Shown here: piece after piece, positions 1 through 64,000 of the stretch
Layout of the letters: the number at the start of each line of letters is the position of its first letter
How positions within the stretch are numbered: the stretch's first letter is position 1
Source of the DNA: Gemmatimonadota bacterium
GTDB lineage: Bacteria > Gemmatimonadota > Gemmatimonadetes > Longimicrobiales > Gaopeijiaceae
Assembly: GCA_034521595.1 (NCBI GenBank)
Contig: JAXHMG010000002.1
Span: 64,001-128,000 of the forward strand
DNA: 64,000 nt
Direction of reading: 5' to 3'
Translations under genes and position numbers: made by a program
Notes under the pieces: model-generated
Seen by the model: only the letters and a program-made list of their open reading frames with translations
What the model was told of the DNA's origin: nothing
Databases searched by the model: none

Positions 1-657
1 CTCGGCCCGCGCTCCGTACCGGGCCGAGCGGCCACCCGGCAGCACGTGGATGGCGGACACGCTCCCGGACGGAACGGTCGAGAGGTCGGCCTCGCCCGTG
101 ATTGGATCGTTGATCGGGACACCGTCGACGAGAACGAGCACGGCATCACCTCCGCTCCCACGGATCGACGGCACCTCCGCCCCACCGCGTCCCCGCGACT
201 CGACCCGCACCCCGGGGAGACCGTCCACCAGGTCGCCCACCGACCCGCCGGCCAGCGCGTCGAGGTCGGCCGCCCGGAGCGAGCGCGCTCCTTCCGGTGT
301 GGCATCGACCCGGGCCACCACCCCTTCCACCTCGACCGCTTCGAGGAGCAACTCGACGCGAACGCTCGTGACGGCGCCGTTCTCGATCACGACCGTGCGC
401 GTCACGGCGGCGTAGCCGGGCGCCCGAACGCTCAGGGTGTAGGAGCCGGGCTCGATTCCGCGGAGACGGAACGCTCCGGCGGCATCGGTCGTCGTGAGGC
501 TCGGGGAACCCTCGAGCCGGACGTCGGCGGACGGCACGGGACGCCCGGAGAGCACGTCGATGACGTCGCCCCGAAGCTCGCCGGGAAACTGAGCCCCGAC
601 GCCGGTTGCCGTTACGAGGAGCGCGAAGGCTCCCAAAAGATACGAAAAAACCCGCAC
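1..657 (-). CDS. TonB-dependent receptor, BtuB-like (5' part; runs off window start; not in ORF track)
   Basis: Manual translation from GTG at 657: signal peptide MRVFSYLLGAFALLVTATGVGAQ, carboxypeptidase-regulatory-like domain (TTTDAAGAFRLRGIEPGSYTLSVRAPGY), plug motifs (LPGVRV..SIRGSGGDAVLVLVDGVPIND); GAGGGG RBS; downstream of a cobalamin riboswitch. Confidence 0.85.
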   Translation of the reverse strand, partial: MRVFSYLLGAFALLVTATGVGAQFPGELRGDVIDVLSGRPVPSADVRLEGSPSLTTTDAAGAFRLRGIEPGSYTLSVRAPGYAAVTRTVVIENGAVTSVRVELLLEAVEVEGVVARVDATPEGARSLRAADLDALAGGSVGDLVDGLPGVRVESRGRGGAEVPSIRGSGGDAVLVLVDGVPINDPITGEADLSTVPSGSVSAIHVLPGGRSARYGARAE

Positions 658-689
658 GCTTCCCCTCGAAGAGTGCTGAGGAATGCGGG

Positions 690-855
690 CGTGCAGGTCT
701 CCTGACTCAGGGCGGCGTTCCCTCACCTTCCCAGGGTGTTCTAACCCCAGTGGCTTCGAGGGGGCCGTTCGGCGCTGCTGCTGCCGAGCCCATTACAGTG
801 GCGGGGCCGTGCCGGATTCTCACCGGCTTCCGAAATGCTCCGCCCGCAAAGTTCT
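690..855 (-). promoter_or_regulatory. Cobalamin (B12) riboswitch
   Basis: Minus strand reads GGAAGCCGGTGAGAATCCGGCACGGCCCCGCCACTGTAA ... GCCACTGGGG..CCCTGGGAAGG ... AGTCAGGAGACCTGC, the canonical B12-element motifs in order; 5' boundary approximate. Confidence 0.93.
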
Positions 856-913
856 TGTCTGTGAGAGTGAACCTACTCTTCCAGTCCCGAAGGCGTCAAC
901 AGGACGGTGGGCC

Positions 914-1765
914 TCAGCCCTCGTCTTCGTGGTCGTCCTCGTCGTCGTCCTCGGGATCCGAGTGCGACGCCCCGGCTCCCCTGCGGGCGCGGCTCTCCTG
1001 CGCGTAGTGCGGGCTGTACTCGAGCCCGTATCGGGTGGTCCTCTTCTTCTCGCTCTTCTTCTCGTTGAACTCACCCCGGGCGGCGTTGAGCTCTTCGATC
1101 TCCTCCTCGGTCGCGTCGCGCAGCGTGAAGTCCTCGCGCGGCACGAACAGCACCTGCCCGATGGGGAGCGAGTGCGCGCCGGGCATCCCCTGGCCGGTCT
1201 CCAACACGTATCGGAACTCACTGTGCTGCGGATACCAGTCGGTCTCGACACGCACCGAGAGCGCCGGCGCCTGAGGCCGGTCGATGTGGTTGAGCACGGA
1301 GGTGTAGACCGTGTCCCACCCTTCCGGCGTGTGGAAGTTGTAGGCGCCCCGGAAGGTCACCGCGCCCGGCGGAGTGCCCAGGTCCTCCGGGACGATGAAC
1401 GCGCGGACGATGCGTCGCGCCGCATCCTCGTCGATCGGCGGGTTCTCCACGGCGAAAGCGACTTCGTCCGTCATCTTCCCGATGCTCCCGATCGGAAGCT
1501 GCCACCGCACCGCGAACAGGGGCTCCCACTTCCCCTGCGCATTGGCGAGGAAGTACTTGAACTCGTAGACGCCTTCGCCGTGGTAGTCGACGAAGAACGC
1601 CTCGTGCTTCTCGAGCGGAGGATACACGAGATAGCCGAGCGCGCTTCCCGCCTCGAGCACCGGACAGTGCCGGCTGTGTTGCGGAAGGAGCGGGCGTTGG
1701 CTCTCGCTCTTGGGGCGAAGGCCGACGCCCGGACGGGCCTGGTTGGGATAGATCGTGACTTCCAT
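914..1765 (-). CDS. Hypothetical protein, DUF6065-like
   Basis: ORF with natural composition; RHCPVLEAGSALGY and VETDWYP resemble DUF6065-type proteins; acidic tail; ATG 1765 chosen. Confidence 0.55.
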   Translation of the reverse strand: MEVTIYPNQARPGVGLRPKSESQRPLLPQHSRHCPVLEAGSALGYLVYPPLEKHEAFFVDYHGEGVYEFKYFLANAQGKWEPLFAVRWQLPIGSIGKMTDEVAFAVENPPIDEDAARRIVRAFIVPEDLGTPPGAVTFRGAYNFHTPEGWDTVYTSVLNHIDRPQAPALSVRVETDWYPQHSEFRYVLETGQGMPGAHSLPIGQVLFVPREDFTLRDATEEEIEELNAARGEFNEKKSEKKRTTRYGLEYSPHYAQESRARRGAGASHSDPEDDDEDDHEDEG

Positions 1766-1882
1766 GCCTTGAGTGTCGCAAACCGGGAACGGAATGCGCA
1801 ACCCGGACCGCCCGGAACGTGCTCGACCGATCCGGCAGCGCCGCCGGCCTCGAGGCGTGTCCTCCGGGCAGCCGTCCGGGCC

Positions 1883-2842
1883 TCAGGGAGCGGGGACCCG
1901 CAGGGAGACGAGCGAAACGACCGCCCGCTCGTCGGTCAGCAGGGTCGCCGTTCCCGCCAGCACATTGTGCCAGAAGTGCTGAAAGACGGCCTCCCGCAGG
2001 CTCCACTCGTTCCGGCGCGTCTGCCATCCCGCGTATCCGCCCCAGGCACCGATGATCAACGCATACGGCCCGGCGTCCGGGTGGAGGCTTCCGAAGATCA
2101 GCGCCTGGAGGGTGTTCGCCAGCCAGAATCGGCCTCCGAGCTTTTCCGTCATGAGCGGGAGCAGCCACCCACGGAACGCGGCTTCCTCCCCGACGGCCGC
2201 ATTGAGCGAGAGACTGGACACGTACACGGGATCGTGACGCCGGAAGGGCTCGTACTCCCGGCTCTCGTCCCGGTCGGCGATCACGTATCCGGCCACGAGG
2301 GCGGATTGCGCCAGGCTGAGCCAGGTGGTCCATCGACCGAGAAAGTCGGGGTCGGCAGGCGCCGTCAGCAGGTCGCCGAGCCCCTCGTCGGGGCGGTAGA
2401 ACGCGTAGCGGCCACCGCTCCTTCCGCCCTCGACGGTGCGCCGGAAGCTGTCCCACGCACTCACGAAGCCGGACGTCGCGGCGAGATGCCAACCCTGGCT
2501 CGCCATTTGATCCTGCCACCTCCGCGGGAGGTCGACCTGCGGGTCTCCCCGCGTGCCGAGCCAAAAACCGAACCCGGCTGCCGCCGTGTGTCCCGCCCCC
2601 GCGAGCAACGCGCCGTGCGTGTATTGGCCGAGACCCGGCAACACGACGCTGCCCAGGGGAAGCCAGAACTCGGAAGCACGGGCGCTTTCGAGCAGCTCGG
2701 CCGGCACCGCGCCCCAACCCGGACCTCCGGGGGCTCGATCCGGACCCGGATCCGGCCCGGGCGCCTGAGCCGTCAACGGTACGGCCGGGACGAACAACCA
2801 CGCGACGAACGCTCCGACCCACAGCCTTCGTCCCGAAAGCAT
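1883..2842 (-). CDS. CPBP/Abi (CAAX) family intramembrane metalloprotease
   Basis: EEAAFRG, FGSLH and HFWHN motifs; hydrophobic segments; start uncertain. Confidence 0.8.
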   Translation of the reverse strand: MLSGRRLWVGAFVAWLFVPAVPLTAQAPGPDPGPDRAPGGPGWGAVPAELLESARASEFWLPLGSVVLPGLGQYTHGALLAGAGHTAAAGFGFWLGTRGDPQVDLPRRWQDQMASQGWHLAATSGFVSAWDSFRRTVEGGRSGGRYAFYRPDEGLGDLLTAPADPDFLGRWTTWLSLAQSALVAGYVIADRDESREYEPFRRHDPVYVSSLSLNAAVGEEAAFRGWLLPLMTEKLGGRFWLANTLQALIFGSLHPDAGPYALIIGAWGGYAGWQTRRNEWSLREAVFQHFWHNVLAGTATLLTDERAVVSLVSLRVPAP

Positions 2843-3026
2843 GCGGCCCGTAGATCCCCGGTTCGACGCGCACCCGCCCGACCGGTTTCTCCCGACTACC
2901 CACCTCTTCATGGCGCCTCCACGCTCCACGGTGCTTCCCGTCCTCCCGCGCCCGCCGAGGAGGTCCGTCAGACCGCCTCGGCCCCCTCGCTCATGCGCTG
3001 CACCGCGAGCGCATCCCGTCTCTCGC

Positions 3027-4757
3027 TCATTGCTGGCACGGCTCGTCGGGATCCGGGATGCGGCCGTCGATCACGAATCGCTCGTCACGGTTCGCTGCCC
3101 TGGTGACCACCCCTCGGATGAACTCCGTCACGCCTCCGAGCTTCTCGTAGTCGACGTACTGCGGCTCGTCGGTGCGCATGTGGTAGTCACGGTGTCCTCC
3201 GGTCGTCATGAACACCACGGGCACGCCGTAGCGCGCGTACATGTAGTGGTCGCTCCGGCAGTAATAGTTCGCCGGATGTCCGTCCGCGTCGTAGGTGTAG
3301 TCGAACGCCATGCCGTGCCCCTCCTCCTCGTTCACGGCTTCGACCAGATCGCCGAGCTCCGAGGAGATGCGGCGGCTGCCGATGAGCTGCAGGTACCCGG
3401 GCCCGCCCATCTCCCGGTCTTCGGCCGTGCCCCTGCCGATCATGTCGACATTCACGGTCGCGATCATGTCCTCCAGCGGCACGGTCGGGTTGTCGGTGTA
3501 GTGTCGGGCTCCCAACAGCCCCCCTTCTTCGGCGGTGTGCCAGACCAGCAGCACGGAGCGCCGCGGCCGCTCCGAGGATTCCGCCAGGACCCGGCCGATC
3601 TCGAGAAGGGCCACGCTCCCGCTACCGTCGTCGTCCGCCCCATTGTCGATGGAATCGAGACGACGCTCGCCCTCCTGGTCCTCCAGAATCCGACGAATAC
3701 GCTCGGCCTCCTCGGCGGTGGGCTCCCGTTCCGGATCCTCCGCACCGCCCGGCCGGACAACCTCCAGGTAGGCCCTGAGGGAGTCGTGATCCACCGGGGG
3801 CGTGGTCAAGCCGGTGTGGTCGCTGTGAGCCGACAAGACCACATGCTCGTCCCGCAGCTCGGGGTCGCTCCCCTCGACTCTCGCGACGACGTTGTAGGTC
3901 GGCACGTCGAGGGGTTCCTCGTCGGGTCCCACGCGGCCCGTGAAGGTCGGGCCTTCGGTCCCGGTCTGGAGCTCGTCCACTCCGGCGCCGAAGACCTGTT
4001 CGACGAACGCCTCGGACACGAACGCCAGGAACGGGCCGTCCCCGTCCGCCCCGGACCCGTCGTCTTCCCCTTCGTCGAGAACGAGCTGCGGCTCGAGGAG
4101 GAAGCCGAGGATGTCCGAAGTGGCGTAGTCGGTCGACGCCATAAGGATCGCCTCCGCACCGGCCAACTTCTGTATGCTCTGGCCGACCAGGCCGAACGCG
4201 CGGCCGTTCGGACCGCGCGCGGCACCGAGGACCACGACCTTGCCGGCCGCGTCTGCGGCCGAGATCTCAGTCGGAGACGCCATGTCGCCGCCGTACACGA
4301 CGGGGATGTCGGTAAAGTCGAGCGACTCCGGCGACCCGAAGTCCTCGAGCACGATGGGCGCGAAGTCGGGACTCACGTCGACGACGCCGAACGGCCCCTC
4401 CAGGCTCGAGGTCATGGCGCGCTGGACCAGGGGGACTTCCTGCAGGTAGGTGCCGTCCTCGCCGGCCGGCTCGAGCCCGTAGGCACGCGCACGCTCCTCG
4501 AGGTAGCGGGCTGCGCGACGGTGCCCCTCGGTGCCGGCTTCCCGTCCCATCATCGAATCGTCCGCGAAGGCGTAGAGCATCGATTCGAGACGATCGACCT
4601 CGACGCCGGACCCGGTGGGCGCCGCGGTCTCGGCGGTCCCCGGCGCGGAAGCGGTCGAGCAGGCCGCCACCACCAACATGGAAAGGACGGCGGCCCACAC
4701 TCCGGCAGCCCCGGAGAGGCCTGTTCTCTTCGCTTCGTTCGTGTCGGTCACGCGCAT
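3027..4757 (-). CDS. M28 family metallopeptidase, PA domain, lipoprotein
   Basis: SAHSDH, GADDDGSG, TAEEGGLLG, NVDMIGR, RSDH, DYH motifs; lipobox VAAC. Confidence 0.9.
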   Translation of the reverse strand: MRVTDTNEAKRTGLSGAAGVWAAVLSMLVVAACSTASAPGTAETAAPTGSGVEVDRLESMLYAFADDSMMGREAGTEGHRRAARYLEERARAYGLEPAGEDGTYLQEVPLVQRAMTSSLEGPFGVVDVSPDFAPIVLEDFGSPESLDFTDIPVVYGGDMASPTEISAADAAGKVVVLGAARGPNGRAFGLVGQSIQKLAGAEAILMASTDYATSDILGFLLEPQLVLDEGEDDGSGADGDGPFLAFVSEAFVEQVFGAGVDELQTGTEGPTFTGRVGPDEEPLDVPTYNVVARVEGSDPELRDEHVVLSAHSDHTGLTTPPVDHDSLRAYLEVVRPGGAEDPEREPTAEEAERIRRILEDQEGERRLDSIDNGADDDGSGSVALLEIGRVLAESSERPRRSVLLVWHTAEEGGLLGARHYTDNPTVPLEDMIATVNVDMIGRGTAEDREMGGPGYLQLIGSRRISSELGDLVEAVNEEEGHGMAFDYTYDADGHPANYYCRSDHYMYARYGVPVVFMTTGGHRDYHMRTDEPQYVDYEKLGGVTEFIRGVVTRAANRDERFVIDGRIPDPDEPCQQ

Positions 4758-4998
4758 CGCCACCCTTTCCTCGTGGAACGTTCCCGGAGCCGGTCGGACC
4801 CGGGAAGCAGGGATTCCTGTAGTACCATATTCATTTACCGAGGCCCACGCGGCGTGGCCGCGGCACATCGGCAAAGAATAATAAGGACGGGCGCGCACCC
4901 GCCGATACCGCCCGGGTCGTTGGAGTCGACCTCGGTGGCTCGGGCTCCGGGGCGACTGTCCCATGGCATCCACGACTCCAACCCTCCAGGAACCGGCC

Positions 4999-5919
4999 AT
5001 GAACCGGCACGCGATCCTCATGACGCTCGCGACCCTGCTCTTGACGGGGCTCACGCCCACTTCTTCCGAGGCCCAAGCGGTCATGCCCGACAACCCACCC
5101 CCCGCACCGGAAGCACTGGAGAACCGGGACATCGCCCTGGTCACCGGATCGACGAGCGGCCTCGGCAGGGCCGTGGCGCTGGCGCTGGGCGAGCGCGGCT
5201 GGCACGTGATTGTGCACGGCCGCGACCAGGAGCGGGGACGCGAGGTGGTCCGGACCATCGAGGGCGGGCCCGGATCCGCCACGCTCTACCTCGCCGACCT
5301 CGCGTCGGTCGCGGAGGTCCGGCGTCTCGGCGCAGCCCTCCACCGCGATTTCGAAGAGCTCGACGTGCTGGTGAACAACGCCGGCATCTGGCTCACGGGA
5401 GACGATACGCGGCGGACGAGTCAGGACGGCCACGAGCTCTCCTTCCACGTCAACTACCTCTCCGGGTATCAGCTCACGCACGCGCTGCTTCCGCTGCTCG
5501 AGCGCTCGACGCCTTCGCGCATCGTGAACGTTTCGTCGGTGGCGCAGACGGAGATCGACTTCGACGACGTGATGCTCGAGCAGGGCTATACCGGCTCACG
5601 GGCATACGGTCAGAGCAAGCTCGCGCAGATCTTGTTCACGTTCGATCTCGCGGAGGAGTTGGAGGGATCCGGCATCACGGTGAACGCGCTCCACCCCGCG
5701 ACGCTCATGGACACGGACATGGTGCGCGAGGCCGGTGTTCAACCGAGAGCGACGGTGGAGGAGGGCCGAAACGCCGTGCTCCAACTCGTTCTCGAGCCGG
5801 ACATGGGCACGGGCCGGTACTTCGACGGCGAGGAGCCCGCCGAAGCCCATCCCCAGGCATACGACGAAGATGCCCGAGCGCGCCTCCGGTCGCTCAGTGA
5901 GGAGTTGATCGGAGGCTGA
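4999..5919 (+). CDS. SDR family oxidoreductase with N-terminal signal-like peptide
   Basis: TGSTSGLG, NNAG, YGQSK motifs; AGGA RBS. Confidence 0.9.
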   Translation: MNRHAILMTLATLLLTGLTPTSSEAQAVMPDNPPPAPEALENRDIALVTGSTSGLGRAVALALGERGWHVIVHGRDQERGREVVRTIEGGPGSATLYLADLASVAEVRRLGAALHRDFEELDVLVNNAGIWLTGDDTRRTSQDGHELSFHVNYLSGYQLTHALLPLLERSTPSRIVNVSSVAQTEIDFDDVMLEQGYTGSRAYGQSKLAQILFTFDLAEELEGSGITVNALHPATLMDTDMVREAGVQPRATVEEGRNAVLQLVLEPDMGTGRYFDGEEPAEAHPQAYDEDARARLRSLSEELIGG

Positions 5920-5938
5920 AGCCCTTCCGGCGCGCTCC

Positions 5939-6427
5939 CTAAAAGAGCCCGACGAACCACCGCAGCGCGAGCCACCCGACCCACAGCCCGACCGCCACGA
6001 CACCGACCGCGCCCACGAGCACGGCCTGAACGACGCGACGGCTCCGGCGGCGGGCTTCGTCCGGCGCCGCCACGACTTCTTCCAGCAGTGCCAGGTTCCT
6101 GCGGTTCGCCTTCCAGCCCAGGTCGAACAGGTCACCGACGAGCGGAACCATGCCGACGAGCGCGTCGAGCACGACGTTGCCGAGCATCCGGACGAGCACG
6201 GCCGTGCCCCCACCGAGCCGGGCGGCGGAAAACAAGAGGTCGAGGGAGAGCACGAGCGGAAGCCAGTCCCCGAGGCCCGGCACGAGCCCGAGGAACGGAT
6301 CGAGGCCGACCCGTCGCCGGGTGCCGGGGACCCGGAAGAGGTCGTCCAGAACGCGGCTGATCCAGCGGGCCCGCCGCAGCGCCGCGACGGCTTCGGGCGA
6401 AGCTGGCGCGTTCTGTGCATCCTCCAT
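5939..6427 (-). CDS. DUF4112 domain membrane protein
   Basis: LDDLFRVPGTRRRVGLDPFLGLVPGLGD ... VPLVGDLFDLGWKANRRN. Confidence 0.85.
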   Translation of the reverse strand: MEDAQNAPASPEAVAALRRARWISRVLDDLFRVPGTRRRVGLDPFLGLVPGLGDWLPLVLSLDLLFSAARLGGGTAVLVRMLGNVVLDALVGMVPLVGDLFDLGWKANRRNLALLEEVVAAPDEARRRSRRVVQAVLVGAVGVVAVGLWVGWLALRWFVGLF

Positions 6428-6448
6428 GTAGGTGCAGCTCCCGAGCAC

Positions 6449-6478
6449 GATGTGACCAAGTGGATCGTCGCGGAGTGT
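6449..6478 (+). promoter_or_regulatory. Candidate ECF sigma promoter, copy 1 (GATGTGACC-N15-GAGTGT)
   Basis: Same bipartite motif and spacing also at 7567 and 11654; 44 nt upstream of the DUF4382 gene. Confidence 0.7.
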
Positions 6479-6522
6479 CCACGGTGCTACATCCATATCG
6501 ACACACCGAAGGAGAGTAGAGC

Positions 6523-7467
6523 ATGTTCGCACGAAAAACGAGTCGAGCGGCCCTCGCCGCCGCGATCATGGCGATCGGATTCACGGCTTGCGACGACGGA
6601 GGGTTGGGGCCGAGCGGGGACGCCTCGGTTCGGGTGCTCCTGACGGACGCGCCGGTCGATTACGTGAAGACCGCCCGGGTCGACATCGGCGCGGTCGAGA
6701 TCGTGCCGGCCGACGGGGACGGCGATCCGGTTCTCCTCTCCGAAGACGGCACGGACGGGTTCGTGAACCTGCTCGACCTGCAGAACGCGGTCACGCACAC
6801 CCTCGCCGACATCGACATCGAAGCGGGCGACTACAGCCAGCTCCGCCTCATCGTGGAAGCCGCGACCGTCGAGCTGAAGGAAGGCTACGCCTTCAAGGGC
6901 GGCTCGACCGAGCAGGAGCTCTTCGTGCCCAGCGGCGCGCAGACGGGGATCAAGCTCAACCTCTCGCCCGCGGACGGTGGAGAGAACGGTGACGAGAACG
7001 GGGACGAGGAAGACGGCCCCGTGACGATCGCCGACGGTGAGACCGTGCTCGTGGTCGACTTCGACGTGAGCAGGAGCTTCGTCATCCAGGGGAATCCCGA
7101 GACGCCGGCCGGCATCAACGGGATGCTCTTCAAGCCGACGCTCCGCGTGACCGTGCTGACCTCCGCGGGAAGCATCTCGGGAACGGTCACCACGGAGTTG
7201 GAGGACGTCTCGGTGGAAGGTCTCACCGTCGCCGCGGTTCCCGAGGACGCAGGCGATGCCGAGGAGTTCCAGACCCTCGAAGGAACGGCCGTCACGAACG
7301 CCGACGGCGAGTACACCATCCACTTCCTGACCCCGGGGACCTACACCGTGAGCGTCGAGGGTCTCGACGAAGGGCTGACGACGGACCCGGAGAGTGCCAC
7401 CGTGGACCTCGAAGCGGGTGAAGAGGCCGCCGAGGTCGACTTCGAGATCGTCGAGAGCGGCTCGTAG
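6523..7467 (+). CDS. DUF4382 lipoprotein with C-terminal carboxypeptidase-regulatory-like domain
   Basis: Lipobox FTAC; VLLTDAP, NLLDLQN, GDYSQLRLIV, VPSGAQTGIKL, VDFDVSRSFV; AAGGAG RBS. Confidence 0.88.
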   Translation: MFARKTSRAALAAAIMAIGFTACDDGGLGPSGDASVRVLLTDAPVDYVKTARVDIGAVEIVPADGDGDPVLLSEDGTDGFVNLLDLQNAVTHTLADIDIEAGDYSQLRLIVEAATVELKEGYAFKGGSTEQELFVPSGAQTGIKLNLSPADGGENGDENGDEEDGPVTIADGETVLVVDFDVSRSFVIQGNPETPAGINGMLFKPTLRVTVLTSAGSISGTVTTELEDVSVEGLTVAAVPEDAGDAEEFQTLEGTAVTNADGEYTIHFLTPGTYTVSVEGLDEGLTTDPESATVDLEAGEEAAEVDFEIVESGS

Positions 7468-7508
7468 GGCCGACCCGATCCGACAACGCCCTCCCGAGGG
7501 GGGGACCG

Positions 7509-7544
7509 ACGCCCCGTCCGCGAGTCCGCTCGCGGGCGGGGCGT
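7509..7544 (+). terminator. GC-rich stem-loop after the first DUF4382 gene
   Basis: ACGCCCCGTCCGCGAG-TCCG-CTCGCGGGCGGGGCGT; weak U tail. Confidence 0.5.
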
Positions 7545-7566
7545 TCGCGTGGCCGGGCAGAACCGC

Positions 7567-7596
7567 GATGTGACCGAATCGGCACCGTCCGAGTGT
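7567..7596 (+). promoter_or_regulatory. Candidate ECF sigma promoter, copy 2
   Basis: GATGTGACC gaatcggcaccgtcc GAGTGT. Confidence 0.7.
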
Positions 7597-7654
7597 GCAC
7601 GTCGAACCCCCCAAACGAAATCAAGTCTGCTCCACCACAATCAGGAGACATGAG

Positions 7655-8566
7655 ATGTTTCGAACCAAGTTCACCAAGCTGCTCGGCGGCGCCCTCCTTC
7701 TCGGAATGGGCCTGGCCGCGTGCGACGACAGCACCGGCGTCGACGGCGACGCCTCGATGCGTGTGCTGCTGACGGACGCGCCCTCGGACTACGTCGACTC
7801 GGCCTGGGTCGACATCGGCGCCGTAGAGCTGATCCCCGCGGGTGACGGAGGTCCGGTGACCCTCACCGCCGACGGAACCGACGGCTTCGTCGATCTGCTC
7901 GACCTGCAGGGCACGGCCACCCAGTTGCTCGCCGACGCGGACGTCCCGACGGGCGACTACAACCAGCTCCGGCTGATCGTGGACGAGGCCCGCGTGGCGC
8001 TTGCCGACGGGTACGAGTTCCAGGACGGCTCGACCTCGAAGAGCCTGTTCGTGCCGAGCGGCGCGCAGACGGGCATCAAGCTCAACCTCGCCGGAAGCGG
8101 TGGCGAGGAGGAGAGCGGACCGGTGACGATCGCCGCGGGCGAGACCGTGCTGGTCCTCGACTTCGACGTGAACCAGAGCTTCGTGATCCAGGGTGACCCC
8201 GAAGCCGAGGCCGGTATCCGGGACATGCTCTTCACCCCGACCATCAGCGTGGTCGCCGAGAACGTCGCGGCCAGCGTGTCCGGCACGGTGAGCACGAATC
8301 TCTCCGACACCTCGGTCGAAGGGCTGGTCGTGACCGCCGAGCCCACGGGCGAGGGCTCGCTCGAGGAGTACCAGAGCCAGACGGGCACAGCCGTCACTGA
8401 AGAAGACGGCACGTACACGATCTACTTCCTGGTTCCGGGGTCCTACGAAGTGTCGGTCGACGCGGGCGAGGGTCTGTCCGCCGATCCGACGGAGACCGCC
8501 GTGGATCTCGACGACGGTGAGGATGAGACCGGTGTCGACTTCGAGTTGGTCGAGAGCGGTTCGTAG
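7655..8566 (+). CDS. DUF4382 lipoprotein, tandem paralogue
   Basis: Lipobox LAAC; colinear with 6523..7467, same LFVPSGAQTGIKLNL block and VESGS end; AGGAG RBS before ATG 7655. Confidence 0.88.
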   Translation: MFRTKFTKLLGGALLLGMGLAACDDSTGVDGDASMRVLLTDAPSDYVDSAWVDIGAVELIPAGDGGPVTLTADGTDGFVDLLDLQGTATQLLADADVPTGDYNQLRLIVDEARVALADGYEFQDGSTSKSLFVPSGAQTGIKLNLAGSGGEEESGPVTIAAGETVLVLDFDVNQSFVIQGDPEAEAGIRDMLFTPTISVVAENVAASVSGTVSTNLSDTSVEGLVVTAEPTGEGSLEEYQSQTGTAVTEEDGTYTIYFLVPGSYEVSVDAGEGLSADPTETAVDLDDGEDETGVDFELVESGS

Positions 8567-8592
8567 CGTTCCGCTGCCCGGCGCGGCGCCGC

Positions 8593-8629
8593 GCCGGGTT
8601 CGCGTCCCTTCCGGGGGCGCGGACCCGGC
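8593..8629 (+). terminator. Stem-loop after the second DUF4382 gene
   Basis: GCCGGGTTCGCGTCCC-TTCCG-GGGGCGCGGACCCGGC; no U tail. Confidence 0.4.
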
Positions 8630-8651
8630 TGCGTCGCGGCATATTGTGCCC

Positions 8652-9218
8652 ATGAGCGAGCTCTCCGATGCGACGGTCGTGGCCCGCGTGCTCTCCGGAG
8701 ACCGGGAAGCGTTCGGGACGCTGGTGGACCGCCACCAGGACCGCATGCTGGCGTATGTGCGCCACATGGGTTTCGGCCCGGACGAAGCATCGGACATCGT
8801 GCAGGACGGATTCGTACGCGCCTTTCGGCACCTCGGGCGCTGCGGCGACCCGGAGCGGTTCGACGGCTGGCTGTTCCGGATCGTCAGCAACCTGTGCCGG
8901 ACGGCGGGCGGACGGGCGAAGCGCAAGCGAACCGATGCGCTCGAGGACCACGCCCCTTCACTCGCTTCGGAGCTACCCGGGCCGGACGAGCGGATGGAAG
9001 GTTCCTGGACACGGCAACGGGTGCGTGAAGGGCTCGACGGCGTACCGGCGGACCAGAGGGAGGCGTTGATCCTGATGTATCTCGAGGGTTATTCGGTCGC
9101 GGAGATCGAGGAGGTCACCGGCGCCTCGCGATCCGCGGTCAAAATGCGACTGAAGCGGGGACGTGACGTGTTGGAGCGCTTGCTGGCCCCCGTATTCGCG
9201 GAGGTGGAAGACCGATGA
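8652..9218 (+). CDS. ECF RNA polymerase sigma factor
   Basis: Region 2 (ASDIVQDGFVRAF..FDGWLFRIVSNLC) and region 4 (QREALILMYLEGYSVAEIEEVTG..VKMRLKRGR). Confidence 0.93.
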   Translation: MSELSDATVVARVLSGDREAFGTLVDRHQDRMLAYVRHMGFGPDEASDIVQDGFVRAFRHLGRCGDPERFDGWLFRIVSNLCRTAGGRAKRKRTDALEDHAPSLASELPGPDERMEGSWTRQRVREGLDGVPADQREALILMYLEGYSVAEIEEVTGASRSAVKMRLKRGRDVLERLLAPVFAEVEDR

Positions 9219-9814
9219 ACGACGAGAGAGACGATCGCCTGCGGGAGCTTCTGGGCGAGCTGCGGGAAGATCACCGGGCGCCCCCGGAGCTCAAGAGGAA
9301 CGTCATGGAACGGGTGCGCGCGATTCCGGATCCCCTTTGGAAGCGCGCCCTCGATTGGGTATTACGACCGAGAACCATCCAGGTCACGCCGGCGACGGCG
9401 GGGTTTGCGATGGCCGGGCTCGCGCTGCTTTTCGTGCTCCGTCCCGGACCGCAGAGCACGCCCTCGCCCTCCACCGGATCGTCCGACGCCGCGGTGACCA
9501 CCGCCCAGGCCGGCGCGAACACGGGAGCGAGGGAGCGATCCATGACCCGGTTCGTGTTCGTGGCGCCCGAAGCTTCGGAAGTACGGATGACCGGCGACTT
9601 CGTCTCGTGGGATCCCGAAGGAATCACGCTCGAGGATGAGCGTGGCACGGGCGTGTGGACCGCGGACGTGCCACTCTCGCCTGGGGTGTACCAGTATACG
9701 TTCATCGTCGACGGCACGGAGTGGCGCCCTGACCCCCACGCGGTCTCTCAGGTGGACGACGGCTTCGGGCAGCAGAACAGCGTCGTCATCGTCTCGGGGA
9801 ACAACGAGGCATGA
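9215..9814 (+). CDS. Putative anti-sigma factor with C-terminal CBM48/AMPK-type glycogen-binding domain
   Basis: ATGA overlap with the sigma gene; single TM helix; FVAPEASEVRMTGDFVSW..GVWTADVPLSPGVYQYTFIVDGTEWRPDP..DDGFG. Confidence 0.82.
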   Translation: MNDERDDRLRELLGELREDHRAPPELKRNVMERVRAIPDPLWKRALDWVLRPRTIQVTPATAGFAMAGLALLFVLRPGPQSTPSPSTGSSDAAVTTAQAGANTGARERSMTRFVFVAPEASEVRMTGDFVSWDPEGITLEDERGTGVWTADVPLSPGVYQYTFIVDGTEWRPDPHAVSQVDDGFGQQNSVVIVSGNNEA

Positions 9815-10467
9815 ACGTCCGGCGGGGCTTCGGCCTGGCACTGACGGTACTGGCCACGGCGAGCGCTCCGGCGCTGGCCGCGAAGCTGTCCGCTCAGTCC
9901 ATGGAGCTCGAAGGCCGCGTCGACGCACGTATCTTGACCCGTGTCGAGCCCGTGTTCGCAGCCGCCGCGCGGGACTCGCTGCCCATGGACGTGCTCCGGG
10001 CGAAGGTGTTGGAAGGGGCGACCAAGAACCGCCCGCCGGAGTTGATCGCCCGGGTCGTCACCGACCTCGCGGAAGACCTCCGTGCTACTCGGACGGCGTT
10101 GCGGGAACGGTTGCCCGACGCGGCGATCTCCGGACGCGAGCTCGCCGCGGCCTCCCTGGCCCGCGGGCAGGGCGTGCCGATGGAGTCCCTGGCCGACCTC
10201 TGGAGCTCGCGGCCCGCCGGAGGCTCCCTACAGATCCCCGTGACCGTGCTGGGGGAGCTCGTCCGACGGGGCGTTCCGCCGGACGAAGCGTCCGCCGTGA
10301 TGCGGCACATCATCGACACCGGCGTGCCCCTGGAACGGGCGGCTCAGATCCCCGGCCGGCTCGACGGTGTCACCCGTCCGGACGTGGCTCCCCCGGAGGC
10401 ATTGGAGCGGGCGCTCCGCGACCTCGATATTCCGGCTCCCCCGGCGGGGCGCGGGCCGGGAGGATGA
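9811..10467 (+). CDS. Exported helical hypothetical protein
   Basis: Signal peptide; ATGA-coupled; paralogous to 11734..12516. Confidence 0.75.
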   Translation: MNVRRGFGLALTVLATASAPALAAKLSAQSMELEGRVDARILTRVEPVFAAAARDSLPMDVLRAKVLEGATKNRPPELIARVVTDLAEDLRATRTALRERLPDAAISGRELAAASLARGQGVPMESLADLWSSRPAGGSLQIPVTVLGELVRRGVPPDEASAVMRHIIDTGVPLERAAQIPGRLDGVTRPDVAPPEALERALRDLDIPAPPAGRGPGG

Positions 10468-10492
10468 CCCCTCTCAAACGGGAAGCGACACC

Positions 10493-11644
10493 ATGACCAC
10501 GTGGAAACACGGTGCGCGCGGCGCCTGGAGGCGGCGAGCGATTCTCGCCGGGCTGCTCGGATCGTCCCTGGCCACGGCGTCCTCCATCCATGCTCAAGCA
10601 CCACGGTGGGAGCTGAACCTCAGTGGTGCCCGCATCCAGTACGACTCCCTTTCGGCGTTGAACGCCCCCTCGGGGTCCGGCCTGCTCGAATGGCGCGGGT
10701 CCAAGCTGCTCGGCAGGATCGGGGCCGGAGTCACGGGATTTCAAAACGCGGGCTGGACGGCGCATGGCGCAGGTGAGCTGAGCCGGTGGTTCTCACCGAC
10801 CGGCTCCACCGGGCCCCTCCACCTGGAGATCTCCGGAGCCGCATCCGGATCGAAGCACTCGAGCGGCTTCGATACCTACTTCCTCCGCGGGAACGCCCGG
10901 GCCCACGCGAGCGGAAGCTCGTTCGGCGGCTGGCTCGGCCTGGGCCTGGCCCACACACGCACCTCGGTCGACCCCGCATCCGTCCGTGGGGTGATCCCGA
11001 GCCTCGGAGCCTGGGCCCGATCGAGCGCCACCCGGTTCACCGTCACGTACGAAGCCCCCGAGGTTCTCGAGCGCCGTTACCACGAGGTGAGCACCTCCCT
11101 GGCGTACTCCGGCGATCGACTCGACCTGACCGGCTTCGCGGGGTGGCGAGCGGCTCCTTCCGAATCAGCCTTGGGCGACGAGAGCTGGCTGGGCGCGAGC
11201 GCCGCGTTCTGGCTTCGTCCGGAAGCGGCGCTCGTGGTTTCGGGAGGACGCTACGCACCGGACGTGATCCAGGGGCTTCCCGGGGGCGACTACGTGAGCG
11301 TCGGCTTCCGCATCACCGGTAGCCGGGCGAGACCGGTACCCGAGCCGGCCGCGCGGAGCCCGCTCCTCTTCACCGAAGCCAGCGCGACACGCGGCTCGAT
11401 CGGCTTCGAGCTCCCGGAAGCACGAACGGTCGAGGTCGCCGGCGACTGGAACGATTGGACGCCGGAACCGCTCTCTCGGGATTCGGACGGGCGGTGGGTG
11501 CTTCCGCCGGGTCTCGCCCCTGGAGTCTACCGGTTCAACCTCCGGGTCGATGGTGAGCGCTGGATCGTGCCCGAAGGCGTTCCGTCGTCCGACGACGGCT
11601 TCGGCGGGGAAGTCGGTCTTCTCGTCATCACGGGCGACTCATGA
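10493..11644 (+). CDS. Exported beta-rich (probable OM barrel) protein with C-terminal CBM48 glycogen-binding domain
   Basis: Signal peptide; alternating beta-strand pattern; VEVAGDWNDW..LAPGVYRFNLRVDGERW..DDGFGG. Confidence 0.78.
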   Translation: MTTWKHGARGAWRRRAILAGLLGSSLATASSIHAQAPRWELNLSGARIQYDSLSALNAPSGSGLLEWRGSKLLGRIGAGVTGFQNAGWTAHGAGELSRWFSPTGSTGPLHLEISGAASGSKHSSGFDTYFLRGNARAHASGSSFGGWLGLGLAHTRTSVDPASVRGVIPSLGAWARSSATRFTVTYEAPEVLERRYHEVSTSLAYSGDRLDLTGFAGWRAAPSESALGDESWLGASAAFWLRPEAALVVSGGRYAPDVIQGLPGGDYVSVGFRITGSRARPVPEPAARSPLLFTEASATRGSIGFELPEARTVEVAGDWNDWTPEPLSRDSDGRWVLPPGLAPGVYRFNLRVDGERWIVPEGVPSSDDGFGGEVGLLVITGDS

Positions 11645-11653
11645 CCGGCCGCG

Positions 11654-11683
11654 GATGTGACCGGAGCAGCCCCGGACGAGTGT
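11654..11683 (+). promoter_or_regulatory. Candidate ECF sigma promoter, copy 3
   Basis: GATGTGACC ggagcagccccggac GAGTGT, 50 nt upstream of ATG 11734. Confidence 0.7.
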
Positions 11684-11733
11684 TCAGGATGAAGAGCACA
11701 CGAAACGGTTATGTCGAACCGAGAGATCAAACC

Positions 11734-12516
11734 ATGAGCACCGAGCATAAGCGGCACCGCCGACGGACGTGCACCCGGATCGTAGGGCTCGCCGCGACTT
11801 TGTTCGTGGCTGCCGGCGGGGTCGGAGCGCAGCAACGGGACGCTGCGGACCGACTCGGAGGCCGGCTTCCCGGCGACCTCGAATCCACGGTGTTGGAGCG
11901 CATCCGCCTGGCCGACGAGAACGGCCTCCCCACCACATCGCTGGTGGACCTCGCGCTCCAGGGCGTGATCAAAGGTCGTGACGGCGCCGAAGTGCTCGAG
12001 GCGCTGGACGGTCTCGTCGCCGACCTCGGCCGGGCCCGAGGGGCGCTCGCGGACGCAGGAGCCGCGCCGAGCGCGGACGAGGTCGAGGCCGCCGGCATGG
12101 CCATGAGGATGGGGCTCGACGCGGAGGCCGTGGCGGGTCTGGCCCGCTCCCGGCCGGAGGGACGGTCCCTCTCGGTCCCGCTCCTGGTGCTCGGCGGACT
12201 GGCGCAGCGCGGAATGCCCTCCGATCAAGCCCTCGCACGGGTCGTCGATCGCCTCGCGGCGCGTGTGGACGATGCCGGACTGATGTCGGAAATCTCGGGT
12301 CGGCCCGCAGGAGCCGGCGGACCGCCCCGGACATCACCCGCCGGCCCTTTGGGTCCGGGCGGCGAGCCTGGTCCGCCCGGGGCCGGCGGGCCCGGCGGGC
12401 CGGGGATCCCGACGCCCGTGGGGCCCGCGGGCGGAGGTCGCCCGGACGATCCACCGGACGGCCGACCCGGCGGCGGCGGGCCACCCACGGACCCCGGACC
12501 GCCCGGCGGTCCCTGA
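11734..12516 (+). CDS. Exported hypothetical protein with Pro/Gly-rich tail
   Basis: Signal peptide ending VGA-Q; RSLSVPLLVLGGLAQRGMPSDQA matches GSLQIPVTVLGELVRRGVPPDEA of 9811..10467. Confidence 0.72.
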   Translation: MSTEHKRHRRRTCTRIVGLAATLFVAAGGVGAQQRDAADRLGGRLPGDLESTVLERIRLADENGLPTTSLVDLALQGVIKGRDGAEVLEALDGLVADLGRARGALADAGAAPSADEVEAAGMAMRMGLDAEAVAGLARSRPEGRSLSVPLLVLGGLAQRGMPSDQALARVVDRLAARVDDAGLMSEISGRPAGAGGPPRTSPAGPLGPGGEPGPPGAGGPGGPGIPTPVGPAGGGRPDDPPDGRPGGGGPPTDPGPPGGP

Positions 12517-12686
12517 CCCCGATGAGCGGACGCTAACCGCCCGGTCCGCTCGCAGCGACGCCGTGCATCCCGGAGCTGCTCCCACCACGCCAGCTCCGGG
12601 CGTATTTGTCGCGTTCAGGCAACCGTTCGGGTAGATTGCACGGGTCCTTGCCCCGTTCCCTTCCCGTCGCCCCGAGCCGGAGCCGG

Positions 12687-14828
12687 ATGCCCGCGCGCAC
12701 CACATCGCTTCGAGGTCAGGTCTTCCGCCTGGTACTCGCCCTCGCGATTCCCGCCATCGTCTTGGAGGGGTGGTGGAGCTTTCGGGAGTACCAGGACGCC
12801 AACGCGCGAGCGCAACTCGAAGCACTGGCCATCGCCGAACGGACCAGCGTGAGCGTGCATCAGTTCCTGGTCACCACCGGCGAGCTCATGACCGGTGTCT
12901 CGCGGGAGTTGCACGACCAGTTCGGCGCGACGGAGAGCTGTGAGAGCTTGGTGCGCACGTTGACCGACGTGCTGCCCTACTTCGTGAACACGCTCGTCCG
13001 GGGGCCCGACGGCACGCTCCTCTGTGCAGCGGAACCGCCTTCCTCCGTTCTGGCAGCGGCGGACATCGAGTTCGGTAACCGATCCGATGGGGGTCGCTTT
13101 CCCGCCGTGTCGGATCCGGTACACGACATGCCATCGGGGAACCTGGTTCTTCCCGTCGGTGTGCCCGTGCGCACCGGAGACGACGGGGAGATCGGCACTC
13201 TCATCGGGTTCGTACCCCTCACCGAGTTCGAGACCCTCCTGCCCGGAATCGCCGTCGACGACACCCACCTGGTCACGATCGCCACGTCCGACCTGCAAGT
13301 CATCACGCGTTCCAGGGACGCCGCCGCATGGGTCGGTCAGACTCTGCCCAGCCCCGAGAACGAAGATGACACCGTCGGACCCGGCCGGTACGTCGCCACC
13401 GGACCGGACGCGACGGACACCGAGCGTGCCTGGGGGGTCGCGGCCGTGGCGGGCACGGATTGGGAGGTGTTCGTCGGGATCCCGGAACGGGAGGTCAACG
13501 CACCCGCGCTCGCGATGGCGCTGCGCCGCGTGGGGCTCACCGCCTTGTTCCTGTCGGCGGGCATCCTGTTGGCGATGCTCTCGTATCACCGCATCGACCG
13601 AGCGCTCCGAGGCCTCGTGGCCGGGGTCCGGGACGTCGGCCGGGGTGAGCGCGTCCGCTTACCCGAAGGCACACCGCGCGAGGTCAGTGCCGTGGTCGAG
13701 CAGTTCAACCGAACCCTCGACCAACGCGATGCCGCCGAGGCCGCCGAGCACCGGGCGCTCGAACGCTACGCGTCGATTTTCAACGAAGCGGTCTTCGGCA
13801 TCTTCGTCGCCACCGCCGGCGGCAAGATCCTGGAAGCGAACCCGGCACTCGCGACCATGCTCGGTCACGGCGAGATCCGGCCGGTCCTCGACGCTCCGCT
13901 GCGCTCTTGGTTCCGGGATCCGGACCAGCACGACATCATGCTCGCGACGTGCCTCGCCGAAGGGACGATCGAAGGGTTCGTGACCGAATGGCTGCGAACG
14001 GACGGCGAGCGCATCGTCGTCCGCATCGACGGCAAGACCGTGCGCACGGACGACGGCGCCGAGGGTGTGGAGATGATCGTCGACGACGTCACGGAGGAGC
14101 TACAGCGCGATCGGGAGCTCCAGCAGACCCAGAAGATGGAAGCCATCGGGCGGCTCGCCGGAGGGATCGCGCACGACTTCAACAACCTCCTGACCGTGAT
14201 CAGCGCGAACAGCGAGCTCATGGACGAGAACCTGCCGGAAGGCAGCCCGATCCGACCGGATCTCAACCAAATCAGGACGGCCGCTTCCCGCGCCTCCGCC
14301 CTGACCCGACAGCTCCTTTCCTTCAGCCGCAGCGACCCATCGGAAACCCGGAACGTGGACGTCAACAGCGTGGTGAGCGAGCTCGACGCCATGCTCCACC
14401 GGCTCATCGGCGCCGACATTCGCCTGGAAACCGACCTCGACCCCGACGTTCCGCCGGTCCATGCGGATTCGAGCCGACTCGAACAGGTCGTCATGAACCT
14501 CGTCCTGAACGCGCGAGACGCCTTGCCCCACGGCGGCTCCATCCGAATCGCCACGGACACGGTGACGGGAACGGAGCCGAACGGAACCGGCGGGAGACCG
14601 GAAGTCCTGCTCACGGTACGTGACGACGGAACAGGCATGGACGCGGCGACCCGTGCGCGGATCTTCGAGCCGTTCTTCACGACGAAGGAGGAGGGGAAAG
14701 GAACGGGCCTCGGCCTCGCGACCGTCTACGGGATCGTCCGCCAGACGGGGGGCCGTGTGGAAGTGGAGAGCGAGGTCAACGAAGGTACGACCTTTCGGAT
14801 CTGGCTGCCCGGCCAAGCGGGATCCTGA
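12687..14828 (+). CDS. Sensor histidine kinase (Cache-HAMP-PAS-HisKA-HATPase)
   Basis: Two TM helices; [16 protein letters not shown]-box; [30 protein letters not shown]. Confidence 0.93.
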
Positions 14829-14888
14829 CCCGGAGCGCACGCGGCCGCTCCAACGCACCCTTCGCTCGGCCTCACCCGGCGCTCGAGC

Positions 14889-16040
14889 TCACCCGTCGCC
14901 GAGAAGCAACGCCCTGAGAATCCGGCCGACCTCGTCGTTGTCCCGGATCCCGGCCAGCCGCTCGGCCCCCGGTCCGTGCGCGAAAAGCGGCACCATGGCG
15001 TGGGTGTGCCCCCCGGAAGTGTACGCGATCTCGCTCTCGGTCGTCTCCGCCTCCCCGTGAACGGCGAGCCCTCCCGTCTCGTGGTCCCCCGTGACGACCA
15101 CGAGCGTCCCCGGAGTTCGCTCGGCGAACGCGAGCGCCTCGGCCACGGCTCGATCGAACTCGAGGATCTCGCGTCGAATCGAAGGGAGCGGATCGTTGTC
15201 GTGCTGATACGAATCGGTGCCCTCCGTCTCGACGAGGAGGAACAGCCCCTCCGGATTAGCCGATAGCCGCTCCAGGGCCGCGCGGGTCATGGTCGGAAGG
15301 TCGGGCACGCGCTCCCCGGCGCGCTCCATCTCGTCGGCGGCGAACAACCCCAGAAGTCGACGCGTGCCGGAGCGAGCCTCTTCGAGCTCCGCGGCGTCCC
15401 GGGGGCAATCGGCTTCGCCACAGACGTCTCGCAGGAGGTCGCCCGGCCCACCCTGCAAGCTCCCGTCGAAGTACATACGCCCGCCACCGAGCAGCACGTC
15501 GGCTCCGGAGTCGAGGACCTGTACGGCCAGGCTCGCGTGCAGATCGCGGCTCGGCGCGTGCGCCGCGAACGACGCCGGGGTCGCGTCGGTCAGGGCCGTG
15601 GTGGTGACCATGCCCGTGGCCTTCCCCCGCTCCTCCGCACCCTCGAGCAGGGTCGGCAACGGGGCACAGGACGCGGGGTCCGCCGCCACGCCCGCAGGAT
15701 CGGCTTCGATCTGATCCCTGCACTCCGGCCCGACCGCGATCGCCCGGTTGAAGGTGCGCGCACCGGTGCTGAACGCGGTGGCGCCCGCCGCGCTGTCCGT
15801 GAGCCCGCCGTCGGCGTTCCGGGTATCCACGAGCCCCACCACCGGCATTCCGGCGACCGCGAGCTCCGAGCCGCGAGCCATGCGGGCCACCGACCAGGTG
15901 GCAACGCCTGCCCCGTCCGCGATCATGAGGATCACGTTGCGGACCTCTGCGTCCCCATCCGCAGTCATCTGCGCTGCGCCGGGTCCCGGAATCAGCCAGA
16001 GCATGGAAAGCAGTGCCCCGACACCGACGTTTCTCCTCAT
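14889..16040 (-). CDS. Alkaline phosphatase (PhoA family)
   Basis: NVILMIADGAG, TDSAAGATA, ATPASFAAH, TGDHETGG, GGHT; signal peptide. Confidence 0.92.
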   Translation of the reverse strand: MRRNVGVGALLSMLWLIPGPGAAQMTADGDAEVRNVILMIADGAGVATWSVARMARGSELAVAGMPVVGLVDTRNADGGLTDSAAGATAFSTGARTFNRAIAVGPECRDQIEADPAGVAADPASCAPLPTLLEGAEERGKATGMVTTTALTDATPASFAAHAPSRDLHASLAVQVLDSGADVLLGGGRMYFDGSLQGGPGDLLRDVCGEADCPRDAAELEEARSGTRRLLGLFAADEMERAGERVPDLPTMTRAALERLSANPEGLFLLVETEGTDSYQHDNDPLPSIRREILEFDRAVAEALAFAERTPGTLVVVTGDHETGGLAVHGEAETTESEIAYTSGGHTHAMVPLFAHGPGAERLAGIRDNDEVGRILRALLLGDG

Positions 16041-16268
16041 GGCGACCGCCCCGTACTTTGACCGGACCCGCACCCGTGCCGACGATGACAGGGTTGTGAC
16101 GGCCCCGGCGGAAACACCCGAGCCAGTATCCCTTCGAGCGGAGACTGTTCCCATGACGCACCCTCCGACACACCGGCCCCACGCACGACGGAGCCCCTTC
16201 TCCGTCCAGCTCCTCGTGCTCGTCGCGCTCGTGCTCGTTCCCGACATCCTCCTACCCACTCCACCCCG

Positions 16269-17039
16269 TCACCCCGACCCGTCCTCCCGCCGAAGCAGCA
16301 GATAGTCCGCGCCCCAACGGACGAAGCCGGCCGAAAGGTCCTCCTCGAGCGTGCAGCCGGCACCTCGAAGGGCCTCGATCACCTCGGCACGCAACCAGGC
16401 CCGCAGACGGAAGGCGTCCTCGTACGTCTCCTCGCCCCCGCGCCCACGGACCGCCGTCCGTTCGCGGTACCTGTAGAACGGGGATCCGTCGCCCTCCGGC
16501 TCGATCTCCACGCAGCGGATCATGTCGTCCGTCTCGACGTCGAAGCTTTCGAACACGGACCGACTCGGGACGCTGACCAACAGGAGTCCGCCCGGGCGAA
16601 CCGCTCCGGCCATCGCGTCGGCGGCGCCGCGCAATTCCCGCTCGTCGAGCAGGTAGGAAAAGACGCTGAAGACGCACAGCGCCAGGTCGTGCTCCCCGGC
16701 GCCCCGATACGTCTCCGCGCCGGCAGCCACGCACTCGATCGGGAGGCCGCCACGTTTCTCGTCCAACACGGCGAGCATCGCGGGGGAGGGATCCACCGCG
16801 GTGACGCGGTACCCGTCCCTCGCGAGAGGAACGGCGAGCCGGCCGGTTCCCGCGCCGAAATCGACGATCCGTGCCGGGGGCCTGCACCGCGCCCGGATCT
16901 CGGTGAGCGTCCGTTCCGTGAACGTCTCGTAGTCCCGCCCGAACGTACGCTCGAGCACCCGGTCGTAGTGCCGTGCCCAGACGTCGTGCGGGACGCGGGC
17001 GGGCGGAGCTCCGGAGCGGTAGCGTGGTGTCGGAATCAT
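16269..17039 (-). CDS. Class I SAM-dependent methyltransferase
   Basis: IVDFGAGTGR motif I, VDPSPAML, RPGGLL. Confidence 0.88.
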   Translation of the reverse strand: MIPTPRYRSGAPPARVPHDVWARHYDRVLERTFGRDYETFTERTLTEIRARCRPPARIVDFGAGTGRLAVPLARDGYRVTAVDPSPAMLAVLDEKRGGLPIECVAAGAETYRGAGEHDLALCVFSVFSYLLDERELRGAADAMAGAVRPGGLLLVSVPSRSVFESFDVETDDMIRCVEIEPEGDGSPFYRYRERTAVRGRGGEETYEDAFRLRAWLRAEVIEALRGAGCTLEEDLSAGFVRWGADYLLLRREDGSG

Positions 17040-17179
17040 ATCCCGGGTGTACACGCTTGCCTCCGCGCGGAGCCATGTCTACCCTCTGACGGCCCCTCGC
17101 CGGCCCGGCAAGGCCACGAGGCCGGCGATCTTTCGTCCACGCTCGGACTCCCACTCGCCTCGGACCGCCACTCGCCCGC

Positions 17180-18880
17180 ATGAAGTTCCTGAGCGTCCAC
17201 CTGGGTTACGCCCTCCGGGACGAGGACCTCCGCAAGAACCTGCGGGCGCTCCTCAAGTACCTCCTGTTCCTGATCGCGGTCATCGCGGTCTATTCGATCC
17301 TCTTCCACGTCATCATGATCAATGTGGAAGGCCAGGATCATTCGTGGATCACGGGCATCTACTGGACGCTCACGGTGATGAGCACCCTCGGGTTCGGCGA
17401 CATCACCTTCACGACCGACCTGGGCCGCGCCTTCAGCGTCGTCGTGCTGATGTCCGGCATCATCCTGCTCCTCATCGTCCTGCCGTTCGCCTTCATCCGG
17501 TACTTCTACGCTCCGTGGCTGGAAGCGCAGATCCGCAAGCGCGTGCCGGACACGGTGCCTCCCGGAACCCACGGACACGTGGTCTTCATCGACTGGGACA
17601 CCATCTCCCAGGACATGGCCCCACGCCTGGCCGGGGAAGGCATCCCCTACTTCGTGGTGACCGAGGAAGGAACGAAGGCGAGCGCCCTGTACGACGACGG
17701 CATCGCCACCGTTCGGGGGAAGGTCGACGACCTCGAGACGTTCGAACGGCTCAATGCGGGGGCGGCACGCCTGATCGTGCTCAACCGCGACGATCTCATG
17801 AACACGAACGTGGCGCTCACCGTGCGTGGCGTCTCGGCCGACGTTCCCCTCGTCGCCTTCGCGGAGAACGAGCACTCGGTCGACATCCTCGAGTTGGGTG
17901 GCTGTGACCACGTGCTTCCGCTCAAGCGGATCCTCGGCGAGCAGCTCGCGAACCGGGTGAACGCCGGCCACGCCCAAGCGCACGTGATCGGCCGGTACCG
18001 CGACCTCGTCATCGCCGAATTCTCCGTGCACGGAACCCCCCTCGTCGGCAAGACCCTCCAGGACAGTCGATTGCGCGAGATCGCCGGTGTGAGCGTGTTG
18101 GGCCTGTGGGAGCGAAGCCAGATCCTGCCGGCTCGCCCCGACGTCGTGTTCAGTGACCTCGCCCTCCCCGTCGTCGCGGGCTCTCAGGAGGCGATCGACC
18201 GGTTGGACGAGTTCCTCTACATCTACGACACCAACTGGAACCCGGTCATCATCCTCGGGGGCGGCAAGGTGGGACGGGCCGCGGCGCGCTCGCTCAAACA
18301 ACGCGGGATCCCGGTGCACATGGTGGAACGGAACCCGGACCTGGCCGAGAGGATCGGCGACCTCCCCGACCGCCTCATCATCGGGGACGCCGCAGATCGC
18401 GACGTAATGCACGCGGTCGGTATCGAGAACGCCCCTTCGGTGCTCCTCACGACGAACCGTGACGAAACCAACATCTACCTCGCGGCCTACACCCGTCGCA
18501 TCAGTCCCGAGGCGCAGATCGTCAGCCGCATCACGCACGACCGGAACCTGCCCTCCATCCAACGGGCGGGCGCGGACCTGACGCTCAGCTACGGTACGCT
18601 CGGCGTCGAGACGCTCCTTTCGCTGCTGCACGACCGACCGACCATCATCCTCGGCCAGGGCATCGGCTTCCACGACATCCCCTGTCCGAAAGCGCTCGAG
18701 GGACTCACCCTCGTGGAAACGGAGATCGGGGCTCGCACCGGCCTCACGGTGGTCGGCCTCGAGGTCGAAGGCGCGCTGATCACGGACCCGGATGCATCGT
18801 CCGTCCTCGTGCCCGGATGCACGTTGCTCACGATCGGATCGGAAGCTCAGTTGGAAGCTTTCCGGAAGGCCTACCCATGA
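17180..18880 (+). CDS. Potassium channel protein with tandem TrkA-N/TrkA-C (RCK) domains
   Basis: Pore motif TVMSTLGFGDI between two TM helices; GGGKVG Rossmann motif; two RCK pairs. Confidence 0.9.
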   Translation: MKFLSVHLGYALRDEDLRKNLRALLKYLLFLIAVIAVYSILFHVIMINVEGQDHSWITGIYWTLTVMSTLGFGDITFTTDLGRAFSVVVLMSGIILLLIVLPFAFIRYFYAPWLEAQIRKRVPDTVPPGTHGHVVFIDWDTISQDMAPRLAGEGIPYFVVTEEGTKASALYDDGIATVRGKVDDLETFERLNAGAARLIVLNRDDLMNTNVALTVRGVSADVPLVAFAENEHSVDILELGGCDHVLPLKRILGEQLANRVNAGHAQAHVIGRYRDLVIAEFSVHGTPLVGKTLQDSRLREIAGVSVLGLWERSQILPARPDVVFSDLALPVVAGSQEAIDRLDEFLYIYDTNWNPVIILGGGKVGRAAARSLKQRGIPVHMVERNPDLAERIGDLPDRLIIGDAADRDVMHAVGIENAPSVLLTTNRDETNIYLAAYTRRISPEAQIVSRITHDRNLPSIQRAGADLTLSYGTLGVETLLSLLHDRPTIILGQGIGFHDIPCPKALEGLTLVETEIGARTGLTVVGLEVEGALITDPDASSVLVPGCTLLTIGSEAQLEAFRKAYP

Positions 18881-19374
18881 CCGACGAACAGCCCCCGATC
18901 GACCTCCAGAACGTCGACTTTCACGAGATCGCCCGCCGTGGCGACGTCGAGGTCATGACCATCTTTCTCGATGCCGGGCTCGACCCGAACCTACTCGACG
19001 ACCGTGGCTACGGGCTGCTCATGATCGCGGCCTACAACGGTCGGACCGAGACGGTGCGGCTCCTCCTCGAACGCGGTGCGGACCCGGACCTCCCGGATCC
19101 GAGCGGGAACAGTCCGCTCATGGGCACGGCCTTCACGGGCGACGTCGAGGTGGCTCGCACGCTCCTGGACGGGGGTGCGAACCCGAGCCACCCAAACGGG
19201 CAAGGAGCCACCGCCCTCCACTTCGCGGCGATGTTCCAGAACACCGAGTTGGTGGAGGTGCTGCTGGAGGTCGGGGCCGACGTCGAGGCGGTGAGCGCCG
19301 ACGGCGAGACGGCCGAGACCCTGGCCCGAGCCCACGGCCATACCGAGATCGCCGACCGGCTGGCGTCGGCCTGA
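18877..19374 (+). CDS. Ankyrin repeat protein
   Basis: Repeats LLMIAAYNG..LLLERGADPD, SPLMGTAFTG, TALHFAAMF; ATGA-coupled to the channel gene. Confidence 0.9.
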   Translation: MTDEQPPIDLQNVDFHEIARRGDVEVMTIFLDAGLDPNLLDDRGYGLLMIAAYNGRTETVRLLLERGADPDLPDPSGNSPLMGTAFTGDVEVARTLLDGGANPSHPNGQGATALHFAAMFQNTELVEVLLEVGADVEAVSADGETAETLARAHGHTEIADRLASA

Positions 19375-19390
19375 CCCGCGTCCCCTCACC

Positions 19391-20689
19391 TCACCCGGCG
19401 AGCGTGCGCCGGAGCGCGGGCATGCGCGCCGACAAGGTGAGCCCGCGCGTGACGACGTAGACGACGAACGCGATCCACAGGCCCGTGTTCGCCCACTCCG
19501 CCACCAGCAGCCACGACGCGCCGAGGAACACCGCGAGGGAGACGAGGGCCGCGTCCCGCATGTCCCGGGTCCGGGTCGCGCCGATGAAGATGCCGTCGAG
19601 CTGGAACGCGGCGAACGAGACCAGGATGTAGACGGCCGTGTACGGAAGGTATTGGCCCGCCGTGTCGCGCACCGGCTCGTGCGCGCTGAGGAGCGCGATG
19701 AGGGTCGGTCCCCCGAACCAGATCAGCGCCGTCAACACGACCGCGGTTCCACCCGCCAACTCGGTCGCCGCCCGCACCGCCCGGTCGAACGCCGCGCGCG
19801 TGCGCGCTCCGACGGCCCGGCCGACGAGCACCTCGGTCGCGTGCGCGTAGCCGTCCAGGAGGTAGGCGCTCGCGGAGACGAGTTGCAGGAGCACGTGGTT
19901 GGCCGCGAGCAGCGTGTCCCCGAAGCGGGCCCCCTGGCTCGTGAACCACGCGAAGCCGCCGAGGAGCGCGAGCGTCCGCACCATGATGTCCGCGTTCGCG
20001 CCGAGGGTCCGAAGCACCTTGGCGCGGTCCAGCACGCGCGCCCAGGGCCAGAACGGTTCGCCGTCCGCGTGCCGTGAGCGGACCAACCGGTACGCCAGCC
20101 CGAGGGCGAGCACGAGCGTCGTCCACTCGGCGATCGCCGTGCCGAACGCGATGCCGCGCACGCCCCATCCGAGCACGCCGGCGAAGAGGACGTCGAGAAT
20201 GATGTTCAGCCCGTTGAGCGCGATCTGGGTGCCCAGGAGCAGTCGGGTGCGGCCGAGCCCCACGAACGTTCCCAGCAATGCGAACGTGGCCAGGCTGGCC
20301 GGCGCGCCCCAGATGCGCGTGTGGAAGTAGGCTCGCGTGAGGGCCGCGACATCCTCCGTGGAGCCGAGCAGCACGAGGGCCACGTCGATGAGCGGCTTCT
20401 GGAGCGCGAGAAGCACCAGGGCGATGCCGCCGGCCAGGAGGAGGGCCCGGCCGAGCGTCGCCCGCACTTCCACCTCGTCCCCCGCCCCGGACGCCTGCGC
20501 CGTGAAGCCGGTCGTCCCCATGCGCAGGAAGCCGAAGCTCCAGTACGCGAAGTTGAAGATGATCGCGCCGAGGGCGATCGCGCCCAGCCCCTGGACGGTG
20601 CCGGTGTTGCCGATGACCGCCGTGTCGACCAGCCCGAGCAGCGGCACGGCCGAGTTCGCGAGCACGATCGGCCACGCGAGCGCGAGCAC
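19391..20689 (-). CDS. MATE family efflux transporter (DinF-like)
   Basis: LAWPIVLANSAVPLLGLVDTAVIG, FLRMGTTGFTAQA, DGIFIGAT; true start may lie ~60 nt upstream. Confidence 0.92.
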   Translation of the reverse strand: MLALAWPIVLANSAVPLLGLVDTAVIGNTGTVQGLGAIALGAIIFNFAYWSFGFLRMGTTGFTAQASGAGDEVEVRATLGRALLLAGGIALVLLALQKPLIDVALVLLGSTEDVAALTRAYFHTRIWGAPASLATFALLGTFVGLGRTRLLLGTQIALNGLNIILDVLFAGVLGWGVRGIAFGTAIAEWTTLVLALGLAYRLVRSRHADGEPFWPWARVLDRAKVLRTLGANADIMVRTLALLGGFAWFTSQGARFGDTLLAANHVLLQLVSASAYLLDGYAHATEVLVGRAVGARTRAAFDRAVRAATELAGGTAVVLTALIWFGGPTLIALLSAHEPVRDTAGQYLPYTAVYILVSFAAFQLDGIFIGATRTRDMRDAALVSLAVFLGASWLLVAEWANTGLWIAFVVYVVTRGLTLSARMPALRRTLAG

Positions 20690-20742
20690 GTGCCGGCGCG
20701 CGGAGGAGCCGCCGGTCGCTCGATCCGGCGGAGACTCGTGGG

Positions 20743-21333
20743 TCAGCGCCAGCCCTCCAGCACCCCGTAGGAGCGCACGGACAGGCGGCCCGATTCGATC
20801 GGACCGGCGACCCAGACCACCGTCCCGGCCGCACGTCGGAGGTCCCCGGAGACGGCCCGGAGACCGGTCGCCTCACCACTTCCCAACGGCTCCACGCTCC
20901 ACCCGTCCGTTCCCTCGTCACGCAGCACGCCGAGCGTCGCCGGCATGCCGTCCACCTCCACGACCTCGACCTCGGTCACCTCGAGCTCGCCCCCCGGCGT
21001 GAGCCCCGGCCCGCACGCTCTCACGGTCGTGCCCGTCAGGAGCCTCACGTTCCCCGCCATCGTCCCGAGGAGCTCGACCCTCGGGCCGTCCGCCGGATCC
21101 ACCCAGGTCCGCGGGGCGATGTCGACGCCCTCGGAGACGACGACGCCCCGTACGCACTCCCCGGCCTCACGGGCCGCGGTGACCTGCCCATCGGCTCCCT
21201 CGGAGGGGCCGTCCGATCCGGACGACGAAGCGCACCCGGCGGACAGGAGCGCCACGAAGGGAATGGCCGCCGCGCGGCGGCGCCGAGAAAAAGCGAGAGT
21301 CCGTGGTGGGCGAACGCGGAAAGCCTTGCTCAT
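20743..21333 (-). CDS. Hypothetical lipoprotein
   Basis: Lipobox LSAGC; ATG overlaps the stop of the upstream gene. Confidence 0.65.
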   Translation of the reverse strand: MSKAFRVRPPRTLAFSRRRRAAAIPFVALLSAGCASSSGSDGPSEGADGQVTAAREAGECVRGVVVSEGVDIAPRTWVDPADGPRVELLGTMAGNVRLLTGTTVRACGPGLTPGGELEVTEVEVVEVDGMPATLGVLRDEGTDGWSVEPLGSGEATGLRAVSGDLRRAAGTVVWVAGPIESGRLSVRSYGVLEGWR

Positions 21334-23936
21334 TGGATCCTCAACACCCAGAGGACCATCCCTTCCGGGACCGCGCCCTCGTCGGCCGGACTCCGGATCC
21401 GGAGGCTCGTGGGATCGTGGGCATCGGGAGGGGTCCACTCGAGGTAGGCGCTCGACGCGGCCCGGACCTCCACGTCGAGCGTGGGCTCGGCCGCCGTGCT
21501 CGTGTAGGGGCGCAGACGGGCTTCCTCCACGACGCTCTGGAAGACGTTGTGGACGTTCCACGACGGGAGCCAATCGCCCATGCCGGGGCGGTCGTCGGCC
21601 CAGAGGGTGGCGGCGAACTCCACGAGTAGGGATTCGCGGGTCTTACCGGTTACCTCGAGAAGCGCGTCGAGTCCGTTGGCCGTCGGCCGGGTCAGCTCCC
21701 GCATCAGCGCCTCGTCGTCGAGCTTGTCGTCCCCCGTCTGATCCAGCACCCAGCGGAGCAGCATCGACGGCACGCCGTACACCGCGCGTCGGTTCTCGCA
21801 GGGACCGGCGTTGCCCTCGCTCTTCCGGCCGATCCAGGAGCACTGCTCCGGCGCAAACTCCTCGGGTGGTGTATCCCGTCCCTTGAAGCCGAAGTAGAGC
21901 GCCATGTCCACGACCCAGTCGCGGTACCAGCCGGGCTCGGCGTTCTCGGAGTCCGCCCCGTCCCGCCAGTCGGCGGAGTCGAGGTTCATCCGGGGCCCAT
22001 GGTCGAGCACTTCGTAGCCCACGAGCTGCTCGGCCAGGGTCGCGCCACCCTCGAGCTCCCAGGACGTCTTGGGCTTGGGTTCGGGTTCGGGCGTCGTGAA
22101 GAGCGCGGTGAACTGAAGGATGTGCGTCAGCTCGTGCGCGATGAGCGGCGGGTACTGGACGAGCAGGTCCGCCACCTCCACCGTATCCCCGTGGACGCCC
22201 TCGGGATCGGGGGTCCGCCCGTAGAACATCTCCGCCTGGTTGCTGGTGCCGCACTGGTCCTGGCCGACCAGGTCACCGCTGAACACGAAGCCCGCGAAGT
22301 TCTCCTTCTCATTGACCTCCTTCGTGATCAGCACGAGGACGAGATCGTTGTCGTCCACGTCGGCGAACTCGCCGAAGTTGTTTTCCAGCGTCGGCAGCGT
22401 GGTCTGCTCGAGAAGGCCGTCCAGGTTTTGATACTGAGTCCTGGTGAAGCCCGCGGTCGGATTGTCCACGTCTTCGAGGAAGGCCGCGGCGTCGCCCACG
22501 TGACGCACGACGGCCTGGACTTCCGCGCCGGTGTCGCAGCTTTCCGGCACCGTGAAGTCCAGGGTCTCTCCCTCTTCGGGGGGCGCGCGCTGGGGTGCCG
22601 CGGCTCCGCCGGCCGCCGTCGCGAGGCTCGGCGTCCCCGCCCCCAACGACTCCAACCACGCCCGCTCCGCCGCCCGGATGCGGGCTTCACCGCTCCGGTC
22701 CGGACGCGCCTCCGCGAGGCTCGCGAGGGCCGGCGAGCCGCCCGGAGCGGGCGCCCGGCGGACGGACGTCACGGTGGCCCCCGACGTCGTGCCCTCCGGC
22801 GCGCGGAACGACCCCACCGCCTCCGACCCCGTCCCGGAACGAGCAACCGTCGTGGTCGCGCCGTCGTCCTCCGCCACGAGGCGGGACCCGGTCCGTGACG
22901 CGAGACGGGTGGGCGTGAGCGAGCTCGCCACCTCGGAGCTCGAGAGGACGCCCACGAGATACCGCTCGTCGGACGAGCCGGTGTCCAGGTGGAGGCATCC
23001 CTCGGTCGCGTAGCGGCCGTCGCCCACCGCGAGAGCGTGCACCGCCTCCGAGGGCGGCCGGACTTCGGCCGAGACCGAATCGACCATGTCCCGCGCGGCG
23101 ACCCGGAGCCGCCCTTCCCGGGGCGGCCGGCAGTCCGCGTCGGGAACGATCACCCGCAGCTCCACGGACGAGGCCGACGTCACCTCCGCCGCGGTGCCGT
23201 CCAGGGTGACCTCGTTTCCGGCCATCTCCGTGTCGAAGCCCAGTCCGCGGATCGTCGCCGTGTCGCCTTCGATCATCGGCGACGGGCTCACGCTTCCGGC
23301 CACGACCCGGTCGTCGCCCACGAACGCCGCAAGCGCGCCGGCCACCCCGTCCGCCACCACCGAGAGGCTGTCGGCCCCGTCTCCGACGGCCTCGACCAGC
23401 CCCGAGGCCGACACCGTGATCACGGACGTGTCGTTGGACGTCCAGCTCACGGACTCGGTCGGCATGGGGTTGCCGTTCGCATCCACGACCGTCGCGACCA
23501 CGGTGGTCGTGTCCCCGGGGTTCTCGAGCGTCACCGGGTCCGGAAGGAACCGGAGTCGGTCCGCGACCTGCTCGACCGACACGGAGGCGGACGCTCGGGC
23601 CTCGTCGGCCGAAGCCGTCACCGTCGCGCTCCCGTTGCCGATCGAGGTCACCACGCCCGCGCCCGAGACCGAGGCGACGGCCGGGTCCGAGGAGCCCCAG
23701 GTCACGCCCACGCCTTCCATCGGCTCGCCGTTCTGGTCGCGCACGGTAGCGGCAATGGCCGCCGTGTCACCGAGCGCGGAGAAGTCCAGCTCGGACCTCG
23801 AAAGGTCGATCGTGCTCGCGGCAGGCTCTTCGCTCCCGGTCGGGCTGTCCGAGCACGCGGTGATCAACGTGGCCGGCAGGAGCGCGAGCGTGACGATACG
23901 GCCGGTGCGGCACTTCCGATGCAGGTCCATATTCAT
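21330..23936 (-). CDS. Large lipoprotein: Ig-like (Big_2) domains, IPT/TIG, zinc metallopeptidase domain
   Basis: Lipobox ITAC; two WxSSDxxVAxVSxxGxVT-type repeats; IAHELTHILQ followed by WELEGGATLAE (gluzincin-like). Confidence 0.8.
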   Translation of the reverse strand: MNMDLHRKCRTGRIVTLALLPATLITACSDSPTGSEEPAASTIDLSRSELDFSALGDTAAIAATVRDQNGEPMEGVGVTWGSSDPAVASVSGAGVVTSIGNGSATVTASADEARASASVSVEQVADRLRFLPDPVTLENPGDTTTVVATVVDANGNPMPTESVSWTSNDTSVITVSASGLVEAVGDGADSLSVVADGVAGALAAFVGDDRVVAGSVSPSPMIEGDTATIRGLGFDTEMAGNEVTLDGTAAEVTSASSVELRVIVPDADCRPPREGRLRVAARDMVDSVSAEVRPPSEAVHALAVGDGRYATEGCLHLDTGSSDERYLVGVLSSSEVASSLTPTRLASRTGSRLVAEDDGATTTVARSGTGSEAVGSFRAPEGTTSGATVTSVRRAPAPGGSPALASLAEARPDRSGEARIRAAERAWLESLGAGTPSLATAAGGAAAPQRAPPEEGETLDFTVPESCDTGAEVQAVVRHVGDAAAFLEDVDNPTAGFTRTQYQNLDGLLEQTTLPTLENNFGEFADVDDNDLVLVLITKEVNEKENFAGFVFSGDLVGQDQCGTSNQAEMFYGRTPDPEGVHGDTVEVADLLVQYPPLIAHELTHILQFTALFTTPEPEPKPKTSWELEGGATLAEQLVGYEVLDHGPRMNLDSADWRDGADSENAEPGWYRDWVVDMALYFGFKGRDTPPEEFAPEQCSWIGRKSEGNAGPCENRRAVYGVPSMLLRWVLDQTGDDKLDDEALMRELTRPTANGLDALLEVTGKTRESLLVEFAATLWADDRPGMGDWLPSWNVHNVFQSVVEEARLRPYTSTAAEPTLDVEVRAASSAYLEWTPPDAHDPTSLRIRSPADEGAVPEGMVLWVLRIQ

Positions 23937-24018
23937 AACATGCCCCCTGTGGCGCCGACGGGCCAGCGCGGACCCGCACGCCGTGCTCCGCGCGCGACCA
24001 CGTGACGCTCACCCGTCG

Positions 24019-24060
24019 TTGCGCGCGCGGTATGAGTATACCATACTCATATTATGAGTA
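24019..24060 (+). promoter_or_regulatory. Sigma70-type promoter with palindromic operator (TA autoregulation), leaderless start
   Basis: TTGCGC-17-CATACT ending 6 nt before ATG 24054; perfect inverted repeat TATGAGTAT-ACC-ATACTCATA (24031-24051) and a third half-site TATGAGTA (24053-24060). Confidence 0.75.
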
Positions 24061-24476
24061 AGCGCTTGCAGGTCGTCATGGACGACGCGGAGTACGACGA
24101 GATCCAAGACGCGGCCGACGCCGCGCGGCTCACGATATCGGCGTGGGTGCGGCGGTCCTTGCGGGCCCAGCGCGCACGCGCCTCCAACCGACCGGAAGGA
24201 GCCACGGTTCCCGCCGTGGCAGGGCCGGCCCCTTCTCCGGCCCGAGACGGAACCGGACGACCGCCGGACGACGGGCTCGTGCGCGCGGTCATGGAGCGGC
24301 ACGGGATCTCTTCCCCCGCGGAGGCCGTCGACTTCGCGCTCCGGCGTGCGGCCGAGCCGCCGCTGGCGCCGGGAGACCTCCTCGCGCTGCGAGGCACCGG
24401 GTGGTCGGGAGACCTCGAGGCGGTCCGCGCTCACCCGATGCGCGGCACGAAGGGTTCGGCCGGAGCCCGGTCGTGA
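24054..24476 (+). CDS. vapB: Antitoxin: N-terminal RHH domain fused to a VapB-like domain
   Basis: MSKRLQVVMDDAEYDEI..TISAWVRRSL (RHH); DDGLVRAVM..AEAVDFALRR..LLALRGTGWSGDLEAVR (VapB-like); GTGA overlap with PIN gene. Confidence 0.75.
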   Translation: MSKRLQVVMDDAEYDEIQDAADAARLTISAWVRRSLRAQRARASNRPEGATVPAVAGPAPSPARDGTGRPPDDGLVRAVMERHGISSPAEAVDFALRRAAEPPLAPGDLLALRGTGWSGDLEAVRAHPMRGTKGSAGARS

Positions 24477-26182
24477 TCCTCGTCGACACGTCGGCGTGGG
24501 TAGCCTATCTACGGGGAACGGGCTCTGAAGCGGATCACGCCCTCCAGCGACTCCTGTCGGACCGCGCACGGCTGTTCACGACGGACACCGTCATGGTGGA
24601 GCTCCTCGCCGGAGCGGGGGACGAGGAGGCCGCCCGGAGGGTGTCCGGGCTCCTCTTCTCGCTCGAGCGGTGCACGCCCCCAGGGCCGCTGGACCTCGAG
24701 CGAGCGGGGCACCTCTACCGAGCGGAGCGGAAGGGCGACCATGATCCTGTCAGCCTTTCTTCGTGTCTGGTCGCGGCCGTCGCGCTACGGGACGACCTCC
24801 CGGTCCTCGCGGAGGACGACGACTTCGCGACCCTCGCCCGCACCTCCGGCCTCCGGCTGTGGGAAACGGACAGGAGCGCCCCGCGCCAGGCGCCGACCGC
24901 TCCCGCGGCCCGCGCGCCCGACGTAGCGCCCGCTCGGGCACGGTCCACCTCCGCGGAAGCGGTCGTCCTCGTCGTCGAAGACGAGCCGTCGGCAGCACGG
25001 CTGCTCGACGATGCGCTGGCCGATCCGGGGCGCCGGCTGGTGCATGCGGGGTCGGGCCGGGAAGCGCGCGCCCGCATCGCCGAGCGCCCGCCCGGGGCGA
25101 TCGTCCTCGACCTGATCCTCCCCGACGAAGACGGCCGAAACCTTCTGGCCGATCTCCGTCGAGATCCGAGCACGAAGGACGCCGGGGTCGTGATCGTGAC
25201 GGGGAAGGCCGGCCCTCGGACCCGGGAGGAGTGCTTCGCGCTGGGGGCGGACGCGTTCTTCGACAAACCCTTCGACGAACCGAAGCTTTCCCGCGCGGTC
25301 GAGGGCATCCTGGTCGAGGGACGCGCTTCGACGCCCGACCCCGACCCCCTCCTCGCCCCGCTCACCCTCTCGGAAGTGCAGAAGCGGTTGAAGGCCGACC
25401 GGGAAGGCACCCCCGGCCAACGCACCTGGACCGTCGGCCTCCTGGAGATCACGACCGGCGCGGGCGAAGCAGGCTCCGCGACCGAGGACGGCGACGGCCG
25501 GCTCCTCCCCAGCCTGCTCCGAACCGTCATCCAGGCGCTGCTCGCGCGCCTCGAGGAAGGCGAGCTGCTCGCCCGTTGGGGCGTCAACCAACTGGTCGTG
25601 GTGAGCGCCCTGCGGTCCGAAGCCGAGCTCCTCACGCTCGTCCGTGACATGTCGACTCTCCAGGCCGCCGGCGACCACGTGTCGGGCGGGGTGCGGCGTG
25701 TAGGCCACGACGAGGACCTGCTCGATGCCGTGGCCACCATGGCCGCACGGATCGACGACATAGGGACGGACCCGGCCCCGTCCATCGTGCCACTCGACGA
25801 AAAGCCAACCGGCCGGCCACGTGCCGCGCTCGTCGAAGACGACCCCATCACGGCGGGACTGGTGCGTCACCGCCTCGAGCGGAGCGGCTTTCTCGTCGAC
25901 CACTCCACGGACGGGGAGGTAGCACTCGACGCGATCCTGAAGGAGCCGCCGAGCGTGGCCATCCTCGACATCCAGCTTCCCTCCATGGACGGCTTCGAGA
26001 TCCTGCGCCGGATGAAGGAGCACGACACCACGCGCGACGTGCCCGTGCTCATGTTGACCTCGTTGGGTCGCGAGCAGCACGTCCGCCGCGGCTTCGAGCT
26101 GGGCGCGGACGACTACGTCACCAAGCCGTTTTCGCCCAGCGAGCTCCTGACCCGGGTACTCCGGCTGGTGCGCCGGAAATGA
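24473..26182 (+). CDS. Fusion: VapC-like PIN domain - REC - degenerate GGDEF - REC
   Basis: GTG start ILVDTSAWVAYLRG..VELLAG..CLVAAVA..EDDDF; REC1 (VEDE, LDLILP, VTG, DKPF); LLARWGVNQL; REC2 (VEDD, LDIQLPSMDG, LTS, TKPF); single open frame. Confidence 0.85.
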   Translation: MILVDTSAWVAYLRGTGSEADHALQRLLSDRARLFTTDTVMVELLAGAGDEEAARRVSGLLFSLERCTPPGPLDLERAGHLYRAERKGDHDPVSLSSCLVAAVALRDDLPVLAEDDDFATLARTSGLRLWETDRSAPRQAPTAPAARAPDVAPARARSTSAEAVVLVVEDEPSAARLLDDALADPGRRLVHAGSGREARARIAERPPGAIVLDLILPDEDGRNLLADLRRDPSTKDAGVVIVTGKAGPRTREECFALGADAFFDKPFDEPKLSRAVEGILVEGRASTPDPDPLLAPLTLSEVQKRLKADREGTPGQRTWTVGLLEITTGAGEAGSATEDGDGRLLPSLLRTVIQALLARLEEGELLARWGVNQLVVVSALRSEAELLTLVRDMSTLQAAGDHVSGGVRRVGHDEDLLDAVATMAARIDDIGTDPAPSIVPLDEKPTGRPRAALVEDDPITAGLVRHRLERSGFLVDHSTDGEVALDAILKEPPSVAILDIQLPSMDGFEILRRMKEHDTTRDVPVLMLTSLGREQHVRRGFELGADDYVTKPFSPSELLTRVLRLVRRK

Positions 26183-27252
26183 GCCTCCCGACCGACACCA
26201 CCCTGCGGCTCGCCATGGCCGCCGTCGTCCTGCTGTCCGTGTTCACCCTGATCTTCGTCGCCTACGCGTTCTACCTGCACCTGAAGGGGCAGCGACTCGA
26301 GCGACGGCGCAGCCGCCTCGAGGCCGCCTGGAAGAAGCGGCTGCTCGACGCCGCCACGGGAGAGGCGACGCCCGCTCCCGATCCCGACCGGCCGAACGCC
26401 GAAGAGCGAGAGGTTCCGCCCGAAGATCGGGTCCTCTTCCTGGAGCTCGTGACGGATTACGCAAGGGCCCTTCACGGTCCGGAGCGCCGGAACCTGGAAC
26501 AGGTGGCCGCACCCTATCTCGACGCGCTGGACCCGCTGCTCGACGACGCCCACCCCTATCGGCGGGCCCACGGACTCGACATCCTGAGCGAGCTGAGCCT
26601 CGAGGAGGCGCGCGAGCGGATCGTCCGCGGGTTGAGCGACGAATCCGGCCTGGTCGCGATGGTCGCGGCCCGTGCGTTGGCACGGAACGGGGACCCCGAG
26701 CACGTCCCGCTCCTCCTCGCGAGGCTGGAGGCCTTCGAGAACTGGAGCGCCAACTACCTGGCGAGCCTGCTCTCGAGCTTCGGCTCCGCCGCCGTGCCCT
26801 ATTTGCGCGCGCTGGCCATGGACACGTCCGCCACCGGACGCTTCCGTTGCGTCGCGCTCCAGGCCCTGCGGGAGCTGAACGACCTGGAGTCGGTGGAGTC
26901 GGCCGTTCGCCTGCTCCCGGACGAGAACGACGCCGAGGTCCAGTCCGACCTCATCCGCCTGATCGGCCGCCTCGGTCGCCCCGAGCACCTCGACGTGATC
27001 CGGGAACACGCGTCGTCTCCCGTCCCTCACGTCCGAGCCGCGAGCCTCCGGGCCGTGAGCGAGCTGAGCGATCGCCGTACCTCCGACGTCGAGCTGGTCT
27101 CGCGGGGGCTCGACGATCCCTCACCGTGGGTGGCCCTCCAGTCCGCCCACGGGCTGATGAAGCTCGGACGCGCGCACGAGCTCTCCGCCCTGGCCACGTC
27201 CGAGAGTCCGCGCGCGGACCTGGCCGCCGAGGTGCTGGAAGCCCACCGATGA
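26179..27252 (+). CDS. Membrane-anchored HEAT-repeat protein
   Basis: N-terminal TM helix; repeats LSDESGLVAMVAARAL, LDDPSPWVALQSAHGL; ATGA-coupled. Confidence 0.85.
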   Translation: MSLPTDTTLRLAMAAVVLLSVFTLIFVAYAFYLHLKGQRLERRRSRLEAAWKKRLLDAATGEATPAPDPDRPNAEEREVPPEDRVLFLELVTDYARALHGPERRNLEQVAAPYLDALDPLLDDAHPYRRAHGLDILSELSLEEARERIVRGLSDESGLVAMVAARALARNGDPEHVPLLLARLEAFENWSANYLASLLSSFGSAAVPYLRALAMDTSATGRFRCVALQALRELNDLESVESAVRLLPDENDAEVQSDLIRLIGRLGRPEHLDVIREHASSPVPHVRAASLRAVSELSDRRTSDVELVSRGLDDPSPWVALQSAHGLMKLGRAHELSALATSESPRADLAAEVLEAHR

Positions 27253-28739
27253 TCGACACCCTTTTCGATTCGCCGATCGGTCCCTTCATCGGACCCGCGC
27301 TGTGGGGCGCCAACGCGCTCGTCTTCACCTACTTCGTCGTCCTGAACGCGTCGTACCTGACGCTGAGCGTGATCGCGTTCCGTGCGGTCAAGCGGTACGC
27401 CGAGCGCCTGCGGTCCCTGGACGTCAAGGAGACCATCGCGCACGCGGGCGCCCCACCCATCACGCTCATCGCTCCCGCATACAACGAGGAAGCGACCGTC
27501 GTCGAGTCGGTCCGCTCCCTCCTGTCGCTGAACTATCCCGAGTACGAGGTGATCGTCGTCAACGACGGCTCGGGTGACGCCACGGTGGAGCGGATGATCG
27601 AGGCGTTCGACCTCCGCCCGTCCCCGAAGATGTCGACCTTCGACGTGGATACGGCCGAAGTGCGGCGGACCTACCGGAGCCGACGCCACCCCCACCTCTG
27701 GTTGGTCGACAAGGAGAACGGGGGAAAGGCGGACGCCCTCAACGCCGGGCTTTGTTACTGCAGGACCCCGCTCTTCTGCGCGATGGACGCGGACACCCTG
27801 CTCGAGCGCGACGCGCTCATCCGAGTCGTGCGACCCTTCCTCGAGGACGCGCGAACCGTGGCCGCGGGAGGGATCATCCGCATCGCGAACGGCTGCACCA
27901 TCGAAGGGGGCGCCGTGACCGACATCCGGCTCCCGGACAGCCTGGTCGCCCGCCTCCAGGTACTCGAGTATCTGCGCGCCTTCCTCGTCGGGCGCATGGG
28001 CTGGGATACCGTGAAGGGCAACCTCATCATCTCGGGGGCGTTCGGCATCTTCCGGCGTTCCACCGTCATCGCGGCGGGAGGGTTCTCGACGAAGACGGTG
28101 GGCGAGGACATGGAGCTGGTCGTACGGCTCCATCGCTACTGCCTCGATCACGAAATCCCCTACCGTGTCAGCTTCGTACCCGACCCGGTGGCCTGGACGG
28201 AGGCCCCCGAGAGCCTGCGCATCCTGGGGCGGCAACGCGACCGCTGGCAGCGCGGCCTGAGCGAATCGTTGACGATGCACCGAAAGATGCTCCTGCGCAC
28301 GAAGTACGGGAGAATCGGGATGGCGGTCATGCCGCACTTCTACTTTCTGGAGATGTGGGGTCCTCTGGTCGAGGTGATGGGCTACGTGGTCTTCCTGCTC
28401 ACGGTTCTGGCAGGGTGGGCATCGCCGGCGTACGTGTCGGCGTTCCTCATGGTGACCATCGTGCTGGGGATCGCGCTTTCCGTAGCGGCGCTCGCCCTCG
28501 AGGAGCTCGCCTTCCGCCGTTACCCCCGTCCGACCGACCTCCTGCGCCTCTTCGTGCTCGCCGTGACCGAGAACGTCGGGTACCGGCAGATCACCGCGTT
28601 CTGGCGGCTGCGCGGACTCGTGCGATTCCTGCGCAAGACGAAGGGTTGGGGGGTGATGCCCCGCGCGGGCTTCGGCGGAGGGAAGACTCGGGCGGCCGCG
28701 ACCGAGACGGCCGGATCCGAAGCCTCCGAGGAAGGGTAG
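27249..28739 (+). CDS. GT2 processive glycosyltransferase (PgaC/IcaA/CesA-like)
   Basis: PAYNE, VNDGS, GGKADALN, DAD, GEDME, QRDRW; N- and C-terminal TM helices. Confidence 0.93.
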   Translation: MIDTLFDSPIGPFIGPALWGANALVFTYFVVLNASYLTLSVIAFRAVKRYAERLRSLDVKETIAHAGAPPITLIAPAYNEEATVVESVRSLLSLNYPEYEVIVVNDGSGDATVERMIEAFDLRPSPKMSTFDVDTAEVRRTYRSRRHPHLWLVDKENGGKADALNAGLCYCRTPLFCAMDADTLLERDALIRVVRPFLEDARTVAAGGIIRIANGCTIEGGAVTDIRLPDSLVARLQVLEYLRAFLVGRMGWDTVKGNLIISGAFGIFRRSTVIAAGGFSTKTVGEDMELVVRLHRYCLDHEIPYRVSFVPDPVAWTEAPESLRILGRQRDRWQRGLSESLTMHRKMLLRTKYGRIGMAVMPHFYFLEMWGPLVEVMGYVVFLLTVLAGWASPAYVSAFLMVTIVLGIALSVAALALEELAFRRYPRPTDLLRLFVLAVTENVGYRQITAFWRLRGLVRFLRKTKGWGVMPRAGFGGGKTRAAATETAGSEASEEG

Positions 28740-28745
28740 CGGCTC

Positions 28746-29600
28746 GTGCCCCACCGCCTGCCCGTATTCGGGGCGCTCGCATGCGCGCTGGCCTGCGTCG
28801 GCATCGGGAGCGGCGATCCGGCGGTCGCTCTCGACGTGGCGAGGGACACCGCGCCGCGCATGGAGATCGCGTTTCTGGACGTGGGACAGGGCGACGCGAC
28901 GCTGATCCGCTCTCCCGACGGTCGGGCCGCGCTGGTCGATGCCGGACCGGGCGACCCCACCGCCCAGCTCGAAGCGCTCGGCGTCGATCGGCTCGAGCTC
29001 GTGGTCGCGAGCCATCCCCACGCCGACCACATCGGGGGCATGGAGGCCGTCCTGGATGCCTTCCCGGTGGGGGCGTACATGGACAACGCTCAACCGCACA
29101 CCACGGCCACATACCTGAGCCTGATGCGCCGCTTGAGCGCGCGGGACGATCTAACGTACCTGGAGGCGGTGCCCCGTACCCTGACGCTCGGAGACGTCAC
29201 CCTCGAGGTGCTCCCCTTGCCGCCCGGGGACGACCTGGCCCACAATGACCGCTCGATCGGGATCGTCGTTCGCTTCGGAGACTTCTCGGCCTTGCTCAGC
29301 GGAGACTCGGAGCGTCGTGAGTTGTCGTACTTCCTGGAACAGGGTGCCGTGCCCGACATATCGGTACTCAAGGCGCCCCATCACGGGAGCCGCAACGGCT
29401 TCACGACGAGCTTTCTCCGCGCGGCTCGGCCGGAGGTCGTCGTGATCCCGCTTGGCGACAACGGGTACGGCCATCCCCACGAAGCGGCCGTCCGGGCGTA
29501 CCGTGCGATGGCGCGCGAGGTCTACCGCACCGACCGGAACGGCCGGATCACCATTCTCGGACACGAGGACGGAAGCTACCGGGTGAGGACGGAGCGATGA
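28746..29600 (+). CDS. ComEC/Rec2-like MBL-fold hydrolase, exported
   Basis: FLDVGQGDA, SHPHADHIGG, NDRS, GD, KAPHHGS, NGYGHPH, RTDRNG. Confidence 0.9.
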   Translation: MPHRLPVFGALACALACVGIGSGDPAVALDVARDTAPRMEIAFLDVGQGDATLIRSPDGRAALVDAGPGDPTAQLEALGVDRLELVVASHPHADHIGGMEAVLDAFPVGAYMDNAQPHTTATYLSLMRRLSARDDLTYLEAVPRTLTLGDVTLEVLPLPPGDDLAHNDRSIGIVVRFGDFSALLSGDSERRELSYFLEQGAVPDISVLKAPHHGSRNGFTTSFLRAARPEVVVIPLGDNGYGHPHEAAVRAYRAMAREVYRTDRNGRITILGHEDGSYRVRTER

Positions 29601-29896
29601 CCGGAGACACGGGACCGGACGAGCACGAGCGCCTGTGGGTCGTCGACCGCATCGAAGGTGAGCGGGTCGTGCTGATCGAGGACGATGGCGGGCGCACCTC
29701 CGAGGTGGGCCGCTCCGGCATCGGGGCGGAGGTCAAGGAAGGGACCGTCCTTCGGGTGCCGACGTCGTCCTCCGGGCGGATGGACTGGACGCGCGCGCGG
29801 CCCGACGAAGACGAGCGCGCGGCCCGGGAGGAGGAAGCGCGGGACATCCTCGACGAGCTCCGCCCCCGCGATCCGGGAGGCGACGTCACCCTCTAA
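29597..29896 (+). CDS. DUF3006 domain protein
   Basis: VVDRIEGERVVL..VKEGTVL; typical neighbour of ComEC-like MBL genes. Confidence 0.75.
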   Translation: MTGDTGPDEHERLWVVDRIEGERVVLIEDDGGRTSEVGRSGIGAEVKEGTVLRVPTSSSGRMDWTRARPDEDERAAREEEARDILDELRPRDPGGDVTL

Positions 29897-29912
29897 AGGG
29901 CGCCCTCCGCCT

Positions 29913-30332
29913 TCAGGGACCGGACCCATCAGCGGCGGCGGCGTCCAGTCGCGCACGGAACGAGCCCACGCGCACCGGCGCGCGCCGCTCGTCGCAGTGG
30001 GAGACATAGAGGGTATCGCCGCGAACCAGGTACAGCGCGTCCTGCCGGAACCGGAGGCCGAGGTCACACGCCTCGTCGAAGGGAAGCTGGGCCGCCCAGC
30101 TCGGCTCGGCGTGCCCGGTCGTCGGCGAGTACCCGGTCACGCGCCACAACCCCTCCTCCCCCATCCGCACGCGAAGCTCGTTTTCGAGCCGTCGGTCGGC
30201 CCGTTCGCTCACGTCCGCCGGCCACGACTCCCCCGTCGTCGCGTGAGCGGACAGAATCACGAACTCGGCGGGCCACTCGTGGTGGCCCGGGGCGGGCATC
30301 CGGAAACGGGTCTCGAAGTAGGCGGGATGCAC
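29913..30332 (-). CDS. DUF3293-like protein
   Basis: FVILSAHATTGE..GYSPTTGHAEPSW..LGLRFRQDALY; GTG start inferred inside a longer spurious ORF. Confidence 0.7.
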   Translation of the reverse strand: MHPAYFETRFRMPAPGHHEWPAEFVILSAHATTGESWPADVSERADRRLENELRVRMGEEGLWRVTGYSPTTGHAEPSWAAQLPFDEACDLGLRFRQDALYLVRGDTLYVSHCDERRAPVRVGSFRARLDAAAADGSGP

Positions 30333-30444
30333 GTCCGGGCAGCGGGCTGGGGTCGGGACGTCCCGACCGGACGTCTCCTTGCTCGAAACCCCCTCGAAGC
30401 ACGCTCCGTAGGGGTCACGCACGACGACCTCAACCCGAGCTACG

Positions 30445-31476
30445 ATGCGACGTTCCACACTCCCGGCATTCCTCGCGCTCGCCGCTCTTCTTCCGGTCGC
30501 GTCGACGCCGGTGGGGGCCCAGGACGGCGCCCCCGGCCTGAAGCTCGCGGTCGGGGACGTCGGCCTCGGCATCGGCGACGTCCCCCGGCTCGACGGTTTG
30601 CGCCTGAGCTTCCGGGACCGGCACCTCGAGCGCGTCCGGGGCGTCAACGTCACGGTGTGGGAGCCGCACGAAGACGCTCGCGGCAGGGTGGAGGGCATCG
30701 CGTTGGGTCTGCCGCTCACCGGAGCCCACGACCTTCGGGGACTCGCGCTCGGCGCCGGCTTCTCGGCGGAGCGTGACTTCGACGGCGTCGGGTTCGGGCT
30801 GCTCGGAGCGGGCGTCGGCGAGCGTGCGCGCGGCGTCCTCGTGGGCGGTCTGGGCGCGGGAGTCGGCGGAAGCGTGCAGGGTCTCGCGTTGGGTGGCCTG
30901 GGCGTGGGCGCCGGCGAGAGCGTCCGCGGGGTCCTGGCCGGGGGCCTGGGCGTGGGAGCGGGCGGCCACGTGCGGGGGCTCGCCATCGGCGGTCTGGGGG
31001 TCGGCGCGGGCGAGTCGCTCACGGGGGTCGCGGTCGGCGGCCTCGGGGTCGGCGTGGGCGGTGACGCCCGGGGTCTCCTCGTGGGCGGGCTCGGCGTCGG
31101 CGGTGGTGGACGCTTGCAAGGGCTTGCGGTCGGCGGCCTCGGCGTCGGCGCCTCGGAGCTCGAAGGCATCGGGGTGGGCGGACTCGGAGTCGGCGCGGCC
31201 GACTTCACCGGCGCCATCCTCTCCGGCGTGGGGGCCGGCGTCGAGAACGGCACGGGAGTAGTCGTGGCCCCGGCGTACTTCCGCGTCGAGGAGACGGGCA
31301 CCTTCCGGGGAGTCTCGCTCAGCGCGTTCAACGACATCCGCGGCACGCAGCGCGGACTCTCGATCGGCCTGCTGAACATCGCCGAGGAGCTCCACGGACT
31401 GCAGGTCGGCCTCATCAACATCGCACGCAACAAGCGATCCCTCAGCATCCTGCCCCTCTTCAACTACCATCCGTGA
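30445..31476 (+). CDS. Exported glycine-rich repeat (beta-solenoid-like) protein
   Basis: Signal peptide; about ten 15-16 aa repeats; C-terminal GLQVGLINIA..LPLFNY. Confidence 0.8.
   Translation: MRRSTLPAFLALAALLPVASTPVGAQDGAPGLKLAVGDVGLGIGDVPRLDGLRLSFRDRHLERVRGVNVTVWEPHEDARGRVEGIALGLPLTGAHDLRGLALGAGFSAERDFDGVGFGLLGAGVGERARGVLVGGLGAGVGGSVQGLALGGLGVGAGESVRGVLAGGLGVGAGGHVRGLAIGGLGVGAGESLTGVAVGGLGVGVGGDARGLLVGGLGVGGGGRLQGLAVGGLGVGASELEGIGVGGLGVGAADFTGAILSGVGAGVENGTGVVVAPAYFRVEETGTFRGVSLSAFNDIRGTQRGLSIGLLNIAEELHGLQVGLINIARNKRSLSILPLFNYHP
30784..31254 (+). repeat. Degenerate 48-nt (16-aa) coding tandem repeat
   Basis: Consensus G-[LV]-x-[VI]-GGLGVG-A-G-x-x-x-x. Confidence 0.8.
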
Positions 31477-31606
31477 GCGGTCGACGCGGACGTCGCCTCT
31501 TCCCTTGCCGCACCGCTCCCGTCCACACATCGTGGGCGACCCCGCGCATCAGCAGCCGTCGGTGTAACTCCGCTACACCCCTGTCACTCCACGAGGCCCG
31601 GCCCTC

Positions 31607-33187
31607 ATGTACCGTTCCCACAGCTTGCAGCGGCTCCACGCCCGCATCGAAGAAGGCACGCCCTGGGACCTCATCGTGATCGGTGGCGGGGCGACGGGCG
31701 TCGGGATCGCGCTCGACGCGGCCTCCCGCGGACACGACGTGCTGCTCCTCGAGCAGAGCGATTTCGGCAAGGGCACCTCGAGCCGATCCACCAAGCTCGT
31801 GCACGGAGGGGTGCGGTATCTGCAACAGGGGAATGTCCCCCTCGTCATGGAAGCCCTCAAGGAGCGGGGGATTCTTCGTAGGAACGCGCCCCATCTCGTC
31901 ACCGACCTTCCGTTCGTGGTGCCGAACTACCGCTGGTGGGAGGCTCCGTTCTACGGCGTGGGGATGCGCGTCTACGATGTCCTCGCCGGCAAGTACGGCT
32001 TCGGTCACTCCAAGAATCTTTCGGTCGAGGAAACCGTGGACCGGATTCCGACGATCGAGACCGACGGGCTACGCGGAGGCGTCGTCTACCACGACGGTCA
32101 GTTCGACGACGCGAGGCTCCTCGTGCATCTGGCGATGACCGCCTCCGAGCAGGGTGCCACGTTGCTCAACTACACGCCCGTCACCGGCATCCTCAAGGAC
32201 GAGCAAGGATTCACGAGCGGTGTCAGGGCACGGGACCTCGAGTCGGACACCGAGCTCGAGATTCCCGGCAAGGCCGTCGTGAACGCCACGGGGGCTTTCT
32301 CCGACGCGGTCCGCGGCATGGACGACCCGTCCGCCCAGCCCATGATTCGGCCGAGCCAGGGCGTGCACATCGTCCTCGATCGGGGGTTCCTCCCCGGTGA
32401 CGCCGCGATCATGGTACCACAGACGGACGACGGGCGCGTGCTGTTCGCGATTCCCTGGTGGAACCGGGTCATCGTGGGCACGACCGACACCAGCGTGAGC
32501 GAGGTCGCCCTGGAGCCCCGTCCGCTTCGCGAGGAGGTCGACTTCCTCCTCTCCCACGCCGCGCACTACCTCACGCGCGACCCCGAGATGGACGATGTGC
32601 GCAGCATCTTCGTCGGCATCCGCCCTCTGGTGGCCAAAACAGAAGCCGACGACACGTCCGAGATCTCCCGCGAGCACGCGCTCCGGGTGAGCAACTCCGG
32701 TCTGCTCACGATCGCCGGCGGGAAGTGGACGACCTACCGGAAGATGGCCGAAGACGCCGTGGACGCCGCGGAGACCCTGGGCGACCTCGATCCCGCGCGG
32801 TGCGTGACGGAGGAGCTCAACATCCACGGGTACCACCAGCACGCGGAGCGGTACGGCGCCTTGAGCGTCTACGGCTCGGACGCGCCGGCCATCCTGGAGC
32901 TCTCCGAAGCCCGACCGGAGCTCGGTGAGCCCCTTCATGAGCATCTCGAGATCACCGGGGCGGAGGTCGTCTGGGCGTGCCGGGAAGAGATGGCGCGGAC
33001 GGTCGACGACATCCTCTCCCGGCGCACTCGATCCCTGATCTTCGACGCCCGTGCGGCAGTCGAGGCGGCGCCGTCGGTCGCGGCGCTTCTCGCGGAGGAG
33101 CTCGGACGGGACGACGCCTGGATCGACGCACAGGTCGAGGCGTTCCGGCAGATCGCCGAAGGGTATCTGCCGGAGGCGCTCGGCTAA
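31607..33187 (+). CDS. glpD: FAD-dependent glycerol-3-phosphate dehydrogenase
   Basis: IGGGATG, GTSSRSTKLVHGGVRYL, DGQFDDARL, GGKWTTYRKMAE. Confidence 0.93.
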   Translation: MYRSHSLQRLHARIEEGTPWDLIVIGGGATGVGIALDAASRGHDVLLLEQSDFGKGTSSRSTKLVHGGVRYLQQGNVPLVMEALKERGILRRNAPHLVTDLPFVVPNYRWWEAPFYGVGMRVYDVLAGKYGFGHSKNLSVEETVDRIPTIETDGLRGGVVYHDGQFDDARLLVHLAMTASEQGATLLNYTPVTGILKDEQGFTSGVRARDLESDTELEIPGKAVVNATGAFSDAVRGMDDPSAQPMIRPSQGVHIVLDRGFLPGDAAIMVPQTDDGRVLFAIPWWNRVIVGTTDTSVSEVALEPRPLREEVDFLLSHAAHYLTRDPEMDDVRSIFVGIRPLVAKTEADDTSEISREHALRVSNSGLLTIAGGKWTTYRKMAEDAVDAAETLGDLDPARCVTEELNIHGYHQHAERYGALSVYGSDAPAILELSEARPELGEPLHEHLEITGAEVVWACREEMARTVDDILSRRTRSLIFDARAAVEAAPSVAALLAEELGRDDAWIDAQVEAFRQIAEGYLPEALG

Positions 33188-33240
33188 AACTACCTCACCC
33201 CCCATTGACGGAAAGCCCGATTTCCACGATGCTCAGGCAT

Positions 33241-33420
33241 TGCTCCGGTGAACAGCGGAGCACGAATCTTGATTGAGGGCGGTAGTCTTCTTCGGGAGAT
33301 TGGCGTCTATTTTTTTTGTGACCAGGCAGGTCACGCACCGCGCGGGGACTTTCCGCGCACAGATGTAGTCGGGAAGTACGTATCATCGTTACTCCGACCA
33401 TCGACAATCCGAGGAGACGC
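33241..33420 (+). promoter_or_regulatory. Structured leader or terminator region upstream of the cold-shock gene
   Basis: Five successive hairpins, including a cUUCGg hairpin followed by T8 (33278-33317). Confidence 0.5.
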
Positions 33421-33423
33421 TTG

Positions 33424-33630
33424 ATGCGTACCAAGGGCACCGTAAAGTGGTTCAACGATCAGAAGGGCTTCGGCTTCATCACGCCGGAGGACGGTAGCAA
33501 GGATTGCTTCGTCCATCACAACTCGATCCAGGCCGACGGCTTCAGGTCCCTCGCCGAGGGCGCCACGGTCGAATTCGACGTGGTCGAGAACGAGAAGGGG
33601 CCGGCGGCGGAGAACGTCGTCCAGATCTGA
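33424..33630 (+). CDS. Cold-shock protein (CspA family)
   Basis: [36 protein letters not shown]. Confidence 0.96.
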
Positions 33631-33657
33631 GCCTTCGACGATTTCGTTGAACGGCCG

Positions 33658-33696
33658 AAGGGGCCGCCCGGTCACTGACCGGGCGGCCCCTTTTTC
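33658..33696 (+). terminator. Rho-independent terminator of the csp gene
   Basis: AAGGGGCCGCCCGGTCA-C-TGACCGGGCGGCCCC-TTTTT. Confidence 0.85.
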
Positions 33697-33732
33697 GTGC
33701 CCGCCGGTGCGGGCGTCCACTCCAAATACGAA

Positions 33733-33770
33733 ACCCCCTCACCGGCCGGGCCCGCGCCGATGAGGGGGTC
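33733..33770 (-). terminator. Probable terminator of the M14 peptidase gene
   Basis: ACCCCCTCACCGGC..GCCGATGAGGGGGT hairpin with TTTCGTATTT tail on the minus strand. Confidence 0.55.
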
Positions 33771-33802
33771 ACGTGCCGAACGGCACGCGGCAGTGAAGGC
33801 CG

Positions 33803-36505
33803 TTACCGCCGTTCAGTAACCCCGTTCAACGCCCCGTAGTAGATCCCGTTGAACAGGAACCCGAAGGTTCCATGGGACTGCGAGCGGAACGTGATCTTCG
33901 GTCCGAAGACGAAGATCTGTCCGTCTCCGTAGTCAGCCTCGAACGCTCCGACACCGTTCTCGAGGTATTCCTGACCCCACGCCCAGCCACTCTTCAGCGG
34001 GGTCGGCGTGTCGTACCACCCGATGCGGCGCACCTCCTCCGCTCCGGCCTCGATAGAGAAGGTCGGGCTGTGGCTGAACAGCACGTTCACGCGCTCCCCG
34101 TATCCGTGCGTCACGGGGCTGGTGTGATCCACCCGCATGTCGAGGATCGAGCCGGGTGTGAAATACTCCTCACGCGTGAGCGGCTCACCGTCCCGCACGA
34201 GGTGGTTCTCGACGGGAAGCCCGGCGTGGTAGGCGAGGTTCGCCGAGGAGCCGATCGCGATGGCCGCACCACCCTCCCGGACGAAGTCCAGGATGCGCGG
34301 CACGGTGGTCTCCACCGTCAAGCGACCGATCCGGTCCCGGTATTCCTCGGGTATCGACTCCGGATCGATGCCGCCTAGATCGCCGTTGCGGTCTTCGGCC
34401 GGGATGGCTCCGTCCTCGAAGAGCAGCACGTCGTATTCCGACAGGTCGTCCTCGTCGAGATCCGGCGGATAGAGCACGTCGAAATCGAACTCGAAGTCCT
34501 CCAAGATCATGCGCGTCCAGCCGGAAGGCATGGAGCCGCCGTACCGGTCCCACAGCCCGATCTTCACGGGTCCGAGCTCGACGGCCGGACCGGCCGGCCG
34601 GCCGCTGACTCCCACGAAGTCCAAGCCTTTTTCCTCGGCCAGCCGCTCCACCGTGGCGCGGTCCGTGTCGAGGTAGAACGCGCCGACGTCGAACGTGGTC
34701 CCTTCCGCGCGGACCTCGTCCGTGTACCACCACGCCGAGCCGTCCGAGCCGAGCACCCGGTTCACCGCGGTAAACGCGTCGTTGATGTGAGCCACGAGGT
34801 AGCCGCTCGCATCGGTCGGACCGGCGATGGTGCCCGCCGGCGGGGTGTCGATGACGTCCGGAATCAGTTCGAACGGCCCGTCGAAGCCTTCGAGCACGCG
34901 ATCGAATTCGATGCCCATCTGCCAAGCGAGGGTCCATCCCGTGTTGTCGTACGGCGCGGTGGGTGGGGCCCCCGGGTAGGCGAAGTCGTTCGGGTGCTGC
35001 TGCTCCTCGAACATGTCCAGCACGTGCGGGCGGAACGCCTGATCCGCCTTCACGATGTACGAGCCCGCCGGATACCGCTGTCCCTGCACCGTGAAGGCCT
35101 CGGCCGCCCGATGGACGTCCACGCCGTTGTACAGCAACGAGTTGACGAACTTCGTCGCCGTCGGGAAGTCGACCTGGCTCGACGGGATGATGAAGCCGCG
35201 CGGTTCCCGGTCCTCCGGATCACGCAGGTAGCGCGCCCAGTCGGCCCGGGTGCCACGATCCATCTCCTCGGCCGCTTCGTCGATCTCGAACGGAAGCGTG
35301 GTCCAGGAGTCACGGCTGCCGCGTTCGACCGAGTTCTTCCCCATCCGCCAGATGTTGAAGAGCAGGAGATCCGAATTGCGTGACGCGTAGTCCAGAACCG
35401 CCCAGTTCGCGGTCTGTGAATACTCCACGGACTGGCGGAAATGCCACGGCCCCGGCTCGACCGGCAGGGGATAGTCGGCCGACGGAAGCTGGGTCCTGGG
35501 CACGAACGGAATGTCGATCGGAGTCGGATGCCCGATGGTCTCCGTGAGCAATCCGATCATGTTCTTGAAGTACGGCGTCGTGCGCAGCCCGCCGTTCCAC
35601 CACGTCGAATACGGCGCGCCCGACCGCATGGTGGTGCCGCCCTTGTCCTCCCGCACGAAGCGGTGGTGCATGGCCGAGCCCACCTGATCCAGGCTGGTGA
35701 GGATCATGCCGTCGAGGTAGTGGTTCGGCGGATCACGGAACGGCGGCGCGAACATCACCGTGCCCGCCGGTCCGGTCTGGTGGTGGTTGTAGACGATCTG
35801 GGGGAACCACTCGCGATACATCGAGCGGTTCATGTTCCGCGTCTCCTCCAGGGCCGCCATGTAGAAGTCACGGTTGTTGTCGTGACCGGCGTACTTCTGA
35901 TAGAGGACGGGAACGCCGGACGTGGTCCGCTCGAGCGGATCGTCGTGCCGCATGTACCAGTTGGCGTACAAGTCGTGACCGTCCGGGTTCGCGTGGGTCG
36001 CGAGGATGATCACGTCGTCGAGGATGCGGAGCGTCTCGTCGTCGGTGTAGTCGTTCAGCCGGTACACCATCTCGGCGAGCTGCTGTGCCCCGAGGACCTC
36101 GCTCGCGTGCAGGCCCCCGTCGATCCAGACGACGGCCTTCCCTTCCTCGGCGAGCCCGCGAGCATCTTCCTCGGTCAGATCGCCGACCTTGGCGAGCCGT
36201 CGCGCGATGTCCCGGTAGCGATCGATGTTCGCGTGATTCTCGGGCGAGGTGATGATCGCCTGGATTTGCGGACGCCCCTCCTCGGTCGTGCCGATGGTGT
36301 CGAGCACCATGCGGTCGGACTGGCCGGCCAGCGTGATCCAGTAGTCGTGCAGCTCCTGGTAATTGACCAGCTCGTAGTCGGCTCCGAGCTGGTGTCCGAA
36401 CCGCTCCTCCGGTGTCGTGACCCGGTCCTGCGCCAACGCCGGAACGGCCAGCGTCAGGACGAGGAGAAGGGTCGACCAGGCCGGACGTGATAGTCGTCTG
36501 CCCAT
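33803..36505 (-). CDS. M14 family zinc carboxypeptidase, exported
   Basis: GGLHASE, NPDG, DNNRD, YNHHQ; signal peptide. Confidence 0.88.
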   Translation of the reverse strand: MGRRLSRPAWSTLLLVLTLAVPALAQDRVTTPEERFGHQLGADYELVNYQELHDYWITLAGQSDRMVLDTIGTTEEGRPQIQAIITSPENHANIDRYRDIARRLAKVGDLTEEDARGLAEEGKAVVWIDGGLHASEVLGAQQLAEMVYRLNDYTDDETLRILDDVIILATHANPDGHDLYANWYMRHDDPLERTTSGVPVLYQKYAGHDNNRDFYMAALEETRNMNRSMYREWFPQIVYNHHQTGPAGTVMFAPPFRDPPNHYLDGMILTSLDQVGSAMHHRFVREDKGGTTMRSGAPYSTWWNGGLRTTPYFKNMIGLLTETIGHPTPIDIPFVPRTQLPSADYPLPVEPGPWHFRQSVEYSQTANWAVLDYASRNSDLLLFNIWRMGKNSVERGSRDSWTTLPFEIDEAAEEMDRGTRADWARYLRDPEDREPRGFIIPSSQVDFPTATKFVNSLLYNGVDVHRAAEAFTVQGQRYPAGSYIVKADQAFRPHVLDMFEEQQHPNDFAYPGAPPTAPYDNTGWTLAWQMGIEFDRVLEGFDGPFELIPDVIDTPPAGTIAGPTDASGYLVAHINDAFTAVNRVLGSDGSAWWYTDEVRAEGTTFDVGAFYLDTDRATVERLAEEKGLDFVGVSGRPAGPAVELGPVKIGLWDRYGGSMPSGWTRMILEDFEFDFDVLYPPDLDEDDLSEYDVLLFEDGAIPAEDRNGDLGGIDPESIPEEYRDRIGRLTVETTVPRILDFVREGGAAIAIGSSANLAYHAGLPVENHLVRDGEPLTREEYFTPGSILDMRVDHTSPVTHGYGERVNVLFSHSPTFSIEAGAEEVRRIGWYDTPTPLKSGWAWGQEYLENGVGAFEADYGDGQIFVFGPKITFRSQSHGTFGFLFNGIYYGALNGVTERR

Positions 36506-36629
36506 GTCTCGTGGCGCTCCCTGTATCATGTATGGATCGAATGCGGAATGCATCCAAACGCGGCGGGATGGTATCTACCTTTATTCACCGCAACGGCGAC
36601 CACGTTCCCGCAGCAACCCACCAGGCAGG

Positions 36630-37289
36630 TCAGCTATCCCCCCCCGAGCCCCCGACGAGCGGCACGAATTGAACTCGTCCGAGCGAGGTACGCTCGAAGG
36701 TGCCACGCTCGCTACGCTCCATCCGTACGAGCTCCTGTCCGCCCGTCCCCTCACCCACCGGGATCACCAAGCGCCCGCCTTCCGCGAGTTGATCGAACAG
36801 GGCCGGCGGAACCTCGCGTCCACCAGCCGACACCAGAATCGCGTCGAACGGAGCCTCGTCCGGCAGGCCGAGCGTTCCGTCGCCGGCGATCACGTCTACG
36901 TTGTCGTAATCGAGATCCGCCACGCGCGCGGCGGCCATCCGGGCCAGGGGCTCGTGCCGCTCGATGGCGAACACCTCCCGCGCGATCCGCCCGAGCACGG
37001 CGGCGGCGTACCCCGACCCCGCGCCGACCTCGAGGACCCGGTCGTCCGGCCCCAGCGAGAGCGCTTCGGCCATGAGCGCGACGATGTACGGCTGGGAGAT
37101 CGTCTGCCCCTCACCGATGGGCAGGGGCCGGTCCTCGTATGCCTCGGCCCGGACCGTCTCGGGCACGAAGCGCTCCCTGGGGACGGTGCGCATGGCATCC
37201 AGCACCAACGGATCGCGGACGCCCCTACGCATGATTTGCCGCCGCACCATCCTTTCCCGAGCGTCGGCGAGTGAAGCGTCTCCGGACAT
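36630..37289 (-). CDS. pcm: Protein-L-isoaspartate O-methyltransferase
   Basis: AYEDRPLPIGEGQTISQPYIVA, VLEVGAGSGY, GGRLVIPVG, FVPL. Confidence 0.95.
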   Translation of the reverse strand: MSGDASLADARERMVRRQIMRRGVRDPLVLDAMRTVPRERFVPETVRAEAYEDRPLPIGEGQTISQPYIVALMAEALSLGPDDRVLEVGAGSGYAAAVLGRIAREVFAIERHEPLARMAAARVADLDYDNVDVIAGDGTLGLPDEAPFDAILVSAGGREVPPALFDQLAEGGRLVIPVGEGTGGQELVRMERSERGTFERTSLGRVQFVPLVGGSGGDS

Positions 37290-37295
37290 CCCGCC

Positions 37296-39905
37296 CTACC
37301 GGCCGGGTCCCAGCAACACCGCGTTCATGAACAGGAGCATCGTCGCCTCGGCGTACGCGCGGTAGTTCGGGTCCTCGGCGAACGCCACCACCTGTCCGCT
37401 CCCCGACGGCTCGTGCAGCAGAAAGCCCTTGTTCGCAAGCTGCGGACGACCTTCCTCCCAGACGATCCCGCTGAGCACCAGGTCGTCCAGGCTCCCGTAG
37501 CGCCCCACGTTCGTCCCGTCGTCCAGGGTCAGGGGCGTGAAGACGCGCGAGCCCTCGACCAGCGCTCCGATCTCGCCGTCCGTTCCGGCGGCGAGCCAGT
37601 GCTCGGTATCGAGGACGACGCTCAGGATCGCGCCCGGCACCGAAGCCGGCGCTTCGTCTTCCGGCACGATCGCCTCGAGATAGTCGATGGGCTGCTCCGG
37701 AGTGCCTTCGGCCGGCGGCTCCTCGTCCGGCGCCCGTCCCCCGCGTCGCTCGGCGTGGGTGGAGAGCAAGCCGGCGCGCGTGGCCCATGCCGTGGAGCCG
37801 GCCATGGTGATCAGCGTGCCACCCTCGGAGACCCAGTCCCGGAGGTCGTCCACGAGGCCGTCGGACACCGCGCCGGAATAGTTGCCGCTCGGGAAGACGA
37901 TGACGTCGTACTCGGGGAGCGGCGCCTGAGCGAGCGCGGAGGTCCGCACGGCCGTCGTCCGCTGGCCGTAGCGCCGTTCGAGAACGTAGCGCGCCCACCC
38001 CACCGAGTAGGTCGAGCCGGGCCGGTCGTAGACCAGCAGCACCTTCGGCTCACGGAGCGCGCGAGCACTCGCGCTGCCCAGAGAGACGCCCTCGGTCACG
38101 TACGAGTCGTCGATGGGGACGACCTCGGCGCCGTGGCGTCCCGCGATGCGGCCCAGGCGCTCCGGCAGGTCGTCGTCGTTCTCGGCGACCCGCACGATCG
38201 CCGTGCCGACCCCGTACGACCGCCCGTCCAGCTCGAACGCGCCGCCCGCCGCGCGGATCCGGATCCCCTCGCGCAACGCCTCCGTCACGGCGGCCGCGGT
38301 CGTCGTGCTCCACGGCATCAGGTAGCCGACGGTCGCCTCCGGGAGCGGAGTCGCTCTCTCGGGCCGCTCCGCCTCGAGCGCCGGGCCGGCGACGCCCGTA
38401 GCGTCCACCGATTCGAGCACTTCGACATCCCACAAGAGTGACTGGCTCCAGGCGGTGAGGTCGTAGATCTCGTCGCTCTCCCGGCGGGCGCGTCGCTCGA
38501 TCTGCCGCTCGACGAACTCCGGGTCCATCGGCACGTGACGGTCGAGCAGATTGCGCGCGAGCCGGCTCGCGGGCTGGGCCAGGGGAAGGATGTAGGTGCC
38601 ACGTGCGGGAAGCGTGCGGTCACCCACAGAAACGGAGCCGGTGGCCTCCCGGACCTCGATCCCGTTGCGCACCATGAGCCGGGCCAGCCGCTCCGCCGCA
38701 CCCGGGTCGTGCGCGGAATGGAGCACCAACTCGGCCGTGCCTTCGCGTCCCATCTCGATCCCGTCCCGCCGGTAGGCGAGATAGTCGCGCAGGATGCGCT
38801 CGCGGTTGCGCGCCGCGGTCTCGGCCGTCGTGAGCGCGGCCGTGAAGTGGTGAAGGACGCCGTCCCCGTACGTCAGCAGATCCCCGTCGTCGCGCTCGAG
38901 GACGAGCGCACGGGCCGAGGCCTGCTCGTAGGTCATGCCCAGCGCGCCGTGCCCCGTCGGCCAACCGTCCACGTACCCCGGGTAGAAGAGGTCGTAGACG
39001 TTGCGGTTGAAGTAGGAGAATCCTCTTTCGTCGAACGCCGCGGCGTTGGCCCGGCCGAACACGTCCATGAGCGCCAGCTGCCGCTCCCCGTACCAGGGGT
39101 TCGTGGGCTCGGCCGTGGGCGGGAAAAAGTACGTCGAGTTCCCGCTCATCTCGTGCAGGTCGACGACGATGTGCGGCCAGAAGTCGAGGAAGAGCTCCGT
39201 GCGCCCCCGGGTCTCGGGCTGGCTCTGGATGAACATGTCCCGGTTCAGGTCGAACAAGTAGTGGTTCACCCGTCCCCCGGGCCACGGCTCGTCGTGCTCG
39301 GCCGAATAGCTCTCCGGGCTGGGCCACCGCGCACGCGCTTGGAGGTCCTCGTGCACGAAGCGCGCACGCCCGTCGGGGTTCTCGGAGGGGTCGACGAGGA
39401 CGAGCGACTCCTCGAGCACGAGGTCCACGACGGGATCGTCCTCGGCCGCCAGGAGGTGATAAGCCTCCGCCATGGCCGCGCCGGTCGAGCTGATCTCGTT
39501 CCCGTGGATCCCGTGCATCAGCGCGGTGACGACCGGCGTGCGAGCGATGAGCGCCTCCGCGTCGCTCTCGCTCAAGCCCTCGGGATGGGCCAGCCGCTCC
39601 AGGTCGGCCCGAACCTCGTCGAGACGCGCGATCCGCTCCGCGGCTCCGATGACGAGCACGAGGAGCGGACGTCCTTCCCAGCTCTCGGCGTACTGGAGCA
39701 GACGCGTGCGGTCCGGCGCGGCCTCCGCGAGCGCTTCCATGTACCGAACGACGTCGTTCGGAGTCGTGATCTCCTCGTGGACCTCGTGACCCACCACCTC
39801 TTCGAGGGTCGGAATCGACGCGTCGTATGTGGTCCCCGGCGCCAACGCCTGGGGCGGAGCCGGGACCTGCAGCAGCGCGAAGAGGGCGAGCGTTCCGATC
39901 GTCAT
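37296..39905 (-). CDS. M14 family zinc carboxypeptidase
   Basis: GIHGNE, NPDGR, FDLNRD, VDLHEM, TYEQ. Confidence 0.88.
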   Translation of the reverse strand: MTIGTLALFALLQVPAPPQALAPGTTYDASIPTLEEVVGHEVHEEITTPNDVVRYMEALAEAAPDRTRLLQYAESWEGRPLLVLVIGAAERIARLDEVRADLERLAHPEGLSESDAEALIARTPVVTALMHGIHGNEISSTGAAMAEAYHLLAAEDDPVVDLVLEESLVLVDPSENPDGRARFVHEDLQARARWPSPESYSAEHDEPWPGGRVNHYLFDLNRDMFIQSQPETRGRTELFLDFWPHIVVDLHEMSGNSTYFFPPTAEPTNPWYGERQLALMDVFGRANAAAFDERGFSYFNRNVYDLFYPGYVDGWPTGHGALGMTYEQASARALVLERDDGDLLTYGDGVLHHFTAALTTAETAARNRERILRDYLAYRRDGIEMGREGTAELVLHSAHDPGAAERLARLMVRNGIEVREATGSVSVGDRTLPARGTYILPLAQPASRLARNLLDRHVPMDPEFVERQIERRARRESDEIYDLTAWSQSLLWDVEVLESVDATGVAGPALEAERPERATPLPEATVGYLMPWSTTTAAAVTEALREGIRIRAAGGAFELDGRSYGVGTAIVRVAENDDDLPERLGRIAGRHGAEVVPIDDSYVTEGVSLGSASARALREPKVLLVYDRPGSTYSVGWARYVLERRYGQRTTAVRTSALAQAPLPEYDVIVFPSGNYSGAVSDGLVDDLRDWVSEGGTLITMAGSTAWATRAGLLSTHAERRGGRAPDEEPPAEGTPEQPIDYLEAIVPEDEAPASVPGAILSVVLDTEHWLAAGTDGEIGALVEGSRVFTPLTLDDGTNVGRYGSLDDLVLSGIVWEEGRPQLANKGFLLHEPSGSGQVVAFAEDPNYRAYAEATMLLFMNAVLLGPGR

Positions 39906-39978
39906 GTCGTCCACCTCGATGTCGGAGGTGCCGGGCCGGAGCGGCGCGCCCGGCGCCCGCACCCGGACGGCGTCGGTG

Positions 39979-40170
39979 TCACACGGCGCAGGTCATGTCC
40001 TGCGCACAGCACATGGGCGATTTGATCATCCCGTGGCCCTCGGGGCACTTGGAAACCGCGATGCTGCTGCCGTCATCCTTGGTCAACGTGTCGTGAACCA
40101 ACTCGCTGTCGCACTTGGCGCAGGTCATGTTCACGCTCATTCCGCACTGGTCGCATGTGTAGGTCGCCAT
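39979..40170 (-). CDS. Small Cys-rich putative metal-binding protein (63 aa)
   Basis: CxxC, CxxC, CxxxH, CC, C; AGGAG RBS. Confidence 0.75.
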   Translation of the reverse strand: MATYTCDQCGMSVNMTCAKCDSELVHDTLTKDDGSSIAVSKCPEGHGMIKSPMCCAQDMTCAV

Positions 40171-40243
40171 GGTGTGCTCCTGGTCCGGGTGGTATGAGGG
40201 TCTCGCTCACTCAGCCTGATATGAACGCGTCGGCAGCCTGCGT

Positions 40244-41866
40244 TCAAGGGCGTCCGTCCGGGGAACCGCTCGCACGGCCGAGCGCTGCGGCCGCGCGCAA
40301 CACCCCTCCGTCGTCCCACGGCCGGCCCGCGAGCTGCGTGCCGAGCGGAAGCCCGTTGGCGCCGGAACCGAACGGGACGCTGACCGTCGGCCATCCGAGC
40401 GCGTTGAAGGGATTCGTGAAGCGCGTCGAGGCCGCCACGCCCAGCTCCGGCGCGACGTCGGGCTGACAGGGCGTGCTCAGCACGTCGACCCGCTCCCACA
40501 ACCGCCGCCATCGTTCCCGGATCGCACGGCGCACCGTCTGGGCGCGCAGCATGTCGTCGAATCCGTACGCGAAGGCTCCCACGAGCCGGCCCCGGCAGAA
40601 GCGGCCGTACTTCCCGTAGTGGCGACGCAGCCCTTCCGCGTGATACGCGGCGGCCTCGACCGCGAGCATCTGGGCCGAGACCCGCCAGAGCAGGTGCATG
40701 TCCGAAAGATCGACCTCGACCAGTCGCGCGCCCATGTCTTCGAGCGCCCGGTTGGAGGCCCGCCAAGCGGAGACCGCATCCGCCGATCCCAGGTCCTGCC
40801 CCGAACCGTCCGTCCCCATGACTCCCACGCGGAGCCCGGCGAGATCCGGCGCCCCGGTGCCGACGCCGACGCCCTCGGCCCGAAAGTCGCTGCCCGACCG
40901 GGTCCTGGCGTCCCGGCCGTCGGGACCGGCGAGCGCTTCGAGCACCAGCGCCGCGTCTTCGGCCGAGCGGGCAAGCGGTCCCAGATGGTCGAGCGACCAG
41001 GCGAGGGGAACGCAGCCGAACAGGCTCACGCGGCCGAAGGTCGGCTTGTGTCCCACCACCCCGCAGAGCGCCGCGGGTATGCGCACGGAGCCACCGGTGT
41101 CCGTTCCGAGAGCAGCGTATACGCATTCGGTGGCAACGGCCGCGGCCGATCCGCTGCTCGAGCCGCCGGCGTCGCGCTCCGGGTCACGTGGGTTACGGGT
41201 CGGGCCGAAGTGCGGGTTGGTCGATCCCGGCCAGTACGCGAACTCGGAGAGCCGGGTCTTTCCCACGATCACCGCCCCGGCGGCCGCGAAGCGCTCCACC
41301 GCGGCCGCGTCGACCGTGCTCGCGTGGCCCGTCCGCACCTCCGAGCCCGCCGTCGTCGGTGTGCCCCGCATCTCCAGGAGGTCCTTGATCGCGACCGGGA
41401 CGCCGTGGAGCGGACCCCGGTAGTCCCCGCGACCGATCTCTTCCTCGGCCCGTCGGGCCGCCTCCATGGCGGAATCGGTCAACAGGGTCTGAAACAGATT
41501 CAGTTCCCGGTCCCGCGCATCGATCCGGTCGAGCGCCCGCTTGGTGAGCTCCACCGGGGATACCACCCTCCGGCGAACGAGCTCGGCCACGCCCGTGAGC
41601 GTGCTCGGAATCCCGTCGCTCTCGCCCCGCGATTCCTGGGACGATCCCGCGAGGCCGGAGCCCGACGCAGCCCGGTCATCCGGCTCCCACGATCCCAGGA
41701 AATCCGGCTCCCCGGCGGCTTCGGCATGTCGGAGCGTCTCCACGGTCTCGACGACGCGCTCGAGGTAGCCGTCCGCCTCGATCCGCTCCAGATCCTCTTC
41801 CGTCACGGGGATCTGCGCGGCGGCGAGATTCGCCCGCAGGCGGTCCATCGCCGAGCCCTTCCGCAT
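40244..41866 (-). CDS. Amidase signature family protein
   Basis: GPLHGVPVAIKD, GGSSSGS, GTDTGGSVRIPA; start uncertain (41866 or 41848). Confidence 0.92.
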   Translation of the reverse strand: MRKGSAMDRLRANLAAAQIPVTEEDLERIEADGYLERVVETVETLRHAEAAGEPDFLGSWEPDDRAASGSGLAGSSQESRGESDGIPSTLTGVAELVRRRVVSPVELTKRALDRIDARDRELNLFQTLLTDSAMEAARRAEEEIGRGDYRGPLHGVPVAIKDLLEMRGTPTTAGSEVRTGHASTVDAAAVERFAAAGAVIVGKTRLSEFAYWPGSTNPHFGPTRNPRDPERDAGGSSSGSAAAVATECVYAALGTDTGGSVRIPAALCGVVGHKPTFGRVSLFGCVPLAWSLDHLGPLARSAEDAALVLEALAGPDGRDARTRSGSDFRAEGVGVGTGAPDLAGLRVGVMGTDGSGQDLGSADAVSAWRASNRALEDMGARLVEVDLSDMHLLWRVSAQMLAVEAAAYHAEGLRRHYGKYGRFCRGRLVGAFAYGFDDMLRAQTVRRAIRERWRRLWERVDVLSTPCQPDVAPELGVAASTRFTNPFNALGWPTVSVPFGSGANGLPLGTQLAGRPWDDGGVLRAAAALGRASGSPDGRP

Positions 41867-41951
41867 GGATCCCTCCCCGGTCACGAGTCCCACCCCCGAT
41901 CCTCCGCCAGCGTCCACGAGGCGGGGAGCACGACCTCACTCCGGCCCAGCA

Positions 41952-42815
41952 TCACTGCACTCCCAGCCCGAGCGTCTGGAGGCCTCCCTCGGCGAGCCAC
42001 TCGTCGTAGCGCATGCGAAGGGTCTCCACCGGGTTCGGGCTCTCGTCCATGGCCGTGTTCTCGTCGTCCACGTCGATGAAGAGCGTGTAGTCGCCATCCG
42101 AGTGGCCCTCCCCGATCGGGTCCTCCGGCCGCGCCGCGGCGATGTAGGCGACGTGCGCCGTGCGGTGGTCGCAGTCGATCTCGGTCTCGGGCACGGGATC
42201 CGCGCGGCACGAGCAGCGGCTGTCTCCACCCATGTAGTCGGCCGCTTCCATCGCGGCCATGACACGGTCGACCACGGTGCCCTCGTCCGCGAGGAATGCG
42301 TCCACGGCCGCCGTCACGACCCGATCGGACTCGAGAATGTTGCCCTGCACCGCGAAGTAGATGCCCTCGTCCTTGACCTCACTCTGGACCGCGAGCGCGG
42401 CGTAGCTGTTGCCCGTTCCCGAAAATCCGGCCATCCGGCCCTGGAGGTCGACGATGCCGAACTGCCGGCGCTGATAGTCCTCGTCCGCCGAGAGCATCTG
42501 CAAGATGACGTCGGGGTCGGTGCCCTCCCGCATCTCCTCGAAGATGAGCATCTGGTTTTCCCGCGTCCGGTCGACGCCCGCCTGCGCGGCGGCCACGCCC
42601 ACGCCGGGCACCACGACGGCCTGGATGCTCTTGAGCCCTCCGCGCGTCCGGAGGCCTTCGGCGGAGACGCACGTCGCCGAAGCGATGACCACGACGCCGG
42701 TCTCCGAGTCGACGGCGATGATGGACCAGGTGGCTTCGGCCCGGGTCGGGAAAACGGTCAGCGCAAGCACGGCGAGGGCGCCGAGCAAAGAGGTCCTGAA
42801 GAACGAGCGGCTCAT
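41952..42815 (-). CDS. DUF1028 (Ntn-hydrolase-like) exported protein
   Basis: Signal peptide followed by TWSIIAVD; RQFGIVD, QGNIL, GGDSRC. Confidence 0.85.
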   Translation of the reverse strand: MSRSFFRTSLLGALAVLALTVFPTRAEATWSIIAVDSETGVVVIASATCVSAEGLRTRGGLKSIQAVVVPGVGVAAAQAGVDRTRENQMLIFEEMREGTDPDVILQMLSADEDYQRRQFGIVDLQGRMAGFSGTGNSYAALAVQSEVKDEGIYFAVQGNILESDRVVTAAVDAFLADEGTVVDRVMAAMEAADYMGGDSRCSCRADPVPETEIDCDHRTAHVAYIAAARPEDPIGEGHSDGDYTLFIDVDDENTAMDESPNPVETLRMRYDEWLAEGGLQTLGLGVQ

Positions 42816-43014
42816 GCGTCTCTCCTTGGGAGGGGCCGCGTGGGCGGATGCCCGCGGCTACGGATGATTCAGGCTTTCCAATCGCGCGAAGCGAACTCCG
42901 GTCCCATTATATGGGTCGGACGACGACTTCGCCCCCCATGGATCCGTGCAAAGGGGCGCTCCGTGTCAGCCACCGCAATCACCGAGCCCACTCCCCAACT
43001 TCGACCACACGCCC

Positions 43015-44052
43015 ATGACTTCACGCCGACCCCTCGAGCTCGGCATCGTCGACCAGTCCCCCGTACCCAACGGCCGGACGGCCTCCGAAGCCGTGCAAGC
43101 CACCCTCGAGTTGGCGCGGCTCTCCGAGCGGCTGGGCTACTCCCGGTACTGGCTCGCCGAGCACCACAGCACGAACTCCTTCGCCGGCTCCGCGCCCGAG
43201 GTGCTGATTCCCCGGGTCGCGTCGGTCACGGAGCGTATCCGGGTCGGCTCCGGAGGGGTGATGCTCCCGCACTACTCGCCCTACAAGGTCGCCGAGCAGT
43301 TCAGGATGCTGCAGACCCTCTTCCCCGGCCGCATCGACCTCGGTGTCGGCCGCGCGCCGGCCGGCACCGGAGAGGCGGCCGCGGCGCTCCGCTACGGGCG
43401 AGAGCCGATTCCAGTGGAGCGCTTCCCGGCACAGATCGAGGACCTCATGGGGTGGATCGGCGAGTCGCTCGCCGATGACCACCCGCTAGCCCGCGTCCGT
43501 GCCACTCCGCGCGGCACGGACCTGCCCGAGATGTGGATGCTCGGCTCCGGGGGATCGACGGCGGAGGTCGCAGCCCGGCTCGGGGTCGGCTACTCGTTCG
43601 CGCAGTTCATCAGCGGAGTCGACGGCAGCGCATCCGTGCGCGGCTACCGGGAGCGGTTCCAGCCCTCCGGCGCGGCCGCCGAGCCGCGAGCGAACGTGGG
43701 TGTCGGGGTGCTCTGCGCCGAGAGTCGGCAGGAGGCCGAGCGGCTCGCTCTGAGCCTCCATCTCTGGAGGATGCGGATCATGCGTCGGGTGGACCGGGGC
43801 ATCCCCTCGCCGGAACAGGCGGAGGAGGAGTTCCAAGCGTGGGGAGTCTCGCCCGAGCAACTCCTCCGCGAGGACACCCGCGTGATCGTGGGAGACCCGG
43901 AACAGGTCCGGGACGGCCTCGTCGAGCTGGCCGCCCGGTACGGGGTGGACGAAATCATGACCGTGACGGTCACCCACGACTTCGAGGCGCGGCGGCGCTC
44001 GTACGAGCTACTCGCGGAGGTGATGGGGTTGAAAGAAGCACAGGCGGCATAA
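43015..44052 (+). CDS. LLM-class (luciferase-like) flavin-dependent oxidoreductase
   Basis: RYWLAEHH, RIRVGSGGVMLPHYSPYKVAEQF, GRIDLGVGRAP. Confidence 0.93.
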   Translation: MTSRRPLELGIVDQSPVPNGRTASEAVQATLELARLSERLGYSRYWLAEHHSTNSFAGSAPEVLIPRVASVTERIRVGSGGVMLPHYSPYKVAEQFRMLQTLFPGRIDLGVGRAPAGTGEAAAALRYGREPIPVERFPAQIEDLMGWIGESLADDHPLARVRATPRGTDLPEMWMLGSGGSTAEVAARLGVGYSFAQFISGVDGSASVRGYRERFQPSGAAAEPRANVGVGVLCAESRQEAERLALSLHLWRMRIMRRVDRGIPSPEQAEEEFQAWGVSPEQLLREDTRVIVGDPEQVRDGLVELAARYGVDEIMTVTVTHDFEARRRSYELLAEVMGLKEAQAA

Positions 44053-44057
44053 CGAGC

Positions 44058-44088
44058 CCTGGGCGCCTCTCGTCGAGAGACGCCCAGG
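44058..44088. terminator. Hairpin between convergent genes
   Basis: CCTGGGCGCCTCTC-GTC-GAGAGACGCCCAGG. Confidence 0.5.
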
Positions 44089-44115
44089 CACCCGTGGCCT
44101 CCGTGTGCAACCCAC

Positions 44116-44385
44116 TCAGCTCTTGTCTTCTTCTTCGGATCCTTCCGCGTTCTTGCCCTTCCGCAGCGCGAGTGGAACCGCCACGGCGGTCGCGGCCACG
44201 GCGGCCGTCACGGCCGCACTCTTCCTGGTCACGAGCGACCGCGCGCCGCGCAGAGCCAGGAGGTTCCGCGTGCCCGTGAACGGGTGGCGTAGCAGGTACT
44301 TGAGAGTCTTGATGCGGGCGAATCGCTTTACGGCGTTCTGGTTCTTTCCAGCATCCTGCTTCTTGTCAGCGTTCTGCTTCTCCAC
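44116..44385 (-). CDS. Small basic hypothetical protein with C-terminal hydrophobic helix
   Basis: GAAGGA RBS before GTG; Lys-rich, protein-like composition. Confidence 0.55.
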   Translation of the reverse strand: MEKQNADKKQDAGKNQNAVKRFARIKTLKYLLRHPFTGTRNLLALRGARSLVTRKSAAVTAAVAATAVAVPLALRKGKNAEGSEEEDKS

Positions 44386-44776
44386 GGTCGATCCTTCGTC
44401 GAAGGTGAGCAGCACGGGAAGCTCGATGGCGAGGGCCGTAGAACGGCTGCTCGGCCACGATCCCGCAAGGGCATAAGCATGCCCTATGCCCGCACTTACA
44501 CTTATGTGCAGTCCTGGTTCCACACACGGCTCCCTTTCCGCGGCGGTGCTCACTCGATAGTATGGATCTCAGAGGGGTCGGACGCGCCCACGGCGTGACC
44601 CGACCCACCTCGGGTGGCGGCTGCCTGGGGCCCGGATTCCCGGGTTCCCATCCCACGCCCGAGGGCCGGCATCGCACGAACGGGGCTCTTCGACGAGGAG
44701 CCCGTGAAGGATCTGCCTCGAGCGACCCTTCCGGAGACCCGGAAGGGACGGGGCTTCTCCATGCCGGAGGCGTGCG

Positions 44777-45274
44777 ATGGAATCGGAAGGGACCGTCCGA
44801 CTGGCCCGGGCTTTCTGCTCGGCTCGCGACCGGAACGTGCCCGTTCTTCGCCGGGAGCATGTCGCTCGCGCGGAGGACGCAGAGGAGCAGGAAGCGTCGG
44901 GCTCGGCCGCGTCACAGTCCGAGCCTGGCGGGACCGAAGACCGCCACGTCCCCGACGCCGCCACCTCGGACGAGGTGCCCGAGTTCGTGGCCTGCCTCGA
45001 CTACGGCGTGCGCTGCACGGGCTGGCTCTGCCCGCTCTTCACCCTTCCCACGCTCCCCCCCGAGGACCTCCTCGCCGAGGCGGTGGAGGCCGAGCGCACC
45101 CGGAAGGAGCAGTCGGTGGCCGACGGACGGGCCATTCTCGAACGCGCGGTCCGGGAAGGCGTGAGCCACCGGGAGCGCGCCGCCCGCCAAACCACCGGAC
45201 GAGCCCGATCGCCTGACCAGGGGGCCGACGTCCCGGAATCCGATTCCCCGTCCGATCCCCCACCGGCTCCCTGA
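44777..45274 (+). CDS. Hypothetical protein
   Basis: GGAGG RBS; ORF upstream of the oxidoreductase operon; no recognisable motif. Confidence 0.4.
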   Translation: MESEGTVRLARAFCSARDRNVPVLRREHVARAEDAEEQEASGSAASQSEPGGTEDRHVPDAATSDEVPEFVACLDYGVRCTGWLCPLFTLPTLPPEDLLAEAVEAERTRKEQSVADGRAILERAVREGVSHRERAARQTTGRARSPDQGADVPESDSPSDPPPAP

Positions 45275-45339
45275 CCAGCCCCGACCCCTTCGACGCCCCG
45301 ATCCGGACGACCCCACGGCCTGAGCCCCGGAGCTTCGCC

Positions 45340-47160
45340 ATGCGCCCCACCGACGTCTCCGACCCGCACTACTACCACCGCGTGGTCGACTGCCAATGGG
45401 CCTGTCCGGCCCACACGAACGTGCCGGAGTACATCCGCCTGATCGCGCAGGGACGCTACACCGACGCCTACATGCTCAATCGGGAGTCGAACGTCTTCCC
45501 GGGGATCCTCGGCCGCACGTGCGACCGGCCGTGCGAGCCGGCGTGCCGGCGTACTCGCCTGGACGAAGAGCCGGTCGCCATCTGTCGGTTGAAGCGAGTC
45601 GCCGCCGACCTCCGCGAGGACATCTCGGAGCGCCTTCCCCGCGTCCCCGAAGAGAAGAACGGCCGGCACGTGTTGCTCATCGGCGCGGGCCCGGCCTCCC
45701 TCACCGTCGCGAACGACCTGATGCCGCTCGGCTACGAGGTCACGATCTACGAGAAGCTCGGGCGCGCGGGCGGGCTCATGTGGAACAACATCCCGCAGTT
45801 CCGTCTGCCGCCGCGCGTCCTCGACGAGGAGATCGACATGATCCTCGACATGGGCGTGGACCTGCGGTGCGACCACTCGGTGGAGAGCATGGCCGCCGTG
45901 CTCGAGGAAGGGTGGGACGCGGTCTTCATCGGGACGGGCGCCCCCCGGGGCAAGGAGCTGGAGCTTCCGGGTCGCTGGGAGGCGCCGGACCAGGTCCACA
46001 TCGGCATCGACTGGCTCCAGTCGATCGCGTTCGGCCACATCGACACCATCGGGAAGCGCGTGCTCGTGATCGGCGCGGGGAACACGGCCATGGACTGCTG
46101 CCGGAGCGCGAAGCGAATGGGCGGCGAGGACGTGAAGGTGATGGCGCGCAAGCCCCGGCCGCTGTTCAAGGCGAGCCCGTGGGAGCTCGAGGACGCCGAG
46201 GGCGAGGAGATCGAGATCCTCGAGAACCACTCGCCTAGCCGCTTCGTGCTCGAGGACGGCAAGCTCGTCGGCATGGAGTTCGAGGTCGTCCGTTGGCACG
46301 AGCCCGAGGGCGGCGGACGGCTACGGAAGGAAGTGCTCGACACCATCACGCTCCCGTGTGACGAGGTGATCCTCGCGATCGGCCAGGAGGCGGCCTTCCC
46401 GTGGATCGAGCGCGACATCGGGATCGCGTTCAACGACTGGGACATGCCCGTGGTCGACCAGGAAACGTTCCAGACCACGCTGCCCGGCGTGTTCTGCGGC
46501 GGCGACGCGGCGTGGGGACCGGAGAACATCATCTGGGCGGTGGAGCACGGGCATCAGGCCGCGATCTCCATCCACCAGCACTGCCGACAGCTTCCGGTCG
46601 AGGAGCGTCCGCCGTACGGCCAGAACCTGGTGAGCGTGAAGATGGGCCTCCACGAGTGGAGCTACTCGAACGACTACGACGAAGCGCACCGCCAGGAGAT
46701 GAGCTACGCCGACCTGAAGGAGCGGTTGGCCTCGATGGAGGTGGAAGCCGAGCTCGGGTTCGACCTCGAGCGCACGTGCCAGGAGGCGGAGCGCTGCCTG
46801 AACTGCGACGTGCAGACGCACTTCACGGAGGACCTCTGCATCGAGTGTGACGCCTGCATCGACGTGTGTCCGCTCGACTGCCTGACGATCACGACCAACG
46901 GCGACGAGCCGGAGATCCGGGCCCACCTCACCGCACCGGCGGAGAACCCCGATCAGCCGCTCTTCGCATCGGGTCCCCTTCCCCAAACCGAGAGGATCAT
47001 GTTCAAGGACGAGAACCTCTGCATCCACTGCGGGCTGTGCGCCGAGCGGTGCCCGACCGCGGCCTGGGACATGCGGAAATCCGAGCTGCTCAAGCCTTAC
47101 GCCGGCCTCGCGGCAGGGGAACGACATCCCACCCGCGTGCCCGTGGAGGTCGGACCATGA
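45340..47160 (+). CDS. GltD-like FAD/NAD(P)-dependent oxidoreductase with C-terminal 2x[4Fe-4S] domain
   Basis: CQWACP, GRTCDRPCEPAC, IGAGPA, IGAGNTAMD, CIECDACIDVCP, CIHCGLCAERCP. Confidence 0.92.
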   Translation: MRPTDVSDPHYYHRVVDCQWACPAHTNVPEYIRLIAQGRYTDAYMLNRESNVFPGILGRTCDRPCEPACRRTRLDEEPVAICRLKRVAADLREDISERLPRVPEEKNGRHVLLIGAGPASLTVANDLMPLGYEVTIYEKLGRAGGLMWNNIPQFRLPPRVLDEEIDMILDMGVDLRCDHSVESMAAVLEEGWDAVFIGTGAPRGKELELPGRWEAPDQVHIGIDWLQSIAFGHIDTIGKRVLVIGAGNTAMDCCRSAKRMGGEDVKVMARKPRPLFKASPWELEDAEGEEIEILENHSPSRFVLEDGKLVGMEFEVVRWHEPEGGGRLRKEVLDTITLPCDEVILAIGQEAAFPWIERDIGIAFNDWDMPVVDQETFQTTLPGVFCGGDAAWGPENIIWAVEHGHQAAISIHQHCRQLPVEERPPYGQNLVSVKMGLHEWSYSNDYDEAHRQEMSYADLKERLASMEVEAELGFDLERTCQEAERCLNCDVQTHFTEDLCIECDACIDVCPLDCLTITTNGDEPEIRAHLTAPAENPDQPLFASGPLPQTERIMFKDENLCIHCGLCAERCPTAAWDMRKSELLKPYAGLAAGERHPTRVPVEVGP

Positions 47161-49139
47161 GCCCCACGGCGAGAACGACCGGGCAGCAAGCCGCACCGGA
47201 AGGCGAAGCGCGCGCGGGCCCCGTACCCCACGCCAACGACTTCGCGCTGAAGATCGCCACGGCCAATGGGACCGGCTCGGCGAGTGCCAACGGGCTCCTC
47301 ATGAAGACGATCTTCCGCATGGGGATCCCCGTGTCGGGTAAGAACCTCTTTCCGTCCAACATCCAGGGGCTCCCCACCTGGTACGAGATCCGGGTGAGTG
47401 GCGAAGGACACACGGCGCGCCGGGCCGAGTTCGACCTGATGGTGGCGATGAACCCGGCCACGTACGAGCGGGACGTCCGGGAGGTGCGTCCCGGGGGATG
47501 GGTGCTCCACGACTCGAGCTGGCCGCTGCCGGAGGAGTTTCAGCGCAACGACGTGACCTTCCTCGGGGTCCCGTTGGCCCGGACGTGCAACGAGCGGTTC
47601 GAGGGCGCACGCGCACGCATCCTGCTCAAGAACATCGCCTACGCCGGAGTGCTCGCCGCGCTCCTCGACATGGATCTCGCGGTGATCGACACCCTTCTGG
47701 AAGAGACGTACGGCCGCAAAAAAGCGCTGCTCGACTCCAACTTCGCGGCGGTCCGCATCGGTCACGACTACGCTCAGGAACACTTCGACTGCCCCCTTCC
47801 GTTCCGCCTCGAGCCGAAGGAGGCGACGAAGGGACACATCCTCATCGACGGCAACACAGCCGCCGGGCTCGGGTGCGTGTACGCCGGGGCGACGGTCGCC
47901 GGCTGGTACCCCATCACGCCCTCGACCTCGCTCGTGGACGCGTTCACGGACTTCTGCGACGAGCTCCGCAAGGACCCGGACACAGGGAAGAATCGGGTCG
48001 CGATCGTCCAGGCCGAGGACGAGCTCGCCGCGATCGGCATGGTGGTCGGGGCCTCATGGATGGGCGCGCGGGCCTTCACGGCCACGAGCGGGCCGGGCAT
48101 CTCGCTCATGAGCGAGTTCATCGGGCTCGCCTACTACGCCGAGATCCCCGCGGTCATCTTCGACATCCAGCGGACGGGGCCCTCCACCGGGATGCCGACC
48201 AGGACGCAGCAGGGCGACCTCATGACGGTCGCGTACGCCTCGCACGGCGACACCCGACATATCGCGCTCTTCCCCGCGCACCCCGGTGAGTGCTTCGACA
48301 TGGCCGTGGAGTCGTTCGACCTGGCCGAGCGCTATCAGACCCCCGTGTTCGTCGTGTCGGATCTGGACATCGGGATGAACGACTGGGTCGTTCCGGAGAT
48401 CCGGTGGGACGACGCCTACCGGCCCGACCGGGGCAAGGTCCTGGGCGCCGAGGAGCTCGAGAAGATCGAGAAGTTCCACCGGTACCTGGACGTGGACGGC
48501 GACGGCATCGCCGCGCGCACCCTACCGGGCGTGCACCCGAAGGGCGCGTTCTTCACGCGCGGCTCGGGACACGATCGCTATGGAGGCTACACCGAGGACG
48601 CGGACGCCTACACGGACGTCGTGGACCGGCTCGACCGGAAGATCGCCGGGTCGGTGGCGCGCACGCCCAAGCCCGAGGTCCACGCCCGAAGCACCGGACC
48701 CGACGGCCGCATCGACGACCCGGCGCCCATCGGGCTCGTGACGCTCGGCGGCTGTCGCGCCGCCGTCCTGGAGGCCCGCGCACGACTGGCCGAGCGCGGC
48801 CTCGAGGCCGACGCCCTGCGCATCCGCGCTTTTCCCTTCGCTCCGGAGATCGGGCGTTTTCTCGAGAGCCACGAAGAGGTGTTCGTCATCGAGCAGAACC
48901 GCGACGCGCAGCTCCGATCGCTCCTGGCGCTCGAGACCGAGTTTCCACTCACGCGGATGACGTCGGTGCGTTCATACGGCGGGTTGCCGCTCAGCGCGAA
49001 GGAGGTGATCGAAGCCGTGGCGAACGCGGTCGAGAAAGGTGGAGCGGCTTCGACCGGGGAGGCGGAGCAGGTCGACTCGGGAGACATCGCCGCCACCGGC
49101 GCTCCCACAGCGGAATCCCGTAGGAGGAAGCGCGCATGA
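47157..49139 (+). CDS. 2-oxoacid:acceptor oxidoreductase alpha subunit
   Basis: FPSNIQGLPT, WYPITPS, QAEDELAA, TATSGPG, QRTGPSTGMPT. Confidence 0.93.
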   Translation: MSPTARTTGQQAAPEGEARAGPVPHANDFALKIATANGTGSASANGLLMKTIFRMGIPVSGKNLFPSNIQGLPTWYEIRVSGEGHTARRAEFDLMVAMNPATYERDVREVRPGGWVLHDSSWPLPEEFQRNDVTFLGVPLARTCNERFEGARARILLKNIAYAGVLAALLDMDLAVIDTLLEETYGRKKALLDSNFAAVRIGHDYAQEHFDCPLPFRLEPKEATKGHILIDGNTAAGLGCVYAGATVAGWYPITPSTSLVDAFTDFCDELRKDPDTGKNRVAIVQAEDELAAIGMVVGASWMGARAFTATSGPGISLMSEFIGLAYYAEIPAVIFDIQRTGPSTGMPTRTQQGDLMTVAYASHGDTRHIALFPAHPGECFDMAVESFDLAERYQTPVFVVSDLDIGMNDWVVPEIRWDDAYRPDRGKVLGAEELEKIEKFHRYLDVDGDGIAARTLPGVHPKGAFFTRGSGHDRYGGYTEDADAYTDVVDRLDRKIAGSVARTPKPEVHARSTGPDGRIDDPAPIGLVTLGGCRAAVLEARARLAERGLEADALRIRAFPFAPEIGRFLESHEEVFVIEQNRDAQLRSLLALETEFPLTRMTSVRSYGGLPLSAKEVIEAVANAVEKGGAASTGEAEQVDSGDIAATGAPTAESRRRKRA

Positions 49140-50191
49140 CGCATATCGCCAAGCCCAGGGTCCGGCACCCCGGCCTCCCCACCAACGAGCTCGGGCTCAC
49201 CCGCCGCGACTATGAAGGCTCCATGTCCACCCTGTGCGCCGGGTGCGGCCACGACTCCATCACGGCCGCGGTCATCCAGGCCGCCTGGAGCATGAGCCTC
49301 GAGCCGCACCGGGTCGCCAAGCTGAGCGGCATCGGCTGCTCGTCCAAGACGCCCACCTACTTCATCGGGGAGGCGCACGGGTTCAACGCGGTGCATGGCC
49401 GCATGCCCTCGATCGCGACCGGCGCCCAGGCGGTCCGGCCCGACCTGACCTACATCGGCGTCTCCGGTGACGGCGACTCGCTCGCCATCGGGATCGGTCA
49501 GCTCTGCCACGCCATCCGGCGGAACGTGGACATGCTCTACCTCCTCGAGAACAACGGGGTCTACGGGCTCACGAAGGGTCAGTTCTCGGCATCGGCGGAC
49601 GTGGGCTCGAAGGCCAAGAAGGGGCGGGTGAACCGGCAACCGCCCATCGATCCGCTCCTGCTCGCGCTCGGGCTCGGAGCGACGTTCGTGGCGCGTGGCT
49701 TCTCCGGGGACAAGGCCCAGCTCGTGCCGATCATCGAGGCCGGCATCCGCCACGAGGGGTTCGCGTTCGTCGACGTCGTCTCCCCGTGCGTGGCGTTCAA
49801 CGACCACGAGGGCTCGACCAAGAGCTACCGGTACACGCGCGAGCATCTCGAAGCGGCCGTGGAAGCCGACCTCGTGCTCCCGATGGCCGAGATCACGACC
49901 TCGTACGATCCGGGCACGGCCCGGGAGGTCCCCCTCCCCGACGGGAGCTCCGTCCTCTTCCGGAAGGTGCCCGAGGACTACGACCCGGAGGACCGCGACC
50001 AGGTCGACCGCTACATCCGGGCCCGGCAAGCCGAAGGCGAGATCCCGACCGGGCTGCTGTACGTGGATCCGGATGCCCCGGACCACAGCGAAACGATGGA
50101 GCTGGACGACCGGGCGCTCGCGGACGTGCCGTGGGAGGAGTTGTGCCCAGGAAGTGGGCGGTTGGAGGAGGTCCTGGCGGGGTTCAGGTAG
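49136..50191 (+). CDS. 2-oxoacid:ferredoxin oxidoreductase beta subunit
   Basis: CAGCGH, SGIGCSS, HGR, TPP motif GDGD..NNGVYGLTKGQ, SPC. Confidence 0.93.
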   Translation: MTHIAKPRVRHPGLPTNELGLTRRDYEGSMSTLCAGCGHDSITAAVIQAAWSMSLEPHRVAKLSGIGCSSKTPTYFIGEAHGFNAVHGRMPSIATGAQAVRPDLTYIGVSGDGDSLAIGIGQLCHAIRRNVDMLYLLENNGVYGLTKGQFSASADVGSKAKKGRVNRQPPIDPLLLALGLGATFVARGFSGDKAQLVPIIEAGIRHEGFAFVDVVSPCVAFNDHEGSTKSYRYTREHLEAAVEADLVLPMAEITTSYDPGTAREVPLPDGSSVLFRKVPEDYDPEDRDQVDRYIRARQAEGEIPTGLLYVDPDAPDHSETMELDDRALADVPWEELCPGSGRLEEVLAGFR

Positions 50192-50292
50192 AATGGAGAG
50201 ATTGGGATGATGGACAAGCGTGAGCCCACCCGCGGCCGTTGTTGCGAGGCGAGCGACGAGGCCCCCACGCGCCCCTCCAAAACGAGAACAAG

Positions 50293-50508
50293 ATGAAGAA
50301 AAACATGGGCACTGCCGACCGGGCAGTCCGGCTCGTCATCGCGTTGGGTATCGGCGCTGCGTACGTCACCGGAGTGATCAGCGGTACGCTGGCAACGGTT
50401 CTCGCCGTGGTCGCCGTCGCCTTCTTCGTCACGAGCGCGGTCGCTACATGCCCGGGATATCTTCCTTTCGGCCTCTCGACCCGAAAGCAGCCCCCCGGAT
50501 CGTCGTAG
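50293..50508 (+). CDS. DUF2892 (YgaP-like) membrane protein
   Basis: MKKNMGTADRAVR..CPGYLPFGLST. Confidence 0.85.
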   Translation: MKKNMGTADRAVRLVIALGIGAAYVTGVISGTLATVLAVVAVAFFVTSAVATCPGYLPFGLSTRKQPPGSS

Positions 50509-50528
50509 CCTAAGGCGGCCACCACCCC

Positions 50529-51368
50529 ATGCGACCGTACCGACCCGCGAACCCGTCGGACCCGCGACGTCGACGCCTACCCAGCGCGCATACCGTTCTC
50601 CTGGCGCTCGGCGCCCTCGTGCTCGCCCCGGTGGCGTGCGGCGACGACCCCACGGGTCCCAATGGCACGACCGACCCCGATTCCGACGGCGATGAGCCGT
50701 ACGCGCACGATCTGGCGCCCGGTGCCTCGGCCCACGACCTCCTCGCCGACGACACCTTCGAGCACCTGATCGTACAGATCCAGTACATCGAAGGCGCCGA
50801 GCCCACGGACGAAGGACTCACGCACCTCGAAGAGTTCCTCGAGGCTCGCCTGAACAAGCCGGGCGGAATCGAGCTCCGCAAGGACGACGCCCCGATCGCT
50901 TCCGGGTCGGGTCCGACGTACGGGGCCGCCGACGTGCGCGACCTGGAGGAGGAGCATCGGACGGTCTACACGTCGGGGGACACGCTCGCCGCCTACCTCG
51001 TCTTCCTGGACGGTGAGCACGAGCAGGAAAACGTCCTCGGCATCGCGTACAACAACACCTCGACCGCGATCTTCGGGGAAAAGATCCGTGAGCACACGGG
51101 GGGAACGTTCGAGCCCGACCGGTCCATGGTCGAAGGCACGGTCGCCAACCACGAGTTCGGCCACATCATGGGACTCGTGAACAACGGCACCGAGATGCAG
51201 GAGCCGCACCAGGACGAGGACAACGGCCACCACTGCGACGTGGACAGCTGTCTGATGTACTTCTCGGTCCGGACCACGGACTTCCTGGACAACCTCGTGG
51301 GCAGCGACGAGCCCCCGGACCTCGACCGGAGCTGCCTCGACGACCTGGCGGCGAACGGCGGGAAGTAG
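50529..51368 (+). CDS. Zinc metallopeptidase lipoprotein
   Basis: Lipobox VAC; HEFGHIMGL, HC..CLMY. Confidence 0.75.
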   Translation: MRPYRPANPSDPRRRRLPSAHTVLLALGALVLAPVACGDDPTGPNGTTDPDSDGDEPYAHDLAPGASAHDLLADDTFEHLIVQIQYIEGAEPTDEGLTHLEEFLEARLNKPGGIELRKDDAPIASGSGPTYGAADVRDLEEEHRTVYTSGDTLAAYLVFLDGEHEQENVLGIAYNNTSTAIFGEKIREHTGGTFEPDRSMVEGTVANHEFGHIMGLVNNGTEMQEPHQDEDNGHHCDVDSCLMYFSVRTTDFLDNLVGSDEPPDLDRSCLDDLAANGGK

Positions 51369-51476
51369 GCTTCGCCCGCGGCTGGACTTCCCCGCCCGCC
51401 CGCGGCAGACTAAGGCGTTCGGTGCCGACCGCCACCCCAGAGCGCCCATGCCGCCCAGCCCCGCGAAAGCCACGCG

Positions 51477-53258
51477 ATGACCACACCCGAGTGGATCCTC
51501 GTCGGGGTGTTCGTCGGGACCATAGGCCTCATGTTCGGGACCCGGCTGAGGCCCGACGTGGTGGCGATCCTGGCGGCCTTGTCCCTGGGTCTGCTCGACA
51601 TCATCCCCGACGGCGGGGTGTTTCAGGGACTCAGCAGCACCGTCGTGCTCACGCTGATCGGTCTCTTCATCCTGGCCGAGGGACTCGAGGACACGGGCGT
51701 CATCCGGTGGGCCGCGCAGCGCCTGTCCACGCTCGGCGAAGGCGGCGACCGGCGGCTCCTGCTCACCTTGATGGGCACGGCCGCGCTCCTGTCGCTGGGG
51801 ATGAACAACGTGGCGGTCGGCGCCCTCTTCCTACCCGCCTCCATCCGTATCGCGCGATCCTCGGGGATGCCGGCCTCGAGCCTCCTCATGCCCGTCTCCT
51901 ACGCGACGCTGCTCGGAGGCATGGCCACGATCTTCACGAGCGCCAACATCATCATGAGCGACCTGCTGCTGCAGCAGGGATCCGAGCCGCTGGGAATGAT
52001 GGACTTCGTGGTTACCGGAGGCCTCGTCGCGGTCGCGGGCATCGCCTACATGCTGACGTTCGGCTACCGGCTCCTGCCCGAGCGCGAAAAGGAGATCGAG
52101 GATCCCTACGGGGACTTCTTCGGGCTGTACAAGCTCGGTGAGCGGTTCTGGGAGTTCGAAGTGCAGCAAGGCTCTCGACTGGACGGCAAGACGATCGAGG
52201 AGATCGGGTTCCGGGAGCACTTCGGCCTTTCGGTCCTGGCGATCCGGCGCCGGGCGCGAACCTTCCTGGTGCCCGGCCCGGGAATCGCGATCGTGCCGGG
52301 TGACCGCGTCGTGGTGCTGGGGCACAAGGACCGCGTCCGGGAGCTGGTCCCGTGGGGCGTGGAGCTGCGCACGGGCATCTCTCCGGGAGACCTGCAGGAA
52401 GAGCTCGAGCTCACGGAGATCGTGGTGCCCCCACGCTCACGCGCGACCGGCCGTACGCTCACCGAGCTGGAGCTGCGCACGAAATACGGGCTGACCGTGC
52501 TCGCGCTCTGGAGGGAGGGGCGCATCATCCGGACGGACGTGGGCAAGACACCGCTCGAGATCGGCGACGGGCTCCTGGTCGTGAACCTACCCCAGCGGCT
52601 GGACGCGCTCACCCGCGGAGGGGACTTCCTGCTCGTCGGCAGCTCCGGGGCCGCGCCCGAACGGCCCGAGCGCGCGCCGCTCGCCGTGGCGATCTTCGGC
52701 CTCGTGGTCGCCGTCGCGTTCACCGGCCTCCTCCCGATCGGCGAGACGGTGCTCGCCGGCGCGATGGCCATGATCCTGACGCGCTGCGTCACGATGGAGC
52801 AGGCGTACCGGTCCGTGGAGTGGCACGTGATCTTTCTGGTCGCGGGCCTGCTTCCGCTGGGCTTCGCGATGATCGATACCGGCCTGGCCGACAGGATCGC
52901 CGGAGCGTTGGGCGACTTCCTGGGGACCGGCCGGCCGCTGCTCGCCGTGGCCACGATGTTCGCCGTGAGCGCGGGAGCCACCCAGGTCATCGGCGGTCAG
53001 GTGAGCGCCCTCCTCGTGGGGCCGGTCGCGCTGGCGGTCGCGACGACCTCGGGCGTCCCGCCACAACCGATGGCCGTCGCGGTCGCGATCGGAGCATCCA
53101 CCGCCTTCATGACGCCCATGGCCCACCCCGTGAACGCCATGATGATGGGAACCGGCGGCTACCGCTCGCGTGACTTCGCCCGCGTCGGGGCGGGGATGAC
53201 CCTGGTCACGCTGGTCACGCTGCTCGCGGGCATGTGGCTCTTCTGGGGCCTGCGGTAG
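51477..53258 (+). CDS. SLC13/DASS permease with two TrkA-C domains
   Basis: MNNVA, TSANII, FMTPMAHPVNAMMMGTGGY; two internal RCK-C domains. Confidence 0.9.
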   Translation: MTTPEWILVGVFVGTIGLMFGTRLRPDVVAILAALSLGLLDIIPDGGVFQGLSSTVVLTLIGLFILAEGLEDTGVIRWAAQRLSTLGEGGDRRLLLTLMGTAALLSLGMNNVAVGALFLPASIRIARSSGMPASSLLMPVSYATLLGGMATIFTSANIIMSDLLLQQGSEPLGMMDFVVTGGLVAVAGIAYMLTFGYRLLPEREKEIEDPYGDFFGLYKLGERFWEFEVQQGSRLDGKTIEEIGFREHFGLSVLAIRRRARTFLVPGPGIAIVPGDRVVVLGHKDRVRELVPWGVELRTGISPGDLQEELELTEIVVPPRSRATGRTLTELELRTKYGLTVLALWREGRIIRTDVGKTPLEIGDGLLVVNLPQRLDALTRGGDFLLVGSSGAAPERPERAPLAVAIFGLVVAVAFTGLLPIGETVLAGAMAMILTRCVTMEQAYRSVEWHVIFLVAGLLPLGFAMIDTGLADRIAGALGDFLGTGRPLLAVATMFAVSAGATQVIGGQVSALLVGPVALAVATTSGVPPQPMAVAVAIGASTAFMTPMAHPVNAMMMGTGGYRSRDFARVGAGMTLVTLVTLLAGMWLFWGLR

Positions 53259-53261
53259 AGG

Positions 53262-53792
53262 CTACCCGCCCAGGATGTCGACGAGGAAGCGCACGCTGAG
53301 GGAGAGCGCGGCGTGCCCGTGCCACGCGCCGTCCCCGTGTAGCGCCCCGACCTGGAGGGCCGCCACGTCGGCCGCCTCCAGGAGCGCAGCGGGTCCGATG
53401 ACACCGACCGGCACGTAGGACGCGGCGAGGAGCCCGACGTAGCCCGGCACGGTCCGTCCCGTCCGGTAGAGCAGGCCCCCGTGCACGTACACCAGGGGCT
53501 CGAGGCTCCGGTCGGAGTCGGCGGGCGGAGCTCCGTTCACTCCGGCTGCGAGCATACCCGACAGGTGCCAGGCGCGGGTCGGTGCCTCGACTGGACCACC
53601 CCCGGGGCGACCCGGCAGCGGCAACGGCGGGGCGGCACCGAGGGGCCGGCGGACCTCCGCTCCGAACACGCCGCCTCCCACCTGCCCCGCCACCCAAGCC
53701 GCCTGGGCACGCCAGGACTGGGCCTCGGAAGCGGTCGGCGCCGCGAGCGTCGTGGCCACGACGGCCACCCCGAGGACGAGGCGCGTGTTCAC
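53262..53792 (-). CDS. Exported hypothetical protein (beta-rich)
   Basis: GTG overlapping the upstream TGA; signal peptide ending SEA-Q. Confidence 0.6.
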   Translation of the reverse strand: MNTRLVLGVAVVATTLAAPTASEAQSWRAQAAWVAGQVGGGVFGAEVRRPLGAAPPLPLPGRPGGGPVEAPTRAWHLSGMLAAGVNGAPPADSDRSLEPLVYVHGGLLYRTGRTVPGYVGLLAASYVPVGVIGPAALLEAADVAALQVGALHGDGAWHGHAALSLSVRFLVDILGG

Positions 53793-55000
53793 GTGACGTC
53801 TCCCGCATCGACGGAGGGTGGATCCACCGAAGGCCGGGCCACCGACGGCGGTTCCACGGCGGGCGGCCCCACCTCGGGCACGCTCGGCACCTCCCCGTGG
53901 AACGAAGAGTCCGGCGGCCGGACGGGTGGCGCCGTGGGCGGCGGCGGTGCATCGGCGCGCAGGAAGCGCCGGGTGGCGTCGAGCACCTCCGGATCGTTGC
54001 AGAGGAATGCGTGCGCTTCGGGGCTTCCCGTCAGCTTCACGACGCGGTCGCCGTACGGCGGGCCACCCCATTCGAGGGTCGCACGATACGGTACGAGATT
54101 GTCCCCCTGCTCCCGTCGGGCGTACTCCTGCTCGGGCGGAAGCGCGTCTCCTTCACGCCTCACCTCGACCGGCGTGAGCTGCCGCTTACCCAACAGAGCC
54201 ATGGCCATGGTTCCCGAGCCCATTCGGGCGAACGGGCCACTCAGGAGGGTGGCCGCCTCTCGCGCGCGAAGCAGCAGGTCGCTCTGGATGCCCTGGCCGA
54301 ACCGACCCGGCCACCCCCCGTCGTGCATCAGCTGCTGCTCGTCCGAGGCCGGCTCGGCGTCCGGCCCGACCACCGCCTTCCACGCCGGTAACATCTGGTA
54401 GAGGGCGGGCCAGGTCAGCGCCATGCCGCGGGCGGCCACCCGATGTTCGGACCCCAACCCCTCACTCCCCCAAAGAAGCGCCTCGGCCGCGCGCAGGGCG
54501 CCGGCGAGCGGCGCACCCACGAGCACGACCCGAGCGACGAGCCGCGAGAACTCGTTGATATCGAAGGTGAGCTTGCTCGCCAGGATGATGACCAGGCCGC
54601 CTTGAGAGTGGCCGATCAGGTTGAACCGTCCGTCCCGGGGCTTGTTCGCCCGCATGTGCTCGAGAAGGAGCTGCGCGTTGTAGCGCACATCCATCCGCCA
54701 GTCGTAGGGCCACGGCTCGGCGAAGGAGAGCATGCGCTCGTACGGAGTGCCCACGACCGACTTCGTCGTCACCTCGGTACCGGGCTCGAGCGAGGTGCGG
54801 GTGGGCTTCCAGGAGTCCGGGCGCTGCTCGAGCGAAAGGAGTCGCTCCCACTCCTCGGGCGGTCGCCCTCCCATCTCGTCGCCGTGAAGTCCCAGACTCA
54901 CGCGCACCGCGTTGTAGACGACCGTTTCGTGTTGGTCCCAGAGCGAGGTCGCCTGGGTCCCGGGGACGAGCAGCGTGTGATCAGGCACGATGGCCTCCAA
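53789..55000 (-). CDS. Alpha/beta hydrolase, lipase/LCAT-like acyltransferase
   Basis: LVPG, PYDWR, GHSQG nucleophile elbow, GAPLAG, GDNLVP, H. Confidence 0.8.
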   Translation of the reverse strand: MEAIVPDHTLLVPGTQATSLWDQHETVVYNAVRVSLGLHGDEMGGRPPEEWERLLSLEQRPDSWKPTRTSLEPGTEVTTKSVVGTPYERMLSFAEPWPYDWRMDVRYNAQLLLEHMRANKPRDGRFNLIGHSQGGLVIILASKLTFDINEFSRLVARVVLVGAPLAGALRAAEALLWGSEGLGSEHRVAARGMALTWPALYQMLPAWKAVVGPDAEPASDEQQLMHDGGWPGRFGQGIQSDLLLRAREAATLLSGPFARMGSGTMAMALLGKRQLTPVEVRREGDALPPEQEYARREQGDNLVPYRATLEWGGPPYGDRVVKLTGSPEAHAFLCNDPEVLDATRRFLRADAPPPPTAPPVRPPDSSFHGEVPSVPEVGPPAVEPPSVARPSVDPPSVDAGDVT

Positions 55001-55042
55001 CGGAGGGAGTATCTCGCCGGGCGCCTCCGGGACGGACCCGGT

Positions 55043-56527
55043 TCACCGTACGCCCACCCACCCCTTCACCGAAGCGAACAATTCTTCCGCAGAGTAGCCC
55101 ACGCCGTCCTTGAAGACCAGCCGCGTGCCGCGGAACGCCGCCAGGTCCTCTGTCGGATCACCCACGAGCAGCACGAGGTCTGCACGCTTGCCGGCCTCCA
55201 CCGTTCCGATCTCGTCTTCCTGCTCCAGGTAGATGGCGCCGTTCCGTGTCGCGACCTCCACGGCCTCCTCGACCGTGAGACCCATCTCGACGAGGAGCTG
55301 GAGCGCCCGCTGGTTCGCGTACCCGGGCACCACGTCGCCCCCGCCCGTGGGATCCGTGCCCACGACCAGGTGCCCCCCGGCGTCGTAGAAGGCCTTCTCC
55401 ATGGCCATGTACCGCTCGAGCAGCGCGCCCGCCTGGTTGTCGGGCTCGTCCGCGCGCTCGAGCCGGGCCTCGACCCGCTCCCGGAGCTGCGGGAGCATGG
55501 CCTCCAATGCCCCTTCCGGCGGCGGAGGCCGGTCCGGCGCGCGCCGCTCCACCACGTTGAGCGTCGACGTGATCGCGACGTCGTGGTCGATCAGGTGATC
55601 GATCACGTCCGTGAACTCCGGACTCGCCAGGTCCAGATCGAGGTAGCTCTGACTCGCGCCACGCGGGCATTCATCGGGCTGCTTGTCCGCCACCCAATCC
55701 GTGGCCGCGAAGAAGCCGTGCTCCAGGTTGTCGATGCCGAGGTCGGCCGCCTCACGGTAGGTGATCGAGCAGAGGTGCCCCGTCACCTTGATGCCCCGGG
55801 CGTGCGCGGCCTCGATCGCGGCTCCGAGGGTGGCCCGGTCGATGAGGTTGTACGCCTTGAACGAGGTAACGCCCCGGTCGGCCCAGAAGTCCACGTGGTC
55901 GCGGGCCTCCTCGGGTGTCGACAGGGAAGGGAACGCCCAGATGAAGCCCCCCGGCCCTTCCAGGTAGGGGCCGGTCACGTCCATGTGTGGCCCCGGGATC
56001 CGGCCCGCTTCGATCTCCCGCCGGATGGACAGGTCGGTGTACGGATCGAGGCTCCCACCCGTGCGGATCGTGGTCGCGCCGCCGGCCAGATACAGCGGTG
56101 GAAACGACACCTGGTTCGTGTTGTACCGGGTCTCGCCGGACGGATAGAACATGTGCTCGTGGAGCATCACCAGGCCCGGCATCAAGGTGTGCCCCTCACC
56201 TTCGATGACCTCCGCGCCCGAGACCGAGTCCAGCTCGGCCGTCGGCGCGACACGCGCGATGCGCCCGTCACGGATCTCGACGGACATGCTCGAGCGTGCC
56301 GGCCCGCCCGTTCCGTCGATCAGCCGAACGTCGCGAATGAGCACGTGCGATGCCGAGATGGACACGAACTCCCGGACGTCCTCGGCAAGCGCCTCGTAAG
56401 GCTGAGCCGCCGTGGGTGCCGCCGTCACGGCCCAAGCGGCCACGGTCACGACCGAAATGGCCACCGCGCCGAGGGCGCCATCCCACGACGCTCTGAACCG
56501 ACCCTCCGATTTGCCGCTCATGCGCAT
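55043..56527 (-). CDS. Amidohydrolase family protein, exported
   Basis: PGLVMLHEH, FKAY, TGH, LEHG, GTD, GKRADLV. Confidence 0.9.
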   Translation of the reverse strand: MRMSGKSEGRFRASWDGALGAVAISVVTVAAWAVTAAPTAAQPYEALAEDVREFVSISASHVLIRDVRLIDGTGGPARSSMSVEIRDGRIARVAPTAELDSVSGAEVIEGEGHTLMPGLVMLHEHMFYPSGETRYNTNQVSFPPLYLAGGATTIRTGGSLDPYTDLSIRREIEAGRIPGPHMDVTGPYLEGPGGFIWAFPSLSTPEEARDHVDFWADRGVTSFKAYNLIDRATLGAAIEAAHARGIKVTGHLCSITYREAADLGIDNLEHGFFAATDWVADKQPDECPRGASQSYLDLDLASPEFTDVIDHLIDHDVAITSTLNVVERRAPDRPPPPEGALEAMLPQLRERVEARLERADEPDNQAGALLERYMAMEKAFYDAGGHLVVGTDPTGGGDVVPGYANQRALQLLVEMGLTVEEAVEVATRNGAIYLEQEDEIGTVEAGKRADLVLLVGDPTEDLAAFRGTRLVFKDGVGYSAEELFASVKGWVGVR

Positions 56528-56534
56528 CACACCC

Positions 56535-56999
56535 TCAGCGCTCCGAGAACTGGAGCTCCGTCGTTACATCGATCGCCTCGTGGATGCTCAGATATACGGG
56601 ACACTTCTCCTTGTGGAAACCGTGCACGCGCTCCGCCGTCTCACGATCCTGCTCGCCCGCCTGGAGCTCGTATACGACGTGGATGCGGCGGACCACCATC
56701 ACGCCACCCTCCTTCTCCACTTCGCCACGCGCCCGAGCCTTCAACGTGCCCTCACTCGCCTTGATCCCGCGCGCCTCCAGCGCGCCTCCGAAGGTTCCGG
56801 CCAGTCAGCCGCCGGCCGCGGCGATGAGGTAATCGATCGTTGTGGTGGTCTCCTTCTCCGGCGTCACTCCGTAGTGCTCGGCGATGGCGCCATGCACCCC
56901 GAACTCCACCGGCCCGTCGTGGGCCGGCAGCCAAGCGTGACGGTAGGGGCCCGCGATGCGCTCGATCGGGATGTCTGTGCGATAGACGACTTCGGACAT
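56535..56999 (-). CDS. OsmC-like protein with in-frame TGA (probable selenocysteine)
   Basis: ORFs 56805..57017 and 56535..56744 are in the same frame; read-through gives DYLIAAAGG-U-LAGTFGGALEARGI...HKEKCPVYLSI; GAGGAG RBS before ATG 56999. Confidence 0.8.
56769..56785 (-). promoter_or_regulatory. Candidate bacterial SECIS hairpin
   Basis: GCGCGC-TGGAG-GCGCGC 20-36 nt downstream of the TGA. Confidence 0.5.
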
Positions 57000-57153
57000 G
57001 ATCGGCTCCTCGTTCAAGGGCGGGCGTCCGGATCTTGCCGAGCGCCCATGGGGAAAGGGTCAGAGGCGATGGGCGACCGCGCAAGGTGACCGATCGAACC
57101 CTCGCCCGCCTCGCGAGTATCCATATTCCCGTCACACCGCTCAGGCAGAGCCC

Positions 57154-57813
57154 ATGAACGACCAAACGCGCATTTCCGAGACTCCATCCGAAGACCGCAC
57201 CCCGCCTCGGGTCGTGTTCCTCCTGGCACTGATGTTCGCGCTCGCCCCGCTCGCCGCTCCCGTTCACGCCCAGGGCGTCGACGCTGGCGACATCGACACG
57301 GGGGAGATCGAGCGGCGGATCGAGCTCATCGACCCGAAGAGCGGGCCTCCCGGAACGGTCGTGCGAGTGAACACCGAGGACATGCCCGTCATCACGCCCG
57401 TCCGGGTCGGTATGGGCGCGGCGCAAGCGGGGTTCGAGGCGTTCCAGGAGTTGCTGACCGGGCAGGAAGGCGAGTTCGACGTGACCGTGGAGGTGCCGGA
57501 TTGGGCGACGAGGGACCGGGTGCACGTCTTCATCGTGTTCGACATCTACTTCCGCCCTATCGCGCTGTCCGACGCGTTCCACGTCACGGACGAGCGAGGC
57601 TTGGTGCGACGCACGGGGCGGGTCGAGCGGCAGGACTCCGAGTGCACGCTCATGCGGGACATCGACGGCGTGGAGTATGCGCTCGTCGAAGGGGACGGCC
57701 CGGCGGCGAACCTGGAGATGGACACGACCCTCACCCTCGAGGGCCGCGTCCAAGACCGGGAGGTCTGCGGCCTCCGGAACGTGCTCGAGGTGGTGAGCGT
57801 CCAGGGGTCCTGA
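57154..57813 (+). CDS. Exported hypothetical protein
   Basis: Signal peptide ending VHA-Q; Ig-like segment plus a small C-terminal beta domain with two Cys. Confidence 0.7.
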   Translation: MNDQTRISETPSEDRTPPRVVFLLALMFALAPLAAPVHAQGVDAGDIDTGEIERRIELIDPKSGPPGTVVRVNTEDMPVITPVRVGMGAAQAGFEAFQELLTGQEGEFDVTVEVPDWATRDRVHVFIVFDIYFRPIALSDAFHVTDERGLVRRTGRVERQDSECTLMRDIDGVEYALVEGDGPAANLEMDTTLTLEGRVQDREVCGLRNVLEVVSVQGS

Positions 57814-57828
57814 ACCGAGCCCACCCCT

Positions 57829-59541
57829 CTACAGGCTCGGCGTCCTCATGTGGAAGTCGGTCGCGTCCTGGTACGCCTTCGCGAGGCGCAGCATCTCGGC
57901 TTCCCCGTAGACCTTGCCTACGAACATGATGCCGGTCGGCGTACCGTCGGGCGCGAAGCCGTTCGGTACCGTCACGGCCGGGTGCCCGGTGAGGTTGGTG
58001 GCCCCGTTGTTGGGGCTTCCGCCGTGCGGCGCGACGTAGACGTCGAGATCGGCCATGGCCTCGGCCATGTTCTGCATGAGCAGGGTGCGCCGCCGGTTCA
58101 TCTGCACGTACTCGACGGCCGGCAGCAGGCGCGCGACCCGCATCAGCATGTCCTCGGGCTCGTTCCGGTCCTGGATGAGCAGGTCGACCCGCCCGCTCTG
58201 GATGAGCTCGTCGAACGCCGCGGCCTCGTCCACCAGGAGCATCTGGAGGGCGTCCATGTCCGCGTGCTCGGGGAGCTCGAACGGGTGGAGCTCGACGCCC
58301 AACCTTCGGAGCACGTCCAGGGTCGCGAGGTCGTTCGCACGCGCCGCGTCTCCGTCGTCACCTCCGCGGGACGTCTCGAACGCTTCGGCCAGGTATCCCG
58401 CGCGGATCCCGGCCAGCGGCAGGTCCGCGTCCCAGTTGAAGGGCCGGTCGGCCACGGCGAGGTCGCGGAGATCCGGGCCGCGAATGGCCTCGAACACCAG
58501 CGCGCAATCTTCCACGGACCGGCACAGCGGGCCGACCTTGTCGAGGCTCCAGCTGACCGGCATGACGCCGTGACGGCTCACCCGGCCGAAGGTGGGCCGC
58601 AGTCCCGTCACACCGCACGTCCGGGCGGGTCCCACGATGGACCCGAGGGTCTCGGTCCCGATCGAGAAGCCGACGAGCCCGGCCGCCGTGGCCGCGGCCG
58701 GACCGGCGGACGATCCCCCCGAGCCCTGCTCCGGGTCCCACGGATTGCGGGTCCGACCGCCGAACCAGCGGTCCCCGCGGGCGATCTCGCCGGTCGCGAG
58801 CTTCGCGACGAGGACGGCGCCGGCATCGGCCAACCGCCCGACGACGGTGGCGTCGTAGTCGAGGACCTGGTCGCGGTAGGCTTCCGAGCCCCACGTGGTG
58901 CGGTAGCCCCGCTTGGCCAGAATGTCCTTCGCACCCCAGGGGATCCCGTGAAGCGGCCCGCGGTAACGACCGGCCGCGAGCTCACGGTCCGCCCGCTCCG
59001 CTTCCTCCATCGCCAACTCGTCCGTGAACGAGACGACGCATTCGAGCACGCGGTCGTACCGCCGGAGCCGGTCGAGATACATCCGGGTCAGCTCGACGGA
59101 CGTGACCTCGCCCCGGGAGACGAGGGCCGCGAGGTGGGTGATCGGCCAGAACGCCACCTCCTCCAGATCCGCCGGGCGCCGGACGGACGGCGGAGGCGAG
59201 GGACGGAAGGGCCGGCGCTCCTCGTCGAGCCGCTGGCCGGCGACCACCGGGCTGAAGAGCAGCGGCGGCGCCACGTTCTGGTCGATCGGCACCTCACGGA
59301 GCTCCCGGTAGAGCTCGAGGTTCCCCTGCAACGCCTCGACCATCTCCTCGCGGTCCTCCAGGGAAAACTCGAGCCCCGCGAGGCTCGCGGCGTGCTCCAC
59401 CATCTCGGGGGTGATCGCCTCCTGCCCGCCGTCCGACTCGGCCCACAGCACGCCGGGGAAGAGCGTGGAACCGAGACCGAGGCTCCCGCAGTAGGCGAGG
59501 AAGGCACGACGGTGGAGGGGTTCGGACGTCGGAGAGGACAC
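57829..59541 (-). CDS. Amidase signature protein with Tat signal
   Basis: HRRAFL; GPLHGIPWGAKD, GGSSAG, GTETLGSI; AGGAG RBS before GTG 59541. Confidence 0.9.
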   Translation of the reverse strand: MSSPTSEPLHRRAFLAYCGSLGLGSTLFPGVLWAESDGGQEAITPEMVEHAASLAGLEFSLEDREEMVEALQGNLELYRELREVPIDQNVAPPLLFSPVVAGQRLDEERRPFRPSPPPSVRRPADLEEVAFWPITHLAALVSRGEVTSVELTRMYLDRLRRYDRVLECVVSFTDELAMEEAERADRELAAGRYRGPLHGIPWGAKDILAKRGYRTTWGSEAYRDQVLDYDATVVGRLADAGAVLVAKLATGEIARGDRWFGGRTRNPWDPEQGSGGSSAGPAAATAAGLVGFSIGTETLGSIVGPARTCGVTGLRPTFGRVSRHGVMPVSWSLDKVGPLCRSVEDCALVFEAIRGPDLRDLAVADRPFNWDADLPLAGIRAGYLAEAFETSRGGDDGDAARANDLATLDVLRRLGVELHPFELPEHADMDALQMLLVDEAAAFDELIQSGRVDLLIQDRNEPEDMLMRVARLLPAVEYVQMNRRRTLLMQNMAEAMADLDVYVAPHGGSPNNGATNLTGHPAVTVPNGFAPDGTPTGIMFVGKVYGEAEMLRLAKAYQDATDFHMRTPSL

Positions 59542-59691
59542 GAGCGGGCTCCTGGTGGGGATGGACGCGGCCAACGTGGGATGGTGTGAGACACGGAACA
59601 AGAGCGCGTGGGAAGACGACGGCCCGCAGCCCGTGGTAGATTGGAAGAGGACGCATCGTCTCGCACATCTTCGCGCAGGGAGCTCGACCCG

Positions 59692-60018
59692 ATGGACCAC
59701 CCCACCCCCTTTCGTCCGGAGCAGCACGCCGTGTTCGACCCGGAGCGCATGGGCAAGAGCACGCTCTTCCGATCCGAGCGCGTCCTCGTGGGGCTGAACG
59801 CATTCGAGCCGGGTCAGGAGCACCGACTTCACGCCCACGAGGGCATGGACAAGGTCTACCACGTGCTCGAGGGCTCGGGCGCCTTTCTGCTCGCGGACCG
59901 CGAGGAACCGATGGACGCGGGTACCATGCTGGTCGCACCGGAGGGCGTCGCCCACGGCATACGGAATACCGGCGAGGATCGCCTCGTCGTGCTCGCGGTG
60001 TTGGCTCCCGCACCGTGA
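59692..60018 (+). CDS. Cupin domain protein
   Basis: HRLHAH..YHVLEGSG, PEGVAHGIRN. Confidence 0.88.
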   Translation: MDHPTPFRPEQHAVFDPERMGKSTLFRSERVLVGLNAFEPGQEHRLHAHEGMDKVYHVLEGSGAFLLADREEPMDAGTMLVAPEGVAHGIRNTGEDRLVVLAVLAPAP

Positions 60019-60064
60019 CCCTCGGACCCGAGCCCCGTCTCGACGCCATCCGAAGGAGACTCGC

Positions 60065-61588
60065 ATGATGGACCGCAGGCACTTCCTCTCCCTCGCCGCC
60101 ACGGCGGGATCCGCGCTCGGCCTTCCCCGAGCCCTGCGGGGGGCGCCCCCTTTCCGAACGGCCGAATCCCTGGCGGGGCTCGCTCCGGTGGGCGGACAGG
60201 AACGCCGCTATCCGCTCCGCCGAATGCCCGACGTGCGAGGCGAGCGGCTCACGCTCACCGCGGGCACGTCGGACGCGGACCTCGGTCCGGGCACATCGGC
60301 GGCCTGGACGCTCAACGGACGGCACCCCGCTCCCACCATCCACCTGAGCCGGGGAGCAAACGCCCAAATCGTTCTCGAGAACGAGCTTCCGGAGCCCACG
60401 ATCCTGCACTGGCACGGCCTCGACGTGCCCGAGGCCGCGGACGGGCACCCTCGGCTCGCCATCGGCCCGGGAGAGAGCTACCACTACGACTTCACGGTGC
60501 GAGACAGGGCGGGGCTCTACTGGTACCATCCGCACACGCACGAGCGGACGGCCCCGCAGACCTACCAGGGGATGGCGGGCCTCCTCGTGGTGGAAGACGA
60601 AGAGGAGGCCTCGCTCGGCCTCCCGGACGGCGAGCACGAGCTGCCGCTCATCCTTCAGGACAAGCGCCTCGGCGACGGAACGTCGCTGGCATACCGACCG
60701 TCGATGGGTCCGGACCGGATGCTGGGCTATCTCGGCGACACCCCGGTCGCGAACGGGATCGCGCACGCGACCACGACCGTGCGACGGGGCCGCTACCGGC
60801 TCCGGCTCCTGAACGCGTCCAACGCGCGGATCTTCAACCTGGGGCTGAGCTCCGGCGCTCCACTCACCCTGGTGGGCACCGACGGCGGGTTGCTCGAGCG
60901 TCCGATCGGGGTCGACCGGATCCTGCTGGGCACGGGTGAGCGGGCGGACGTCCTGGTCGATTTTTCCCACCTCGAGCCCGGAGAGCGGGTCTTTCTCCGT
61001 TCGTTCGAGTTCCGCGTTCCGGGGATGATGGGGATGGGACGTGGCATGATGGGGGGAAGAGGGATGGGCCCCGGCGGCCGTGGCCGGAGCGTCCCTCCTC
61101 AGGGCGCGGCGATGGATCTCCTCGAGCTCGTGGCTTCCGACGCCCCCGTGGAAGCCCCGCCTGAGCCGCTTCCGGAGCGGCTCTCCACCATCGCTCCGCC
61201 GAACGTCGACGGGAGCACCCCTCGCCGCACCTTTCGCTTCGACAGCCGAATGATGCGCCATACGATCAACGGCCGAAGCTTCGGGATGGAGCGCGTCGAT
61301 CTGCGCATCCCGCGCGGGCGAACCGAGATCTGGGCCATCGAGAACGGGAGCGCCCTCCCTCACCCCGTGCACATCCACGTGGGCCAGTTCCACGTCCTCT
61401 CCCGCTCCGGGGGCCGCGCACGGATCATGCCGTGGGAAACCGGGTTGAAGGATACGGTGCTCGTGTTCCCGAGCGAACGGGTGGAAGTCGCCGTACGCTT
61501 CGAGGAGCATCCCGGACTCTTCCTCATGCACTGCCACAACTTGGAGCACGAAGACATGGGGATGATGCTCAACTTCGAGGTGGAATGA
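60065..61588 (+). CDS. Multicopper oxidase (CueO/SufI-like), Tat-exported
   Basis: DRRHFL; HWHG, YWYHPH, HPVHIH, HCHNLEHEDMGMM; Met/Gly-rich insert. Confidence 0.95.
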   Translation: MMDRRHFLSLAATAGSALGLPRALRGAPPFRTAESLAGLAPVGGQERRYPLRRMPDVRGERLTLTAGTSDADLGPGTSAAWTLNGRHPAPTIHLSRGANAQIVLENELPEPTILHWHGLDVPEAADGHPRLAIGPGESYHYDFTVRDRAGLYWYHPHTHERTAPQTYQGMAGLLVVEDEEEASLGLPDGEHELPLILQDKRLGDGTSLAYRPSMGPDRMLGYLGDTPVANGIAHATTTVRRGRYRLRLLNASNARIFNLGLSSGAPLTLVGTDGGLLERPIGVDRILLGTGERADVLVDFSHLEPGERVFLRSFEFRVPGMMGMGRGMMGGRGMGPGGRGRSVPPQGAAMDLLELVASDAPVEAPPEPLPERLSTIAPPNVDGSTPRRTFRFDSRMMRHTINGRSFGMERVDLRIPRGRTEIWAIENGSALPHPVHIHVGQFHVLSRSGGRARIMPWETGLKDTVLVFPSERVEVAVRFEEHPGLFLMHCHNLEHEDMGMMLNFEVE

Positions 61589-61592
61589 AGGC

Positions 61593-62540
61593 ATGCGGAC
61601 ATCTCTGACGACGAAGCGGACCCGGGTCGCGATTTTTGCCGGAGCGACCTCGGCGACGGTGCTACTCGCGGTCTCGACGCCCGCGGAGTCTCCCGCGCGC
61701 GACGCGGAGATGCCCTTGCCGGCGCCCGAGATCTCGTGGGAGCCGTCGACCCCCGCCCAGGGTCAGATCTTCCTCTTGCGGGTCCACGACACGGCGGGCG
61801 GAGCCATCGGCGCGGTCGAGGGACGGGCAGCGGGAGAGACGCTGCACTTCTCCGCCACGACCGACGGGGGGAGCTTCGAGAGTCTCGTGCCGATTCCGAT
61901 CGAGCAGGAGAACGCGCTCGAGCTCACGCTCACGGTGGTGTACGAGGACGGACGCTCGGTCGAGCTTCCGCGGGCCGTCCCCGTGGCGCCCGGAGCCTAC
62001 GAGCACGAGCGCCTCACCGTGGCGCCCCGGTACGGCACTCCGCCGGATTCGGCCGACCAGGCACGGCTCGCGCGTGACCGCGCCCGGGCGCGCGAAGTTT
62101 CCGAAGCAGCCCATGGGACGCCCCGCATGTGGACCCGGGCCATGGTCCTCCCGCGCGAGGACCGCGTGACGAGCGGCTTCGGGAACGGGCGGGAGTTCAA
62201 CGGCCAGATCATGAGCCGACACATGGGCCTCGACCTCGACGGCGAGACGGGAGACACGGTCTACGCGGCCACCCGCGGAGTCGTGGAGCTCGTCGACGAG
62301 TTCCTCCTGGCCGGAAACATCGTCTACTTGAACCATGGCGCCGGGCTCGTGACCGGCTACTTCCACCTCAGCGAGCAGCTCGTCGCGCCGGGGGATACGG
62401 TGGCGGCCGGCGACCCCGTCGGACGGGTGGGCGCGACCGGCCGGGTCACCGGCCCACATCTGCACTGGGTCGTCCGCTACGGACACACCAGCGTGGACCC
62501 GCGCAGCCTGCTCACCGTGATGGGGGCTCCCGCGCCGTAA
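61593..62540 (+). CDS. M23 family metallopeptidase
   Basis: HMGLD, YFHLS, GATGRVTGPHLHW. Confidence 0.92.
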   Translation: MRTSLTTKRTRVAIFAGATSATVLLAVSTPAESPARDAEMPLPAPEISWEPSTPAQGQIFLLRVHDTAGGAIGAVEGRAAGETLHFSATTDGGSFESLVPIPIEQENALELTLTVVYEDGRSVELPRAVPVAPGAYEHERLTVAPRYGTPPDSADQARLARDRARAREVSEAAHGTPRMWTRAMVLPREDRVTSGFGNGREFNGQIMSRHMGLDLDGETGDTVYAATRGVVELVDEFLLAGNIVYLNHGAGLVTGYFHLSEQLVAPGDTVAAGDPVGRVGATGRVTGPHLHWVVRYGHTSVDPRSLLTVMGAPAP

Positions 62541-62580
62541 CAAGCGGCTCCGCGACCGGCCGCCCTACCACGGGCTGCTA

Positions 62581-63340
62581 GGGCCTGTTCACACTAACGG
62601 GTGTGACGTATTTTGAGGGATGGTTATCACTGAAGAGCAGTATCGACGCATCGAGGGGTGTTTCCCGACTCATCGGGGAAACGTCAAAGTCAGCAACCTG
62701 GACGTGTTGAACGCCATTTTGTACGTGGCGGAGAACGGCTGCAAATGGCGCAGTTTGCCGAAGCGATTCGGGAGATGGCATACGGTCTATAGCCGAATGA
62801 ATCGGTGGGCGAAGGCAGGGGTGTTGGATGAGGTGTTCACGGCCCTGCAGGAAGAGGAAATCATCCGGATCAAGGTGGAGTCCCTGTCGGTGGACAGCAC
62901 GATCGTCCAAGTGCACCCGGATGGAACCGGGGCGGAAAAAAAAACGGACCGCAGTCCATCGGGCGTTCCCGAGGCGGGTGGAGCACCAAAATTCATATGG
63001 TTGCCGCGGATGATCGGAGAGCTGTGAGCTTCTCACTGACGCCGGGCCAGTGGGGCGACGGGCCAGCCGGGCGGGAGCTTCTGCGCGGCCTGCCTCAACC
63101 CGAGGAGCAGGTGTCTCTCATCATGGATCGAGCCTATGAGGGCGACGCGACTCGACAGTTGGCTCTGGATCTTGGCTTCACCCCCGTCGTGCCGCCGAAA
63201 AGACATCGACGACACCCCTGGTCTTTCAACGAGCAACTCTACCGCCGACGCAACGAGATCGAGCGCCTGTTCCGGCGACTCAAGGGCTTTCGCAGGCTCT
63301 TCTCTCGATTCGATAAGCTAGATGTGATGTTTACCGCCTT
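62581..63340 (+). mobile_element. IS5-family insertion sequence (IS427-like, two-ORF), right end missing
   Basis: Left end GGGCCTGTTCACACTA after CTA; lower GC; transposase motifs; no right inverted repeat. Confidence 0.88.
62620..63340 (+). CDS. IS5-family transposase, -1 frameshift at A9 (62936-62944), C-terminally truncated
   Basis: OrfA NGCKWRSLP..WHTVYSRMNRW..DST; -1 frame GRSRGGWSTKIH..MDRAYE..YRRRNEIERLFRRLKGFRR..RFDKL. Confidence 0.85.
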
Positions 63341-64000
63341 CCACCACCGCACGCGAATACGGTACTCGACCGTCGCCTCCCCCCGTGCCTCGATCCGCGG
63401 ATCGAAGGTGAAGGTGCCCGCATCGACACGCGTGGCCGGATGGGTGGACGAGAGGATGTCCCAGTCGCCGCCGACCGGCTCCACGAGCTGGACCGTCACG
63501 TCCTCGTCCTTGTGGTTGCGGACGTCGATCCGCCAGCTGCTCTCCGAGACGCACCGCGACACGGCGGTGTAGTCCATCTGTCGCCGGTCGGCGACGACGT
63601 CGAACGCCTCCCCCATCTTGATGCGGATCTCCTCGTCCCGCGGCGTGTGATCGATCCGGTCCTCGCCGATGAACTGTTGCGCCTCCGAGCCGTCCCGCTT
63701 GTAGACACGCACGATGCCCCTCGGAAGCGGCATCCCCAGCCCCGCCTCCTCGCTGTTCTCGAAGTCCAGGTACACGCCCACCTTCTGGTTCGCGGAGACC
63801 TGGTCGTATTGGCTCCGGTAGTACTGATTCCGACCGCGAAAGATGAGCTTCTTGTCGACCTCGAAGTCGGCGGCCTCGAGCAGAACCACCTGCTTCTGCT
63901 CGTTGTTCACCACGTCGGCGGGACGCTGCAGCGTGTAGAGGTGGTACTCGAAGAACGACTCCTCCGTGAAGCCCGCGGCGGCCGCTTCCATGGCCACGTC
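63239..64000 (-). CDS. DUF4139 domain protein (3' part; 5' end beyond window; reads into the IS)
   Basis: FEYHLYTL, LGMPLPRGIVRVY, FIGEDRIDHTP, GEAFDV, VEYRIRVRW, then ~34 codons of IS antisense. Confidence 0.85.
   Translation of the reverse strand, partial: DVAMEAAAAGFTEESFFEYHLYTLQRPADVVNNEQKQVVLLEAADFEVDKKLIFRGRNQYYRSQYDQVSANQKVGVYLDFENSEEAGLGMPLPRGIVRVYKRDGSEAQQFIGEDRIDHTPRDEEIRIKMGEAFDVVADRRQMDYTAVSRCVSESSWRIDVRNHKDEDVTVQLVEPVGGDWDILSSTHPATRVDAGTFTFDPRIEARGEATVEYRIRVRWWKAVNITSSLSNREKSLRKPLSRRNRRSISLRRR

Follow-up and report, generated by a model that had tools for sequence, protein, structure and literature searches.

A candidate domesticated VapBC11-like pair at the head of a receiver/HEAT/GT2 operon in one Longimicrobiales genus

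Layout of the locus

The window (the whole stretch of DNA analysed, 64,000 nucleotides long) carries four consecutive genes encoding an antitoxin, a protein in which a PIN domain is joined to two receiver domains flanking a degenerate GGDEF-fold domain (PIN-REC-dGGDEF-REC), a HEAT-repeat protein and a glycosyltransferase (GT2) (Table 1). Each gene overlaps the next by 4 nt, as GTGA at 24473 and ATGA at 26179 and 27249, and the open reading frame coordinates bear out the stop/start overlaps described in the initial annotation. The domain order proposed there for the second gene was confirmed by Pfam matches to PIN (E 2.4e-11) and to two Response_reg stretches, together with 19 other full-coverage proteins of the same architecture (50-77% identity, from several sources). 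The two genes that follow matched HEAT_2 and GT2 families. As in VapBC loci, the antitoxin gene lies directly 5' of the PIN gene and overlaps it, and a palindrome, the putative operator, lies in the promoter; the toxin, however, is a 569-aa fusion rather than a stand-alone PIN of ~130 aa, its free relatives being 120-166 aa. The ComEC-like MBL and DUF3006 genes further 3' are outside the ancestral glycan cluster and may share the operon's transcript; the MBL gene also lies 3' of GT2 in genomes G001, G002 and G004, and is broken in G003.

Table 1. Features of the locus, in window coordinates
Feature	Position	Strand	Details
Inferred sigma70-type promoter	24019..24047	+	-35 TTGCGC 24019-24024, 17-nt spacer, -10 CATACT 24042-24047
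Putative palindromic operator	24031..24051	.	perfect 9-bp inverted repeat, 24031-24039/24043-24051
Two-domain antitoxin	24054..24476	+	140 aa; RHH aa 1-43, variable linker, VapB11-like domain aa 71-125
PIN-REC-dGGDEF-REC fusion	24473..26182	+	569 aa
VapC11-like PIN domain, predicted pseudo-nuclease	24473..24862	+	aa 1-130
Pro/Ala-rich flexible linker	24863..24958	+	length variable, in frame in every aligned fusion
REC1	24959..25321	+	aa 163-283; D213, T243, K265 intact here
Degenerate GGDEF-fold domain	25355..25762	+	motif RWGVNQL
REC2	25817..26182	+	aa 449-569; canonical receiver
Membrane-anchored HEAT-repeat protein	26179..27252	+	357 aa; one N-terminal TM, aa 11-29
Processive GT2 synthase	27249..28739	+	496 aa; NDGSGD 105, DADT 180, GED 285, QRDRW 329
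ComEC-like MBL-fold gene	28746..29600	+	directly 3' of GT2
DUF3006 gene	29597..29896	+	after the ComEC-like MBL gene

The initial annotation had placed the genes behind one promoter carrying a palindromic operator. The palindrome stood; the promoter was not called on the plus strand at the locus by a generic scan, its score being below the scan threshold, and was assigned because relatives, fused and free alike, have it with identical spacing, often as TTGACT with CATACT or TATACT. Here, TTGCGC-17-CATACT agrees with the consensus at 7 of 12 positions. The -10 box ends only 6 nt 5' of the antitoxin ATG, so the operon mRNA is probably leaderless. The operator core, TGAGTA-N5-TACTCA at 24033-24049, overlaps the -10 box and has exactly one copy in the 3.49-Mb genome. 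It is without mismatch in all six fused loci, whose spacers all differ, and has two mismatches or fewer in 19 of 21 free TA loci, a conservation that is partly promoter constraint because the right arm overlaps the -10 box. A third half-site at 24053-24060 was rejected as part of the operator, as it overlaps start codons and its palindrome is not conserved in relatives.

Among genomes, a single Longimicrobiales genus was found to carry the fusion, four other genomes there having an intact frame, and the ESM Atlas listed no PIN-REC cluster. Among sequencing runs, no RNA run was listed as carrying the sequence. The carriers seen so far are all metagenome-derived sequences, and the genus is uncultured. 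Such an origin could speak for an assembly chimera or a one-off accident, but this has next to no probability: contigs span the PIN-REC1 joint both in what may be the source sample and in a run of another study (about 89% identity), which rules out a mis-join, and the independent divergent copies, in the 19 proteins and four genomes, together with purifying selection on PIN and antitoxin, refute the idea that the fusion is unique to this assembly.

The antitoxin and the PIN domain

Both TA components have their best PDB match in VapBC11 (PDB 6A7V; PMC6265470), the PIN domain in chain A (VapC11, E 3.1e-19) and the antitoxin in chain K (VapB11, E 3.6e-9). Pfam assigned the antitoxin a NikA-like RHH (E 6.7e-6, just under the cut-off) and gave a weak VapB match. 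The 4-nt gene overlap and the operator over the promoter are shared with VapBC11, as are the interface residues W54, R62 and Leu41/46/47/49; W54 and R62 correspond to W117 and R125 here and are kept in 6/6 fused loci. The antitoxin differs from VapB11 in an extra N-terminal RHH, which is also present in free family pairs. It has a DNA-binding domain as well as a VapB-type toxin-binding tail.

The toxin differs in lacking the equivalents of D98 and R94. In this copy D5, E43 and D115 are present, S97 replaces the third catalytic Asp and V93 replaces the tRNA-binding Arg, so that the intact D, E, D, D set of VapC toxins is absent. The third Asp is found in none of the 21 fused PINs, where the position is S, V, A or I, as against 15/16 free family PINs and 62/65 free GTDB PINs (one and three, respectively, are without it). 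The Arg is kept in 2/21 fused PINs, compared with 16/16 and 57/65 free ones. As all fused sequences derive from one event, the 21/21 count represents a single loss that has persisted. In VapC11, R94E abolished toxicity and tRNA binding (PMC6265470); VapC1 is described as requiring D99, the D99N mutant being reported as non-toxic and as still forming a promoter-binding complex with VapB1 (PMC4229260, citing Cline et al.). From these residues the fused PIN appears to have lost RNA cutting, although three of the four acids remain and residual activity is possible.

Features for binding the antitoxin, in contrast, appear to have been kept. The acids that form the salt bridge with VapB11 R62 (D5, E44 and D116 in VapC11) are present in 21, 21 and 17 of 21 fused PINs, and D21, S63, R66 and D107 are new invariant residues. 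The antitoxin residue matching VapB11 E50 is Arg in 6/6 fused loci and PIN D21 occurs in 21/21, a type of charge swap also seen in 4/16 free family pairs; it is imperfect, as Arg25 is retained in three of the 21 fused PINs, two of them beside antitoxin R113. In the closest pair, dN/dS was 0.16 for the PIN and 0.77 for the linker (medians 0.32 and 0.63).

These losses (third Asp 21/21, substrate-binding Arg 19/21) contradict one branch of the earlier proposal, in which a PIN that is still an active RNase is controlled by phosphorylation. Receiver phosphorylation would here turn on PIN toxicity and couple growth arrest to glycan synthesis, and the invariance of D5 and E43, with D115 mostly kept, the retention of an antitoxin as though neutralisation were still required, and a REC1 that is intact in most members could all be read in this way. 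The retained acids are, however, those bound by the antitoxin Arg, and equivalent changes are reported to abolish toxicity in VapC1 (PMC4229260) and in VapC11 (PMC6265470), which leaves this reading highly improbable.

The PIN could also be a passenger. Orphaned genes would then have gained a TA promoter and translation start by promoter capture, the antitoxin alone would autorepress, and the PIN would persist only for folding and frame. The exporter and the original upstream promoter are indeed separated from the operon, and the dN/dS of the PIN is above that of REC2 and GT2. In genome G006 (75% complete), moreover, a frameshifting deletion of ~50 nt breaks the PIN, and no damage is apparent in the antitoxin, the operator or the genes downstream; if the deletion is real, the PIN is dispensable there. 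Yet the toxin-binding domain of the antitoxin, including W117 and R125, is as conserved as its RHH (dN/dS 0.14 and 0.12, closest pair), the fused PINs keep their antitoxin-contact acids and have the new invariant residues, and the PIN is full length in 20/20 fusion proteins among the matches listed while the linker varies freely. A passenger role is considered unlikely.

Receivers, synthase and the origin of the fusion

The PIN is tied to REC1 by a flexible linker (pLDDT <50 in the structure model). REC1 retains D213 in 18/19, K265 in 15/19 and D170 in 15/19 fusions, and is degenerate in one subclade (4-5 of 19). The middle domain of this copy had no GGDEF match in Pfam, but its model has its best Foldseek matches in PleD, WspR and DgcR, and unfused relatives match PF00990. 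RWGVNQL stands in for RxGGEEF, with RWG(V/I/A)xx in 20/20 fused proteins, and the GG(D/E)EF A-site of PleD/WspR-type cyclases is absent from all 20. The RxxD I-site is also absent from this copy (LEEGELLA), where the intact relatives P0032 and P0212 read RPDD and RQTD, and the domain is likely to be a scaffold. No other part of the fusion is as conserved as REC2 (dN/dS 0.04), which has all the residues of a receiver, with E455, D456, D499, T529 and K551 each in 19/19. Matches in a wide fold search with the fusion were filled by REC2, and in a metagenome scan with the fusion alignment the patterns came from REC2 and the matches listed were generic receivers.

Complex prediction for REC2 and the HEAT protein scored 0.43 against 0.01 for the best control, in a range where passes are often wrong. 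It gives weak support to the idea that REC2 is the effector part, docking on the HEAT protein, a probable synthase adaptor. The HEAT gene is homologous to that of a Mesorhizobium RR/YaiO/HEAT/GT2 cluster (profile, probability 96.5). All four motifs of the D,D,D,QxxRW signature attributed earlier to the GT2 were located. The enzyme is PgaC/IcaA-like, but its TIGR03937 score of 144 bits against a cut-off of 422 does not place it among PNAG synthases. A response regulator, a TM-HEAT protein and a processive GT2 thus share one operon, as in receiver/HEAT/GT2 glycan clusters. The exporter, an outer-membrane TPR/beta-barrel ortholog (G000:C3, 50% over 1479 columns), is unlinked and present in 6/7 genus genomes; the exception, G005, is also without antitoxin, PIN and GT2. 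Pfam YaiO was found in 0/7 genus genomes, the exporter there being of the TPR-barrel type. For the middle part of the exporter, a PDB sequence search gave no matches, and glycoside-hydrolase matches in the ESM Atlas scored <0.9 and are a lead only. PADLOC returned only generic REC, HEAT and MBL partial matches, none suggesting a defence system, and so does not support an anti-phage role.

The fused sequences fall on one side of one branch both in the PIN tree (100/100) and in the REC-dGGDEF-REC tree (SH-aLRT 100, quick tree only), from which L021, L022, L024 and L025 (duplicates of P-proteins) and L034 and L206 (short) were left out. The trees indicate that the fusion arose once. Its sister group in the second tree is a protein of the G034 type bearing a degenerate Hpt domain (dHpt), whose operon starts with the exporter. 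In sister genera both parents are separate, as a free VapBC11-like pair and as an operon of exporter, dHpt-REC-dGGDEF-REC, HEAT and GT2 genes in that order. The comparison shows that a rearrangement in the genus ancestor split this operon. The regulator came to lie in frame behind a VapBC11-like pair, its degenerate Hpt domain being replaced by the PIN, and the exporter gene ended up at another site.

Control might also act after translation, the antitoxin on the PIN tag clustering, sequestering or destabilising the adaptor and thereby gating the synthase, with co-repression secondary. A 4:4 hetero-octamer like that of VapB11 and VapC11 (PMC6265470) would hold four adaptors together; the four genes are translationally coupled, and the weak REC2-HEAT prediction points the same way. 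The perfectly kept operator argues against this, as does the long flexible linker, which separates PIN and REC1 and makes direct allostery less likely, and as the main mode of control it seems quite improbable. It is compatible with the explanation preferred below, from which it differs in emphasis.

A proposed TA control head for the operon, and its known relatives

As cutting is apparently lost and antitoxin-binding features are kept, the TA pair is probably the operon's on/off switch. Our preferred reading, which we hold to be reasonably probable on the sequence comparisons, is that a domesticated TA pair, at the head of the operon, controls the transcription of an exopolysaccharide synthase that is itself regulated through receiver and HEAT proteins. 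The fused PIN would no longer cut RNA but would still bind the antitoxin, and antitoxin and fusion together, on the operator over the -10 box, would repress the whole operon in VapBC style, making the signalling protein also the co-repressor of its own operon. Stress-induced loss of the labile antitoxin, or an excess of fusion protein, would lift repression and switch on regulator, HEAT protein and GT2 together, after which phosphorylated REC2 would dock on the HEAT adaptor and activate the synthase. The dead toxin would have two roles, as co-repressor and as a docking tag carried by the receiver adaptor of the synthase. The co-option of a TA module suggested initially is supported to this extent by the single origin, the unfused parents in sister genera and the purifying selection on PIN and antitoxin, and its other branch, in which autorepression by the antitoxin also governs polysaccharide synthesis, agrees with the retention of operator and RHH.

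In enteric vapBC the toxin is described as both co-repressor and de-repressor (conditional cooperativity; PMC3378870). The proposal resembles that system and VapC1 D99N, in which, as reported, the toxin co-represses and a third-Asp mutant is non-toxic and binds antitoxin and promoter. These examples have only two genes or were made in the laboratory, whereas the change here became fixed naturally and the proposed co-repressor carries receiver domains. From VapBC11, too, the locus differs in the fusion of its toxin to REC-dGGDEF-REC and in the HEAT and GT2 genes of its operon.

On the glycan side, plasmid clusters of Mesorhizobium, Erythrobacter and Emticicia share a response regulator beside HEAT and a 39-47% identical GT2; the gene at the HEAT position in Emticicia is annotated as hypothetical. 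No TA genes were found in these three regions as annotated, nor in any of 24 family loci from outside the genus, in agreement with the earlier statement that response regulator/HEAT/GT2 clusters occur without them. The GT2 was present in 71/301 family genomes. Unlike receiver/HEAT/GT2 clusters with a YaiO or TPR-barrel gene, this genus has its exporter gene unlinked. Xanthomonas xagABC(D), which we presume to be comparable to the receiver/HEAT/GT2 cluster here, shares with Pga/Ica and Bcs a processive GT2 with D,D,D,QxxRW. In contrast to these three, no PilZ domain or RxxD I-site was seen here, and the GT2 is far below the PgaC/IcaA cut-off. The xag genes are described as a biofilm glycosyltransferase cluster (PMC3609779).

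The full-text literature searched, which includes few subscription papers, describes neither a PIN fused to a receiver nor a VapBC pair leading a glycosyltransferase operon, in line with the initial claim that none was known. The only paper to mention VapC, PIN and receiver domains and fusion together proved to be on an unrelated subject. PIN domains do occur within larger proteins, as in PhoH2 and PIN-TRAM, and TA parts serve beyond self-regulation in the control of biofilm genes by MqsA and in FicT-derived effectors. In these cases catalysis is kept or the action is in trans, and we know of none in which a two-component adaptor bears an inactive toxin and is encoded in the toxin's own cargo operon.

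A more speculative extension, possible but doubtful, is that the fusion is a phosphorylation-tuned TA rheostat, in which receiver phosphorylation, or REC2 docking on HEAT-GT2, sets the amount of free pseudo-toxin. If so, a two-component signal would set operator occupancy through conditional cooperativity, the assembled active synthase would de-repress its own operon in a feedback loop, and the whole would be a two-component transcription circuit with a borrowed antitoxin as its DNA-binding output.

The purpose of TA systems on chromosomes, and whether they can turn into ordinary regulators, has long been debated. This locus looks like a clean natural case of TA domestication, whose two parents can still be seen in sister genera, and four small genes in a laboratory strain would allow a direct test. 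It also offers a handle on a widespread and apparently unstudied receiver/HEAT/GT2 polysaccharide system.

Distribution of the PIN-receiver fusion

ORF and sequence checks bore out the four open reading frames of the initial annotation, the positions given for them and the 4-nt overlap at each of the three gene junctions, and GC content at the locus (0.69-0.72) is the same as that of the window. The junction between the PIN domain and the first receiver (REC1), checked for a mis-join, is bridged by difference-free contigs in two runs of one sample, maybe the source sample, and by a contig from another study's run at ~89% identity; that the fusion is an artefact is next to impossible.

Homologues were sought using fusion residues 1-330 as the query, and 8000 candidates were scored. 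Among the best 120 of 130 matches, PIN and REC occurred together in 20, the window's own and 19 others (identity 50-77%, query coverage 99-100%, one a shortened 370-aa form), and the architecture is not unique to the window's assembly. In an exhaustive search of 50% representatives, three of the best 150 matches carried both PIN and REC, the one addition being a fragment (P0127). The PIN is present in five of the six other genomes of the genus, and PIN-REC1 was matched at E 1e-30 in 4/401 genomes of the order, every one in this genus. Following a GTDB-wide scan, from which 80 of 243 loci were kept, only five kept loci held the full span from PIN through REC1, under titles of Gemmatimonadota or Longimicrobiales; the 65 other GTDB PINs (read from the start) end at 120-166 aa. 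The PIN-REC fusion is genuine and restricted to one lineage. As the initial annotation had supposed, no description of a PIN-receiver fusion heading a GT2 operon was found in full-text literature searches. The window's genome has twelve PIN matches, the longest open frame among them being that of the fusion, and seven GGDEF matches.

Features of the operon, its surroundings and related loci
Feature	Position	Strand	Content
140-aa protein (antitoxin)			RHH and weak VapB match (Pfam)
569-aa protein (fusion)			PIN and two receivers (Pfam)
Remaining two operon proteins			HEAT repeats; GT2 (Pfam)
Genes directly 3' of GT2	window 28746-29896		ComEC-like MBL gene, then DUF3006 gene
868-aa protein	window 21330-23936	-	Ig-like (Big/TIG); divergent from antitoxin gene, start 117 nt away
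1524-aa exporter ortholog	G000:C3:2091191-2095765 (L160:9192-13766), window's genome	-	N-terminal TPR, middle domain, TPRs, C-terminal barrel-like region
830-aa protein	L031:9865-12357 (G025, another genome)		Single open frame, GT2 and YaiO barrel
PIN deletion	L024:2857-3185 (G006, same genus)		~50 nt, frameshifting, apparently between short repeats

The MBL gene is broken in the genus genome G003. The Big/TIG protein is probably exported; its gene has the same position in G002, G003 and G004, and might use one regulatory region with the antitoxin operon.

PIN residues, antitoxin interface and operator

The best solved relative of the fused PIN is VapC11, on which V93, S97 and D115 map to R94, D98 and D116. 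The D98-equivalent is D in 15/16 free (stand-alone) family PINs, a set from which 9 of 25 family loci were dropped because the start was not called, the contig ended or the gene was truncated, and in 62/65 GTDB PINs; the R94-equivalent is retained in 16/16 and 57/65, respectively, and in 2/21 fused PINs. Because the D98-equivalent is lost in 21/21 fused PINs (S, V, A or I) and the R94-equivalent in 19/21, losses that are one lineage's and not independent trials, the fused PIN looks disarmed. The portions available of two papers report that VapC11 R94E abolished both growth inhibition and tRNA binding (PMC6265470), and that D99 of VapC1 is essential (PMC4229260), the non-toxic D99N still forming the promoter-binding complex (Cline et al., as cited in PMC4229260). 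That the fused PIN is an active, gated RNase is highly improbable. One free family VapC (L075, genome G311) has Ala for the third Asp, possibly a separate inactivation.

In VapB11, W54 is buried in the toxin and R62 salt-bridges toxin D5, E44 and D116, according to the part available of PMC6265470. These three acidic residues have equivalents in 21/21, 21/21 and 17/21 fused PINs, and W117/R125, the antitoxin counterparts, occur in 6/6 fused loci. Across free pairs, charge covaries at the antitoxin site equivalent to VapB11 E50, whose partner in the toxin is R25: among the 58 of 65 GTDB pairs with a readable motif, non-Arg antitoxins lie opposite R/K25 in 27/27 and Arg antitoxins are without it in 31/31. 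The fused clade has Arg here in 6/6 and PIN D21 in 21/21, with R25 still present in 3/21. The inferred -10 box lies under a perfect 9-bp inverted repeat, the core of which has one exact copy in the genome and three one-mismatch sites elsewhere. This palindrome, which the initial annotation had taken for an operator, is present and kept with zero mismatches in 6/6 fused loci, which have six different spacers; it is perfect in 8 of 21 free loci and has <=2 mismatches in 19. Judged from the sequences, the antitoxin interface and the putative operator are retained in the fused clade. Free family TA pairs (loci L052-L076 and L035-L038) have an unusual antitoxin with an extra RHH ahead of the VapB11-like domain, the same operator, and an apparently leaderless promoter.

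Purifying selection on the PIN is indicated by dN/dS in the closest pair, G002-G003 (PIN 0.16 vs linker 0.77); other values were RHH 0.12, VapB domain 0.14, REC1 0.13, degenerate GGDEF 0.17, REC2 0.04, HEAT 0.18 and GT2 0.07. All-pair medians were higher (PIN 0.32, linker 0.63), with dS near saturation. Promoter capture with the PIN as a passenger would fit G006, where the PIN deletion, real or an assembly slip, accompanies an apparently undamaged antitoxin, operator and REC part; we consider this reading rather unlikely.

Origin of the operon and its signalling part

The two-domain antitoxin, typically with a free PIN next, matches in 95/301 family genomes (including weak RHH-only matches) and the GT2 in 71/301, and neither antitoxin nor PIN lies beside GT2 in 24 non-genus GT2 loci (8 + 16). 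The closest unfused relatives (G034, G106) run from a TPR-barrel exporter through a helical Hpt-like domain-REC-degenerate GGDEF-REC protein to HEAT and GT2; deeper relatives (P0032, P0212) have a true Hpt and intact GGEEF. In the PIN tree, which holds 21 fused and 16 free sequences, a branch with full support sets the fused ones apart from the rest, and a fully supported branch does the same in a quick tree of the REC-GGDEF-REC part. Since sister genera carry both parents unfused, TA pair and glycan operon apart, and the trees place the fused sequences on one branch, we infer a single rearrangement in which vapC took the Hpt-like domain's place and the downstream genes moved behind the TA promoter.

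The genus's exporter ortholog lies at a separate locus (50% over 1479 columns) in 6/7 genus genomes, absent solely from G005 (98% complete), which is also without antitoxin, PIN and GT2. Its middle domain has glycoside-hydrolase-like features (Atlas leads <0.9) and the barrel-like region has a weak BCSC_C match in the G034 ortholog; overall the protein has the look of a hydrolase fused to an exporter that would serve the polymer made by GT2, and in this genus its gene stands apart from the operon. The G025 frame is an inner-membrane synthase/outer-membrane barrel fusion or a read-through artefact.

The AlphaFold model of the fusion (mean pLDDT 75.6, pTM 0.43) has four folded domains and a disordered PIN-REC1 linker, and its best structural matches are PleD, WspR and DgcR. 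The A-site of the GGDEF-like domain is absent in 20/20 fused proteins, and the window copy has no RxxD I-site. REC2 is canonical in 19/19 and REC1 decayed in 4-5/19; a subclade (P0021, P0022, P0024, P0025) keeps PIN and REC2, with REC1 lacking the acidic-pocket Asp and conserved Lys. When REC2 and the soluble part of the HEAT protein were modelled as a complex, the score was 0.43 vs 0.01 for the best control (>=97% of contacts in agreement between runs, partner pLDDT >=84), which tentatively hints at binding; the mark used is reached by 116/157 solved complexes and 2/215 mismatches, and at 0.60 or under by only 18/157 solved complexes and both mismatches. Gating that is chiefly post-translational seems distinctly unlikely.

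Proposed regulation of the glycan operon

VapBC represses its own promoter through toxin-antitoxin complexes and is de-repressed by excess toxin (PMC3378870, in the part available). The window system would work like this autoregulatory module, and differs from an active VapBC system in two tested features, the stand-alone toxin and the catalytic set. A dead PIN would turn the synthase's receiver adaptor into a co-repressor, so that antitoxin turnover or the fusion:antitoxin ratio would switch the glycan operon, which we regard as fairly probable. The cargo genes are of the receiver/HEAT/GT2 cluster type, and Mesorhizobium, Erythrobacter and Emticicia have related RR/HEAT/GT2/barrel clusters that include phosphorelay genes. 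The cargo may resemble Xanthomonas xagABCD (on xag: PMC3609779, PMC3633832, PMC3826837). The operon is a real, conserved and apparently undescribed variant of TA domestication.
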